From positions 474,886 to 538,885 of the forward strand of contig NW_002060955.1 of the NCBI RefSeq assembly GCF_000150275.1: a stretch of DNA of 64,000 nt. The letters are read 5' to 3'. Source of the stretch: Trichoplax adhaerens. Lineage: Eukaryota > Animalia > Placozoa. This document shows positions 1-64,000 of this stretch, in pieces (the first letter of the stretch is position 1; each line of letters opens with the position of its first letter). The position numbers and the translations under genes are program-made. The notes beneath the pieces were generated by a model. It was not told the DNA's origin. It did not search any database and saw only the letters and a list, made by a program, of their open reading frames with translations.

Positions 1-39
1 ATTGCTCGTATAAACAGCAAAATTTAACTTACTGATAAT

Positions 40-600
40 ATTGACTCGTGTCGTAGAGTAAATTTTAGTATGCATGATACAGACAATTTATATTCATCAT
101 TTATATAACGGAGTCAATAGAATTGATCAAAAACTACTGTAAATCTGCAATAGCAGCTTGCGGTGTATGTCCAGTATTTAGTATTTATGATGCGGGCTAT
201 TTTATTCATCCTCTACATGATGGAGTCAATTTTATTGACTCAACCCTACTGCAATTCTGTAATATCCACTTGTACTGTGTAACTAGTATTTAGTATTTAT
301 GATACTGGCAATTTCTATAAAATCAATAGCCCTGCATCATTGACATGATGGAGTCAATGGAATGGATTAAAATCTATTGTAAATTTACAATTTCAGCTTG
401 TAGTGCATACCCAGGACTTTGTATTTATGATATAGGCTATTTGTAGAATGTAAATACTGTCGGCTGTATCATTTCCTTGATGGTAGCAATAGACTTGGCT
501 ACAAACTATTGCGAATCTACAATATTAGCTTGTACTGCATATTTAGGATTGAGTATTTACAGTATGATGGGACAAAGCAGGCTAATGTACAAATTTATAA
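40..600. repeat. Degenerate tandem repeat, about 110-130 bp unit
   Basis: The ggagtcaat...actactg...agcttg...gtatttatgat motif recurs at about 108, 218, 346 and 478, with a further relic at about 866. Confidence 0.75.
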
Positions 601-1879
601 ACCAGGTATCTAGAATTCTATGTAGCGGAATTGAGCCTGCCCTTACTATTGATTTATATCACAAAATAAATAAAATAAATAAATGTCCAGGCAAGTTATG
701 AAACAACTTTTATGCTGTACGTAATAATAATAACAGTAGTGACAGTATCTATCCAGTTAGTTAAGATTTCAGTCTAGCTCATGTCATCAGTAACTAAAAC
801 TCCTCGCTTTTTATTGATCCAACTAAGAAATAGGTCTGATGGATGTACTAAACCTACCACAGTGCATGATGGAAGCAATGAAATTGACTAAAAGCTACTG
901 CAAATCGACACTATCCGCTTGTAGTACACACTCTTGCCTCTAATTACAACGTCAACATTCAAGCTAGCCAACAAGCACAATATGAACCAGTCGATTGTAG
1001 CAAGATGTAGCAATTCAACTTGTAATCAAGATGTAAATGAACCATTGATTGATCCAGTAGAACTTTGTAATGTGTATTTATACCTCTTTTGATCGCTCAT
1101 CTTTGTCGTGAAATAAAATTGATCCGATTTTTTTCTTGAATTCAAGGGTTTCTTGCTTGAAATTGTGCTTGTTATGATAGATTATGGTAATGAAATGTTG
1201 TTATGATTGAATCGCCAACTCCTACAGCACTCTTTAATGATGATGGGATATCAAGGGTATACTGATTGGATTTGTTATTCCACTTTTCCAATAGATGGAC
1301 GAGATGTGCCTATGCTTGTTTCACCGTTGCCACTAGCTCAAGCACTAGCTGCACTACTAAACTGCTATCTAATTTATAGAAAAAATTCTCTCCACGCCTA
1401 CCGCCAATAATATTGCACAATTCTGCTACATCGCGGGGTAACAGTGGTGTTTAAGATACACTTTATACTGTCTCTAGGTGCTACCATCCATCCTCCTTGT
1501 TCAAATTAAATGTCACTCTGTCAATATTTCCTTCCGTAACTAATTACTCTACTTTATTGTATAGTAGATTATAATTTGACCTCTGTCCATTGCCTCTTTC
1601 AAAAGATCTCCTCGCGTCTATTCGAGGTCGCAGTATAACCTTTAACCTTTTCCATTACAGTATTACTAGACTTGTCATTTTGTAGTAGACTTTTCCCTGT
1701 TTCTACAGTACCTCAATTAATGTTAATGCACACTATGCTAACTGCAATGCCATTCGATGTGGTTTCTTTACCTTTCTTGTACTTATCATACCACTGTTGC
1801 AGTCACGTGTTGGAAAAAAAAACTGATGATCATGATGTTATTATTTTGAATTAGAATTAATTCTATAATCTTGATCATG

Positions 1880-2860
1880 GCATGGATGATCCACTGCTAG
1901 AAATCATCAACAACAACAGGTTGAATTGTTGATCCACTGTTGAGCTGATGATATTATGATCATCGTTCGAGATCCTCGATAACTGCGTAGAAATCGTACT
2001 TTCCAGACCTTATTAGGGGCTCGAAACAAAACTAGAACGCCTATCCAATGTAAACTAATCTGTCTTACCAATATTCACCTACAGTCATTAAAATTAAAAT
2101 TATCGGGTGGATCATCATGCGAGATCAACTGATTACTATTATTAAACTATCATCGACAACAACATGCTGATCAACTATTGATCTCATCACCATCCTATAG
2201 ATCATGCATAGATGCTTTAAAATAAAGCTAGAACGTCTGTCTACTGTAAATTAACAACTCTCGCTACCTACAGACATTGTCCCGTTGATCATCTTATTCG
2301 ATCAACTAATTGCTATCATCAACAACAACATGCTGATCAACTGTTGATCAGATCACTATCCTATAGATCAAGTATAGATGCTTTAAAATAAAGCTAGAAC
2401 GTCTGCCTACTATAAATTAACAACTCTCTCCATCTACAGATATCGTCCCATTGATCATCTTATTCGATCAACTAATTGCTATCATCAACAACAACAAAGT
2501 GATCAACTGTTGATCCGATCACCATCCTATAGATCATGCACAGATGCTTTAAAGCAAAACTAGAACACCTGTCTACTGTAAATTAACAGCTCTATCCACC
2601 TACAGACATTATCCGTTGATCATCCTATTCGATCAACTAATTGAAATCATCGATCGATGACAGCAACATGCTGATCAACTGTTTGCCCGATCATCATCGT
2701 TAGGTGGTCTAAAACAAAGCTAGAAAGTCTGTGTACTGTAGACTAATAACTCTATCCACCATTCCACTATCATCATTGTCAATAGATCATCAGGCTGCAT
2801 CAGCGCCTTAAAATCATCGGCAGCAACCTACTGATCAACTGTTGTTCATCCTTATCGTTG
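1880..2860. repeat. Degenerate tandem repeat, about 165-190 bp unit
   Basis: aa(a/g)ctagaa at about 2030, 2225, 2392, 2558, 2718; caacaacatgctgatcaactgttgatc recurs. Confidence 0.85.
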
Positions 2861-2989
2861 AAGATCCTCGATGGCAACTTACTGCCACGTCATCGTGATG
2901 GACAGCCAGCGTAGTGTTTACTTATCACAGTAAATCCCGCCTGCTCGTCCAGAGCTGCTCCTAAACAAAGCTATAACTGCTATACGAGT

Positions 2990-3450
2990 ACAATTCTACT
3001 ATCCCGTGATCTGATGAATCTAAGTGATAACTGAATGGACTAAGGAAATTACTAGTAAAAATTAAAACTCTATATGACGATGGCTCCATTCTATCGGCAA
3101 CAAGTAAAATTATTTCTTGTACATGATTTGTTGTACATTCGGTCGTGATTGATATAATGGTTAACATGATGAACTATCCATTCTATTTTCCCATGATCTA
3201 ATCAACCTAAATGATCACTGAATGGGCTCTAGAATATCACCAGCATAAGTGATGTCGTTATGGCGTACTAAGCCTAGATATCCCATGTTGAGATGTTGAG
3301 CCCTCTAGACTATCCTGCAAAAAATGAAGAATTATGGCCACACTAGTAGGGTACTCCACAACATAACTCCGTTGTAGTCATGATAGAGACAAGCTAAAAT
3401 TATCCTATATGACTTCCTTTGGTAGTTATTAGAGGGAGACGTTAAACTAG
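2990..3450. repeat. Two units of the about 300-bp satellite also found at 11900-14140
   Basis: ttctactatcccgtgatctgatgaatct at 2994 and ttctattttcccatgatcta at 3181. Confidence 0.7.
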
Positions 3451-4229
3451 GGTAGTTTTTTTTTATTTATTTATATATAACACTAACATATATATAACAT
3501 ATATATATCGACAATAGTTTGATCATCCTGATGTAACAGATGATTGGTAATAAGCACTAACTGGGTGTGGCTCAGCCACTTACATCGGGAAACTACCTTG
3601 TCGCTGTTGTTACTCCACAAGTTGCCTCAACATTTAGCTGCTGCTATTTCCATCAGGTTTTCTCTAGCCATTCTTACTCCGACGGTAAGCATCGCTTTAT
3701 TTTGTTGCATTATAAGCTATGATAGAAACTTGCAAACGTGTACAGTATATACAGATGTACGTATAATCATGGACTACTAAATTACATGTACATCTAGTAG
3801 TCCATAGTTGACATATTCCATGCTCTTTCAATCGACGTGGTTATCAAAACTAACATTCTATCGATAAACCCACATTCGCTGTCTAGTCGTCATGATACCG
3901 ATCAAGACTCATTCACTCTTGACAGGATCATAAATCAACTGCAATTCATCATCATCTTACAGCGATGAAAACACTTTGAATCTTTTTCCCCCTCTGTTTA
4001 TCATCTTCAGGATGACGTCTATATTTTGTTGTAGCTATTCTGCAACCCAGCGTACGTACATTTGAAAAGATGAATTATATTTAGTGATTGCTCGATAAGC
4101 GATATTATACCACGCCTATGAGTAAACTCAATAACGACGCCTGAAAATTTTCATGCTTCCAATATACACAAAATATATTTCAATAATGCTTAGTTAGGAT
4201 AGCAACCGGTTTTATTCGTATCAAATTAG

Positions 4230-4960
4230 TAATAATCGCCTAACTAGTAGATAAATGGAATGATGCGATTTTAAATGTTTATTATGGTTCATTTTAATCC
4301 CTAACACATAGTTGATACTTGTGATAAGCAATTGAAGTCGATCGTCTAACGACTGGATAGATAAAATAATATCACTTTTGATGTTTATTACGGGTCATTT
4401 TAATCATTTAGTTGGTAATTATAGTAAGCAATCGACATCTATTAATTACCTAACGGCTAGATAGATGGAATGAAGCTACTTTAGATGCTTATTTATTATG
4501 AATCATTTTAATCATTTAGTAAGTATTTGTGATAAGCAGTCGACGTCTATTAATTATCGAACGGCTAAATAGGTGAAATGATACAATTTTAGATCTTTAT
4601 TATGGATCATTTTTATCATTCCGTCAGTAATTGTGGCTAGCAATTGACGTCTATTATCTAACGGCTGGAAAAATAAAATGATACCACTTTAGATATTTAT
4701 TATAAATTTTTTTAATCATTTGGTTGGGAACTGTGATTAACAATCGATGTCTATTAATTATCCAACGATTAGATAGGTGAAATGATGCCATTTTAGACGT
4801 CAGTATACAGAAGTATGGATCATTTTAAATATTTAATCGGCGATTGCAATAAACAGTTAATGCCGATCATTGAACGCCTAGACAAATGAAATGATACCAT
4901 TTTAAATAGATGGCATGGGTTATTTTAGATATTTAAACGATATGAACCATCAGGCTAATT
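4230..4960. repeat. Degenerate tandem repeat, about 110-120 bp unit, upstream of EPHX2 A; relic copies at about 17440-17900 upstream of B
   Basis: aaatgat....ttttagatgtttattatggatcatttta recurs about six times. Confidence 0.8.
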
Positions 4961-5227
4961 GGATAAAGGCTTGTGATTAAGTCCAGTTCTACTGCTAAAA
5001 TATCATACCAGGGCAAATAATAGGAGTATTATTACGACAAATGCTGAAACGATCTAATTTCCTTATTACTTCTAATATTAATAAGATTAATAATTTCAAA
5101 TAGATTATTAAGACTTCATTTATCTCTAATTTCTTCTTAAACATGTTCATATATAGGGCGTGTAATATCCATTTCAGTCTTTGCTTTATCTTATACTGTA
5201 GATCTAAAAAATTGAATTGATATCATC

Positions 5228-8200
5228 ATGAGTGGGTAAGTCATGCCATTATTTACAATTTGAGGAATTATTTTAATTTAACCTCTTAAAGTATGTCCAA
5301 AACTTATATTCATGTCCTGTAAACTAATGTTTCTGCTTCATTCTTCAGGAAGTATAAGGTGGTTATGTTTGATTACTATGGAGTCTTGTACTCATCATTA
5401 TCGCTTACGATAAGTAAGATGGAATTAGATCGTGGCCTTCCAAAGTAAGTCAATCACGTAGTGTCTACAATCTTCATATAAGCCAGCAATATTCGAAAAG
5501 AAATAGCTTACCCAGTGTCTACAGTCTTTAAAAACTCATCAATACTCGAAATAAGAAAATGGCATTACCATAGTATAATAATGAATTTATTAATACCTTA
5601 CTTTAACGTTTACTCTGATAATTGGATTATCAACGGTAGGAGAGTAGTTGAGCTCATTCTTATTTTTCACCTCATTAATAAATATTATTGCATTCTAACT
5701 GAGATGAGGTATTAATGCCTCTCGATAAAAAGAATTGATATCCTAATTTGCAAATTTCATTCTCTATATTGATTTTGATTCTACTACCTCACTGATTGGA
5801 CATACCCGTAATGAAACTTATAAGAAAAGAATAATTTATCCACTCGTCAATTTATTTATTTTGGATTCATGATTAAAATTAATCTGTGCTATTCCAGATT
5901 TTTTGACTCGTCGATGTTGTTAACTTGTTCCCTTATATCGTATAGATTTCCCTGCTTTGTAATACTATGTCCGTAATACTAGAATTTATTCATCTATATT
6001 GAAAATCCAACTATGATTATAGAATATAAATCATCACAATATAGCTCTTTTTACAATAAACATGCTAAGATATAATAAATCTTGCTATTACAATCATTTC
6101 TGCAGAAAGACGTAAATAAGATACAAGCATTGACTTTAAATCAGCTAGATTGTAATAAGAATTAATTATATTCTACCTTTACTAATTTATGCATATCTAC
6201 TAGGAATTTCATTCTCGCATTATTCATGCATGGTAGCCCTGAAAAGCCGTCATCTAGATTAATCAACGGTCAAATTACGTTTACTGAAGTACGCTTATTA
6301 AGCAAACATATTCCAAATTAAGAATGTATAGTCATGTAATCTTAAACCAACCCTATATCTGATTGAAGTCAACTTAGTATTTTTCAAGTTTTTGTTTCAA
6401 TTAAATGAAAATATGATATTAGATTAATCATTAATTTATTACCTTCTATACTATAGTTTCTCCCCTTATTTGAGAAACAACTGACTGAAGCATCTATCGC
6501 TCAAGGTGTCCAACTTCCCGAAAGATTTAGTATTAATGACTTTTTTACCGATTGCATTGATTGCTTGAGGCCAAATCAGCTTGTATTAGACTCAATCTCT
6601 AATTTACAAGAAGCTGGTAAGTCTAATTAGCTAATATAGAATATTGACAAAGATCTCGTATGGAGCAGGTATATCAAAAACTAATTCGTAAAACTATTCT
6701 TTTATCCTCTCATCTCTAGGCTATAAAGTATGCTTTCTAGGCAATATTGGTTTGATCGAAGGACCAACTGGAAATAAATTTACTCGTATGAAAATAAATT
6801 TACGTTTTACGTGTGATTACTACTTTGAAAGTTGTCAAGTTGGTATGGCAAGACCTGATCCTAAGTTCTATCAACATGCACTTAAAGAGATGAATGTTAA
6901 AGCAGACGAGGTAATTTTGTATTAATATTATTGTAAAACTTATTAAAAATGCTAGTTTTTAACCCTCATTTATTTGCCTATTGATAAGCATCTGCATTTT
7001 CTTCTTTATAAATGTAATAATGACGTTTAGGTAATTTCAGTTGAATCGACGGAACAATATTGCAAACTTGCAACTAGCATTGGCATGACAGGAATTGTTG
7101 CTGAAGACCAACCTACGGTCTTGAAAAAACTAAGCGAATTAACTGGTATTAATGTGAGTATATTAAAGACACGATAACCTCAGAAAGTACAAACTACTCT
7201 CTAAGTAATATATCTCTTTTGACTACTTGCCATTTAGTTTAGCAAATTATCCAGGCCTGCTGCCTGCAATCCAGACAGTGTAACACACTGCTATTTTACT
7301 ACAACTGTAGGTGGTGTAATAACTTGTTATTGCTATCAAATATAATTTTCCTAAAGAATAACAACTTTAGATAGAAATATTAAGTGTTGAGCAAATCACT
7401 TTAATCCCTTAATCAGATGATACCAACGCTTAAATTAGAAAACTTGTTTCTGTATTTAATTATAAAGAGTGGCGTCAAGATTCATTTTGTCGAGAAAGGT
7501 AACGGCCCTGCAGTTATTTTATCCCACGGCTTCCCAGAATTTTGGTATACATGGAGACATCAGGTGTGCATCATTAATAACAAGCCAATATGCATAAAGT
7601 GATATTTTGCTGGAAATTAGGGTGTAAAGTGTTAGAAGCTAAGTCTGTATTCTCCATGCTTACATACCTTTACAAATTTGTCGTTCAATGCTAGATTCCA
7701 TTTCTTGCAAGGCTTGGGTACCGCGTTATTGCCTTGGATCACCGTGGTTATGGGGAATCTGATCAACCGCCAAGTAAGGGGAATACTATACGTATATTTG
7801 TCGATATCATTTTTAATGAGGCTGTGATTGTTGATTCTTCTATATTATAAATTTTATGTTTCCTATTAACAGATATTGATGATTACTCGATGAAACTTGT
7901 TAATCAGGTAAGACAGTAAAGTGATTGGAGCTGAAGTTTAAAAGATAGCATTACGATATAATCCGTTTCTATGTGTGTTCAACATATTCAACCTTTTACT
8001 ATATCAGAGATCTATGTGTAAGGCAGTAGTAGTATTTATATCTACCGTTTTAATACATTCATTATTAAGATCAATAATTTAATTAACTACTAAATATATT
8101 TTCATGTAGGATATTATCGATTTAATGGATAACTTGGTAGGTTATGATTAGAAATAAATATCTTTAACTTTGCTATATTGGTTTCTTGTTTTTGATTATT

Positions 8201-10809
8201 AAATGCTAACATAATTATTTTAGAATATTCATCAAGCTGTCCTCATTGGACACGATTGGGGTAGTGTTGTGGTATGGGAAGCAGCACTACGATTTCCTGA
8301 TCGTATCAAGTAAGTTAAATTACTTTATGCATAAGAAAAGTTGTCAATTTTGTCATATGGTACAGTAACTTCCATATTGGTTAGTACAGTCACGCTAAAA
8401 TAATTTAAGAATGAGCGAAGATCATTATTACAAATTGCGCATGAAGTAAATATTCCTTTTTCCTATTGCAGGGCGGTTGCAAGCCTGAACCTTGGATATT
8501 TTCCGCCTCATCCAGAGTACGACTTTACGCAATTAGTACAAGCAGATCCACAACAATTTGATTACTGCCTATATTTCTTTGATGAGGTATACTGCAACAA
8601 TATAAAAATATAGTGTGAAATATTTCGAGAAAGCATTCTTCCAAATAAATTTTAAACAGAAATTGGGAAATCATTTTCATCAACACTCTATACTATTATT
8701 TATTTTGTAAAGTAATAATTGAATGTATTATCATGAAATTACTCCGAAGAGTAATTTCGTTTTTTGTGTTTAACATTTTATGTTATTCATATATCCTTTA
8801 CAAATTAGGGGGTTGCTGAAGTAGAGCTGGAAAAGGATGTTGATCGTACATTGCGCTATATCTACTCAGATACAACACCAAAGGTATACCTGCTAGCGTT
8901 ATAAACTCTATTCGTACGTAGTATTATATTATCTAGGCAGCTTATATGCTCACAAATTCATCATCTTACTAGCCAATTTAACCTCGTAAAATGTTATTTA
9001 ATCCCATATGGAATGATAGAATACAACGGGTATCAAATTGGAGACTTTCACTGTCAGGAAAAGAGGTATCGAAAGTATATATCATAATTGATAATCTTGT
9101 GGACGTTGATGCTATCTACTTTATCACAAGAATGAAAGGATAAACGACGCTATTTTTATTAGAAAGCTATAACAATTTTACCCGTAAAATTATATAATCA
9201 ATGGGATAATCATCAACAGAGCTATAGAAACATCGTCACGTTTAATATATCAATATATCACAGCGAATATCGTACATAAACATTGATGCTATCTGATTTA
9301 TAACGGGAACTGAATAGTAAACTTTGCGTTTGTTAATAATGTAATAAATTATGCAGTTAAACTCGTAATCCAAAAAAATCGGCAAAAATACTGAGAATCA
9401 CCCCATTTAATATATGAACCTACGTTTTTCACCTATTTATTCAAGTTATGATACATTTGGTTAGATGTAAAGATTTCTTTTTATTTAGCTAATCTTACTT
9501 TCTTTCGTTAATAGGTGGATTACTGGCTGGCTTACCGGATGAATTGCCCAAGTGCTCTTTCATGAGTGATAAAGAATTTAATTACTGTGTGAAAAATTAC
9601 AAAAAGAACGGCTTCCAGTAATTAAAACATACTAAATTATGACTAAATCATAACAAATAACTGTATTTTCATACTATTGTAGCTTCATAATGTAGCGATA
9701 TAATTTAATCAGTCATTGATATTCTTAGTTATCCCTTAAATTGGTATCGAAATGAAGCTATAAATTGGAATAATATAAAAAGTATCGAACGGTACAAGGT
9801 AATATTCGATCTTCTGTTTTGATTTCTTATAGCATCTTTGGTAATGTGATTCATTCAATCTATTTTCGCTAGAAGATGATTTACGGATTTTCTTATACAA
9901 TTAACAGAAATAGTTTCTAGGCAAATTTTTATGCCGTATTTTTATCGTATTGATCCATTTATAAAGGATAGACATGATGTACAATGTACATGCATACGAT
10001 ATTCTAATTTTAGTAGTACTGTAAAGCCATAAGTTACAGTTTTATAACTTATCAGAAATTATTTTAGTATATTTTTAATAGATTAAGCAATAAAATATCG
10101 TATTATTATTACTATCAATATGTTGTTAAGGGAACTAGATATTGCGATTTAGTTTCCTGTAATATTATTCGCAGCCTTAAGAATACACGCAATAGTATCA
10201 GTGACTTTCCCTAAGCGATATTAGTAAGTTTTACGTCATAGTAGTAGCACTTATTGAGGTGTCGTAGACCTCAAATGGAGACAAAGGTAATCATTGCAGG
10301 TTTAATATAGAGTTCATTAGTTTTATGCCAAGACGATGTAATAGGTTTATTACTGTTTAGGACTTGTTGAAAAGTTTACGGTCAAATAAGATCATTTTCC
10401 TTCTCTATTTAGCACATCTTGTCGTCCTTATCTGTAAGAGGATTCCGGCAATTTCATAACGATAGGAATGACCATTTCTACTTTAAATTTTCCAAATATA
10501 TTAGATTTATCAGCCGGCGTTAATGGTGACCGCCGAGTATGATCCTATTTTGCTACCAGAGTTGACCAATGGGATGGAGGAATATGTGCCTAATTTAACA
10601 CGCGCTAATCTACTGTGTGGCCACTGGACCCAGTCAGAATGGTATGAATTAATATTGAATTTTATCCAGACATAGCATTTGATTGTCTATATCAGTTAGC
10701 ATTTGCATTATTTGGTAATTTTGTAATGATATTTTAATATCCTTACCATAGTCCGGCTGAGTTGAATCGCGTCCTTTCTAAGTGGTTGCCAAAGGTATCA
10801 GCTAATTAA
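5228..10809 (+). CDS. EPHX2: Soluble epoxide hydrolase, copy A (HAD-like N-terminal domain + alpha/beta-hydrolase), 19 coding exons, 552 aa
   Basis: Exons: 5228-5235, 5349-5444, 6204-6288, 6457-6616, 6720-6910, 7031-7153, 7238-7306, 7468-7563, 7695-7773, 7873-7907, 8110-8136, 8224-8309, 8472-8586, 8809-8883, 9020-9065, 9515-9617, 9729-9798, 10505-10641, 10752-10809. All introns GT-AG; the 1659-nt frame is open. Motifs: HGFPEFW (oxyanion), [13 protein letters not shown] (nucleophile Asp), FDY and NWYRN (two Tyr), TAEYD (acid), CGHWTQ (His). The N-terminus [10 protein letters not shown]...[12 protein letters not shown] aligns with the sEH phosphatase domain. Confidence 0.95.
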
Positions 10810-11899
10810 TGTCAAGATGATCGGACAAATTCAATTGCAAGCACCATTTGAAATTTGTTCGATAATCTGTCCACTCTTGATTGATTAGTCGTTTGCAAAG
10901 TAAAAGTTTAACTATTACGATTTAGAATATGTACTCGTTCATTATAATGTTAAAATGGAGCTAAGTAATACCTTGTAAACTAATGCTAAATACTTTGTTT
11001 GACTCCGCGTAGGTGAGTTGTATTGCAACTAATTTGCGATACTCAAATATAATTTCATGATATCAAAGCTAACTCTTGGCCTTATATTATTTAAATTAAA
11101 TTATTTAAAAGCTGCAATGAACTAAACTAAAGCTTGAAATTTTTATATTCTAAATATATGGCATAATCAGTTCATTACGCTGGAATAATCCTATAACTCA
11201 AGTATACTAAAGCCACCCTATTGATCGCATTCGTTGCTGACATTTTGCCCCTTTATGGCACTCAAAATCTATTCATTGAGATATTCCATTTCAGCTATGA
11301 TACATAGCGCTAAATTATATAACTTTAAGACTGGCTATTACTACTTTGCTCATGAAATTGAAACAATCAAACTTTTGCCCATTTTCCTGATTAGTTTTTA
11401 ACGTCTTTAATTACTTGACCAATTACGATTTCTACAATTGATAGAAGGTCTAATAGAGACGTTAAACACTAGCTGGATTATAGAATTTCAACTGTACGTC
11501 TATATTACAATGAGTGGATTGCTTACAGCCAAAAAAATGACTAGATGAGATTAAAGGAGGAGATATCGGAGGAAAATAGCCCGATGATTTTCTTAAAATG
11601 ATATCATCCGTGGCGTTCAATTTATATTGAGGTAACTCCAACTAGTGGCATTATTTTTGCAAAAGACTTGTTTTACCCTTGTTAGTGTATGATACTGTAA
11701 GATCTCGCTTACTTCACTTCACTTCAATTTGATCAATTTGTTAGAATTAGCAAAACACTATCTTATCTCACAATAAGAATACTTATAACTAGAGCATTAC
11801 TTAATTAGTTAATACTGAAGGAATCTTAAAATTTACCCGGCACTACAGATACTTACTATTACGCTGCTTTTTAATGTCAAGATTAGTGATAAACCGTGC

Positions 11900-14141
11900 T
11901 ATGTACGTAGGTTTTACTTTCCCATGATCTGATGAATATCAGTCATAAGCTGAAAGTACTATAGCAATCGCTCATAAAATAGATGTCATCACGACTTCAT
12001 AGGATGGGCAGTGAGTGACATTATTTTTGCAAATGATTGCTTGTATGCTTGATAGTTAGTGTATGATGTTGAACACAACGCTCATATACATTATCAATAT
12101 CAGTCTGCCGCCGCAATATACATTCTACTTTCCCGTAATTTAATAAATCTGAGTAATCACTAAATGGACTATAGAAATTGCTGGCAAAAATGATGACGTG
12201 CCAAGATAGCAATGACCACCTGTTCAGCTATAGATAGTAGCCTTCAAGAAATAAAGTAGTTATTAGTACTTAGCAATAGAACTCCAGGGTAGTTATCATA
12301 CAAGCAAACTAAAGTTATCCTTTTTTTACCTCCTTGGTACTGTAACACTAATTTGTTGATAAAGTTTATCGACGCTAGGCCATCGCTGCACTATACTCGT
12401 ACATACATTCTACTTTCTTGCGATCTGATCAATCTGAGTGATCACTGAATATACTATAAAAATTGCTGGCAAAAATGATGTCTAGATCACTTATACAGCT
12501 CCAGATAGTATCCTCCAAGAATTGAAGTACTTTCGCTCGTAGTAAGCAATAGAAGTCCTGTATAATCATCATAGAGGTAAAGCAACATTATCCTTTTTCG
12601 CCTCCCTAAGTAGTCATAGGGTTGAGACAGCAAACTAGCGTAATACTTGTAGGACTGTACCACTAGTTTGCTTACATACGGTAGTTTATCAACGTTAGCC
12701 CATCGCTGCACTGAACGAGTATATTCTACTTTGCCGTGATCTGATAAATCTGAGCGATTACTGAATTTACTATAAAAATCGCTGGCAAAAACGATGTCGC
12801 GATCACATACTTAGCTCTAGATAGTACCCTCCAATAAATGAAGTACTTTTACTGTAATAAGCAATAGAACTCCAGTATAGCCATCATAGAGGCAAACCAA
12901 GATTATCTTTTTCGCCTTCTGAAGTAGTCATTGGATTAAGACAGCAAACTATCGTAATGTCTGTACTACTAATTTGTTTATATACGGTTGTTTATCAATG
13001 TTAGCCCATTGCTACAGTACTGTATATATTTTACTTTCCTGTCATTTGATGAATTTGAACGATTACTGTATTTACTCTAAAAATCACGAGTAAAAACGAT
13101 GTCGTGATCACCAATTCAACTCTTAATAGTATCTTCCAAGAAATGAAATACTTTTACTAGTTAGTACTAAGCAATAGAGCTCTTGGATAGTTATCATCGA
13201 GACAAACCAAAGCTATCCTCTTTAACAGCTTAGGTAGTTATTAGATAGATGTAATAAACGAATGTTATGCTTGTAGTACTGTTACCACTAATTTGCTAAT
13301 ACTAAACTATAGAGTGAGGCAAATTAAAGTTATCCTTTTTTTTATCTGCTTAGGTAGTCATTGGATTGATGCAGAAAGCTAGTGTTATGTTTGTCGTACT
13401 ATACCATTAGTTTGTTTATACTAAACCATGGACTATGAGTTTCCTATGATCTGATGAATCTGAGCAAATAGTGAATGGACGATAGAAATCGCTCGCCAAA
13501 AAATGGCGTGATGACCTATTTAACACTAGATAGTACTCTGCAAGAAAATTGAAATACTTTTACTAGTACTAAGCAACAGAACTTCAGGGTAGTCGTCATA
13601 GAGGTAAACCAAAGTTATCCTTTTCTACCTGTTTAGGTAGTCATTAGATTGATTCAGTAAACTAGTGTTATACTTGTAGCACTGTACCACTATGCTATAA
13701 CTAATAAACCATGGACTACTAAGTTTCCTGTGATCTGATCAATCTAAGCGATCACTAAATGGACGATAGGAATCGATGGTAAAAACAATATCGCGGAGAA
13801 CTATTCAGCTCCAGATAGTACCCTCCAAGAAATAAAGTACTTTTACTAGTACTACCCAGTAGAACTCTAGTGCAATCATCATAGTGGTAAACCAGCATGA
13901 TGTTTTTTACCTCCTTAAGTAGCTATTAAATTGAGACAGCAAACTAGCGCTATTTATAGTACTATACCACTAGTTTGTTTCGATGGCTTATCCATGCCAG
14001 TATTATACATACTGCTTTCTTGTAATCTGATGAATCTGCGCGATCACTAAATGGACTATAAAAATTGCTCACATAAATGATGTCGTAATTACCTCTTCAA
14101 CCCTAAATACTACGTTGCAAAAAAAGAAGTAATTATAGTGG
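11900..14141. repeat. Degenerate satellite, about 8 units averaging 300 bp, continuing between the LTRs to about 16150
   Basis: tttcc..(g/a)atctgat(g/c/a)aatctgag...ggactata at about 11918, 12128, 12413, 12729, 13035, 13440, 13724, 14016. Confidence 0.85.
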
Positions 14142-14691
14142 TGTAATGTAACTTAGTATTGTGATTGTAGACTGTTAGCCATGTGTAGTATAATGTACGG
14201 TAGATATTTATCCTAAGAGATATTTGGTAGCTGTAACTATAGACTGTAGTGGTAGAGACTCTATGCTAGAGTACAGATGACTATAAACAGTAAGCTGTTG
14301 AGTTACTAATATGGCTATAGGTAAAAATAGAACTGTAAATCATATATTAGGATATGGTTAATTCATCGTACTTTGGCTGGTGTGAATAATGTCTACGTAA
14401 GTACTGTAGTCGTATCCATATTGGATTAATGATGGTCCGCAGTAGAATAGTGTTACTAAGAATAATTTAACTATGTGTAAAATAAGGTAAAAGGTTGCCA
14501 TGCGGATTGTAGCTGCGAATGCTACGGAAAGTATAAAAGCATGCAACTTTAGATTATTCTGTTAGTTCGTTCTAGAAGTTTTTAGAAGTAGTATTCGGCT
14601 AGAGTAGAGCTATGTAGTTAATCTTTGTATAAGATTCAATAAAGCCCTTATTTTTCTAAAATTTGGAATTTCGTGATTGGTATATATCACA
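14142..14691 (+). mobile_element. Solo LTR, family 1 (550 bp)
   Basis: TGTAAT...ATCACA termini; 5-bp TSD AGTGG (14137-14141 / 14692-14696); TATAAAA at 14532; AATAAA at 14638. An empty site with a single AGTGG is at 15378. Confidence 0.88.
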
Positions 14692-14727
14692 AGTGGTAAT
14701 AATCAATAAAACTCCAGTGTAGCCATC

Positions 14728-15218
14728 TGTTACGATGCGTAAGCTCGTCCTAATTATCGAGTAATATTAAATATTGCTTGTATGGATTGACGTTTTATTA
14801 ATTGTCATTTCTTCATATAATCTGTTTAATCTTTGATTAATATGATAATGCACTGTTAGTGCTGTTGACAATTGATTTAATTAATTGATTATATGATTAA
14901 TGACGAGACTATGAAAGGCTGGTGCCTGAAGATCCTTTTTAGTTAGTTAGTCGGTTAGATAGTCAACTAGTTTATCAATTGATATTTAATTCTAAAGACT
15001 ATAATCTTGGGTGCCAAGATTCCTTCAGTAATAAATGATAGTAAATCTCTGACTATCTCGTCTACACTGTCTGTGACGCTAAAATTATACTATAGTATTC
15101 GGTCGTTGGAACTGAATTATTTGGTGATATAGCTAATTTCGCCTCTTTAAGTCAGTAAGTGGCGTTCTCCGCAAGGATTGGCGTGTGTAGACTACTTTGT
15201 CACTAGTGGTGTGTGACA
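14728..15218. mobile_element. LTR-like element, family 2, internally deleted copy (491 bp)
   Basis: TGTTACG...TGTGACA; near-identical to 15414-16087 but about 183 bp shorter; left flank CCATC present, right TSD missing. Confidence 0.8.
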
Positions 15219-15413
15219 ATACTACGTTGCAAAAAATGAAGCAATTGTAGTAGTAATGATCAATAAAGCTCCAGTGTAGCCATCTTAGCGGCAAGCTAAA
15301 GTTATCCTTTTTACCTTAGGTAGTTCTTGGATTTTGTTTAACCCTAAATACTACGTTGCAAAAAATGAAGTAATTGTAGTGGTAATAATCAATATAACTC
15401 CAGTGTAGCCATC

Positions 15414-16087
15414 TGTTACGATGCGTAAGCTCGTCCTAATTATTAAGTAATATTAAATATTGTTTGTGCGGATTGACGTTTTATTAATTATCATTTCTTC
15501 ATATAATCTGTTTAATCTTTGATTAATATAATAATGCACTATTAGTGTTGTTGACAATTGATTTCATTAATTAATTATATGATTAATGTATTAAATTGTC
15601 ATCTTGTGTTTACTAGTTAAGCTCTTTATTAATTTATTAATTTATTATCAGTTCTTGACAATAGAGGTTGTTAATTAATTATCTTATATGAAGTTTTTAA
15701 TGACAATATTCTAATAATTCCTGTTACTTTAAAATGATAGTTTTAATTTACGTGTACCAGGAGTTTCTGACGAGACTATGAAAAGCTAGTGCCTGAAGAT
15801 CCCTTTTTAGTTAGTTAGTCGGTTAGATAGTCAACTAGTTTATCAATTGCTATTGAATTGTAAAGACTATAATCTTGGGTGCCAAGATTTCTTCAGTAAT
15901 AAATAGTAGTAAATCTCTGACTACCTCGTCTACACTATCAGTGACGCTATAATTATACTATAATATTGGGTCGTTGGAACTGAATTATTGGGTGATATAG
16001 CTAATTTCGCCTCTTTAAGTCAGTAAGTGGCGTTCTTCCGCAAGGATTGGCGTGTGTAGACTACTTTGTCACTAGTGTTGTGTGACA
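15414..16087. mobile_element. Solo LTR-like element, family 2 (674 bp)
   Basis: TGTTAC...GTGACA termini; TSD CCATC (15409-15413 / 16088-16092). An empty site gtagCCATCttagcgg is at about 15280. Confidence 0.88.
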
Positions 16088-18237
16088 CCATCTTAGCGGC
16101 AAGCTAAAGTTATCCTTTTTACCTCCTTAGGTAGTTCTTGGATTTTGTGTCCCGTTAGTGATTTGCTCAATTTTAATGACTCAGATTTTGAGTTAGACGA
16201 TTGCGAAGTTAAGGGTTGTAAATCCCAAGCACTACATGACACATTACTGTAACTTATGATCGCTTCGGGAGGTGGGCGTGGCTGAATCACGTTTGTCAAG
16301 AAACTAATTTGAGGTTGTTATTCCTCTTCAAATTGGCCTCAACACTAGAGCTGCTGCCATTTCCATCAGATTTTCTCCAGTTATCCTTGTTGAGAAAGCA
16401 AGCTTCCTTCTATTCTATTCCGTTGAGCTGTCAGCTATCATATAAATTTACACACTCCTATGCAGATACAGACTGTGTATTCTTTCTGAAGATTAAGGGT
16501 GCGTCATAATTGCAGGAAATTACAAGAGATAAATTGAGGCATACGAGTCTCTATTTCGGCTAGTGTAGAGCAAAATCATCTAAAATGGCTACATTATACA
16601 TAAGCGACAAAGACTGGTTTGCTAGCTAGAGTAAAGTGAAATAAGTAAATCGTGTAAACTTACCGAGCAACTACTAGAACTAATTTGCCAAGTAGAAACA
16701 CTAAATCGATTTTATGACATAGGAAGCACAACAGGCGAGAATATTAAAAAAAATCGAATTAAGCTAGTCTAAATTAAGAGTTGTTTACTGCAATATTAGG
16801 ATATTTTTACGAGACGGCCAAACTAGGATTAAAATAGAATTCAACACAGTAAATAGTTGAATAGACATCATACATAGATGGAATTATGTTATAGCGTAGT
16901 AGAAATGAACTTTTATCAAAAATAAACTACATGGTGCTATATGCTGCAATACACACTACATATTCCATGTTCTTCCTATCAACTTCGACACGTTTTCTTC
17001 AGTTATGATACTGCATATCAAAATTTGATTAAATACGATATATAGCCGATATGATCGTTAAAACTGATATTCTATCGAAAAGCCTACGCTTAATGTCTAG
17101 TTCTTATGAAAGCAATCAAGGTCTAGCAGGATCATCAATCTACTGCAATATATTATCATCAGCTCCTTGCAGTGAAAAATTTTTGAGTCACATTTTCCTA
17201 GTTCATCGTCAATGGTTGTTTTTACTTTTTGTTGTTACTTTGCAATCCAGCGTACATAACTTTGACAAGACGGATTATTTATTGCACAATATAACGCTAT
17301 ACTTAATTACCTGTACTCTTTAGCGGAATATGAAAATTTTCATGTTTCGAGTAGAAAAAATACAGATCCATCGCGTAAGCAATAACGCCCAACCAGAACG
17401 GTGTACCGTTTTATTAGCGCACTGTAGAATTGGCAGTGATCATCTAACTAGCTGATAAGTAAAATGATGCCATTGCACATGTTTAGTATGGGCCATTTTA
17501 AGTATTCACAGTAAACAGTAGCTGTGATAAGCACTCGAATTTGATCATCTAGTAAACCGTTAGATAAATGAAATCATGCCATTTTAGATGTATTATTCTC
17601 GCAAAATACGGTAAACATTGCATATATTATTTTAAATATTCAATCGGAATGTAGTGAATGGATTTTATAGTCCTCATACCAGCCACCATCTATAATTACC
17701 CTATTAAGTATAACAAGCTAACCCTACGTCAAAGTAAAAGCTTGCTTTAAATTACAGTAGAACTTTTAACACACATTACTAACGAACTGATATCATAACA
17801 CGATGATAACCAATCGATATCAGTCGTCTAACTGAAGTAGATAATATCGATTTAGGTGGATAAGATGAGTCATTTTAGATGGTTAATCGATAGTGGTGAT
17901 AAGCAATCGGCATCGATCGCTAACCATCGTGCTGATCGGGTAATAGCTTGTAGTACGTGTAATTATGCTGATAAAATAGCGTACTGGGGCAAATAAAAAG
18001 GAGTGTTATTACTGGATAGATGCTAGAACCATCTGATTTCCTTATTATTTCTAATTTTATGGATAATTGTAAAGATTCTATGATAGCAATGCTGTCATAT
18101 TATAGATTAAGTAATTCTTATTTAAAATTGACCATTAAGAATTCATTTATCTCTGTTTCCTTATTACTATACAACTATAATCTTCATGAGAGTCTTTTGC
18201 TTTATCTTATAGATCTCAAATTTGAAGTTACATCATC

Positions 18238-21200
18238 ATGAGTGGGTAAGCCATGCTATTATTTGCAATACTGTGTAATATTTTGTTTTGGATAATCTAT
18301 TGTAATAATCAAGATGTATATGGATATCCTGTAAATTAATGTTTTACCTCATTCTACAGGAAATATAAAGTGGTTATGTTCGATTTCTATGGAGTTTTGT
18401 ACTCGTCATTTTCGCTCACGATGAGTAAGGTGGAGTTAGATCATGGTCTTCCAAAGTAAGTCAATTACATAATGCTTACGGTCTTCATATGAATTAGCAA
18501 TATTCGAAATAAAAACAGAGGCATCACCATAGTAAAATAATGAATTCATTAATGTCTTTACTTTAACGGTTACTCTTGTCATTGGATAATAAATAGTAGA
18601 ATGGTTAACTCTTTGTTATGTTTCACATCATTAATAAATGTTATTTCAATCCAACTGAAAAGAGTTATTAATGCCTCTTGAAAAAAGAAATGATATCCTA
18701 ACTTACAAATTGTATTCTCCATAGTGATTCAATTCTACCACCTCACAAACTCGACATAATAAACTGAAGTAGAAAAAGAATAATTTATCCATTCTCCAAT
18801 TTATTTATAGCATATTTAATTATTCATGATTACAATAAAATCTACACTACTACGGACTTTCTGACACGTTGGCATTCCTAATTTGTTACCTTATATCGTA
18901 TAGGTTTCCTTACTTTGTATTGCTATATCCGTAATACTTGATTCATTCGTCTGTATTAAAACTTAACTATGATTATAGAACATAAATGATCAGAACATAC
19001 TTATAGCTCTTTCTACATTAAACTTGCTAAAATAAAATAAATCCTGCTTTTGCATACGATATCTACAGGAAAATGTAATTGTCATTCAAGAATTGACTTT
19101 AAATTGACTCGATTTTACTAATAATACCTTCTACCTTCATTAATTTTATACACCTACTAGGAATTTTATTCTCGGATTATTCATGCGTGATAGCCCTGAA
19201 AAGCCGTCATCTAGATTAGTCAACGGTCAAATTACTTTTACTGAAGTATGCTTATTTAAACTAGCATATTCCAAATTGAGAATGTATAGCCATGTAATCT
19301 TATGGCAACCTATATCTGATTGAAGTAAATCTAGTGCTTTTGAAGCCTTGTTTGAATTAAATGAAAATTTGATGTTAGATTAATCATTAATTATTACCTT
19401 GTATACTATAGTTCCTTCCCTTATTTGAGAAACAACTTACTGAAGCATCCATCGCTCAAGGTGTCCAACTTCCAGAAAGTTTTCATATTAATGACTTTTT
19501 TGCCGATTGCATTGGTTACTTGAGGCCAAATCAACTTGTATTAGACTCAATCTCTAATTTACAAGAAGCTGGTAAGTCTAATTACAAAGGAAAAATTTCG
19601 AAAATGATCTTTCATAATTATACATAAGGAAGCTACTTCTAATATTAAATCATACGGCATAATATTATCGATTTTCGTGAGGAGCAGGCATATCAAATAC
19701 TAGTTCGTAAAACTATTCTTTTATTCTCTGATCTCCAGGCTATAAAGTATGCTTTCTAGGCAATATTGGTTTGATCGACGGACCAACTGGAAATAAATTT
19801 ACTCGTATGAAAATGTATTTGCGCTTTACATGTGATTACTATTTCGAGAGTTGTCAAGTTGGTATGTCAAGACCTGATCCTAAGTTCTATCAACATGCGC
19901 TTAAGGAGATAAATGTTGAAGCAGACGAGGCAATTTTATATTAATATTACATGACATTTTTTCCATTTTTTAATATCAATTGAACATTACATGCTAGTAT
20001 AGTATCATAATAGCATGTAAATTTTACTGCAAGACATAAAAATGTAAATCATAACTATTATTTGTTTGCTTATTGATAACCACCAGTATTTTCTTCTTAT
20101 AAATATAATATGACATTCAGGTAATTTCAGTTGAATCGATGGAACCATATTGCAAACTTGCAACTAGCCTTGGTATCACAGAAATTGTAGCTGTAGACCA
20201 ACCTACAGTCTTGAAAAAATTGAGCGAGTTAACTGGTATTAACGTGAGTATATTAAAGATACGATAACCTCTGAAAGTACAAATTACTCTCTAAGTAATA
20301 TACCTTTGTTGACTGAATGCCATTTAGTTTAGCAAGTTATCCAGGCCGGTTGCCTGCAACCCAGACAGTGTAACGCACTGTTATTTCACTACAACTGTAA
20401 GTGATATAATAAAATGCTGTAGAATGAAAGATAATTAAGATATCGTTACCTTGATCTAATTCAAAAATTTTTCAAATAATTATCATATGTAATTTTTCTA
20501 AAAGATAATAACTTTAGATAGAAATAAAGTAACTTTCCTTAAAAATGATCTATTAAGCGTTCAACAATCACTTTAGTTCTTTAACTAAATACTACGGAAA
20601 GTTAAATTATTAATTCTTTTCTGTATTTAATTATGAAGACTGGCGTTAAGATTCATTTTGTTGAGAAAGGCAATGGCCCTGCGATTATTTTATGCCATGG
20701 CTTTCCAGAATCTTGGTATTCATGGAGATATCAGGTATGCATCACTAACGAGCAAATACCTGGTATTAAGTAGTATTTTACCGAAAATTGGATAGTTACT
20801 AATGGTTTTGAAAGCTAAATCTGCATTCTCAATACTTATATACCTTTCCATATTTATCATTAAATAATAGATTCCATTTCTTGCAAGGCTTGGATACCGC
20901 GTTATTGCCTTAGATCAACGCGGGTATGGAGAATCTGATCAGCCGCCAAGTGAGGAGAATACCATCTAGTTTGTTATTATTGTCATTTTAGTAATGCTAC
21001 AATTACTGGCGCTTCTATATCACAAAAAATTCTATTTTCTATTAACAGATGTTGAAGATTATACTATGAGAATTATTAACCAGGTAAGACCGCTAGCGCT
21101 TTGATCGCGGCCTTGCAATATATTAAGTTCATACGGGTACATACTCATTCTACATATCTAATCTTTTGCTAAATCGGTGATATATGTATAAAACAGTACC

Positions 21201-24200
21201 TGTAGTGCCTCTATCTACCGTATCAATGAATCATATAATTGATGACTACAGTTAATAGCACAATTAACTACTACCAATATTCTCTTATAGGATGTTATCG
21301 ATTTAATGGATACCTTGGTAAGTTATGATTAAAGATAAATATGCACGACTAGCTTACACTGGCTTCTATGTTCTCAACGCTAAAATGTCGCCATGATTCT
21401 TTTAGAATATTCCACAAGCTGTCCTCATTGGCCATGATTGGGGTAGTTTTGTGGTATGGGATACAGCACTGCATTTTCCTGATCGTATCAAGTAAGCTGG
21501 ACAACATCGGAAATAGGAAGAGTTGTAATTTATGAATTAGCGCAGCAACTTCAGTTGCGTTATTTTTTGGTATAGTTACGGCTAAGTGATTTACGAAAAC
21601 CTTACTAACGCTATTACGCATAAAATTTATATTCTTTTTCCCGTTTTAGAGCTGTTGCAAGCTTGAACGTTGGATACTTCCCACCTCATCCACAGTATAA
21701 TTTTATACAATTACTGCAACCAGATCCAAAACAATATGACTACTTCCTATATTTACAAGATGAGGTATACAATGATAACATAATTAATATTGTACCGCAT
21801 TAAGTAATATTCTTGTTTCAAATAGGGTCCATAGACAGAAATTAAGAGATTGTTTCCATTAGCACTCTATACTATTTTATTTTGTAGTGCGTTCATTGAA
21901 TATGTTATCTGACATTTCTCTTGCTTTACATTGTGTTATTCCCATAACTTTTGCAAATTAGGGAGTTGCTGAAACGGAAATGGAAAAGGATGTTGATCGT
22001 ACACTTCGCTATTTGTACTCAGATACAACACCAAAGGTATACCTCCTATCATCATAAGCTCTATTTATATATAGTATTATATTATGTTCATTATCTATAC
22101 AAATGGTGCTCACTAAGATAGCATCATACTGATACATTTAATAAAATGCTATTTAATCGTATACAAAATGATAGAATACAACAGGTATCAAATTGGAGAC
22201 TTCTAATGTCAGGAAAAGAGGTACCGAAAGTATATGTTATAGTTGATAATCTTGTGGACGTTAATACTATTTACTTTGCCGTGAGAATTGAAGGATAAGC
22301 AATACAATTGTTATTAGTAAATTATAACAATTTTGCTCTTATGATCAATAAAATTATTATCAATAGAGATATAGATAGATCATCACGTACAATGTACCAA
22401 CATATTACTATAAATATCGTAAATAAACGTTAATATTGTATATTTTGCTATGAGAACTTTATGATAAACCTTGCCATCGTTACTTCGTTAGTAATAAATT
22501 ATAACAGTTTAACGTTATAATCCAAAATAGAATTAATAAAGATACTGCAAAATCTCAACATTTAATATTTTAAATGATCGTTTTCATCATTTATTCAATT
22601 TAGGTTACATTATTTAGATGCAAAAGATCACCTTTGTTTAGCTAATCTTACTTTTTTTATTAATAGGTGGATTACTGGCTGGCTTACCGGAGAAATTGCC
22701 CAAGTGTCCTTTCATGAGTGATAAAGAATTTAATTACTATGTGGGGAAATTCAAAAAGCATGGTTTCCAGTAAATAAATAATACTGAAATTATAGCAAAG
22801 AGCTGCAGCTTTTTCGCTATTCTAGCATAATCATAAACGGTGTGATTTAATTGATCATTTCTGTCTTTAGTTACCCGCTAAATTGGTATCGGAATGAACC
22901 AAGAAATTGGAAGTGTTTACGCAGTCTCGAGCGATATATGGTAATATTATATTTTCTCTTTTTACTACTAATAGCGTCTATGCTAATGAAACCATTCAGC
23001 CTATTTTACTATAACATGATTTATAGATTCAGTTTATATCATTATAATATGGAGTACGTTATTATGCCGATTTTCATAGCGTACATTTATCGTCTTAATC
23101 AATTTACGTAGGACTAATACAGATGCCCATGATATTCTAACTGTTGTAGTGATTCCATAAACTGAAGTTTTATAACATATAGGAAATCATTCTTTGAATA
23201 TTTTAACAGATTTACCATTTGAATATCGACTTTTCATCGCTATCGACATCTTGTTAGGGATTTAAAGAATATGCTTTGTTTAATTAACCTATCCCAGACG
23301 ATATACATAAATTTCATAATTATAACAGTAGTAAGCACTCATTTGAAGCGCCTCAAATGGAGTCAAAGATAATTCTATTAGTGAAATATGGTATAATTTA
23401 GAGTCTATTTTATTTTAAACCGTAGCGATACAATAGTTTATTACTGTTTGTCACAATTTCACTTGTGCGACAAGGCAACGTACAGTAAAAGTCTATAAGG
23501 AGCTACTGACTTAAACGCCCTTTTACTTAACGTTAAACACTCGCAGCAAAATACTATAAAGATAAAACTTTTATTAGCAAAGGTACATCTACAAGTTTTT
23601 ACCACGCCACTTCACTCAAATATTTCCGTTTATATAGGAACCGTCTAATTCGTAAACAACAATAGTATTATTATTATTATACCTTACTAGGAGAAATATC
23701 TCGAACTGAGATGTTCCTTACATAGCTTTTCTATCTGTAAATATTTTGAATGTCTTATTCATGCTTAATCTTAATCTAAGTACGTAGGTTGTCTAATCCA
23801 ACTATCATTAACTAAAACTTGAATCATCTTACTGCTATCTATCACACAATAACAATCAATATCAAATACGCAATGAACTATCACAAACAATATCCACGTT
23901 AAGGCATTACTTATCTTACCTAGCACTACAAATATAGATATTCTCCATACTAGCTACTGCTGTACTTATTAAACTATCCTAATGACAAGGCAACACCGTA
24001 ACACTGTTAAATAGCTTATCAAAACTTTGCGGTAAAGTAAAGTAAGAACATTTTTCTCGCTTTATTTAGCACATCATGACTTTTTTTTTGACCGTAAGAG
24101 GTTTTAATATTTTATACCGATAGGTATAACTAACTCTGCATTTGAAATTTTCTGAATATCTTTAGATTTATCAACCTTCATTGATGATTACTGCCGAGTA

Positions 24201-24468
24201 CGATCCTATTTTGCTACCAGAGTTGACCAAAGGGATGGAGCAATATGTACCAAATTTAACACGTGCCAATCTACTGTGTGGCCACTGGACGCAGTCAGAA
24301 TGGTATAATACATTATTCAATTTTATTAAGATATGCAATACTGTTGCTTATATCTTCTTGTAATTGCATTATTTAGTAATTATGCAACGTTCTTTCAATC
24401 GATACTATAGCCCTGCTGAGTTAAATCGTATCCTTTCTAAATGGTTGCCAAAAGTATCAGCTAATTAA
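18238..24468 (+). CDS. EPHX2: Soluble epoxide hydrolase, copy B (tandem paralog), 19 coding exons, 552 aa
   Basis: Exons: 18238-18245, 18360-18455, 19161-19245, 19412-19571, 19739-19929, 20121-20243, 20328-20396, 20639-20734, 20871-20949, 21049-21083, 21291-21317, 21406-21491, 21650-21764, 21962-22036, 22175-22220, 22667-22769, 22871-22940, 24166-24302, 24411-24468. Exon lengths equal copy A, frame open. Motifs HGFPESW, GHDWG, YDY, NWYRN, TAEYD, CGHWTQ. Intron 5 needs a GC donor (19930). Confidence 0.93.
23449..24003 (-). mobile_element. Solo LTR, family 3, in intron 17 of EPHX2 copy B (555 bp)
   Basis: TGTCAC...GTAACA; TSD CTGTT (23444-23448 / 24004-24008); absent from the matching copy A intron (single ctgtt at about 10353); - strand TATATAAA (23636-23629) and AATAAA (23575-23570). 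Confidence 0.9.
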
Positions 24469-24773
24469 TATCACGATTGCCGGACAAATTTCATCTCAAG
24501 CACTTTTTGGAATTTGCAAGCTATGCTATCAACTAATGAATAGGTGGTCGTTTAACAGCTAAAAATTTGAATATCTACCTGTTGGAGGTGCACTAGTTAG
24601 TTGTAACACTAGAATAGAATCAAGAAATAGATTTTTTTTCTAAATTAAACACTTTGTTAGACAAAACTCAGTTCAAGGGCACGGCAATCAATTTTTCATA
24701 GCCAGGCACAACTGCATTGCATTAAAACTAGCTAATGAAGCTATAATTTCGATTAAGTCATTTAAAAGCTGTA

Positions 24774-25268
24774 TGTGACAATTAATTATAGCATCATCAA
24801 TGATATAATTTTGTTGAGTAATGAATCATATGTTAACACCTAGCCATTAATTAACTACTATGAAATGCCATAGAAAGTGTGTTGTGATTCTTGCTATATT
24901 CAGCATGTAGACTTGGCTATAAATTTATTATTGTTTTACACCAACGAAGTTTGTGAGTCTATATAAAAGCCTCAAAGTTCTTAATTGAGGGAGTTGATAA
25001 GTTAGTCGATAACAGACCGTTATCAGCGGTTAGTAGTAGATTGTAAGTTGTGAGTTCAATCGGTCATTTCAATAAATAGCTTTTAGAGTAAAGTTTTGAT
25101 TTTTAGCGTGAGTATTCTATCGTCTAAGACTTGAACCTAAGTTTGGTAGATTAAAGAGTGCTTAGAGTTAGTTGCTTAGATAGTTAAGACTATTTTAGAG
25201 GAAAGAATCCCGTTAATTTTTGTGTTGCAATCTCGGTTGTGACATAATTGGTGGCAGTGATGGGATTC
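24774..25268 (+). mobile_element. 5' LTR (24774-25244) plus tRNA-Leu primer-binding site (25249-25268) of a truncated LTR retrotransposon
   Basis: TGTGACA...TGTGACA; TATATAAAA at about 24960; AATAAA at 25071; then TGGTGGCAGTGATGGGATTC, two transitions away from the complement of the tRNA-Leu 3' end (TGGTGGCAGCGGTGGGATTC). Similarity between copies A and B ends exactly at the LTR start. Confidence 0.82.
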
Positions 25269-26699
25269 ACCGAACGCTATTAGCTAGTGCCGTAGCGAAC
25301 GAAGAAGACAACTTTTTCGTATTGAGTATGCTTCATATGAAATGTAAGGCAATCTTATCAAAGTAATCAATTGGATAGAAAGATTTTAATGAGTTATAAT
25401 TACAAAATATACTCTTAAATAGGGATATTACAAAAATTTATTGATGATATAAATCAATATAAAGAATAATGATAGGAAACGACAGAATTCGTCTTACTTA
25501 CTTCATTTCTATCCTTATGTCAATGTTGATGTTAATAATCGATGTCATAATTTCTTCCCCTGCAGTGACCTATCGCAAGAATTGAATTTATAAATTAACA
25601 TAGTTATGTTAAGGTGAAGTTGGCATTAGCTGAAAATGTTTGAAATCTATATCTACTCGCACAATTGTTTACCCTCTCTTGCATGATCGGCTATCATGAG
25701 TTCCAGCAAATTTGATGTTGTGATGTAAAATTTTAAAGCACGGTTTAATAAGCAAAATCTGAATCGAAATGCAATGCAAGCTTATCCTATCCAGTAAGTA
25801 ATGACTTTTCTACGAGTTAATAACTTCAGCTTCGATATAATTGATGAGCTTTTCCAACTACTGTAGCTCTTATAAAATGGCGAATAAAAACATTTTATAT
25901 TATTTTACTGAATAACTTGGTTGCATCTATTTGGATAAAATATTCATATGGCACGAATTAAAGAATAGATTACTATAGAGACTAAGGTTAACCAACTTGT
26001 CCTGAATCAATATCCAAAACTTTACCCTCGTCTGATTTAGTTGAATTTTATACCGCACATAAAAATGCTTCAACTTTGGCGAGTTTTAGCTTATCCCCGA
26101 ATGTGACACTGGTAGCCTAAACTAGTTGATGACGTGATGAAAACTTCTTCTTTATAAAAAGAATAGATGCCATATAACTTTAAAATAAGCTTCTGTGCAG
26201 CAGTTATTAAATCGGTAGCTGATAGTAATAATAAGTTAAATTATTTTAAAATTTCGCTTCTATAGATTTCGATTTATTTTTAACATACGATTATTACAAT
26301 TGTTCGTTTTTACCGCCAATCTTGCTAGCGTTGCAGTTGATATACGATAAGTTTAAATCAACTTTACACCTATATATCAAAGTATATAACCTGAAAGAAA
26401 GATGAGAAATAGGTAAATCTAAAGCAGAAATATTGATACTAATCTTTCCTGTTAGCCTTGCTGTCTTAATAAATGGTAGATGATGGGATTTGCAGAGTGA
26501 AAAAAATCGAACTTTTGTTTAAATTTTAGCCGATTTAAAGTCGTTATATGTAAATACTTTGGAGTGATGAGTACTCCTGTGCTTTATAAGCTAGCTAAAA
26601 CGGAATGAGACTATGACGTACCAAGGTTATAATCATCACGCATACAAGTGTATGCTTTGCCTATTCCCAGTGCGTCAAAGTAAATAGACAATAAAATAG

Positions 26700-29600
26700 G
26701 ATTTAAATCTACCAAATTTGTCATTGTAAGCATAGAAGGTATAGGATTTATGGCAGCAGTTGATGTAATACTGTTAGAATAAAAGATTTAGTATACTTAG
26801 TTTTTCCTCTTAATAAACTACAACGCTGTAGTTTGGCGCTTAGATCATGTCACAAACATAGTATATTTTAATTATCATAAACCATGGAGGTAAAAAGAAA
26901 AAAAGGACCACTATAGCAGAAACTTATAAGTAAATCGATGAAGAAGTATAAGAGAAACACACGAATAGTAGCCGATCAGCATTTTGTTTTTTTTATAAAG
27001 ATCTTTGTCTAATGTCATCAAGATTTTTAGCAAACGGCGAAGGACCAACCGAAAATGAAGTGGCTTAGCAATAACTCACCTTAGAAGAGTGGACACTCGA
27101 AAGCATCAATTATTTTTAATCCAGAATTCACTTTACTCTGCCTACTGTCTAGAATTTGGCATAATTTACCTTTTTATGGGGATCTCCGCCTAATGTCGCC
27201 AAAGTAAACCGCGAAAAATCAGCGAAAGAGAAGTAACCAGCAATGACTCGCCTAAGAATTTCGGAAATCTAGCCAACACTTGGATTAATGATTACCATTC
27301 TACTGAATCCTCTGCAAGGATGAAGTTATTTATTAAATTAAATTTCGATTATTGTTACGATTCAAATCAAATTCAATTAGTCAGACCAGATACACAAATC
27401 TATCACTATGCACTCGACCAGATGGGATTTAAGCCAGAGGAGGTGTGTATGTGTGTGTAATGCTTCTTCTTCTTCTAATAATTAATATAATAAGAGATCA
27501 AATAGCCCCTGATATCTACCTTTGTTCGTAGATTTTAGCAATACCAATCTAAGCAACATTAGTATCTCACTTCCCGTGTAAAAATTTTTCATCTATAGGC
27601 AATCTCAATTGAAGCCGTTGAGGCCTAGGCAGCAGCAGTCCAAAGTATAGGAATAACAGCAATATTGGCAGTTGATCAGCCAACAATCATACAAAAATTA
27701 GAGAATATCTTTCAAGTCAATGTAAATACTTGATAGTATTAAGTCGGTGTAGCTCATAACGGAAATTAAGCTATCCTACAAGATTAATTGCTGGTTGTAA
27801 TATGCGTATCAAAATATTACAGCTCAAAACAATACCTAGACCTCCTGCAGCTACTGAAAGTAATGTTATCCATGGCCAAGTTGTCACCAAGGTTTTGCTT
27901 AACTTACTTAAATAGTATAATTAACAAATATTTATGCCATGCGTATTCACTTTAGATCCAACTGCTAACAACTGGCTAAATATTTGTTAATGTCTTGTTA
28001 TTCTACTGAAATGAACCTTCTCCGTTATGGACGATTGTCAGAGCGGAATAAAAGTTAAATTTGTAGAAAAAGGGAATGGTCCTCCGATTATTTATGCCAT
28101 GGCTTTCCGCATTATTGGTATAGCTGGAGATATCAGGCAAGATAGAATTCATCATATGGCTGTTAATTTGCTATTATAACGGTGTAGTAATTTAGGATTC
28201 ATACTGTTTTAAGTTAATATTGCTATTTAATATCAAGAAATTTAAGCAGCACCAAATTGATATTGCTAATTATAAATATGGCTTAGCCTAAGAGTAACTC
28301 GCTATCACTATTTTGGTATATTTATTTACTTATTTAATAGAGAGTTTTAAAAGACATAATTTTTAATGGTATTGTTTAAATAATATTAAATTATATAATC
28401 AGCCGCCATCATTAACTGTTATGAGTTATTTTACTGTAGATTCCCTATCTTGCCGAGCTAGGCTATCGAGCTATTGCCCTTGATTTACGAGGATTTGGTC
28501 AATCTAGTTGTCCACCAGGTAGTGACCCACAAATGCTTGTGAATAGAACTCATTGATTGCCTTTAAAATACTTTCCAATGCAAGAAAGAAAATACCAAGC
28601 CTGAATAAACATTTCAGATTATACAAAACTGACATCATACATTTCTAGTTTATAATTATTTATGATCTGGTGAATTGTCGTTTGTAAATTAGATATTGAA
28701 GACTATAACGCGATAAAATTGTTTAGGCAAGTACATAGGAGTATATTAGTGGTATTTCTACGACTTAAGGCCATTCCAATCAGATAATTTATAAGATTGC
28801 TTCAAATATTAATCTATTCATACGCTGAATCTTCGAAAGCCGAAAGATATACTTAAAATGATTTACGAATGTACTATATTGAAGTCAACAAAGATTACCT
28901 TTTAATAATACAGTGCTAATATGGATATCTTAACGTAGACCTGGATTAATTTACTATCCCATCTATCCACAAACTTGGAAGTGGAATCTTAAATTTATTG
29001 GTAGACAGGTAAATTTTATATTTCCTGATACATGATATTTCTTTCAATTGGCTTACAAAATTCAGTAATTTTGATAGGTATTGGAAGTTTGAGTTCTTAC
29101 GTTATTTTTGGTAGTTTCAGCGATTAATCGTTACCATTTCATTTCGTATAACCTGTCGTTGATAAAATTTCGCCATTTACTAGCCTTACTAAGCATACTG
29201 TTGAAATGAAGCATGATGATAAGGGATGAATGTACTTGGCGTTCTATCTCTAGGTTTCTCAGCCGGCTTTAATAGTCGTCGCAGAATACGATAATATATT
29301 TCGACAGGGACTTGTTAAAAATATGGAGAAATATGTACCTAATTTAACCGCGTATAGCTTAGATTGCAGCCACTGCATTCAGTTTGAAAGGTACTTTAAA
29401 TATCGATTAAGATAAAGAGGTTATTTATAAGCTGAAATAAAAATATTTTAAACTTTAATAAATGTCCACTCAATATCAACTTCCATCCTACGATCTTCCT
29501 TTTTGCGAAAATATTCAATTCAATTTATAAATCGTAATATTTCGCTGGTACATTTGCCCTTTGATAATACAACTTACTATATAATAATTGTACTTTTAGA

Positions 29601-29732
29601 CCTGGGGGGCTCAGCGAAACACTAAGAAAATGGCTGGAGAAAGTCTGTCCTAGTTCTTCCATTTCCTTGGGGCAAGTTTTTTCTCAGTCCAATATTCAAG
29701 GCAGTTTATCTAGTCTATTCCGTCGTTTTTAG
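26700..29732 (+). pseudogene. Divergent third EPHX2-like copy, disabled
   Basis: Recognisable exons: about 27265-27442 (LANTWIND...VRPDTQIYHYALDQMGFKPEE); 27599-27721 (in-frame TAG at 27626); 27823-27891; 28042-28136 (1-nt deletion before HGFP); 28440-28518 (DLRGFGQS); about 28693-28727; 29254-29390 (AEYD...CSHCIQFE); 29600-29732. No GHDWG, DY or NWYRN exons found between about 29000 and 29254. The 5' boundary (possible exon-2 relic KFVIVSIEGIGF at about 26700) is uncertain. Confidence 0.88.
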
Positions 29733-32193
29733 CACAATTTTTGAACATAATAACTGAAACCTGATTCGATATCTAATGATACAAAAACACTTACAGTAAA
29801 TACTAAAAGATTTACCAAATATTTTTAAAGCCGGTTATTGCCTAATTAGTAGAAAGGTTTTAATTCAGAGAACTAAAATGATAATACACTAACTTGCACT
29901 CTACAGACTCTGAAATGTACATGATGCAAGTTTTGGCATGAATAAAAGATCATAACCTGCGAATTATTTACAATTTATAATACGTTAATAACTAACAGTT
30001 CATATTATTAATCAAGGTAGTCAATACGACATCAATCTAACGGCATTGATAAACATCCAGGCTGAGATCGATAGAAAGCCCGTATTGACATTATTCAATT
30101 TCACGAATAAATACAGCAGTTGCTGAATATGCGTGTGGTCTGTAAATCAGGAAGTAATTTAATAAGGAATCTAGCGTTAAATACTGTTAAACAGTTCACC
30201 ACCACAATAGAAATAAATGACATCAGTCCAAAGTTAGCATCTAATGCATCGCATAATCTCTGTATAAATATACTGGACTTTACATTTATAGTCAATCATG
30301 ATCATTTAATATTGACGAAAGCAAATGAATGAGAAATTGGATTTCTTCAGTATCTAGTCCTTAATAATACAATTCAAGATAAATAATTATAGAAGTAGGA
30401 GATATGAATATTAGTAATTTATTACCGTAGTTATCAGAATACTTGTATGCATAAAAATCTGTTATGAGACGAATAAGAAAATATGGCGTAAAAACAGAAA
30501 CACCTGAAATATGGATAGGATTAGGCAGTGAATATATAAATAGGTATCTGAAATCATTCTGCCATAGTGCCAAAAATAGTGCTTTCGATTAATTTACTTA
30601 GCCCATATATTAATATGTATCGACTTAGATATTATGCTTACGAGTGATTATTGATATTGATTTATAAAAAGATCAACTGTAAGAATTGTAGGGAAAGATT
30701 AAAGTCAGCAATTATCAAATGTGCATCCATCTTAACGATCTGTCGTGACTAATACCCTAAAACGACAAATGATGCAAATATTATATCAATTTAGGCCAGA
30801 TCCATTGTTATCCTCTTGACAAGATTGATCAGTGATAGGTGAAACTTTGAGAGACTCTTCATAGCGTCCGGTTTTATAAAGAGATTTTAATTCTTCAATT
30901 TTCATTCCAGTTTAAGAGTCCAATCGGTTTAAAGACAAATTCAATTTCATTTCGACGAAGTTTATAACAATCTTATGTCCGCTCTTATATAAATAGGAAT
31001 TCTAACTTGTTTTCTTGTACATACTAGGGTCTTAAATTTCGTTTTAGATGCATTAATAGGAAAAAATAGAACTAAAACTAAGATAAAAATACGGTAGTTT
31101 ATACCGACATCTAGCATATAATCTGATTATTTTAAATATACACAACGGACAGTAGCACTAGCGATACGTTGATACTAAAGACGGTGTCTACCTAATAGTG
31201 TCGAGTTAGAGATTTGCTCCATTTTGATAACTTAAATTTTGAGTTAGTGATTGTGAACTCAAATGGCTTAGAACCCACTCGCCACACTGGCACTGTCGAT
31301 ATCAAATCATGCTTAGAGTACAGTCTAAATTCAGGCTTAGAGTGTACTGTAGGTTGCTACAATATTTTCATGAGGCAACATCATTAAAGGAATCGGATTT
31401 TCACTGTAATTACTTAATAGGACATGTGCTAGGTTTATAAGCATATGCATCGAGTAAATCGAGGGGTTCTTCTTCTTGCTAGTTTATTGTAGAAACAGCT
31501 ACGGTTTATTTTTCCTTGTAATAAAATTGAACACGGTTATATAAATCTCGATAGTCTGATTTATGTTGGAGCCTTAGAATAAGCTTACTACACGATATTT
31601 AAGCCAAAGCAGTCGAACGAGAATTCAGAACGAATATACGTGTACTGTTTATATTCATAATGCTAATTTGCTGAATCTCTTGATATACGATGACTAAAAT
31701 TTATGCTATTTCGGAAGATTGGTAAATTGATTTATTATAGGGTCCGTAAAATAGATACAACCAGACTCCAAATAAGTATGCAAAAAGAGAAGGCAATAGT
31801 AAAATTAATACTAGTAAATTTTTGATTGCATTTAACAAATCAAGTCTAGTTTGTTTTCCTCTTTCATCTCGTAGAGGCTGTACAACTGCACACTACACTC
31901 GATAATTGATATACAAATTAGCTGAAAAATTACTTTATGACTGATGATAGTCTTAATACAGAATGTAAAAAGTATTAAATTTGCTTAAGTTTTTTACTTC
32001 ATTTATAAAGAAATAGAATTTAATCGATTTCAAGTAGTTGTTAAATAAAGCGCAATATCGACCACATGTACGAATACAGTTCCGTTCTTAATAGGATTAA
32101 TAGTTATAATTAATTTCTCAATCTATAACACCGTACTTACTATTCGAAAGACAAGCATTACACTGAAAAATATGCCGTTACGCAACAATATTT

Positions 32194-32450
32194 TCATGTT
32201 GTGGTAGGCTTGATAGCCAAAACAATATCGTTCCTATTTATTTGTCGTAAAGCTGCTTGAAGCTGATCAACATTTACATTTGGATAATTTTTTTCACACC
32301 ACTTGTTGAGAATTTTCATCGCTCGGTCAAAAACCTTACTTTCTTCATCTTTAATACTATCAACATCGATGGATTGATCCAAAGTTGCAGCCAATCTTGT
32401 CCAATCCGAACCAATTGTATTTGCAATTTGAAAAAAGTGCTCCTTTGGAT
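32194..32450 (-). CDS. Death domain exon (ankyrin/FADD-type DD pattern)
   Basis: Matches the DD pattern IA..IG.DW..LA..L...I..I..E...A..IL..W...L..AL..I.R.DIV. The exon begins at a splice acceptor, not an ATG (the ORF track start is a TTG). Confidence 0.85.
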
Positions 32451-35400
32451 CTATAACGTTACATTAATATCGCAGATAAATTGAAATACAAACAATGAAA
32501 CAAGATATACTCTTAAATGAAACTAATAACCGATATTAAATGATAGCTTGTAAATGCTCGACTTTGCCATATTGATCGAATGCGAAATATAAAATATAAC
32601 AAACTTGAGCTGTACAGTATATGTATCGTGTATGTAAAAGTAGCCGGAGTGCACAAGTAGAATCTAATGAATCGCGTACAGGTTGTTTGGTTAACTTGTA
32701 ACTAATATCGTAAGCATTAACAACATTGAACTATTCGTACTTTCTAAAGATGCATGCAATGATCATATTCTTTTAAGGGGAGTAGATGGATAGAGAGAAT
32801 AAAGAAGTATGTGTAAGTCATGCACGTATTTTCACTGATGCTTTACGAAATCCAATTATTATTATAATGCATAAACTGGATATCAATTTGTTTTCATCTA
32901 CAGCAAAAAACTAACATAACCACTACTCGATCTATATTCTGTACCCGGTTCAATAGCACCTACCGTAAATATTGCATGTTCGGTAGTCGTATTTAATTAA
33001 TAAAAACTGCATGCATAAGCAACAACTTATATTGCTACTGCATAATATAATTGCGATGCTAATTCGTTTATTTCGACATTATTATTTCAAATATAATCAA
33101 TTTTCGTTTGTTGATTCAAGCATTTTAGAAAGTAATCAAAACATAATGATGTAGCTGTTATATCTTTACTACGTTACTAACATATTAATTGATAGAAGTA
33201 ACATTGATTTAGATCTTTCGTTTTGCACGTTATATGTATTCGTATAACTACTTGTTTTCTGTTTAAGATCGTTCAATTCTAATGGCTGGAAAGCTGTCAA
33301 GTCTTATATTGGTAAGAATGATTGATGTTTCTTAATGAAAAGAAATAATAAGGTTTCCTTACAGATTAGGACTTCAATTTAAAAATGATCTATTATCTTG
33401 GTGGTTGGCAAAGTTTTCATCGTGTAAAGCTACTTCAAAGCTCATTCTATTGAATATTAAGTGTTGTCAAGCTGAAACCAAATAAAATTCTATATTTATA
33501 TATTATTATCTTTGTCACTGATGATGTACGATGACCAGAATTTGAAGTATTGATATCATCCATCTAATAATGATATTGAACAAATCTAGAATACAAAATG
33601 ATAAAAAAGGCATTTCCCTTGCTGATACTGTACATGCTATTCTTCCCTTGATTGACGAGTTTTAGAAGCATGAATTGTCATAGTTGCAGATGCAAGAATA
33701 CGATTTGATTCTGTGTGAATATTTATTATACGATTTTATTCTACTTCTGTATTCGTATTACTTGAATGAAATTTGTTTGTTATGCTGACTAAACGTTAAC
33801 CTTTTAATAATTCATTTCTCTTTATATGATTATCTGCTAATGACTGAATATTGACGATAATGCTCTATCAACTTATGGGTGTTCGATTTATAGTTGATAG
33901 AATAAGCTATTGCAACCTTATAGCTAATTAGTAATGGTTATGTCTAGTTATTGAAGAATAACTAAAGATTCGATTTTAAAACTATGAAGGATAGGACGAA
34001 TGGATAGCCTTTCGACTAGACGAACATGTTTAGACACACCTCTGTCTACTAATCGCGATTGACTATTTAATTTGCAATTTTAGAGTTATTAAGGTTTGGA
34101 TATAGGTGATATAAAGAGTCATAGACTTGTTACCTGGAACCGTTATGACGTATATAAAATTGCAAATTAGATTAATCAAAAGCATGATCAAGAATTGCCG
34201 TGAATACATCATATACAATTTAAGTTAAGTGAAGGAAAACATAGTTCTGTTGTCAACCAAAGCATTATACTCGTTTTGAGTAATGTATTTGCACACGTGA
34301 ACTGTTTATGTTGCATTCATTATAACCGGTGATAAAACAACATAAAAGTAGCGTTTTAATGAGTTTGAATTATTGGATCCCTTTATGGTTGAGACATTGG
34401 CTACATGTTTTAACTCTAGTATGAATAAATTGATTCAAGATGATGTCGTATTTGGACAAAGTTACTTCAAAACTTTTTATCTAAAGTAAAAACAGTAATT
34501 AAAATCGATCGCCGCTTAATTTTATCATCAACTTGCCCCTTCAATTTAGCAATATAGTATTGGCTTTACCGACTAATCTACTCGAACAGACTATACTTTT
34601 TCTTATGTTTGAATATCATTGTTTACACGGAATGATCGTTTATTGAATTCAGATACATTTGCGAACTTGAGCCAGTAAGTCAGTGTGCAATATTATCCAA
34701 TTAGTCAACTGATTCAATGCTGTATATAGACTTACCTTGGCGCTGTTGTCTGCTATTATCTTGTGCTTTTCCATATTGACTTGAGTGTTCGCTTTCTTCT
34801 TCTATTGATCAAAACAAGAGATGAGAATGTGTTGGACAGATGCAAGACTGCTACAGTAGTAATCAATTACACAAATCACCTAGTGATGATGGCGATTGGT
34901 CGTCGATGACTGTTTGATTGTCTGCATATTGAGCCAAAAGCTGTCGAATGATGTTGGCTATTTCCAATGGAGAAGGCTCCTTCTCGTTTTCTTGCAATTG
35001 ATTGGAACAGTAATTAATTTGTTTCTCATCCTCCACAATTTGAGGATGACTCTCTCCGTAGACATTGCGTAGACTGTTAATGGACTTTCGATATAATGCG
35101 ATTGCTTGACGATAATTCGACAGTTTACAATTGACTACAGCTTGGCTTCGATACAACTGGGCAGTATGAAGATGGTTCTCACCTAGCGTTACTAAAAAGA
35201 TTTGCAGTGACTTGTTTAACATTGATAGAGCATCGTCATACTTGCCTTGATCTCTATAGACACCACCAATACTGTGATAAGTCGAAGCAATACTTGGATG
35301 ATTGTCACCAAGTTGTGTTAGTTGAATCTTCAGTGACTTGTTATACATCGATAGAGCGTCGTCATACTTGCCTTGATGATTATAGACACCACCAATGCTG

Positions 35401-37481
35401 TGATAAGTCGCAGCAATACTTGGATGATTGTCACCAAGTTGTGTTAGGTCAATCTTCAGTGACTTGTTATACATCGATAGAGCGTCGTCATACTTGCCTT
35501 GATCTCTATAGACACCACCAATGTTGTGATAAGTCGTAGCAATACTTGGATGATTGTCACCAAGTTGTGTTAGTTTAATCTTCAGTGATTTGTTATACAT
35601 CGATAGAGCGTCGTCATACTTGCCTTGATCATTATAGACACCACCAATACTGTGATAAGTCGCAGCAATACTTGGATGATTGTCACCAAATTGTGTTAGT
35701 TGAATCTTCAGTGACTTGTTATACATCGATAGAGCGTCGTCATACTTGCCTTGATCATTATAGACACCACCAATGTTGTGATAAGTCGCAGCAATACTTG
35801 GATGATTGTCACCAAGTTGTGTTAGTTGAATCTTCAGTGACTTGTTATACATCGATAGAGCGTCGTCATACTTGCCTTGATCATTATAGACACCACCAAT
35901 GTTGTGATAAGTCGCAGCAATACTTGGATGATTGTCACCAAGTTGTGTTAGTTGAATCTTCAGTGACTTGTTATACATCGATAGAGCGTCGTCATACTTG
36001 CCTTGACGATTATAGACACCACCAATACTGTGATAAGTCGTAGCAATACTTGGATGATTGTCACCAAGTTGTGTTAGTTGAATCTTCAGTGACTTGTTAT
36101 ACATCGATAGAGCGTCGTCATACTTGCCTTGATCTCTATAGACACTACCAATGTTGTGATAAGTCGTAGCAATACTTGGATGATTGTCACCAAGTTGTGT
36201 TAGTTCAATCTTCAGTGACTTGTTATACATCGATAGAGCGTCGTCATACTTGCCTTGATCTCTATAGACACCACCAATGTTGTGATAAGTCGTAGCAATA
36301 CTTGGATGATTGTCACCAAGTTGTGTTAGTTGAATCTTCAGTGACTTGTTATACATCGATAGAGCGTCGTCATACTTGCCTTGATCTCTATAGACACCAC
36401 CAATGTTGTGATAAGTCGTAGCAATACTTGGATGATTGTCACCAAGTTGTGTTAGTTGAATCTTCAGTGACTTGTTATACATCGATAGAGCGTCGTCATA
36501 CTTGCCTTGATCATTATAGACTTGCCCAATATTTGTATAAGTTACAGCAATACTTGGATGATTGTCACCAAGTTGTGTTAGTTGAATCTTCAGTGACTTG
36601 TTATACATCGATAGAGCGTCGTCATACTTGCTTTGATCTCTATAGACACTACCAATGTTGTGATAAGTCGTAGCAATACTTGGATGATTGTCACCAAGTT
36701 GTGTTAGTTGAATCTTCAGTGACTTGTTATACATCGATAGAGCGTCGTCATACTTGCCTTGATCATTATAGACTTGCCCAATATTTGTATAAGTTACAGC
36801 AATACTTGGATGATTGTCACCAAGTTGTGTTAGTTGAATCTTCAGTGACTTGTTATACATCGATAGAGCGTCGTCATACTTGCCTTGATGATTATAGACT
36901 TGCCCAATATTGCTATAAGTTACAGCAATTTTTGGATGATTGTCACCAAGTTGTGTTAGTTGAATCTTCAGTGACTTGTTATACATCGATAGAGCGTCGT
37001 CATACTTGCCTTGCTTATCATAAATACTTCCAATGTTAAGATAAGACTCACTCATATTGATATCTTCATTTTCTGACCATTCTGATTTTATTCCAAGTGA
37101 TTTGTTAAAATCTTTTAAAGCTCCATTCAAATCACCTTGCAATTCTTTAATGCACCCTTGTCTATCAAAGCACTTTGCAAATCTCACTCTATCTTGTAGT
37201 TGTTCGGCTAATATCTTCGCATTTCTTCTCCATTTATCAGCTTCTATCAGTTTATATTGATTTAAATAACAATCGGCTATGTCCAGATAAATATCGTGTT
37301 CAAGTTGATGGTGATGATTATTATTACTATTCTTGGACATAGATTGGATTTGAGTAACAGCTTCTTTGTAATGTAATAGAGCTTGTTCATAATCGCCTTC
37401 TTCAAAGCATTTCATACCTTTTTTGTGGATAGATTCAGTTTCATCAAGGATAGTCAATTTTGTGGACTCATATGCCCCCAT
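32194..37481 (-). CDS. N-myristoylation motif + TPR array (42-aa kinesin-light-chain/NPHP3-type repeats) + C-terminal death domain, about 974 aa
   Basis: Exon 1 37481-34880 (the 872-aa ORF up to CTA G|gtgatt); exon 2 34801-34736 (caatag|...CAA G|gtaagt; EEESEHSSQYGKAQDNSRQQRQ); exon 3 32450-32194 (ttatag|; DPKEHFFQIANTIGSDWTRLAATL...AMKILNKW...LQAALRQINRNDIV). Both junctions are phase 1 and in frame. The TPR ORF is certain; the splice to the death domain is inferred and extra small exons cannot be excluded. Confidence 0.8.
35237..37010 (-). repeat. Coding tandem repeat, 14 x 126 bp
   Basis: The anchor catacttgcc lies at 35237 and 37001, 1764 bp apart (14 x 126). Units are nearly identical in DNA. 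Confidence 0.97.
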
Positions 37482-38521
37482 GTTTCAGTTTATAACAAGA
37501 CTGAAAGCATACACGGTAATTTGGGGGGAAATAAACACTAGTACTTTAATCGATAGAGGTTGCAACTTTAATAGAGATGCGATTGATTATCGTAATCGCT
37601 TTACAGTATATGATTGGGCCAAACTGATGCCTTCTATTTAATGTCCAGATTTCAAAATCTATGCTAGTTCACAATGTGCTCAAATCGGCCAAATTGGATA
37701 CGCCCTAAGAAGTTAACGGTCATCAATTCTAATTATTTGAAAATTATTCATTAGATATTAATGAAGCGGTAATAGATTAAAAGCGTGAAGACATTCTTTC
37801 CATACCTTACTTCTCTTTATTTATTTTTCAATATCAATAAGCTGCGTCATCGCTATTATTATAAATAGAAGCTTACTCATTAGCATAACTATAGTATTGA
37901 TTAAGTAAAATGCAGTGTTAAGTATAAAAGATGTTTGCTATCATATTAATAACTTCGTAAATTGGCTTAATGGCTTGATAGACTAATGTTAAACACTTTT
38001 GTTATACAGTTCATCAATTAGAGAAATTCTACTCAAAGAATATTGGGTAACTTCAATTATTTGCGATCATTGCCTTATAATTCTACTAAGTATAATCAAC
38101 ATCATTTTATTATAATCCTGCATATGTTAATTTATTTTTGCGTCGACAGTCGATTTGGCGGCATATTGCTCATGTTTACAGTTTTGTGCATAATACATGC
38201 TATAACTACAATATAATCATTCATCATTATTTATTAAAGAAGTTGTTCTACTTTACCATCCGAGATAGCTGTCTTCTATACAACTCGAAATCGAGGATGA
38301 AGGAGAGGGACGAATTATTATCAATCCGTAAAATGAGGGATAAGTGTTCTTAAGAGTTACTTAAAGAGATTTAGTGCCCTGATACGTGGCTCAGGGATAA
38401 GATTTGTACATTCAGCCTTCTCGTTAGTTTGTTATAGAGCTGATCTGTGTCACAATAATATGGAAAGACTAATATTGGGATAATATAGAGATAAGATAGG
38501 AAGATTACATACAAATGGATT

Positions 38522-38996
38522 TGTTATGAATGTAAAATGTAGAGATCAAGCTACAAAACTTTGAACAAACTTTGATTCTACTTTCGTGGCCTCTGGTCGA
38601 CTAAACGAAACTATGATACCAAATAAAAATTGGAGAAACAACCGAACAACAATTTATTAATAAAAGTGAGAGAGATCAAACAACCTTTCAGATACTAAAT
38701 CCTAAGTATTGTAAGTGAAGAAATAATGGAAAAACGACAGAACTAAAGCTGTCAACAACTGAACAACCTAACAAAAGAAGAACGATTTCATTTACAACAA
38801 TTCGACCCCGAAGGTCTTTAAAATTCAACAAGTTCTTCAAAACTATCTTCTTTTACTCTCTACTCTAAATTTTCTGATTGCACTATCATTTATAGCCACG
38901 ACTTCGCAGAGCCCTCGCTTTCGACGGAAACTGAATCCAAAATATCCGAATTTTAATAAAATCACCTATTTGCTTATCAAAAAATTTTATATCACA
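38522..38996 (-). mobile_element. Possible solo LTR
   Basis: TGTTAT...ATCACA; - strand TATAAA at about 38890 and AATAAA at about 38655; no TSD found. Confidence 0.35.
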
Positions 38997-39931
38997 ACTA
39001 TGATTACTTTTCTGACGTTAGTATTAACAGTTGATGAAGTCAAACTCATTTACATTCTCAATAGACTATCAAACGCCCTTTCTTTAGATTAGGCAATTGC
39101 TCTTAAGTCATTCCTATAGTAATCTATATAAAACTTTGTAAAACAGCGAAGAAGAAAAGATAGCGACATCCTGATTTGGCAGGGTAAACCTTAAGGATAC
39201 TATCGCTTTCTAGGTATTTTCTATAGTAAAATAATAATAGTTTCATATTAAAAGCTGTAAAGGACTGCGCTTTTAGTCCTTTACTACAGATTTGTAACTA
39301 CACTACTCCGAATTATTACCTTCATACTTTGCTGTTGATACACTGACCTCTAAAAGTTATCCCCGTTAAAATAAAAACAATAGCTACAATGGTATAATGC
39401 TACAACAGCAAGACAGATCCTAGCATGATTGTCTGTAGTCAATTACATTATATATGAGTTTCAAAGACCATTAATTAAGAATTTTAAACGGATCCAATTA
39501 ATAATATAATCAATCAACACAAAACGCAGGATAATCTTAGCATGTTTATTACTACTGCTTGCACGTAAGTATTGCAGAGCAATTTCAATTTTCATATTTC
39601 CCAAGTTATCAGCTAATTAGTACCGAAAACGATCAATTTACCCTTTATTAGCTGATATTAGAATGCCAAATTTACAAGACGATCAATATCGACAAACTCG
39701 ATATCATGTAGAATAAAGAGAGTTTTTAAATGAACTACGGTAATTTACTATCATGAAACCGTAAAGTTTATGGCTTGAATTACTACACGGTGTAGTGATT
39801 CATCCATATTTGATTATAAGGATAGCTATATTTGATTGTGTTAATAGCTACATTTGATATAGTTAGGTTATTCTGAATAGATATTATCATGAAGCTAATA
39901 TTAGATGATTGCTAACTACTATATTAGAAAT

Positions 39932-40375
39932 TGTTGATGACTAATACTAGCCAGTTGACTAACTATGGTACAAGATTTATGTGGCAAGAAACACTGTAGT
40001 CGTTAAGATGCCCTTCGGAGAAAGGGGCTAGACGTTAATAGAAGAGAAGTAACCTCTTATGTACAATGATTTAGATTGTACAATAGAAGATAACGATGTA
40101 CTATTAGAGAAAAGTATTTTGTTTGATGACTCATGTCTAATTGTAGATTAATCAAGTTGTCAGAAATGGATTTAATAAAATGTATATAAGAACTTCAGAG
40201 ATGAGCTCACGAGAAGAAGAGACTTCACTTCGATTTGCGCCCGGAATACTTTAGATTTTAGACTATATTCTTGTAGTAATTAGTTATTGTTCTACTATTC
40301 CTAAAATCTTGTTATAAAAACCTTATAGAAAATACCATTTGACTAAGATAGTTATGATGAGACACTTTTATAACA
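39932..40375 (+). mobile_element. Possible solo LTR
   Basis: TGTTGAT...ATAACA; TATATAAG at 40183; no TSD found. Confidence 0.3.
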
Positions 40376-40639
40376 TGCAATGATGCTACTTTAACGATAG
40401 GTTAGCTATACATGAAGCTAGTTGGTCAAAATATAAAAGCCTAGATGTGCGGTAGTTGATTCGCGTTTCTTATTAACGTAATATAAAATACAGTATAGCT
40501 TATACTACACTCTCAGCTGCTTGCGAAATTATAGAACAGCGTAAGAAGCCTTTTACTATGCTCTTGCTTAAAAAAAGTCTCTGCTTGCCTGCAAGGACTT
40601 CCTTCTAATCTATTCTACTCATACTTTGATTTGTCTTAA

Positions 40640-41450
40640 GTTTTAATTTAAACTGATTTTGTCTATACAAGTTCTAATTAATTAAATTATACGTGTTTGA
40701 TTAGTATAAAACGTTCGGTAAGAAAACGATTTGAATACGAAGAAGAGAAACCGACTAGGATCTATACTAGCTACAGATTGCTACTCTCGCCTACCTAAAT
40801 TTGCCTTTAATTTAAATCGATTCTGTCTATACCGCACCGATATAATTATAATCATATGTGATTGGATTGTTAAAATGTTTGTCGATTTCCAGTGACTTGA
40901 TTCGAATATGAAAGAGAAGGATTTATGAAACAGCTGCTAGCTGGCCATCCTATCTCTATTTACCATAATTTAAACTGATTCCATTTATACCAATCCCATG
41001 GTATATATATATATATAGTCCAAGGCGATTTGATAGTTATAAACGCTTACTGATTTGCAATGATTCGATTTTGAATATGAAACAGAAATTGGAATGGGTT
41101 CAAGCTAGTACAGCTTCCTACCCATACGGTACTGTCTGAAATTACTTTAACTTAACACTGATACTATCTATACCAAATTCTGTTTAATCAATCCGAATTG
41201 ATTACGCAAAATGTATATTGATAAAATGATTTGACTTCAGTATGAAGGAGAAATATTTATACTGCTTGAACCTTAACTTAAACCGATTTCATCCATTACC
41301 ATACCTATATAATCAATGTAATCGCATGGTTGAAAAAAGGATTAGTAGATTAAAATAATTTAAATCCGCTTTGATTTGCTTCAATTCATTCGAACTAATT
41401 CTGTCTATACCAAGTTTATACAATTGAGCCTACAGTAATTTGATAGTTAA
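40640..41450. repeat. Degenerate tandem repeat, about 130-180 bp unit
   Basis: tttaatttaaactgatt.tgtctatac at about 40661, 40807, 40967, 41146, 41273, 41395. Confidence 0.7.
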
Positions 41451-41531
41451 AAATGCCGGATCAAATGCGCAGTAATACATGGCAGTTATAGTAGTCCATG
41501 AATTAAGTAGTTCATTACTCATCTAGCTATA

Positions 41532-41746
41532 TGTTATTGGATGCCGAGATTTCTTCAGTATTAAATGATAGTAAATCTCTGACTTTCTCGTCTACATCAT
41601 CTGTGACGCTATAATTATATCATAGTATTCGGTCGTTGGAACTGAATTATTTGGTGATATAGCTAATCTCGCCTCTTTAAGTTAGTAAGTGGCGTTCTCC
41701 GCAAGGATTGGCGTGTGTAGACTACTTTGTCACTAGTGGTGTGACA
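41532..41746. mobile_element. Short (215 bp) family-2 LTR-like insertion
   Basis: TGTTA...TGACA; TSD CTATA (41527-41531 / 41747-41751); body matches about 15878-16087. Confidence 0.88.
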
Positions 41747-43010
41747 CTATACTGTTGCTAATTGTACTGACTACTTTACTAGTAGTAACGAAGAGTACAT
41801 AAATAGAGCTAGTTCAGATCAAAATGATTCTTTTTCTTAATATTAATCAATAGTCCCTTGGTGATTGATACGAAAGTAAATGGATCATAGGTAAATGTCT
41901 ATTTCACAGGTTTTAGTATATCTCCAGCAGCTGACTTAGTAATTAATCTAGAGGAGAGGTTGGAATTTTGTTTTTGAGTACTGTAATCTCCGGTTATGCT
42001 TGATAAACATTAGAGCAGCTAATTTTATGTGTTCAAAATTATCCTATTAAATATATTACTAGCAGTAATAAATTGAAATCATGGCTGATAGAGACAACAA
42101 AAAATGGATAGAGAATATCTAAGTTGCAGGTCAATTTTCATTAAAAACGAGCCTAAACGGTATTCTATTGATGATTTGATATCAGTAGACATGAAATCAG
42201 GAAAGGCTCATGTAATTACTATTTAAACCCAATAGCAAACTATGATTCTGTCTATCGTAGTCCAATATACATCAGTAGAATTACTGTAACATGACAGTCA
42301 AATTTATAGAAAATAGATGGAAAACTAATTCATTCGGAAACGATTAATTAAACTGTTATTACAATGGATAAGTAATTCTTAGTAAAGCAATTATGTTTTC
42401 ATCTATTGCCGATAACTAAAAAGGTTTGGTAGGCGGTATTTTGGAATATATAACAAACAAAAGTGCTTTCAGGTTTAAAGAAATTCAAGTTTTTATCACG
42501 ATAGCATGCTGAAAGGTTTATATTGATGGTCATTAGTGATGCATTGTTGTTTAGAGATCCCATGAAACCTATAAGGAGATAAAGAAGTAAACCAGATAAA
42601 ATTATTCGATACAGTAGCTAGTTATGAAATAGGATGAAATCCTGGTACCAAATAGTAAGGGTATACTCGTAAACTACATTCTGACCTATCGGCTTGATAT
42701 CTATTTAACTGTAGTAGAGTATCGACGACCAGATGAAATGCGATATAGAAGTTGTGACATGAAGAAGTAAGTATAATACGTATTATAGGTTTAGCTTGCT
42801 TTTGTAGATTTTTTAGTTTCGTTTAGCGCTTCATGGACATTTAGAGGAAAACCTTAGTCTAATACATTAGTGTAGTGTCTAATCAGCGAGAGTTGCTATC
42901 TGCTAATGTAAAAGGTATAAATATAGTACGCAAAGTAGAACGAGAAAGGGATCGACTGGTCAAAATTATCGTATAAATTCTACGCGTACGTAGGATTTTC
43001 GATACCATAT

Positions 43011-43988
43011 TATAACGTAACTTAGTTTAGATTGTGAATTATTAGCTACAATGAACGATAGTGTAGTTTTCTATATTTCTACTAAAGCATATTTAGTAGC
43101 TCATAGCTATAAACAGGATTGAAGATTTTATGTTAGAGTACAGATGAGCATATCTAGCAGGGAGTTAAGTCATTAATTTTTGACGCTACAGGTAAAAAGT
43201 AGATACGTAACTCATACATTAGGATATGCTTAGTTCATCGTATCTTGACTAGTAGAAATAATGTCTACCTAAATATTAAGTGATCATTGCACCGGACTAT
43301 ATAAACGGTTCGTTTTAAAATGCTGTTACTACTAAGAATTTACACATCTAAATATATGTAAAGCTAGCCGGTGTAAACCTAGCTTCGCCAGGCTTTTCTA
43401 CATATACAAAACACGCGTAGCCGAGCGTTATCTCCCCAAATTTTAAAGTAGTGTACGAACTTTAATTTTTCGCATAAAACGTTTAATGCCCACTAATTGA
43501 ATATAGAAATTTCTATAAGTAATTTAGTATGCAGTATTGTATATTCGATTGCAATAAATTTGGGCAACATCAGGCGCTGGATATGATATTTCTGCCTAAC
43601 CTCTAGACACGCCCAAAATTCGCACTTTATGATTCAATTTCCTTAAGATTAGTTAAATTGGTGAGTTTTAAATTTTAAATTTAAGTCCGTGAGGGCCATC
43701 TACGCTTAATGCTGATTCTAGAAGTATGCATAGTTTTCCCCTCTCACTCTCCGTTTGGCCGTGATGGTATTACAAAAAATTCGACTTTTACTTCATTGAA
43801 GCTGCCAACTCTACGAAAAGTATGTAAGCAGGCAACTGTTTTAGATTAATCAGTAGTTTTTCCACAAGTCTTTCTAGCAGTTGTATTCAGCTAGAGTAAA
43901 GCTGTGTGCAGATTCTCTTTGTATCTAGATCGAACAAGGTTCTAATTTTTTATCAATTTTAGAATTCCGCAACCAGTTAAATCTCGCA
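43011..43988 (+). mobile_element. Older, diverged family-1 LTR with an extra internal segment
   Basis: Colinear with 14142-14691 at both ends (taacttagt; gagtacagatga...ttcatcgta...aataatgtctac; gtattc(a/g)gctagagta). About 400 bp extra at roughly 43370-43780. Termini and TSD have decayed. Confidence 0.7.
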
Positions 43989-44229
43989 TAGAAATGATGA
44001 TACAGCACAATACAGTATTACTTCTATCCGTTTTTATATCGTGTTTTCATACTACTACGTTACGGTCAATTTTAGAAATTGAAAATAAAGCCTTCATATT
44101 ACCTTAATTTATCAAAACTTTTGATAGAGTTAAGAAAATTTTGAACGTAAACACTGATGTCTAGGATAGCCTGTACCAACAATGTTTCGCTACATTCACT
44201 ATTCGAACGCGATACTATAGATGCTATTC

Positions 44230-44485
44230 CAAAATCATTCAGATACTTCAGATGCTTGCTATTATTTTATAACAAAATACAGAGCTGACGATATCAACAT
44301 TCTAGAGTAAGTTGGGTACAGTATTTTTAAAAATCATTCAGATGTATGGTTCTGTTTTATAACAAAACGAAGAGTTGGCGAAATCAACATTCAATAGTAA
44401 TTGATAGACTGTATTCTAAACAATTCATACCCAAATTTTTATTTTATAACAAAATATGGAACTGGTTACATCAACATTAAAAAGT
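44230..44485. repeat. Short degenerate triplication
   Basis: ttttataacaaaa...atcaacatt at about 44264, 44356, 44442. Confidence 0.7.
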
Positions 44486-47400
44486 ACGGTAGTCAGCATC
44501 TCTATGCTCAAAATAAGTAAGCAAACCAATAAAATTGAGAACATATTACAGGCGCCTAATCACCCATTCGATCATTTATTCTGTGAATTCTTATAAAAAT
44601 GCAGAATGTAATCTTGTCTAATGGTCTACGGCAGTCGTTTAGATATTTCCCAAATAAATTAAGTGATATTGATTTTTGATACCAAAAACATGATTTTTTC
44701 CAATATTGAGTACTATTCATTAATTACTTTAATAAAATTATTCAAGCTAGTAAACAGAATATGAATTAGAATTAACCAAGAAAAATAATTCAACCTATCA
44801 AGTAGAAAATGAAGTAGAATGATCATGGGAAGAAATAGGATATGACGGAACATGAACATTATCAAATGAAAAAGGTTTATATTAATTTTATAGCTGGGCA
44901 AGACAGTATCTATATACATTATAGATAACATTCAGAACTAATCAATTTACAAATGACAATAAGAATATTAATTATCAGCACAACACATGATGATATAAGT
45001 CCAAAGATAATCGCTACTACAGCACTCTATAATAAAATTTACGATCAAACTAAGTTAGATCACATTTATCATGCAGAAATTATGATCGGCTAGTTACTAA
45101 CCAATTTTAATCTTACCTTTGTTCTAGCATTTTAAGAATAAAATAATTTATACAATGTACTAATTTAAGGCGCAGTAACAGATTTATTGACGAATATGAG
45201 AACAAGCAAACCACATGTGCAGGCTTTATCTTACTCAAATCTGACAAAGTAGATAACCAGAGGATCAATAGCATGGGTGGAGATTAAAGGAAGGTTTATG
45301 TCTATCATCATTGGCGTGAGTACATGTAAATAAATTTCCATTTTACATCTGATTAATTATTCAGTTAAGCATGTGATAAATAGACATGATGTAATAAATA
45401 TAACTAATTCAGACACAATCGATAGACTACAGGATGTACGCCATCATCCTGAGAAACTTTTACTGCAGATAATTTATTTTTACTCAAACTCTATTCAAAT
45501 CGACCTCATTCAGTATAAAAGCTCCTTACAAGCTAAAGTTTAAGTAAAATATTCTTACAGTAACTTACAACTTTAATTTTAGAACTGTAAATAATTACGA
45601 TCTATTTCCATGTGACGCGCTATAAATAACTTTTTATAAGATATCTAGGAGTAGACAGATCCATTGGTCTGATTTGCATGAGTGAATTAATAATTAGATT
45701 AACCCCAACCAATTTAGTATCCTCAAATATAAAAAATGTTTACAACATCTTAAAGATTAATACAGGAGTTGAAAGCATCAATAATTCCAACTCATACTAG
45801 AGTAATTCTGCATCTAAATTATTCCGAACTAAAACTAGTTGTTTGTCACTATCAATCATTCCCGTATAAATTTCTGCAATATAATTATGAGTTCAAGCAG
45901 CCATTAACCACGAAAACAAAATATGCAAGAGTTTAAAAAAAATTAATTTTATACTCCTCTTTTTCCAATTTTGACTTGATTATAAAAAAAAGAAAATTAT
46001 GATTTCATAAAATTGATTAACAATATATACCCATGTTTAATATTTATAAAGAAAAGTAATATAAATATCAATAATGTTGTAGCTGTCAACGCGGAACAAA
46101 CCGGTAGCAATGTACCAAAATATAGTAAAGAAAAGTACTTGTCGATAAGATGGCCGTTTAAATTTCCGCGTTAACTTATTATGTCTGGTTTTCATTCAAA
46201 TGCAATAGTTATTGTTCTGAATAAAGATAATTATTTTTTTATATTTAATATAAGCCAAGTTGATCGACATATCAATAATAATTCGCGTAAATTCAAATCT
46301 ATTATGAAAAAGAAAATGGATGAAAGAAAGGATTGATTAGTATTATTGTGATATTGAAAAAAAATTCGCGACATAAGACTTGAAATGATGCAATCTTCAA
46401 TATCCTCCATATTCAATGTACAGTACGTCGTATGCAACTTTTATTAGTAAATAGAATATAGAAAAAGGGAAGATTTCTGTTTTTACTGTACTTAAGGAAC
46501 AATATATTGCAGTAGAAGCCGATAAAAAGCGTATATTATTATACCGTAGGTTAGTATAAATTCATAGCTCGTATGTAGGTAGTTACTCGTGCAGTAGCCT
46601 TTTGTATCCAATTTGAAATACCATCATGATTAAATACTACTAAGTGAGTGTAATGAGTGTCTAAAGTACATTTACTGCCATTAATTTCTGTTTTTGCTAT
46701 ATACGATGTCGTCTCATTGTTAACTTGAACACCACATCTAATAAAAGGTTATCAAATTATTTCTCTCTTTACGCATCCTTTCTTTTCTTATCATTGGCGA
46801 TTATTACATTGACAGCCTGTATCCAAGACATGTCTGGAGCTATTATGATTCGTAAAAAATAATAATCATGAATTTTTCGCTAACGATTTTGTGATCACGA
46901 ACATATCTATAGGAAAAGTTGGCGTTATATTCATATTTCAATCCTGTATATGCTTTATTTTATGGCGAACTCGCCGAGCTCGTAGTCACCATAAGGAGCT
47001 ATTATTCGATTGAAAAGAACAGCAGTTTGATCGGTCTTATATTTACTTTTATATGTAATTAAAATATACCAATATACAATAGATCATATCTATCCATTAG
47101 CTTGTTATGAATTGCAAACTGACTACGATTTATGCTGTTTCTAGAATTAGTGCATATCTATATTAACTTAAAATTGTTATTAATCTTATTTATTACCTAT
47201 TTTACAAGTAGACCATTTGCAGTAATAATGTATATAGCTGTTAATAATATCTCATTTATCTCCGTTTGAAAACATTCACTTTAGTCATTTGTAATACAAA
47301 TCTACTATTTAGTTTAAGATCGAGTGCTCATCTATTGTCGTTTTAATGTACAGCTCAAAATCTACAATCATGTTAAGTAGAAATTTATTATTGTAAATAA

Positions 47401-49884
47401 GCAGCCAAAGATAAGATACAATCGTGGCATTCAGCACTTGTGATTATCAATGCATAATATGAAAATTGTATAGGAAAAATTATAAGGAAAAATTATAAAT
47501 ATTTAATTTACATACAGCACAAAATATTAAGTAAAAGTGCTGAAATCGGAAATTGGGTCGAAAATACTTCGTCTTTAAATCCGCCTTACTCGTACCAAAA
47601 ATAATTTAACAAATGAAAATATGATTTCTTGATACTAATCATTGGCATTTTATGCTTTTTGAAAACTCATTTCATCTGATAGCTATCATAAGATAAAAAT
47701 AATCAAATAAGACGTAATAATCTTAAATTATGGATATTTCCGATACGTTATGTACAGAACTACTTTGCTCCTACCAAATACGATAACATATTGAATATAA
47801 AAAATTTTATTACATTATGTTGATTATCACGCTTTAAATTCTTTTTCTTAAATTCATTACCTCTTGAAAGCTAGTAAATTATTTTTGGAGAAACTATTGC
47901 CAAATAGAAATCACAAGACTGGGATAGCTTATTCCTTACAAGTTTCATGAATAGTGTTATGTCTGCAGATAATCTTCAATAACATGGAATTAATACTTCA
48001 TCATCGAGAAGCTAAGCGAAACTTTGCTTACTTATTAGTAAAATATACAACGATGTTGGCTAATAACATATAGGAAAAAAGCATTACAATTTTAAGTTAA
48101 AGAATTGGTCAGCACGAATATTAAGGCGTACAGGCCTAATCGTCAGTAAAATTTTCATTTGTAAAATTGTTCGAAAGTTTCTTAATTTAAGAATTAATAG
48201 TGATCAGCTATAGTAGATAAAGAGGGTCCTGGTTGAGAACGATTTGTAGACCTGTTTCATGCAGATACAATTAATGACGAAATAAAAAACACCTAGTGAT
48301 AATGGATGGGAATAATGATGAAAGTGATTAAAATAGTTAATTTCGATACTAGACCTGTATAGCACGATAAGTTTATTGATTACCTGTCAACGATTTCCAA
48401 CCGGTAGAAATAGGCTAGATTGATTATTATTTATTAAATAAACGTGTGGGTAGCTCTAGCTAAACAAGTGCTTCAGCTATTATACGGGAAAGAGGAGTTA
48501 AAATCGGCACGTATGCACCGATGAATAAGTAAAATAACAAAAAATGAATAGAATGTCAACAATATTATGATAGAATTCCCTATATCCTAAAGCGTGAAAC
48601 TGTTGCCAATATCGATATCCTTATTGCGGTTATTGTCGTTCAATCTTGACGTTTCGACGATTCTCTTAAAATTTAGTCCGATTGAAGATGAACAATAGAG
48701 AATAGTGCGCTTGTATTTTCCATTTATTTAGGTTATGGTACAGTAAAAATAGACAATAACTAATTTTTAGACACAAGGCGATGAACTAAGATTAAAAGTC
48801 ATAATACGCAGCATTTTATTCATGATTGGGGTATCAGTTTTGAGATGCATGACATTATATATTTATCAATCATTGAACTTATACATAGACTAAAATAGGA
48901 GAAAAGTATTCTTCCTATTATTTTATTATTTCTCATCTTCACTACTCCATATCCTAATAAATAAAATAAATGAATCAAATTGATAGAAACTATCCTATAG
49001 TGACTATTGCTGATACACTCCATGATGAGTTTCCTAATCAGTTATAATGACTAAGTAAAGGTGTTATAGAACTGGTATTCCAATTTAAGTCCGATTAGTT
49101 GCTTTTTCTTTAATTTAGGGTAATCGTCGTCTGAAAATAACGACACCTCAAGTAAATCAAAGTTTACTATTTTAATCCCTTAGACACTCTATCCTATAGC
49201 TCAATCCTCTCTGTTTTGATCCTACCAATCAACAACGCCCGTCTATTCTATGCTTACACCGAGGAACTCTTACAACCTTTATTTGATAGCAAGCATGATC
49301 AATCCTATAGTTGTCTATACCAAGCACTGGTTAAAGCCAATTTACATCATCCAGCTGATTTGACTGCATTTTCCCCCTATAAAAATAATCAACACGATAA
49401 AGAATACACAACAAAACCTAGGATAACTGACAGGGATCGGTAATATTTTTCCTTCATTTCAATTCCACCAAATCATCTGCTATAGAAAACATGATATCAC
49501 TGCATTATTCCAGTTGATACTACCCATTTCTCCATCGAAAGTAAAAAACAGGCCTTATCCATTATTTTGAAATTAGATAGTTCCTCATTTCTGATAATAT
49601 CATTTTGGCTGTAAAGGACAATTCGATTCTATCAGAGCTAGACACACATGATATACTCGTAAACAACTTTCCGCGATAATATTATCAAGACAGATAAATA
49701 AGCCAAACCAGACACAGACAATAGATGGAGGATAAGGCAAGACAACTTCAAGATGGATATTATTTTTTAATCAATATTAAAAAATATCTATTTCTACGGC
49801 TTAAGAAATGATTCAAGTCAGATTGAATAATAACAAAAACATCCAAATACATGTCTGAAAATTATGCACGAGAATCAAAACAAC

Positions 49885-50195
49885 GTCCACACCCCCTAAT
49901 ACTTTCTGCTTCCATCAGCCAATCGTCGGGCTGCGATGAAGACCATGTGATCCAAAGGCGGTCTTTCCAATTAGATAAACTATCCTTGGCGTAGTTACTT
50001 CCTTATTGACTACAATATGATATAAGTCATCGTTTCCAACTTTCATCATCCAATCTTACTCATTGCTTTTGTCGTTTGATTTGGTTTGAAAATCGATCGT
50101 AGTCATTGCTGTATATGTTCCATATCGTTCATCGTTTCTTGCTTCTACTTTCCAATTGATTTGAATCATTTTTGCCATCTAATTTACCGGTAAGT
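49885..50195 (+). promoter_or_regulatory. Probable promoter and non-coding first exon of the ETS gene
   Basis: CACCC box at about 49889, CCAAT at 49919 and 49967, ETS core ACTTCCT at 49997, TATAAG at 50021, a pyrimidine-rich UTR-like stretch, then a strong donor CCG|gtaagt at 50190. Candidate acceptors at 51564/51577 lie before the ATG. Confidence 0.45.
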
Positions 50196-51612
50196 TCTCT
50201 ATCTAGATAAATAAACTCCAATTTCATGAAATAAATGCAATCCATTTAAATCCCTAATTCCTTATCACTCTTATTCCTTCAACCATTCCTCTTTATTAAG
50301 GATCAATATTCATTGACTTGCAGTTCCTTTTTTTTTCATATCCAATCGATCAATATAGTTGACGAGTGCGCTAGCAAATGGATCCGATTATGTAGCTATT
50401 CCATAGCAATATTGTTTTATTTCTTAGTCATTTACAGCTTTCCTGTTTTGACATGGATATTTCAGTTCCTTGTTCCATCTTGTATAAACTAGATTATAGT
50501 TTTATTCTTGTAGTCTTTGATAAAATAGGGTAAATAAGAGGCAGTAAGTTAACGATCCATTAAATTTTGATGATCACGATTACTTTGCCATAGTTTGCTT
50601 TGCAAAAGATCCAGTAGAATTGAGGATCTTTGTGGATAATTTACCTTATCCATAATTTCAATCGATTCCGTTTTTTTTAATTTCTATCAAGCTAATGTGC
50701 TGATTGCTGTAATTAGTTTAAGGCAGGAAGATGCCCTGTCGAGCTAATTAATAGGCTGGGTGATAGCTATGATGAATCATTACCCATCACATCGACTCGG
50801 ATAGACAGTTATGTTATGGCTACATTTTATACGGTACCTTTCAAAGTAATCTACATCGCACTATCTCAGTTACAGCATATTTTTCCAGTATATTTTTGTA
50901 GAAAAGATGGTTTAATACTGATATTGCAATTGAACTTCGGCGGACTTTAATGTCCACGTGGACGATAATTGAACTGGGTAACCAACCTGGGATTGGTGAT
51001 ATCAATTCTCACTTTTTTCTTGCATTCTTTAAGCAACGTGCATTCACTATTAACTTGCAAACTTTTATAAAAAATGTGGTTCATCTCATGACCTAAACAA
51101 CTATATCAACTTCTATGTTGCTACGGAGTACTCATCTCCATGTCAAATTAAATAATTCATTGTATACAATATATCTTAAGTTGAACTTCAAGATTAACGA
51201 ATACTAAGGCAAGCTTCTTTAATCAAGTTATTTCGTCTGCATGGCTAGCTAAATGATGATTAGTTTTCCTAATATAGGAATGAATCAACATGTGCCACTA
51301 CTGTTGAGTAACTGCATTGGTGAAATAGCAAACAGCTAGTAATTTTTATCTGTTATCCAAAATCAATTAATCGTTATATGTGGAAAGAACAATAATCTTG
51401 ATATGGCAGTAGATGCGATTCGTTTATGAGATAGCTATTCCTAATTTACTAAGAAATAATTCTCTACCAAAATGAATTTTATGATTTCCTATATTACATA
51501 CTAGTTGAAGAAATGATTATTTTCATTCACGATCTTAAACTTTGCTTTACTTAAACTATTTTAGGATATTTCTACAGGTCTAAAAACATAAGCTATATTG
51601 AAGGCAAAAAGA

Positions 51613-54600
51613 ATGGATGTCATTTATTCTTATGATACTTATAACCAGTGCATCCCCGAGGTAACTTGATGATTTTTAGGATAATTTTTATGGTTTATTT
51701 CAACTACTTCAAGCATAAAATTACCAATTAGCTCTTTTATTTCTCGTAGTAGTATGCTGAAACTTCCTAATACGCATATGTTTATCATCACGTAATTATG
51801 AGCATTCCATAATCGGAACTACTGAATGAATCCTTTCTTTAAGTTACTTCCTTAACTTATTCAAACTATTGTTGTATGCTAGCAATACAGACACCGGCTA
51901 TAAATAGAATCGTTTAAATTAATACTACCATGAATTCTCTACACCAATGGCATAAACATGACGAAGAATTAATACAGTAGAATAGTAAGTCGTAATAATG
52001 CATAAATACTATAAATTAATTACGAAGTCTTAGACTAACAACCACGAAGGCATAAACTGCAGCCAATAAAAATTTCTAGATCGTAAGACTAAGAATGTTA
52101 CATTAGATTCAGAATTTAACCTAGTAATATTCAACTAATATCCATCTCATCTAATGTAATTAGAACGTTAACGCGTCATTAAATCAGATAAGTAAAATCA
52201 TTCCATTCCAAACGATATTTCGCAATGCATGACGGCTTGTTTAAAACTTGATCTTTATCGTTCTAATATTAGGATTGCTCTTTATTAATTACGGTAATGA
52301 TCCTAATTAGAATTTTAAAAATCTAACAGTGAAAACCTTGACTCATTAATTTACTTCTCTGTTCTTTTGCAACCTAACTCTACCGCGATAATTTTAATTT
52401 TTAGCATCAACAACATATTCAATATCACGCAAATCGTCCCTATGATGTCATGCCGCAGCAAAACGTGGTAAATCACGATGAATCTGGTGATTTACTTCTG
52501 GAAGCATTCTTTGACCAATATGATGGTAAGTTACTACAGATTTCTTCTTATTACCTAATTAATTTTTAGCTTGGCTCTATTTTTTAAATAATATTATAAA
52601 ATGTGCTTTGCTTCATGTCCCATGAGAATTTTATTACACTAATGACGGCATTGCATGACCTCATTCTTAGTCATCATATTCCTTTCCTATTTAACTTCTA
52701 GTCAAAAATTTATAATGTTGCATTTATTATCTGGCCATTGCAATAGGCATGGCAACATCGCTGCATGAGGCACTAAAAGTATTTTGTATTTTGGAGTATT
52801 TTAAATTATTTTACCACAAACATAAATTAGAAAGTAACTTAGTTTGTCAATAATCTGTAACGCATCTAAAATAAAGTCTTAATTAGCGTGGTAAAAAGAC
52901 GAAATTCTAATTTGTGACGATGCATATATATACGCATTCATTTTAGAAAGCTTTTTTAAAATCAATTTCTAACCATTAGTTATGAGATAATAGTCTCTGG
53001 GATAGCTGTTGCAGAGAAATTTTAACACTTTCAGGATATCAAATAAGTTAACTTTGCCCTAATAGATATCCTTATACATTATTAGAGCATAGTTCTATTA
53101 CCAAATTGTGCGACGAAAGCAAGTGCCAGTGGCAACGATTTGGTTTAAAATTTTCTGTTTACTATAAATGATAGTCTACCATTTCATTCATCTCTATATA
53201 AATGCAAAACTTTAGTAAAACAAATAGATAAAAGGCAGAACTGAGATAATTCTTCTGCAGATAATGTATTAATTAGTATCCTCTAAACTGAACAGACTAT
53301 AAACATGATTACTTCTAATATTAAAAACTGTTTTATCCATTTTATAATAATTTTCAGCCACTATAAAAGCTACAAAGTTGTATTTCAATTCTGTAAAATG
53401 AATGAAAATGAGACTAGAAGAATCGTTTTATTTCGACTTATATAAGCTACATTTACTTCCCTACTAGTTTATTGCAACTGAACCGTTGCGTTTTTTGTCA
53501 AATAATAATTAACCCAGAACACTCGATATTTATTCTAATTTTAGTCTCTGATTCTATTTCAGCTCAATACCCGCAGTCTCCTGAAGATCATTATAATGTT
53601 TTACCAACTTCGGGGAGTGAAATGATGACTGAGCAATACCAAGTCGGAAATCAACCGATCGATTATGAAGATAAAAGATCACAACGTAAGATTCAAACTT
53701 ACATTCGACAACATATAACATATAGACAAATAGAACGACATCGACATTTTCTCGATGTTCTCATCAGTAATGCTATCTCAGGAGATTTAATTCATCCACC
53801 TACCTGTATTAATTGTAGAGAATCCAGTGCCAATGGTGCAGCAACATTATAACGCACCTTCTTATGATCCACAAGTGATGATCAATCAGCAGGCTGTGCC
53901 TCGAATTCGCTATGGTAAATATCCATCTCATGATGCATATCCAGCAAGTCCAGTCAGCTATCGTGAAAACTCACCATCTTCCGATACAGGTGGTTATAAT
54001 GCTGTATCAAATTATAACCATCCAACAATAAAATCGCAATGGATGCCTGGTAATAATTTTAGTCCATCACAGGAAATGTCCAATGTCTGTAATTATCCAC
54101 CCATTCCATGTTGTGGTAATGAATCTGTGAAGACAATCGGTAAGTTTAAATTTATTATATTTTCACAACTCATGAAAGGCCAAACATCACATCCTCAATC
54201 TTATCATCGATCACATTAATGTATATAGAAGGAATTTCAGTTTCTTCATTCAACTAACTCAGTCTATTCATGATATCTATATATACTCATAGCTTGTGAT
54301 TTATCCAAAAAGCGATTGACCAAACGGACTTTCACTAGAGGTAAACTGATTCGAAAATCAAGCTATCATTGCAAGCGTCGGACTGGTGGAAAAGGTAAGA
54401 TATAATGGATATGAACAACGCAATTGCTTTTTCACTCAATTTAAATCACTCATATCGAGCGATCATCGAAATGATATCATACGAGTAACTTAATGTAGAA
54501 CATCAATCTACTTGATCCTCCAATCTATTTTTTAATAATGATTAATTTACTGTATATATATAAATTTTAATTGCATAAATGAAATATAGACTTTTCATTA

Positions 54601-55731
54601 TTCAAAGAATCAAAATACACTAGTCATTAATTGATAGCGATAAGTTCTAAATTTGACCTAGGATAGTATTATAGTCGATCCTTTACTATGTTGTCAAATC
54701 ATCATTGTTTTTAGACCACATTTTTAAAATCATGAAGAATTAGATCTTACTTGAAGCTATCCAAGCCACCTCATAAATATTATTAGAAAATCTATTTTAT
54801 TTACAAATACTGGATCGTAGTTACTCCACGATTTTGCATGATTAATAGGCTGTTCAAGATATAGCAGAAACCTCATTAGAAGACACTTTATTTATATTTT
54901 TTAAGAACTGCGAAGGAATCAGACTTGATTCAAAAACTGTCCAAGCTGCATTGCAATTAATTCCATTAAAAAATGTACTGTACTTTATTCTCACATGTCG
55001 ATTCACAGTCATTTGTATTTAGAGAATTAGATTTATTATAAGGCTGTCCAAGATATAGCAAAGATTTAATTATAGATACTTTATCCGTATTATTTTAAGA
55101 ATCCCGAAGAACTAGGCTATGTAAGCGTATAACACTCCTTGATATCCAAGTAAAAGAAAATTGACAACTTTACTGTCAAAACTCTTCAAATTTTAGTCTA
55201 ATAATTAATAGAGATCATGGCAACATATAACTTTCACTCGTTATTGGCCAAACCATGAAATTTTTCGTAGATATTTATTGAAATTGATAGCTAGATATGG
55301 AAATAAAGATTAACTGTTATTTTCCCTGAAAATGAAGTCACTCTTATTTTCCATTCAAGCCATCAATTCTATCATTTCTCTAAATTTTCTGTTCTAATTT
55401 TTAATCTATAGGGAAGCCTGGGTCACGCTCGAAAATCCTATGGAAATTTCTACTGAAAATGCTGCTTTCTGGTGAACATGACAGCCAAATTATGTGGTTA
55501 GAGAAAAAGAAAGGCACCTTTAAATTTATCAACTCGAGTGCAGTCGCTTCCCTTTGGGGAAAACATAAAAACAAGCCCAACATGACCTATGAAACATTAA
55601 GTCGATCGATTCGCTTTTACTATAAAAGCCAAATACTACGCAAAGTTCCTAAGCAACGATTGGTATACCAATTTGTTAACATGGAGGCGGTCAAAGCTTT
55701 CATCGAGGAATTTTGCTTGAAAAGAATTTGA
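51613..55731 (+). CDS. ETS-domain transcription factor, ELF/E74- or PDEF-like, about 350 aa
   Basis: Exons 51613-51660, 52405-52525, 53545-53685, 53819-54139, 54293-54394, 55412-55731 splice in frame (1053 nt). The last exon encodes LWKFLLKML...IMWLEKKKGTFKFINSSAVASLWGKHKNKPNMTYETLSRSIRFYYKSQILRKVPKQRLVYQF. The ETS domain is certain; the upstream exons are well supported by phase; the start codon is less sure. Confidence 0.88.
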
Positions 55732-56369
55732 TTCATGTCAAATACTTTTCTTCTTTACGAGACATTCCCGTCGAGTGTTCTCTTCATTTTAGGGTTTCTT
55801 TACCCTTTATTGCTTTTCAAGCCTTCAGTGAAGGCAACCGTTGCCAATTAAGTTGGCTCTACTTTGATGGCACTTTTCGTGTCTTTTGCTTCATGTCCTA
55901 TCAAGGTCAAATTGATATTTAACCATCATTCAATGACCGATAGAATGGCGGAAGCATTTATCATTAGTGTAATTAATTCATGATCAGGTATCCCTAGTTT
56001 TGTTGTAATCACCTAAGGTAGAACTTGATCAAATCATGAAATAATACTATGCAGTTATTAGTGTAGTTATCCTTTCAAGGCTATGGTTGGTCTAATATTT
56101 TATTTAGATGTAGGTCTGACTAAAGTTAAGTCATTTACAACCATCATCTAACTTAGAATTTGGTTTATTCGTTTAATTATACGTATAAGACGATTAATGT
56201 AGTCGTTACCTAAAAATGAAATAGTAGAGGTAATCCTTCGTTCCGAAATAGACATCGATAATAAAAGTCTTTTATGCTTGTTATTTTACACCATTTTAAG
56301 TAACAAAATACGACATCAATGCCAATTCTTCTTTATTGTATTTATCAATGCAATAATATTTTACTTAAA

Positions 56370-56730
56370 CTGTAATATTAAAATTGGTTTAGTTTACAAC
56401 GTGAAATAATCTATCTATATGGCTTTAATATTACAATACAGTAAGCAAATAGCAACATAAGTAATTGCAATTTTTAAAGCTCATATTCTGACGGTTGATA
56501 TTATAACCAAAACGTTACCACAATTTTTAGTTAAAGCATAATATTAAAATTGGCTTAGTTTAGAACGTGAAGTATTCTATCGATATGGTTTTAATGATAC
56601 AATAAGCGAATAGCAACATAAGTAGATGCAATTTTTAACAGCTCATATTCTGACGGTTGATATTGTAGCCAAACTGCTATGACAATTTTCAGTTAAAGTG
56701 TAAAATTAATATCGGTTTAGACTACACGAT
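56370..56730. repeat. Tandem duplication of about 170 bp
   Basis: taatattaaaattgg.ttagttta...gctcatattctgacggttgatatt occurs twice, with the start of a third unit at about 56700. Confidence 0.85.
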
Positions 56731-57529
56731 AAAATTTCGATTGCAGGATTTAAGGTAATGCTTGTGTCTGTATAATATTAAAAACTTTGATAGTCAATGC
56801 AGCATAAGCTAAATTTTAAATATTATTGTCACCATTACTAAGACATATTACTTCAAGTTGGATATTGAAATGGCTATGGCAGAAGTAAAATTTCTTTCTT
56901 TTTGGTCTTGATCTCGAGAATAACGAATAAAAAACATTGAAATATTAAAATGATGATATTTATTATCATTTAGCCAAAGTGCTCTAATAATATGATGGAT
57001 TCGCTATAAAGTGAAGTGTTTAGCTTTTCAATTTGATTTTCTAGCAAACAGATTAGAGTTAAGAGTCAAATTGAAAATCGTCAATCACAACTGCCATGAG
57101 TTTTCAGTTCGATATTTTACTGAAAACTAAGCAATCTCTACTTCAGTAGCTGATTCTGATAGAAATTTTATCTGAAATCATTAACTCTTCGATAGACTGC
57201 AACTTTAAGGATTGTATTCCTATATCAATCAAGTTCTACTATTCAGTAACTGTAATTTATTCATGTATAGGAAATACTCTAAGCAGTATTAAAATATATT
57301 TTTACTAGAGTTAATGACTGCAAAGTGTTCAATTCACTGGCTGTGTTCATTTTCTCCAACATTCCATATGGTGTTCAGCCATCTATTTGTGTAAAGCATT
57401 AAAGTCTAGGCGAAAGCAACATTCAATCTAGCAGAAATCACTGTTCTTCGTTTTTTAACGAGTTATATTTAAATGTTCCTTATCATTCGATTTTATGATG
57501 GAACTTTGTTAACAGATATCTCAACATGA

Positions 57530-58740
57530 ACATAAGTCAATTTTGCGCTCTGCAACTCTTGTAATATTCAATTAAAACCAAAAATATCTTACTGAACTGA
57601 TTAAAAGGAGAAAAATTTATTTATCGACATCGTTTCTGGACTAATAATCAGAGTCAAATCTGTTCTTAATGAAGATAAATTAATTTTGCGCTCCTTTACC
57701 CTGCTATGTTCAGTCATTAATCTAGCGTTGAAATATTTCAAACATTTCAGAAATAATGTTACCCTTAAATTTATGATATCTTGCAGAAATGATTAAAATA
57801 AGAAAATTTTCTTGCTAATATCCTTTTCTATAATGGTAATTAGAATTACTCTGTACAAATCCGTTACATAATTGTCTAATCGTTAGTCATTCGTATTTCT
57901 AGCATCCTCAGCATCTTAATAGCAATATTGAGCCTAAACTGTAGATGTCTTATAGAAATGATTTAAAGAGAGAAAAACTGATTCATCTGCATCATTTTTC
58001 GAGCTTGTGGTTAGAGTTAATCTGTTCTAAAGAAGAGAAGATAATTCCGTACTCCTCTACCCTTACAATATTTAATTTCTGTAAACTAAAGATATCTTGC
58101 TAAAACGATTTAAAAAGAGAAAAGATTCAAGAAAATAAATCAATCCCACGTTTTTCTACTCTGTCGCTGTTAAAGACTAGTCTACCAGCCTGCAACATTG
58201 CAAACCCTACCCATAAACTTAGGATTCGTATTTTGCAGAAATAACTTTTAATCAGGGAAATCTGCTAATCCCAATTTTTGCCATTAACGGGTACAAATCC
58301 ATTTCATATGGATTTCTTTACCCTTATAAACGTTAGTCTCTAGTCTTTTGGTATCCTCAGTAATCAATGGCAAATTATTCTTTAACGGTACATCTCGTAC
58401 AAAAATGGCTTTAAACAGGAAAAAATTACTTGTCCGAAATCCCTAATGTAAAAGTATAGATTCGTTTTATCCTGCTTTATTTTTGCAATCTACAAGCACT
58501 AATCTTTCTAGTATTCTCAGCATCTCTAATGGCAATACTATCCTTGAATTGTAGGTATCTTACAAAAATGAGTTTAAACAAGAAAAAAAATGGATGGTCC
58601 AAAATTATTTGCATTAAAGGGTTCAAATCCATTTAATCTTTTTCTACTCTTGTAATCGTTAGTCATTAGTTCTTTTAGCATCTTTAGTATGTCAATAGCG
58701 GCATTACCTCTCAACTTTAGGTATCTTATAGAAATGACTT
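57530..58740. repeat. Degenerate tandem repeat, about 180 bp unit
   Basis: (t)atctt..agaaatga.tt(t)aa..g.aaaa recurs at about 57585, 57775, 57945, 58090, 58390, 58555, 58720. Confidence 0.65.
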
Positions 58741-59619
58741 AATCATGCGATCATGCCTTGCTTATTTACTTATACTAAAACCAGCAACTTTCATTAACAG
58801 CAAGGAGAAACTGTTGCATACAGCTGCAATTTAATCATGCTGCTTGCCAGTTTAAATTGGTCAGTAGCTTGTGTCTACTGGCATTACATCAGTATTAATA
58901 ACGCTTACAGAAATTAGGTTGATTGACTTATGATAATTTATAATTTGGTAGAACGAAGAAAGAAAGTTCTATCAAGATTACTGATTCTACTGTACAGCCT
59001 AATAAGGGATCCAGGAGAAAAATTATAGTAATGTTGTTAGCGCCTAAATATTGCATGATAATCACCAATTCGTTAAGACAGCAAAGAATCGATTAGGCTG
59101 ATGAGCGCTAGGTAGTGGTTTTAAAATATTGCAGATCTTCACTAGATCAATTAGCATCTTCTGATAGTGATAAAAATGATTCTGCAATTCGAGCTATGTC
59201 CCACTTTTACCACACCTTGGAGGAGGTACTTTAATTAATTGGGAATTCAATTATTTAGTAGTCAGTAATTAATTCATGTAAGCATCCTTTTGGGTGATTT
59301 AATAATACTTCGATGGATATTTATGCAGCATAAGCAAAAAATTTAGATTGCCAGCGATATGGAAAGAAATAAGTGATATTATCTGCCTTTATTAAATTAA
59401 AGATTGCTAATTTTATGATACTGGCAAATGTCGAAGACTAGAATAAATTGACAGGAGAGGAGATTGATTTTTTTAGTTATTGCTATTTAATAGAAAAATT
59501 TTCCGACCGCAACTGTTCAATTCTCACGCAGTATGGGAACTTATACTGTAACGCTTCTAACCCCAAATTATTGCTGTAGAAAAGTAAATCGGTTGGCGAT
59601 AATATATCTCTTTTCGTCG

Positions 59620-60022
59620 ATTAATGTATAAAAGCTTTCCATACTTTATTTTGTCGGTTAAAGTATAAAAGCTTTCCCATACTTTCTTTTGCTGATTAAA
59701 GCATAAAAGCTTTCCCATGCATCGTTTTATCGATTAAAGTATAAAAGCTTTCTCATGCATCGTTTTGCCGATTAAAGTATAAAAGCTTTCCCATACTTTG
59801 TTTTGCCGATTAAAGTATAAAAGCTTTCCCATGCTTCCTATCGCCGATTAAAAATAAAAGCTTCCCCATGCTTCGTTTCGCCGGTTGCAGTACCAAAGCT
59901 TTCCCATACCTTGTTTCGCCGATTAAAATATAAAAGCTTCCCCATGCTTCGTTTCGCCGGTAGCAGTATCAAAGCTTTCCCATACCTTGTTTCGCCGATT
60001 AAAATATAAAAGCTTCTCCATA
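59620..60022. repeat. Minisatellite, 37-38 bp unit, about 10-11 copies
   Basis: gattaaagtataaaagctttcccat + variable 13 nt; most units carry a HindIII site (aagctt). Confidence 0.93.
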
Positions 60023-62789
60023 CTCCGTCACGCCAGGAAAGAAAAGATTTTCCGGTGATGTCAAAGTTAAAACAATTGTCATTTTATTCTTATATAGAAT
60101 TCTTTAATTACTTCTACTAACGATCTTTTTAAATCCTGATGAAAATACTACTTGTGTTTCTACATGATACACCTATGACCGCCCTTGGCAAACGAGAAAA
60201 ACAGTAGACGATCAGTGCTCTTCATTTTTGAAAAAAGCAGCTTTACAAGGCTAGAAAATCGATTACCATAACTGCCTTATTATTTGAAAAGAGAGAAAAT
60301 AAAATGAGTTTAAATTTTATTTTGTAGAGGTTGCTTAAGTTCTTATCCATGTTATGACTATTCTCGCTATCTCGGACATTATATGAAGATTTGTCATGGC
60401 TAAGCGAAAATAACAGACGGCAAAGATCTTTCTGTAGTAGTTTAAATTGATAGCTTCATAGTAATGGCCATGTTTCAATCTAGGGTAGCTATGATCAATT
60501 TATTTTATATCAAGAAGGTTGCGAACTCATGCAATTGTTGATATATTGTATCTTGGAAGACACCTTCTACTATCTCTTGCAGTAAATATTAACATTCCTA
60601 TAGCCTTTTAATTGCTTTATGGTGGAATATTGCAAATTTCACAGCATTTAAGCCATCATTAATACATCCAGGATTACAGTCCTGTCAGCTCTTGTAAATT
60701 GCTGATTATACAGTATAATTCAATGTAGAACTCAATGCTATCTAAAAAGGCTGAAGATTAAATCCAAATCTAAGTAGCAATATTCACCCTGATAATATAG
60801 TTTTAACACCTCATAGACAGCAATAATATTGGCTGTAGTAACAACCATTTTATACCTTTTCATCCCAAAGTGAACTTGAAATTTAAAACATGCATCTAAA
60901 CCTCAGAAATTTAAGAAATAGCACTAGAGTTTTTGATAACCTACAGATGCAATCTGCTTTCCATAGTATTGTATGAGATGACCTTTATAAAATGACTAGC
61001 TACAAAACCGATTTGGACTGGAAGGTGATAACTATTGAGTTAATACTAGAAAAGAGTGTCTGGTCTACGTATTCTGTTCGAGTAAAATTGCTTTATAACA
61101 CTTAATAATAATCCCCTAGCATAAGTTATATTGAATTATTACGAAAGGTAAAATAAATTTTTCTTTAATTGCCTTTATCCATGAATCGTTATGCACGTAC
61201 TTTCATCATTCTAATACGGATAAAGTGGATCAAAGAGTTAAAATTTTTCGATAGTTTGGGTACCATGAAGGAGGTAATCAACACTTTTAATGAGCTAGAT
61301 GACTTGGAGATACTAATCAGAATTGGATATACACTGCTGTATTCATGATGGTCATCAGAAATAAAAATGGAGGTATGACAAGAATAAAGTCATGAGGGGA
61401 TTTTTTTTGTAACTTACTCATTGCGTTGCTGTATCCTTCCTTGAACATTTTCTACACCATTTCATCAACGTGCCAAACTACCAGTAGTAGAACCTGAATT
61501 AAAACTATTATCTTCGATTATGTGGCACTGAAGGACTTGCCCATTTCATAGCATGTAATCACGACGCCATTGCTCTATTTCCCACTGAGGGATAACTTTA
61601 ATCGAGTCATGATAAAATATCTTAAAGCTGTAGACTTATGCGACGACATGGACTACTAAAAAGACTGAGAAAAGACCTTTTTGAGTAGTCCATGGTTGCG
61701 ATAACAAGACTGCTGGTAATGAATTTGTAATCCAATATATTAACATGCAAGGAAAATATAAAAATGTTGAAATACCAACTAGCCTACAGCGATTCTGGTG
61801 AATTTATAGTTGATGAACTGCAAAGGATTGATCAATATTCGGGACTTGTGTATAGAAATTTCTTTTTTTTCTTAACGTGTTGAAACAAGGTAAATTTACG
61901 TTAAGTTTCATCATCAAGGTAATGAAAAGCAAATTACTTTCTGTTCTTGTGCGTACACGCACATGATATTATACATTCATAACATCGACCTTCCGCATTT
62001 TATTAGTAATAGTCCACGCTGGTCATTTATAATGGTGATGTGATAGGGATCGATTTTCTAGTAAATAAAGATGAAGAAACTTGAATCCTACAAGTTTTTG
62101 TATCTACTGTTAGTAAAAAAAGTAGAGCCATGCTTATTTTAGCACCAGTACTAGTACTAGTACTAGTTGAGGAGTTCCATTGCACTCTAAGCTGTAGGAC
62201 TGTATATATGCATCTTTATTTACTTCTACGCTTGTTCATCCGGGTAAACCCGGTAGGATAAAACAACAAAAAAATGATTACCTACGGTAGTCATCAGATC
62301 AATTTTCGGATCTATTTATGATGTTTACAATGTTACTTATTTTTAAAAACTCTATGTACATAATAGGACATTGAAATAACTATCAAATGATTACACGATA
62401 CTTCAATGTTCTATTCTCTTTTGCTCTTCTACATTGCACATCTTGAATTGAGGGACATATCGTACATATCCATTTTTCAAAGTGGGTGGATTTTCTTCCT
62501 TGAGGTATACAATAAGGGCATTTAGCGATTTCCTATTAACGAACGCAAACATCCATAAGAACAAGTTTATACGTGTTAGGTTTTAATTTTTAATAGGTCG
62601 CTTTCTTTTTTCATGAATGTCCTCTTTGAAGTTATCTCAGCAGGCAAGTATCTTAACTTAGTCCCCCTAAAGTTTTGTCTCCATGTTGACGGCAAGGTGG
62701 AGATTTTTGTGATTACTGTGTAGTTGATCGATCATTCAATCTGCTCTATTACTTCAAAGTCTGATGTCTCCAGTTTTTATTTCAACTAA

Positions 62790-63800
62790 TTCAATTATTC
62801 CTTGTGAAGTAACTTGAATCAAGGAGGATTTTCCCTTCTAATTTGCAATAACTGCCGTCATGGCCTACGTCAATACTGGCAGTGGTAGACATAAAAAAAA
62901 AAAAAATCCTTTGCATTGCACCAATGGAATATCTGTATATACGATAGCAATGGAATTGTAGACGTCAAAATCTCTTCAACTCGGCACAACGATAAAACGT
63001 CGTCCTGAATTTAACCCATTTTAATTCCTCCTTATTGAAAGTGACTTTGATCAAAGGAGAATTTTCCCTTGCAATTGGCAATAGCTGCTGTTACGTTGCC
63101 AATATTGATATACTGTAATGGCAGAGGCAAACATGCACGAACTATTTCCAGTGAAATCGTGCCAGAAGGAAATCCTAACAAGATCAACAGTACGATACCC
63201 TTGGAGCTAATATCATAAAGCTCCAGTCACTTTAACCAGGCATTACTAACCAAAAAACAGTCGGTAATTGAACCAATTTAATTTCTCCTTATCAAAACTA
63301 ACTTTTGATCAACGGAGAATTTCCCTTGCAATTGGCAATAGCTGCCGTCATGTTGACCCATATTGATATTTTGAAAGTAGTAAACATGGAAAAAAATCAA
63401 TTCTCACTGAAATAGCAGCAAGAGAAAATCGATACAATACGTAGAGTAAGAATAAGACAATACCACTGCAACTGCAATAGAAAAAACTTGAGCCTTCAAT
63501 CATGGACCACAACAAAACGTAGTCCTTCATTGAATCCATTTATTTCATAAACCACTATTATCCAAAAAGTAACTATGATCAAAAGAGAATTTTCCTTGTC
63601 ATTAGCAATGACTGCCATCATGCTGGCCAATATCGACATTAGCCATAGCAGACATGAAAATTGAAACACCCAAGATTCCACTGCAGCTGTAATAAACCCT
63701 CAATCTTTTCAACTCTTATTCATTTCTATTTGCTCATTCAGTGCAATTTAGATTATAGGAAAAATCATCTGATCCCATTTTTCCTAGCAATGGCTACCAT
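62790..63800. repeat. Degenerate tandem repeat, about 235-275 bp unit
   Basis: actttgatcaa.ggagaattttcccttgcaattggcaatagctgc at about 62812, 63045, 63301, 63572. Confidence 0.8.
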
Positions 63801-64000
63801 CATTTTCGATTTTTTTAGCCCATGTTGATTGGCACTCGCACCTATTTCAATTCACCATTTCCAGTGGAAATAGCAAGAAAGGAGCGAGAGAGAAATTGCG
63901 CCGCGATCAAACTGTATGATACCGTTGAAGCTGTAATCAAACCTGTAACGAAAGGGTGATGCAGACGAGGTGTCAATCATGACACAATACCGTCAAGAAA

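What the first reader, a model, noticed from the sequence alone, without database searches (positions are those of the whole stretch)
32194..37481. Hidden three-part receptor-like gene: myristoyl anchor, variable TPR array, death domain
Seen: the 872-aa ORF and a 66-aa ORF 2.5 kb downstream join through a 66-nt linker exon with consistent phase-1 GT-AG junctions. The protein starts MGAYES and ends in a death domain; no P-loop (NACHT/NB-ARC), transmembrane segment or signal peptide is visible. Established: MGxxxS is the N-myristoyltransferase consensus; death domains nucleate Myddosome/DISC/PIDDosome-type assemblies; TPR-sensor NLR-like proteins normally place an NTPase between sensor and effector. 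Inference: a membrane-tethered cytosolic sensor that couples a diversifying TPR ligand surface directly to death-fold signalling without an NTPase switch, i.e. a candidate innate-immune or allorecognition receptor class in an early-branching animal. I cannot confirm from here that the architecture is undescribed.
Basis: partly seen in the sequence, partly recalled or inferred. Interest (0 to 1): 0.85.

Follow-up and report, generated by a model that had tools for sequence, protein, structure and literature searches.

The report
Switch-less TPR–death-domain gene in Trichoplax
This is a real, expressed three-exon Trichoplax gene joining a long, hypervariable TPR repeat array to a death domain; it is a GTPase-less offshoot of a large placozoan TPR–Roc–COR–death-domain family rather than a separate receptor class, and its proposed lipid anchor is not shared by its closest relatives.

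Summary
The three-exon model on the minus strand (37481-34880, 34801-34736, 32450-32194) is in frame. Both predicted GT-AG junctions appear in transcript contigs from two studies. Exon 3 is a death domain by Pfam, PDB sequence search and an AlphaFold model. No NTPase, transmembrane segment or Walker A motif is present.

The genome fits Trichoplax adhaerens. At least 89 loci share this gene's N-terminal cap. Many relatives carry a Roc-COR GTPase between the TPR exon and a death domain. One such gene uses a 95%-identical copy of the linker microexon. The window gene sits in a nine-member clade that lacks Roc-COR, probably by exon loss. A Trichoplax sp. H2 model (RDD37135.1) already shows TPR plus Death without an NTPase.

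The 15 TPR units are 94% identical in DNA. They vary only at unit positions 10, 13, 14, 17, 20, 21 and 39; six of these map to canonical concave-groove positions.

Gly2 is copy-specific: the three closest paralogs read Met-Ala (GCG, not GGG), so myristoylation is not a family trait.

Sensor or immune function is inferred, not shown. The joined protein was never built or searched.

The parts
37482..37602 (-). 5' UTR (approximate). An in-frame TGA lies at 37487-37485, two codons upstream of the ATG.
   Evidence: Contigs of X1 and X6 end at 37592 and 37602. Sequence read. The context TGAAACATGG is conserved in paralogs.
37476..37481 (-). Start codon ATG and codon 2 GGG (Gly2), the proposed N-myristoylation site. 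The closest paralogs have GCG (Ala).
   Evidence: No difference is reported at this codon in any of the four runs laid.
34880..37481 (-). Exon 1 (2602 nt, ends in phase 1): N-terminal cap, TPR array and tail.
   Evidence: ORF. Joint 34801<->34880 in X1 and X6. The donor is conserved in L066, L067 and L072.
37077..37481 (-). N-terminal cap, aa 1-135 (degenerate TPR-like helices). It is shared by at least 89 loci of the genome.
   Evidence: Pfam TPR_1/TPR_2/TPR_12 weak hits. 129 genomic matches. Homologous N-termini occur in Trichoplax ROCO proteins.
35187..37076 (-). Array of 15 units of 42 aa (TPR_12 / KLC / NPHP3 type), aa 136-765. Variable positions are 10, 13, 14, 17, 20, 21 and 39 of the unit.
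   Evidence: TRF gives period 126, 14.6 copies, 94% matches at 35205-37045. Unit table. Comparison with paralog arrays. A unit HMM covers aa 136-765.
34881..35186 (-). Tail of exon 1, aa 766-867: a last degenerate TPR and a conserved non-repeat segment.
   Evidence: Aligns to residues 342-442 of the H2 ROCO protein P0036 (RDD39303.1), which is the segment before its Roc domain, at 44% identity and E 1.6e-22. Conserved in L066, L067, L070 and L072.
34802..34879 (-). Intron 1 (78 nt, GT..AG). It contains the stop (TGA at 34865-34863) that ends the unspliced 872-aa ORF.
34736..34801 (-). Exon 2, a 66-nt phase 1-1 microexon encoding an acidic, Ser/Gln-rich linker.
   Evidence: Joints on both sides. 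Conserved with its splice sites in L066 and L067 (66 nt) and L072 (63 nt, an in-frame deletion). Copies at 95% identity at C1372:122664-122751, downstream of a COR exon, and at 93% at C1003:3697-3783.
32451..34735 (-). Intron 2 (2285 nt, GTAAGT..AG). Its last ~330 nt (about 32451-32790) are a conserved non-coding block upstream of the DD exon.
   Evidence: Joint. 94-96% identical to the paralog L071 throughout. The 3' block is conserved at 69-78% in old paralogs, including the ROCO-type L014, with indels that are not multiples of three.
32194..32450 (-). Exon 3: death domain (Pfam match about 32209-32439) and stop codon TGA at 32196-32194.
32000..32193 (-). 3' UTR (at least). Transcript contigs run on unspliced past the stop and beyond 32000.
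   Evidence: X1 record 1 and X8 record 25.

Best explanation
**What it is (shown).** The locus is an intact, transcribed and spliced three-exon gene of Trichoplax adhaerens. It encodes a 974-residue soluble cytoplasmic protein made of these parts:
- a TPR-like N-terminal cap;
- 15 nearly identical 42-residue TPR units;
- a short conserved tail;
- a disordered acidic, Ser/Gln-rich linker encoded by a 66-nt microexon;
- a C-terminal death domain.

**Where it belongs (shown).** It is a member of a placozoan-specific multigene family with at least 89 loci sharing the N-cap. Family members combine the TPR exon with different 3' modules.
- Many have a single large Roc-COR (ROCO GTPase) exon between the TPR exon and a death-domain exon. 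At least one (C1372) uses a 95%-identical copy of the linker microexon. Another (L014) shares the conserved intron-plus-DD-exon cassette.
- The window gene belongs to a nine-member clade that goes straight from the TPR exon to the linker and DD.

**Origin (inferred).** The clade most likely arose by loss of the Roc-COR exon. The tree is midpoint-rooted only, so the direction of change is not established.

**Mechanism (inferred).**
- The TPR solenoid is a binding surface. Its specificity is set by six hypervariable helix-A positions (canonical TPR positions 2, 5, 6, 9, 12, 13) plus one position in helix B.
- The array diversifies by unit duplication, loss and conversion, which also keeps the scaffold homogeneous.
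- The death domain plugs the protein into homotypic DD assemblies. The genome has at least 110 DD exons.
- Without a nucleotide switch, the protein would act in one of two ways. It could be a sensor or adaptor whose DDs are clustered by a multivalent ligand. Or it could be a switch-less partner, decoy or modulator of the ROCO-DD and NB-ARC paralogs.

**Myristoylation.** Gly2 makes N-myristoylation possible for this copy, but it is a derived, copy-specific feature.
For: - **Gene model.** Both junctions are seen in contigs of two studies. Splice sites and phase are conserved in three divergent paralogs, with one in-frame 3-nt indel in the microexon. An in-frame stop lies upstream of a conserved start context.
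- **Domains.** TPR_12 x15 and Death. DD fold confirmed. Nothing else fits: the unit HMM covers aa 136-765, and there is no Walker A motif or TM segment.
- **Organism.** The genome is 105.63 Mb. Homologs are TRIADDRAFT and Trichoplax sp. H2 proteins.
- **Family size.** 129 N-cap matches, at least 110 DD exons, 50 COR matches.
- **Architecture of relatives.** H2 proteins with the same N-cap are TPR-Roc-COR-Death (P0036, P0167, P0229). Genomic paralogs L061, L062 and L064 have Roc+COR ORFs between TPR and DD.
- **Clade.** The N-cap tree puts WIN, L071, L069, L070, L072, L068, L066, L067 and L073 in one clade (81/76). That clade sits inside a 92/93 clade with the ROCO proteins P0036 and P0026.
- **Shared modules.** The tail of exon 1 aligns to the pre-Roc segment of P0036. 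An X1 contig joins the end of a COR ORF (C1372:120709-120738) to this microexon sequence, and a 95% copy of the microexon lies 1.9 kb downstream of that COR exon. The DD exon and its conserved upstream intron block are shared with the ROCO-type L014.
- **Array.** Period 126 nt, 94% identity. The variable columns 10, 13, 14, 17, 20, 21 and 39 are the same seven in the independent array L070 and recur in L071 and L069. Outside them pN is well below pS: 0.0075 against 0.023 here, and 0.03-0.06 against 0.12-0.21 in paralogs. Unit numbers are 10, 15, 16, 17, 26, at least 28, 30, 33, 34 and 35 among paralogs.
- **Constraint.** The DD versus ROCO-type L014 gives dN/dS 0.24. The N-cap versus close paralogs gives about 0.5.
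Against: - No functional data of any kind exist. Binding, assembly, and any immune or allorecognition role are inference from domain types and evolutionary pattern.
- Between the window gene and its 95%-identical paralog, the DD changes at about the intron rate (dN 0.067 against 4.5-5.8% intron divergence). This fits relaxed constraint as well as diversification.
- Two clade members (L066, L067) have truncated DD exons.
- The direction of change (loss of Roc-COR rather than gain) rests on a midpoint-rooted tree of about 150 columns with moderate support.
- The hypervariable columns do not show pN clearly above pS in this gene (0.32 against 0.32). Formal positive selection is therefore not demonstrated.
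- The runs are contigs flagged only as 'RNA?'. X2 and X8 hold unspliced contigs across both introns, so isoform proportions are unknown.
Confidence: 0.6

Rival explanations
1. The protein is an N-myristoylated, membrane-tethered autonomous receptor. It represents a separate innate-immune or allorecognition receptor class that couples a diversifying TPR surface directly to death-fold signalling, and by design needs no NTPase.
For: - MGAYESTK fits G-{EDRKHPFYW}-x(2)-[STAGCN]-{P} (sequence; pattern from my knowledge of PROSITE PS00008).
- Gly2 is unchanged in contigs of all four runs, including the second organism label.
- Four other paralogs also start MG with S or T at position 6.
- There is no NTPase in the gene or the window.
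- The array has hypervariable concave positions.
Against: - The three closest paralogs (89-95% identical N-caps) read Met-Ala (GCG). Most of the family starts MA, MP, MT or MD. The anchor is therefore a recent single-base state, not part of the design.
- The gene is nested among Roc-COR-bearing relatives and shares its linker microexon with one of them (C1372) and its DD cassette with another (L014). It is a derivative of a switch-bearing family, not a separate class.
- Myristoylation and membrane localisation were not testable here.
Confidence: 0.15
2. It is a non-immune scaffold or adaptor. A TPR solenoid with a C-terminal death domain would be used for cytoskeletal, trafficking or apoptotic scaffolding, as in ankyrins, kinesin light chain or NPHP3. 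The repeat variation would then reflect only unequal crossing-over.
For: - The units are TPR_12 / TPR_NPHP3 / KLC type.
- The closest solved DDs by sequence and fold include the ankyrin DDs.
- Public annotation calls the relatives 'Nephrocystin-3' or 'Kinesin light chain'.
Against: - Those names are automatic transfers based on the repeat type.
- The gene has no one-to-one ortholog outside Trichoplax among the best 150 of 1408 hits in 1.84 billion representatives. Every hit that matches the whole N-cap and was looked up is Trichoplax or unnamed.
- It belongs to a fast birth-and-death family in tandem clusters.
- Variation is confined to the same seven columns in independent arrays, while the scaffold is under purifying selection. 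Housekeeping scaffolds do not usually behave this way.
Confidence: 0.15
3. It is a decaying remnant. After losing Roc-COR the gene is a transcribed but functionally relaxed derivative on its way to pseudogenisation, or its main product is the TPR-only 872-aa protein made when intron 1 is retained.
For: - DD dN between the recent paralogs is about equal to intron divergence.
- L066 and L067 have truncated DD exons and L068 a split one.
- X2 and X8 hold contigs that run unspliced through intron 1.
Against: - The reading frame is intact over 2922 nt across three exons. Both splice junctions are used.
- Scaffold columns of the array have pN/pS of about 0.3, and the N-cap has dN/dS of about 0.5.
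- The DD retains all conserved core positions of the family alignment and folds with pLDDT 91.5.
- The unspliced contigs also run deep into intron 2. They look like pre-mRNA or DNA rather than a specific isoform.
Confidence: 0.1

Closest known systems
Placozoan TPR-Roc-COR-Death (ROCO) proteins, e.g. Trichoplax sp. H2 RDD39303.1, RDD45494.1 and RDD43187.1. At least 17 ROCO genes of T. adhaerens with TPR, LRR, CARD and death domains are drawn in Civiero et al. 2014 (PMC4104024).
   Same: - Homologous N-terminal cap, 42-aa TPR_12 units and pre-Roc tail.
- C-terminal death domain.
- One ROCO gene (C1372) carries a 95%-identical linker microexon; another (L014) shares the DD exon and its conserved upstream intron block.
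- Same genome, clustered and fast-evolving.
   Different: - The window gene has no Roc or COR. The TPR exon is spliced across a 78-nt intron straight to the linker microexon.
- It carries many more TPR units (15, against 5-7 in the ROCO paralogs inspected).
RDD37135.1, 'Nephrocystin-3' of Trichoplax sp. H2 (503 aa)
   Same: A predicted protein with the same N-cap, TPR_12 units and a C-terminal Death domain, and no NTPase. The architecture therefore already exists in a public proteome.
   Different: - It falls outside the window gene's clade in the N-cap tree.
- It has far fewer units.
- It has never been discussed in the papers I could search.
STAND/NLR-type receptors with TPR sensors: NB-ARC-TPR of placozoans and Hydra (Kamm et al. 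2019, PMC6321704), Ectocarpus NB-ARC-TPR with 42-aa TPR units (Zambounis et al. 2012, PMC3341825), and fungal NLRs with highly conserved TPR/ANK/WD repeats (my knowledge)
   Same: - 42-aa TPR units kept nearly identical, with variation focused on a few surface positions.
- Copy-number variation, gene clusters and rapid birth and death.
- Death-fold effector domains in the animal examples.
   Different: No NACHT or NB-ARC (or any NTPase) is present. In Ectocarpus each unit is its own exon, whereas here the whole array is one exon.
Repeat-plus-death-domain proteins without a STAND NTPase: ankyrins (ANK-ZU5-UPA-DD), PIDD1 (LRR-ZU5-UPA-DD), NF-kB p100/p105 (ANK-DD)
   Same: A solenoid repeat domain is followed by a C-terminal DD with no nucleotide switch. 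Ankyrin DDs are the best solved sequence matches of this DD.
   Different: The repeats are TPR, not ANK or LRR. There is no ZU5-UPA. This is a lineage-specific multigene family with hypervariable repeats, not a conserved single-copy gene.

Membership tests
Death domain (Pfam PF00531, death-fold superfamily) | Profile match above the curated cut-off over the whole domain | tested here: met
   50.4 bits against a cut-off of 22.6, profile positions 3-83 of 86. 49.4 bits in the genome scan.
Death domain (Pfam PF00531, death-fold superfamily) | Compact all-helical death fold that superposes on solved DDs (six helices in the solved DDs) | tested here: met
   AF2 model with pLDDT 91.5 and pTM 0.81. 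DSSP lists five helical elements, the first of which spans residues 2-23. Foldseek hits: FADD DD TM 0.81 with rmsd 1.3 A, ankyrin-G DD TM 0.87, and the RIPK1, RAIDD and TRADD DDs.
Death domain (Pfam PF00531, death-fold superfamily) | Homotypic DD-DD assembly | not tested
   No complex prediction or experiment was run.
TPR_12 / KLC-NPHP3-type TPR proteins | Tandem 42-aa helix-turn-helix units matching PF13424 | tested here: met
   992 bits in 15 stretches. Period 126 nt. The canonical TPR signature residues map in register onto the unit: Y12=W4, I15-G16=L7-G8, Y19=Y11, A28=A20, Y32=F24, S35=A27 (my mapping).
ROCO proteins | Roc GTPase domain followed by a COR domain | tested here: not met
   No Roc or COR in exon 1, in the introns, or anywhere in the window by genome scan. 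Relatives L061, L062, L064, P0036, P0167 and P0229 do have them.
NLR / STAND receptors | Central NACHT or NB-ARC NTPase with a Walker A motif | tested here: not met
   No such Pfam hit. No [AG]xxxxGK[ST] motif. No NB-ARC hit in the window. NACHT itself (PF05729) was not scanned genome-wide. However, aa 136-765 are TPR units, and the flanks of 135 and 102 residues are too short for an NTPase.
N-myristoylated proteins | Gly at position 2 in an NMT-compatible context (small uncharged residue at 3, Ser/Thr at 6) | tested here: met
   M-G-A-Y-E-S-T-K. The pattern is from my knowledge of PROSITE PS00008, which has low specificity.
N-myristoylated proteins | Gly2 conserved among orthologs and paralogs that share the function | tested here: not met
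   The closest paralogs L071, L069 and L070 have Ala2 (GCG). Only 5 of about 30 distinct family N-termini start MG.
N-myristoylated proteins | Covalent myristate on the protein | not testable with these tools
   Needs metabolic labelling or mass spectrometry.

The most novel reading that the evidence does not exclude
Placozoans run an NLR-analogous surveillance system built on TPR arrays with hypervariable concave faces. In it, switch-less TPR-DD proteins such as this one are working components. They would be autonomous ligand-clustered sensors, or decoy/partner subunits that co-assemble through their death domains with the TPR-Roc-COR-DD and NB-ARC paralogs. This would be comparable to sensor/helper or truncated NLRs of plants. 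Single-base toggling between Ala2 and Gly2 would send individual paralogs to the cytosol or to membranes.
Probability: 0.15. Interest if true: 0.8.

Novelty: new variant of a known kind. Interest (0 to 1): 0.5.

Why it matters
Placozoans lack canonical LRR-bearing NLRs and Toll-like receptors (Kamm et al. 2019, PMC6321704), so how they sense microbes or non-self is open.

This locus shows, with transcript support, that the large placozoan TPR/ROCO/death-fold family also produces members without any nucleotide switch. It also shows that their TPR arrays have the signature seen in fast-evolving receptors of brown algae and, from my knowledge, fungi: near-identical units, variation confined to ligand-facing positions, and copy-number change.

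That gives a natural pair of switch-bearing and switch-less relatives, which share the N-cap, the linker microexon (with the C1372 gene) and the DD cassette (with L014). Such a pair is a clean system for asking what the Roc-COR module adds to death-domain signalling. The locus also appears to be missing from public gene models, so existing immune-gene censuses of Trichoplax may undercount this family.

Tried and rejected
1. **Roc relic in intron 2.** tblastn and a Roc-COR HMM gave weak sense-strand hits at about 32529-32600 (E 0.05 and 0.017). I rejected this. The block is a conserved non-coding segment upstream of the DD exon. It is present also in the ROCO-type gene L014 and in L072, with indels that are not multiples of three. 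It also lies on the wrong side of the linker exon for a Roc-COR deletion scar.

2. **Public gene model for this locus.** Word-indexed searches restricted to the N-cap and to the tail found no related protein of 480-1526 aa. The exact 872-aa ORF is not in the collection. Because of the length window, this shows only that no model of that size exists, not that the locus is unannotated.

3. **Whole-exon-1 search.** It was swamped by generic TPR proteins and told little.

4. **Loose-end sequences of X1 contigs.** They are absent from the window. One was then placed at the end of a COR ORF on C1372. The other (21 nt at 34736) was not followed further.

5. **Coordinate pairing of N-cap, DD and COR hits.** It gives about 15 TPR-to-DD loci without COR, about 13 with Roc/COR between the two, 5 with COR but no DD found, and 56 with neither. 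It is approximate. One 'TPR-DD' call (C1404:942449) turned out to have a Roc hit in between.

6. **Literature.** Searches for TPR-Death, Death-TPR and similar terms and for placozoan TPR or death-domain expansions found no description of NTPase-less TPR-DD proteins.

7. **Fetching more paralog loci.** The C1372 ROCO gene and the L040/L014 gene could therefore not be read in full.

8. **Positive selection.** pN is about equal to pS at the variable columns in this gene. I claim site-specific diversification, not demonstrated omega above 1.

9. **No complex prediction was run.** No DD binding is claimed as shown.

10. **Joined protein.** Every search used single exons by reference.

Full report
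**Scope and constraints.** All searches and folds used single exons given by reference. The joined three-exon protein was never assembled, searched or folded; only its length was computed.

**1. The observation**

The minus strand carries an 872-aa ORF (34863-37481) and a short ORF at 32194-32394. Reading the sequence gives the following structure:

- Exon 1 is 37481-34880 (2602 nt, phase 1), followed by GT.
- Intron 1 is 78 nt and holds the in-frame TGA that closes the unspliced ORF.
- Exon 2 is 34801-34736 (66 nt, phase 1-1), followed by GTAAGT.
- Intron 2 is 2285 nt and ends in a pyrimidine-rich tract and AG.
- Exon 3 is 32450-32194.

The total is 2922 coding nt, or 974 codons.

Contigs of four public runs were laid on 32000-37900.

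- X1 and X6, from different studies, contain joints exactly at 34801<->34880 (skips 78, CT..AC on the plus strand) and at 32450<->34736 (skips 2285, CT..AC).
- X2 and X8 hold contigs that run unspliced through both introns. These may be pre-mRNA or DNA.
- The runs are flagged only 'RNA?', but a spliced form cannot come from genomic DNA of this locus.
- Transcript contigs end near 37592-37602 upstream and run on past the stop codon beyond 32000.

An in-frame TGA lies two codons before the ATG, and the context TGAAACATGG is conserved in paralogs. The ATG at 37481 is therefore the start.

Domain content:

- Exon 3 is a death domain. Pfam Death scores 50.4 bits, E 2.5e-13, nearly full length.
- The best PDB sequence matches are the ankyrin-3/1, FADD and MyD88 DDs.
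- An AlphaFold2 model built on 32 paralogous DDs reaches pLDDT 91.5. It superposes on the FADD DD (TM 0.81, rmsd 1.3 A) and the ankyrin-G DD (TM 0.87), and every top hit is a DD.
- Exon 1 is TPR_12 x15 (992 bits).
- A unit HMM covers residues 136-765. That leaves a 135-residue TPR-like cap and a 102-residue tail, so there is no room for an NTPase.
- No Walker A motif and no hydrophobic segment is present; the maximum Kyte-Doolittle(19) value is 0.72.
- Genome scans place no NB-ARC, Roc or COR match inside the window.

**2. Organism and family**

The assembly has 105,631,681 bases in 1414 contigs. The related database proteins are TRIADDRAFT proteins of Trichoplax adhaerens and RDD proteins of Trichoplax sp. 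H2. The window is therefore T. adhaerens.

The genome holds at least 110 death-domain exons. It also holds 129 matches to this gene's first 140 residues, of which I took 89 as true N-termini.

The closest copies are:

- C1402:576995, 65 kb away on the other strand, with a 95% identical N-cap;
- two copies on small contigs, at 89% identity.

Introns of the window gene and the 65-kb neighbour are 94-96% identical, so this is a young segmental duplication.

**3. What the relatives look like**

An exhaustive profile-free search of 1.84 billion representative proteins with the N-cap gave a Trichoplax sp. H2 protein as best hit. This is RDD39303.1, auto-named 'Nephrocystin-3'. Pfam shows it as N-cap + TPR_12 + Roc + COR-A + Death. 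RDD45494.1 and RDD43187.1 are the same. RDD40856.1, RDD39773.1 and others have TPR + Roc + COR.

In the genome:

- Paralogs L061, L062 and L064 have one or two large ORFs with Roc and COR-A between the TPR ORF and the DD exon.
- The window gene and L071, L072, L066, L067, L068, L073 and L074 have a single ORF. It consists of the cap, 10 to 35 TPR units and a short tail, with nothing else before the DD exon.
- RDD37135.1 (H2, 503 aa) is a public model with the cap, TPR and Death but no NTPase.

Civiero et al. 2014 (PMC4104024) reported at least 17 ROCO genes in T. adhaerens, flanked by TPR, LRR, CARD and death domains. Kamm et al. 2019 (PMC6321704) described 42 NACHT/NB-ARC genes with TPR or WD40 repeats. 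I found no paper that mentions the NTPase-less TPR-DD form.

**4. Relation between the two architectures**

Four results tie them together.

1. *N-cap tree.* In a maximum-likelihood tree, the Roc-COR-less genes WIN, L071, L069, L070, L072, L068, L066, L067 and L073 form one clade (81/76). That clade sits inside a 92/93 clade with the ROCO proteins P0036 and P0026, and further ROCO lineages lie outside it. The root is midpoint only.
2. *Tail of exon 1.* Residues 766-867 align at 44% identity (E 1.6e-22) to residues 342-442 of P0036, the stretch just before its Roc domain. Exon 1 therefore ends where the TPR exon of a ROCO relative ends.
3. *Linker microexon.* One X1 contig carries the microexon sequence joined to 124 foreign bases. 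Those bases are the end of a COR ORF at C1372:120709-120738. A 95%-identical copy of the microexon with its splice sites lies 1.9 kb downstream of that COR exon. At least one ROCO gene therefore uses the same linker exon.
4. *DD cassette.* The DD exon and about 330 nt of conserved intron before it are shared with the ROCO-type gene L014 (DD 68% identical, COR directly upstream) and with L072.

The simplest reading is that the window gene's architecture is the ROCO architecture minus the Roc-COR exon. I put loss rather than gain at about 0.7.

Splice sites and phase of the microexon are conserved in L066, L067 and L072. L072 carries an in-frame 3-nt deletion, which argues that the microexon is coding.

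**5. The TPR array**

Tandem Repeats Finder gives a 126-nt period, 14.6 copies and 94% matches. Among the 13 internal units, amino-acid variation is confined to unit positions 10, 13, 14, 17, 20, 21 and 39.

- The same seven columns are the variable ones in the independent array L070. Under random placement the chance of that coincidence is about 1 in 27 million (my arithmetic). They also recur in L071 and L069, and they are the most variable columns in older arrays.
- Outside these columns pN is well below pS: 0.0075 against 0.023 here, and 0.03-0.06 against 0.12-0.21 in paralogs.
- At the variable columns pN is about equal to or above pS: 0.32/0.32 here, and 0.28/0.19 and 0.27/0.18 in L071 and L069. 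Because the columns were chosen by their variability, this is not a formal test.

I aligned the unit to the canonical 34-residue TPR signature: Y12=W4, I15-G16=L7-G8, Y19=Y11, A28=A20, Y32=F24 and S35=A27. On that mapping, six variable positions are TPR positions 2, 5, 6, 9, 12 and 13 of helix A. From established TPR structures such as Hop and PP5 (my knowledge), these line the concave ligand groove. Their spacing (i, +3, +4, +7, +10, +11) is one helical face.

Unit number differs among paralogs: 10, 15, 16, 17, 26, at least 28, 30, 33, 34 and 35. A homogenised scaffold with hypervariable ligand-facing residues and copy-number change is the pattern described for Ectocarpus NB-ARC-TPR genes, which also have 42-aa units (PMC3341825). 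From my knowledge it is also the pattern of fungal NLR repeats.

**6. The myristoyl anchor**

MGAYESTK fits the NMT pattern. But codon 2 is GGG here and GCG (Ala) in all three closest paralogs.

- Across about 30 distinct family N-termini, most start MA. Others start MP, MT, MD or MN, and only five start MG.
- Ser or Thr at position 6 is a family-wide feature that does not depend on Gly2.
- Gly2 is therefore a derived, single-base, copy-specific state.
- No variant at this codon appears in any of the four runs, including the one labelled as a second organism, so it is not an assembly error.

Myristoylation of this copy is possible; I would put it near 0.4. It is not part of the family's design.

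**7. Constraint**

- The DD versus the ROCO-type L014 DD gives dN/dS 0.24.
- The N-cap versus close paralogs gives about 0.5.
- Between the window gene and its young paralog, the DD has dN 0.067. That is about the same as intron divergence.
- L066 and L067 have truncated DD exons and L068 a split one.

The DD end of these switch-less genes is therefore less secure than the TPR end.

**8. Most likely mechanism (inference)**

The protein is a soluble cytoplasmic TPR solenoid whose concave face binds a variable partner. Binding is coupled through a flexible linker to a death domain that joins homotypic DD assemblies. Lacking the Roc-COR switch, it would be activated by ligand-driven clustering. 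Alternatively it would act as a partner, decoy or damper of the switch-bearing paralogs.

Each is listed with its evidence.

**9. Verdict**

- The gene model is right and now has transcript support.
- The 'new receptor class' reading shrinks to a Roc-COR-less variant of a known placozoan ROCO/TPR/death-fold family, and the architecture already exists in one public H2 model.
- The locus itself seems absent from public protein sets of comparable length.
- Earlier first-reader notes of this scan on other pieces of the genome describe the TPR-Roc-COR-Death/CARD genes and the hypervariable TPR units. I saw them only after reaching the same picture independently.

Noticed in passing
window 32451-32790 (minus strand); L014:1759-2095, L072:565-900, L028:1753-2090: The last ~330 nt of the intron before the DD exon are conserved at 69-78% among paralogs whose coding regions have dS of about 0.8. 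The indels are not multiples of three. This is a conserved non-coding block (splicing control or another regulatory element) that travels with the DD exon as a cassette.
   Followed up: partly
G000:C1372:119761-122751 (not fetched): A ROCO gene whose COR ORF ends at 120738 is spliced, in an X1 contig, to a microexon 95% identical to exon 2 of the window gene (copy at 122664-122751). No N-cap or DD match was listed nearby, so its 5' and 3' modules are unknown.
   Followed up: partly
G000:C1389:264222-273581; also C1413:140215-144221 and C1414:12750013-12757408: On one strand the order is TPR ORF, DD exon, Roc-COR ORF and, at C1389, a second DD exon. This is either two adjacent genes (TPR-DD, then a Roc-COR-DD without its own TPR) or one locus with alternative 3' modules.
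   Followed up: no
L066 and L067 (G000:C1410:8201500-8226300): This is a tandem pair with 35 and 34 TPR units and an intact microexon with splice sites. Only truncated, duplicated pieces of the DD exon and its upstream block remain (8218042-8218792, 8216045-8216216, 8202837-8203054). The DD module is decayed.
   Followed up: partly
L071:about 4150-4570 (G000:C1402:~580850-581270): An assembly gap (run of N) covers the end of exon 1, intron 1 and most of the microexon in the closest paralog. The '1385/1386-aa open frame' reported there is an artefact of reading through N.
   Followed up: yes
window 32295-32341: The X1 contig that carries the exon 2-exon 3 joint differs from the reference at nine positions within 47 nt of the DD exon. 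X2 shows two other differences there. This looks like a gene-conversion tract, a divergent allele or a paralog-derived contig.
   Followed up: no
G000:C1402:1487770-1488250: A fourth copy of the DD exon with its upstream intron lies 1 Mb away on the same scaffold, 93% identical. No N-cap match is listed nearby.
   Followed up: no
P0143 (TRIADDRAFT_62488, 385 aa): This T. adhaerens protein has the same N-cap and clusters with the ROCO protein P0026. UniProt names it 'CARD domain-containing protein', yet it shows no Pfam hit at E 1e-6. It suggests a cap-plus-CARD member of the family.
   Followed up: no
window 32006 and 34736: Unexplained loose ends remain. X2 and X6 contigs leave the reference at 32006 (73-93 foreign bases, in the 3' UTR). 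One X1 contig has 21 foreign bases before 34736, and they are absent from the window.
   Followed up: partly

Follow-up and report, generated by a model that had tools for sequence, protein, structure and literature searches.

Diversity concentrated at predicted groove positions in a homogenised array of TPR units from Trichoplax adhaerens

The window analysed here, a stretch of 64,000 nucleotides of Trichoplax adhaerens DNA, contains a complete gene whose features are probably best explained together (at a probability of about 70% for the whole explanation) as those of a recently homogenised solenoid of kinesin-light-chain (KLC)-type TPR units, with selection for diversity in a predicted groove and a putative role as a recognition sensor, adaptor or decoy. 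The chance of 873 open codons at the window's composition is P ~4e-30, and an in-frame stop lies two codons 5' of the ATG. This is the only open reading frame of at least 150 aa in the window, barring a mechanical antisense ORF within the array: antisense frames there (35207-35539, 35585-36043 and others) are by-products of the repeat. The parts of the gene are as follows:

34863..37481, minus strand: complete coding sequence in one exon, 872 aa plus a TGA stop
37053..37481, minus strand: N-terminal domain (aa 1-143), three degenerate TPR-like helical hairpins
36927..37052, minus strand: unit 1 (aa 144-185), divergent, the N-terminal end of the array
35289..36926, minus strand: units 2-14 (aa 186-731), 13 homogenised core units
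35163..35288, minus strand: unit 15 (aa 732-773), transition into the C-terminal cap
34863..35162, minus strand: C-terminal capping TPR-like hairpin and tail (aa 774-872), plus the stop

TRF reports a single array at 35205..37045 (period 126, 14.6 copies, 94% matches, 0 indels); in codon register it becomes 15 units of exactly 126 bp, or 42 residues, spanning aa 144-773 (window 35163..37052) without indels. Unit k has the high coordinate H = 37052 - 126(k-1), and its codon p lies at H-3p+1..H-3p+3. By score, period, helices, consensus residues and loop proline, these are 42-residue KLC-type TPR units: Pfam TPR_12 scores 991.9 bits in 15 stretches of the protein (cut-off 30.1) and TPR_10 451.9 bits (cut-off 27.5), and Y4, I7, G8, Y11, A20, Y24, S27 and P40 align to W4, L7, G8, Y11, A20, Y24, A27 and P32 of the consensus CTPR. 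HMMER aligns unit positions 1-30 to consensus positions 1-30, so that the numbering used in a preliminary description of this DNA was right; positions 31-38 are the insertion of the 42-residue class, and 39-42 match CTPR 31-34. In an AF2 model with a mean pLDDT of 92.7, helix A is 16 residues long (positions 40..13) and helix B 19 (17..35), both exceeding the helices of a 34-residue TPR, and the top structural matches are TPR solenoids that bind peptides (APPBP2, KLC1/2, LGN and OGT). The product is thus modelled as a long superhelical solenoid in which 15 regular units stand between three degenerate hairpins and a cap. The hairpins correspond to model helices at H7-27, 31-46, 55-74, 78-95, 98-115 and 118-135; unit 15 combines a core-like helix A with a divergent helix B and loop. 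Apart from families of the TPR clan, the Pfam scan gave only a weak MIT match and no NACHT or NB-ARC, and since it has no NOD domain the protein is not an NLR.

The core units are near-copies of one another, and where they differ, they differ almost entirely in a few codons. Amino acid identity averages 91.1% over the 546 aa of the 13 core units and 86.6% when all 15 are included; mean nucleotide identity in units 2-14 is 94.0%, and lag-42 identity reaches 95% in the best 252-aa window. Inter-unit identity is at least 85% over at least 100 aa, the measure of internal conservation used by Dyrka et al. (PMC4986451), who found internally conserved repeats in only 0.8% of metazoan ANK, TPR and WD proteins. 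Just 21 of the 126 nucleotide columns vary among the core units, 17 of them within codons 2, 5, 6, 9, 12, 13 and 31, the recurrently variable codons (hypergeometric P = 7e-14), and 15 within the a priori HOP contact set {2,5,6,9,12,13} (P = 4e-12). Nucleotide identity is 67.8% inside the seven codons and 99.2% outside them, silent sites included, much as the preliminary description had it. The substitutions it listed are all present (2 V/T/A, 5 S/T/H, 6 N/S, 9 Q/S/G, 12 N/R, 13 H/D/R and 31 Q/E/K/D), with codon 6 mostly a conserved Asn; outside the core, position 2 is S in unit 15 and E in unit 1. Two singletons can be added, G15S in unit 4 and L35F in unit 11. Two codons of the core, and no others, show purely synonymous variation: 8 (GGG in the three V2/Q9 units) and 26, the latter accounting for the AAG/AAA change placed earlier near 35587 (AAA in unit 12, at 35589..35591).

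On a helical wheel, the variable helix-A sites share one 120-degree arc (equally tight subsets, 4/1716), forming a single stripe opposite the packing residues, which bears out the expectation that they would cluster on one face. Predicted secondary structure and canonical numbering likewise assign 2, 5, 9, 12 and 13 to the presumably exposed stripe along helix A. In all TPR structures the helix-A stripe holding these positions is the concave face. Positions 2, 5, 9, 12 and 13 are the published hypervariable concave positions, and the ligand contacts of HOP are at 2, 5, 6, 9, 12 and 13 (PMC1261162), in agreement with the earlier naming of these sites. Position 31 sits in the helix-B extension of the AF2 model.

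The near-identity of the units is array-specific. Silent variants peculiar to this array are common to all of its unit types: codon 26 is AAG in 13/14 units here and AAA elsewhere, codon 3 is ACT in 100% of units here, and there are 6-8 fixed third-position differences from more distant arrays. Scaffold pS is 0.06-0.1 within arrays, as against 0.31-0.44 between distant ones. The near-fixed silent variants bear out the earlier suggestion of concerted evolution or very recent array turnover, and they indicate that recent unequal crossing-over, gene conversion or both within the array keep the 126-bp units near-identical. Many such arrays occur in this 105.6-Mb Trichoplax-like genome, and the gene is one member of a large family, of which 407 units from 24 arrays were examined; family-wide entropy peaks at positions 2, 9, 12, 31, 5 and 13, and among the 325 best units 203 different five-site words occur. 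A segmental-duplicate paralog at C1402:576995-580828, 65 kb away (non-coding DNA ~4% diverged, flanks 96% identical, N-domain dS 0.039) has at least 26 units, compared with 15 here, in a different order. An apparent 7814-aa open frame on contig C1339 proved to be inflated by runs of N read as X. N-myristoylation (MGAYES) was rejected as a family trait, the ~4%-diverged paralog beginning with MAAYES and other paralogs with MANQ, MPKE or MANE. Targeted mutagenesis of the diversity-generating-retroelement type was also rejected, since the codon changes hit all three positions and are not adenine-specific.

Selection was evaluated with site models written for this analysis, which reproduced the IQ-TREE M0 lnL exactly; they held topology and relative branch lengths fixed, used NEB posteriors, and ignored recombination although it is expected in such an array. 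Recombination inflates site-model tests of selection. For this gene alone, M1a/M2a gave 2ΔlnL 7.2 (p = 0.027), and M7/M8, the comparison suggested in the preliminary description, gave 2ΔlnL 9.3 (p = 0.0096; sites 2, 5, 9, 13 and 31) in our own implementation. These gene-only results are moderately significant and rest on few events, because strong linkage among the variable sites leaves about three unit types: V2-T/S5-Q9, T2-H5-R12 and A2-H5-N12. With 112 unique units from five sister arrays, M1a/M2a gave 2ΔlnL = 71.7 (p = 3e-16), omega being ~3 at 15% of sites, with P > 0.94 at 2, 5, 9, 12 and 31 and a posterior omega of ~1 at codons 6 and 13. A tree-free test of piN/piS(scaffold), using bootstrapped within-array pairs only (11 arrays, 188 units), gave ratios of 2.1-4.0 with lower bounds above 1 at exactly codons 2, 5, 9, 12, 13 and 31; codon 6 fails it (piN/piS 0.67). 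Because the amino-acid-changing diversity of the six codons lies far above the array's neutral divergence, the codon patterns indicate that selection favours diversity at 2, 5, 9, 12, 13 and 31; the earlier proposal of diversifying selection stands for these six and not for codon 6.

A rival account would be relaxed constraint: exposed groove residues would be free to vary while the scaffold is purified, with homogenisation depressing silent diversity. In its favour, local (Nei-Gojobori) dN/dS within the variable codons is ~1, the excess showing only against scaffold dS (core units: dS = 0.0235 and dN = 0.0038 over 35 scaffold codons, dN = 0.42 over 7 variable codons), although the local value is affected by multi-nucleotide codon swaps that are partly scored silent and raise the apparent dS; scaffold dS is the informative reference. 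In older, less homogenised arrays dN(variable)/dS(scaffold) drops to ~1, and the posterior omega of codons 6 and 13 in the 112-unit model also fits. However, conversion or crossover tracts cannot skip single codons: the variable codons are 32% diverged and silent sites one or two codons away are homogenised, so that selection against homogenised variants is required. Within arrays, piN at the six codons exceeds piS by a factor of 2-4, the bootstrap bounds staying above 1, and omega <= 1 is rejected by the 112-unit site models. We regard relaxed constraint as unlikely.

The variable face might instead serve self-interaction or packing (docking of the protein's own tail, homo-oligomerisation, or the fit of a long superhelix), with no foreign or variable ligand involved. 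This would suit a stand-alone solenoid, and TPR grooves such as that of KLC bind intramolecular autoinhibitory segments. A structural role, however, would lead one to expect conserved or covarying sites and not the 203 five-site words seen in 325 units; it does not predict omega > 1; and the same positions determine specificity in characterised TPRs (PMC1261162). These points make the idea improbable.

The linkage of variable sites within the gene implies that few independent events lie behind its pattern, and thereby raises the question of a neutral history, in which ~3 founder unit types were recently duplicated in tandem and the variable codons are mere founder marks. Units 3 and 5 are identical, neighbours are single changes apart, and the gene-only likelihood tests are modest. 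Founders that differ at as many as 12 nucleotides in 6 codons, and at 0 of ~100 other positions including all silent ones, are nevertheless not expected under neutrality. Nor does it account for the identical six codons being the most variable across 24 arrays and 407 units and exceeding scaffold silent diversity within 11 arrays, or for array-specific silent variants common to all unit types; a neutral history is already largely refuted, and quite improbable. An assembly artefact, in which a collapsed repeat was mis-assembled into spurious unit variants and order, is highly improbable: the draft assembly does consist of 1414 contigs, has N gaps in several paralogous arrays and holds here 1.9 kb of 94%-identical units whose exact protein has no independent copy on record in public assemblies and clusters, but the window array is free of Ns, indels and frame breaks, its variants are codon-structured and confined to the codons that also vary in other arrays, several of its helix-A motifs are found again in paralogs, and errors should strike silent and scaffold positions equally.

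Close parallels to the array are known from fungi and bacteria. The Podospora anserina NB-ARC/TPR arrays and the window array are both of the 42-residue KLC type with more than 85% internal identity, and the P. anserina 42-residue array of known structure (PDB 4Y6C/4Y6W) matches the window units (4y6c, E = 2e-19). In the fungal repeats a handful of helix positions, which map to the concave face, are under positive selection, and repeat number changes, pointing to concerted evolution (Dyrka et al., 2014, PMC4986451); the parallel drawn earlier with fungal NLR repeats is an apt one. The selected sites number three in the fungal locus and six here. The fungal arrays form the C-terminal sensors of NOD (NACHT/NB-ARC) proteins; the window protein, which comes from an animal, carries neither a NOD nor an effector domain, and its relatives are Death-Roc-COR fusions.

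Bacterial CHAT-, NB-ARC- and NACHT-TPR arrays (for example Microcystis/Okeania P0106, P0024, P0009, P0016 and P0094) consist of similarly homogenised 42-residue units on the scaffold of the window units, ..LGxxHPxxA.S/TY.N.A/G.LY..QGxY..A.., and lag-42 identity is at least 80% in 35 of the 120 best database matches. In six bacterial arrays examined the most variable positions are 2, 9, 12, 13, 31 and 41; position 5, hypervariable in the window gene, is mostly invariant. These arrays are prokaryotic, are joined to CHAT protease or STAND NTPase domains, and are 36-45% identical to the window protein. The KLC TPR domain itself (PDB 3NF1, 3ZFW, 6FUZ and others), the best-characterised 42-residue TPR, shows 26-31% identity in fold matches, and binds cargo peptides in a concave groove built by the A helices (PMC5642895). 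KLC has six diverged TPRs, an N-terminal heptad repeat that binds kinesin heavy chain, and conserved orthologs. The window gene has none of these features (its N terminus is modelled as three TPR-like hairpins, not a coiled coil) and is therefore not a KLC ortholog. TPR arrays of 42-residue units in bacteria and fungi show variation at these same positions, so this kind of array is already known; literature searches found no account of such a hypervariable-groove regime in any animal, and the animal, NOD-less setting appears to be new.

No record came up when the 872-aa protein was looked up by exact sequence in public assemblies and clusters. A word-index search with the whole protein, a kind of search that does not prove absence, gave generic KLC-type TPR proteins at 28-54% identity and no close placozoan ortholog; with the N-domain alone it gave no matches, under the same proviso. 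A further comparison is with the placozoan ROCO proteins, for which at least 17 genes have been noted (Civiero et al., 2014, PMC4104024). The N-terminal domain is 45% identical to residues 1-145 of P0036 (E = 1e-40), and window 34866-35288 is 47% identical to its residues 300-470 (E = 3e-39), the alignment reaching the last residues; P0036, the Trichoplax sp. H2 'Nephrocystin-3' RDD39303, maps to the window's own genome (G000) at 99% identity. By these alignments the end domains are homologous to the TPR heads of placozoan TPR-Death-Roc-COR proteins. The ROCO proteins (RDD39303/P0036, P0026 and P0070) have their TPR unit type and genome in common with the window gene; their units, however, are few and have diverged from each other, with Death, Roc and COR domains and then a C-terminal death-fold domain coming after them, whereas the window gene has 15 homogenised units, ends after the cap and lacks the Roc GTPase-COR pair. 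The Death-Roc-COR parts of P0036, P0026 and P0070 found nothing in the window by tblastn below E = 0.7, no Roc, COR, Death or NOD exon was found in the 34 kb that follow the gene, and the contig's nearest Roc-COR match is at 1.7 Mb.

A working model of the protein would have the variable residues lining the concave groove of the modelled solenoid, with the near-invariant Asn6 giving a backbone-binding ladder, by analogy with other peptide-binding TPRs. It might bind extended peptides or protein surfaces, specificity being set unit by unit, and the family as a whole may form a germline repertoire of binding specificities. Given the homology between its end domains and the TPR heads of TPR-Death-Roc-COR-(CARD/Death) proteins, the stand-alone member is most likely a sensor, adaptor or decoy tied to a cell-death or immune-type recognition system. 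The link to immunity is through this homology only, the protein itself having no signalling domain.

A wider and much more speculative possibility is that placozoans have a large, fast-evolving germline TPR repertoire, comprising long stand-alone arrays and short arrays in Death-Roc-COR-CARD fusions, and that it acts as an intracellular non-self, symbiont or allorecognition system built on Roc-COR instead of an NLR NTPase, with each unit reading a short part of an extended peptide through 5-6 variable residues and the invariant Asn ladder, in a modular and, in principle, decodable code. Fast-diversifying recognition modules include the WD40, ANK and TPR repeats of fungal NLRs, the NB-ARC-TPR genes of brown algae and bacterial STAND/CHAT-TPR proteins, and the combination of concerted evolution with hypervariable ligand-face sites is their hallmark. 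The family could also be useful for deriving or engineering rules of TPR-peptide specificity, since it offers a natural library in which groove residues differ on near-identical scaffolds. With at least two dozen arrays, hundreds of distinct groove variants and kin that are the heads of death-fold Roc-COR proteins, it suggests, against the 0.8% found in metazoan ANK, TPR and WD proteins, that one of the simplest animals may diversify TPR grooves for recognition.

The gene carrying the tetratricopeptide (TPR) array can be read as one exon, with no spliced model needed. At the base composition of the window (G+C ~32%), 873 open codons would arise by chance with a probability of about 4e-30, and the ATG is closely preceded by a stop. 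No other ORF in the 64 kb reaches 150 aa, except an antisense one that is a mechanical product of the repeat in which it lies. The gene belongs to the eukaryotic host rather than to a bacterium, and no part of the window looks human. The antisense ORFs in the array give no sign of being genes: each is a periodic translation of the strand opposite to that of the repeat.

Features in the window (C1402:474886-538885) and the inverted paralog outside it
34863..37481, minus strand: single ORF, 872 aa (ORF scan)
35207-35539, 35585-36043, 36428-36673, 36680-37039, plus strand: antisense ORFs of 81-152 aa, inside the array
2147-2844: other non-coding tandem repeat, period 166/332 bp
4345-4797: other non-coding tandem repeat, period 104 bp
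12363-13973: other non-coding tandem repeat, period 316/283 bp
56373-56720: other non-coding tandem repeat, period 162 bp
59612-60024: other non-coding tandem repeat, period 38 bp, 10.8 copies
C1402:576995-580828, plus strand: inverted segmental duplicate (paralogous array locus L013), on the same contig, 65 kb from the window gene and outside the window

TRF reports the array at 35205..37045 (period 126, 14.6 copies, 94% matches, zero indels); read in codon register, the array comprises 15 units (aa 144-773), with a homogeneous core of units 2-14 (35289..36926). Variation among these 13 core units is confined to 21 of 126 nucleotide columns, 17 of them in codons 2, 5, 6, 9, 12, 13 and 31 (P = 7e-14) and 15 in {2,5,6,9,12,13} (P = 4e-12), a set fixed beforehand from HOP co-crystal contacts. 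Nucleotide identity is 67.8% within the seven variable codons vs 99.2% elsewhere, and multi-nucleotide codon swaps (GTA/ACG/GCG, AGC/ACA/CAC, CAA/AGT/GGT, AAT/AGA) are frequent. The preliminary description had listed substitutions at these seven positions and called the rest of the 126 bp nearly invariant, silent sites included. Every listed substitution is present, although the singletons G15S and L35F had been overlooked, and purely silent variants occur only at codon 26 and codon 8 (GGG, linked to three V2/Q9 units); an AAG/AAA difference placed near 35587 lies at 35589..35591, codon 26 of unit 12. In the window gene alone, the variable sites are linked into about three unit types, so that few independent events lie behind this array.

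The position numbering used there is canonical, since HMMER pairs unit positions 1-30 one-to-one with consensus TPR (CTPR) positions 1-30; positions 39-42 pair with CTPR 31-34, and 31-38 form the insertion that 42-residue TPRs typically carry. In an AlphaFold2 model covering aa 1-437 (input alignment of 14 family members; mean pLDDT 92.7, pTM 0.88), helix A occupies positions 40..13 and helix B 17..35, with position 31 in a helix-B extension; the N-terminal 143 residues form three additional TPR-like hairpins. On a helical wheel, 2, 5, 6, 9, 12 and 13 fall within one 120-degree arc (mean 184 degrees), opposite packing positions 4, 7, 8 and 11 (mean 30 degrees), so the helix-A variable residues do share one face; only 4/1716 six-site helix-A subsets are equally tight. 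The top Foldseek hits are TPR solenoids that bind peptides (APPBP2 with degron, KLC1/2 with cargo peptides, LGN, OGT). The assignment of these six positions to ligand binding agrees with the HOP contacts, which are the same six; in TPRs generally, 2, 5, 9, 12, 13, 33 and 34 vary most and lie on the concave face (Magliery and Regan, PMC1261162).

For the 13 core units, Nei-Gojobori counting gives dN = 0.0038 and dS = 0.0235 in the 35 scaffold codons (those outside the seven), and dN = 0.42 in the seven variable codons. In the latter, dS is just as high, since multi-nucleotide swaps count in part as silent, and the nonsynonymous excess is seen only against the neutral level of the array. Site models (our own GY94-type implementation on IQ-TREE codon trees, reproducing IQ-TREE M0 likelihoods exactly) favor a class with omega > 1 in the window gene (14 unique units; M1a/M2a, 2ΔlnL = 7.2, p = 0.027; M7/M8, the comparison proposed earlier, 2ΔlnL = 9.3, p = 0.0096), comprising sites 2, 5, 9, 13 and 31. 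With four sister arrays added (112 unique units), M1a/M2a gives 2ΔlnL = 71.7 (p = 3e-16), with omega ~3 at 15% of sites, P > 0.94 for 2, 5, 9, 12 and 31, and sites 6 and 13 at omega ~1. Since recombination, to be expected among repeats, is left out of these models, a tree-free test was added, using bootstrapped within-array pairs only (11 homogenised arrays, 188 units). At 2, 5, 9, 12, 13 and 31, the ratio of nonsynonymous diversity to scaffold silent diversity is 2.1-4.0 (bootstrap lower bounds >1); among the remaining codons of these units none passes. Of the seven codons for which dN/dS above 1 had been anticipated, six therefore behave so, and codon 6 (0.67), mostly a conserved Asn, does not. 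Codons 2, 5, 9, 12, 13 and 31 are under diversifying selection, and the scaffold is under purifying selection.

The arrays also undergo concerted evolution: they are homogenised, and change rapidly in unit number and order. Silent variants are fixed or nearly so across the whole array, independent of unit type: AAG stands at codon 26 in 13/14 units here, against AAA in 76-100% of sister-array units, and codon 3 is ACT in every unit here and mainly ACA in other arrays. From more distant arrays, this one differs at six to eight third positions. Inside homogenised arrays the scaffold has a silent diversity of 0.06-0.10, compared with 0.31-0.44 between distant arrays; its nonsynonymous diversity is 0.02-0.08 throughout, within and between. 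L013 has an N-domain dS of only 0.039 from the window gene and flanks ~96% identical (over ~480 bp, or ~0.5 kb, on the upstream side and >1.2 kb on the downstream side), but at least 26 units vs 15, differing in order and groove residues: turnover of the arrays is much more rapid than that of the flanking DNA. The assembly has a gap close to the 3' end of L013. A conversion or crossover tract cannot leave out individual codons, so uniform silent sites beside 32%-diverged codons imply that selection maintains or regenerates diversity at the variable codons.

Genome-wide (105.6 Mb, 1414 contigs), the window protein has at least 316 candidate matches. In 24 extracted arrays (407 units), amino-acid entropy is highest at 12 (3.16 bits), 2 and 9 (3.12 each), 31 (2.98), 5 (2.57) and 13 (2.55), intermediate at 33 and 34, 1.39 bits at 6 and <1 at most scaffold positions. 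The 325 best units hold 203 distinct five-site helix-A words with mutual information between sites of 0.3-0.8 bits only, so that the diversity is mostly combinatorial at family level. Several arrays cluster at C1410:8.19-8.23 Mb, C1413:0.89-0.91 Mb and C1389:0.265-0.287 Mb.

Relatives in Trichoplax sp. H2 continue past a TPR head into Death, Roc, COR and a C-terminal death-fold domain. The window N-domain is homologous to the start of this head (45% identity, E = 1e-40); the end of the head is, in turn, homologous to the C-terminal cap and tail (47%, E = 3e-39). One such protein, P0036, maps to the window assembly at 99% identity, as fits a genome that is T. adhaerens or extremely near it, and T. 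adhaerens ROCO genes of this kind were already known (PMC4104024). The window gene, in contrast, ends after the cap: Death, Roc and COR exons were not detected in the 34 kb downstream, and the closest Roc-COR match on the contig is 1.2 Mb off. On C1389, TPR arrays lie directly upstream of Roc-COR matches or open frames on the same strand; two near-identical TPR-Roc-COR genes lie ~13 kb apart there. Three ROCO proteins have few units, diverged from each other, unlike the 15 homogenised units here, and the one array-Roc-COR locus of the C1389 type that was scanned had too few units above the score cut-off for within-array statistics. All long homogenised arrays examined are stand-alone.

Past the TGA, in the same frame (34736-34865, minus strand), the sequence reads L L L, TAG, QSCICPTHSHLLF, TGA and ~25 further codons that run up to a consensus donor (GTAAGT) near 34736. 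The window gene terminates four codons before paralog L005 does (...GDLCSLALL*); in P0036 the aligned position precedes a 'CIC' motif, and exon 1 runs to ~aa 483 before the first intron. This readable frame may be the vestige of a longer first exon. At the other end, MGAYES (aa 1-6; 37464-37481, minus strand) has the G2 and S6 of the N-myristoylation consensus, and so has the P0036 start, MGIWTS; L013 begins MAAYES, and as a family feature such a start is ruled out, most paralogs beginning MA, MP or MD.

Homogenised 42-residue TPR arrays with variable sites are a known kind, widespread in bacteria. Fungal NLR repeats combine KLC-type TPR motifs of >85% internal identity, repeat-number polymorphism and positively selected sites on the concave face of a KLC2 model (PMC4986451); the parallel drawn with them holds, the window array being under the regime described there, and the solved 42-residue array of P. 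anserina (4Y6C) matches its units. Among the 120 best database hits, 35 have ≥80% identity at lag 42. Six inspected bacterial or metagenomic arrays (CHAT-TPR and NB-ARC-TPR proteins P0106, P0024, P0009, P0016, P0094 and P0081, some Microcystis-type) are homogenised like this one and vary most at 2, 9, 12, 13, 31 and 41; the recurrence of 31 across kingdoms is independent support for a functional role of this position in 42-residue TPRs. Position 5 is variable here in addition to the known set. A literature search found no description of hypervariable-groove TPR arrays in placozoans: the sole remark in the Trichoplax H2 genome paper is that TPR genes confound ortholog calling, and a survey of placozoan immunity judged placozoan NLRs (with C-terminal TPR or WD40 repeats) unlikely recognition molecules.

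Apart from position 6 and the putative "code", the earlier interpretation is largely supported. The variable residues would line a concave groove in which conserved Asn6 may form a backbone-binding ladder; the ligands would be extended peptides or protein surfaces, with each unit contributing to specificity. "Code-like" recognition and an immune role are putative. What appears new is the setting of a selection regime already known elsewhere: an animal gene, NOD-less, with Roc-COR and death folds fused to its relatives. The family may be a germline repertoire of specificities, with homology of the end domains suggesting a link to a Roc-COR/death-fold signalling system.
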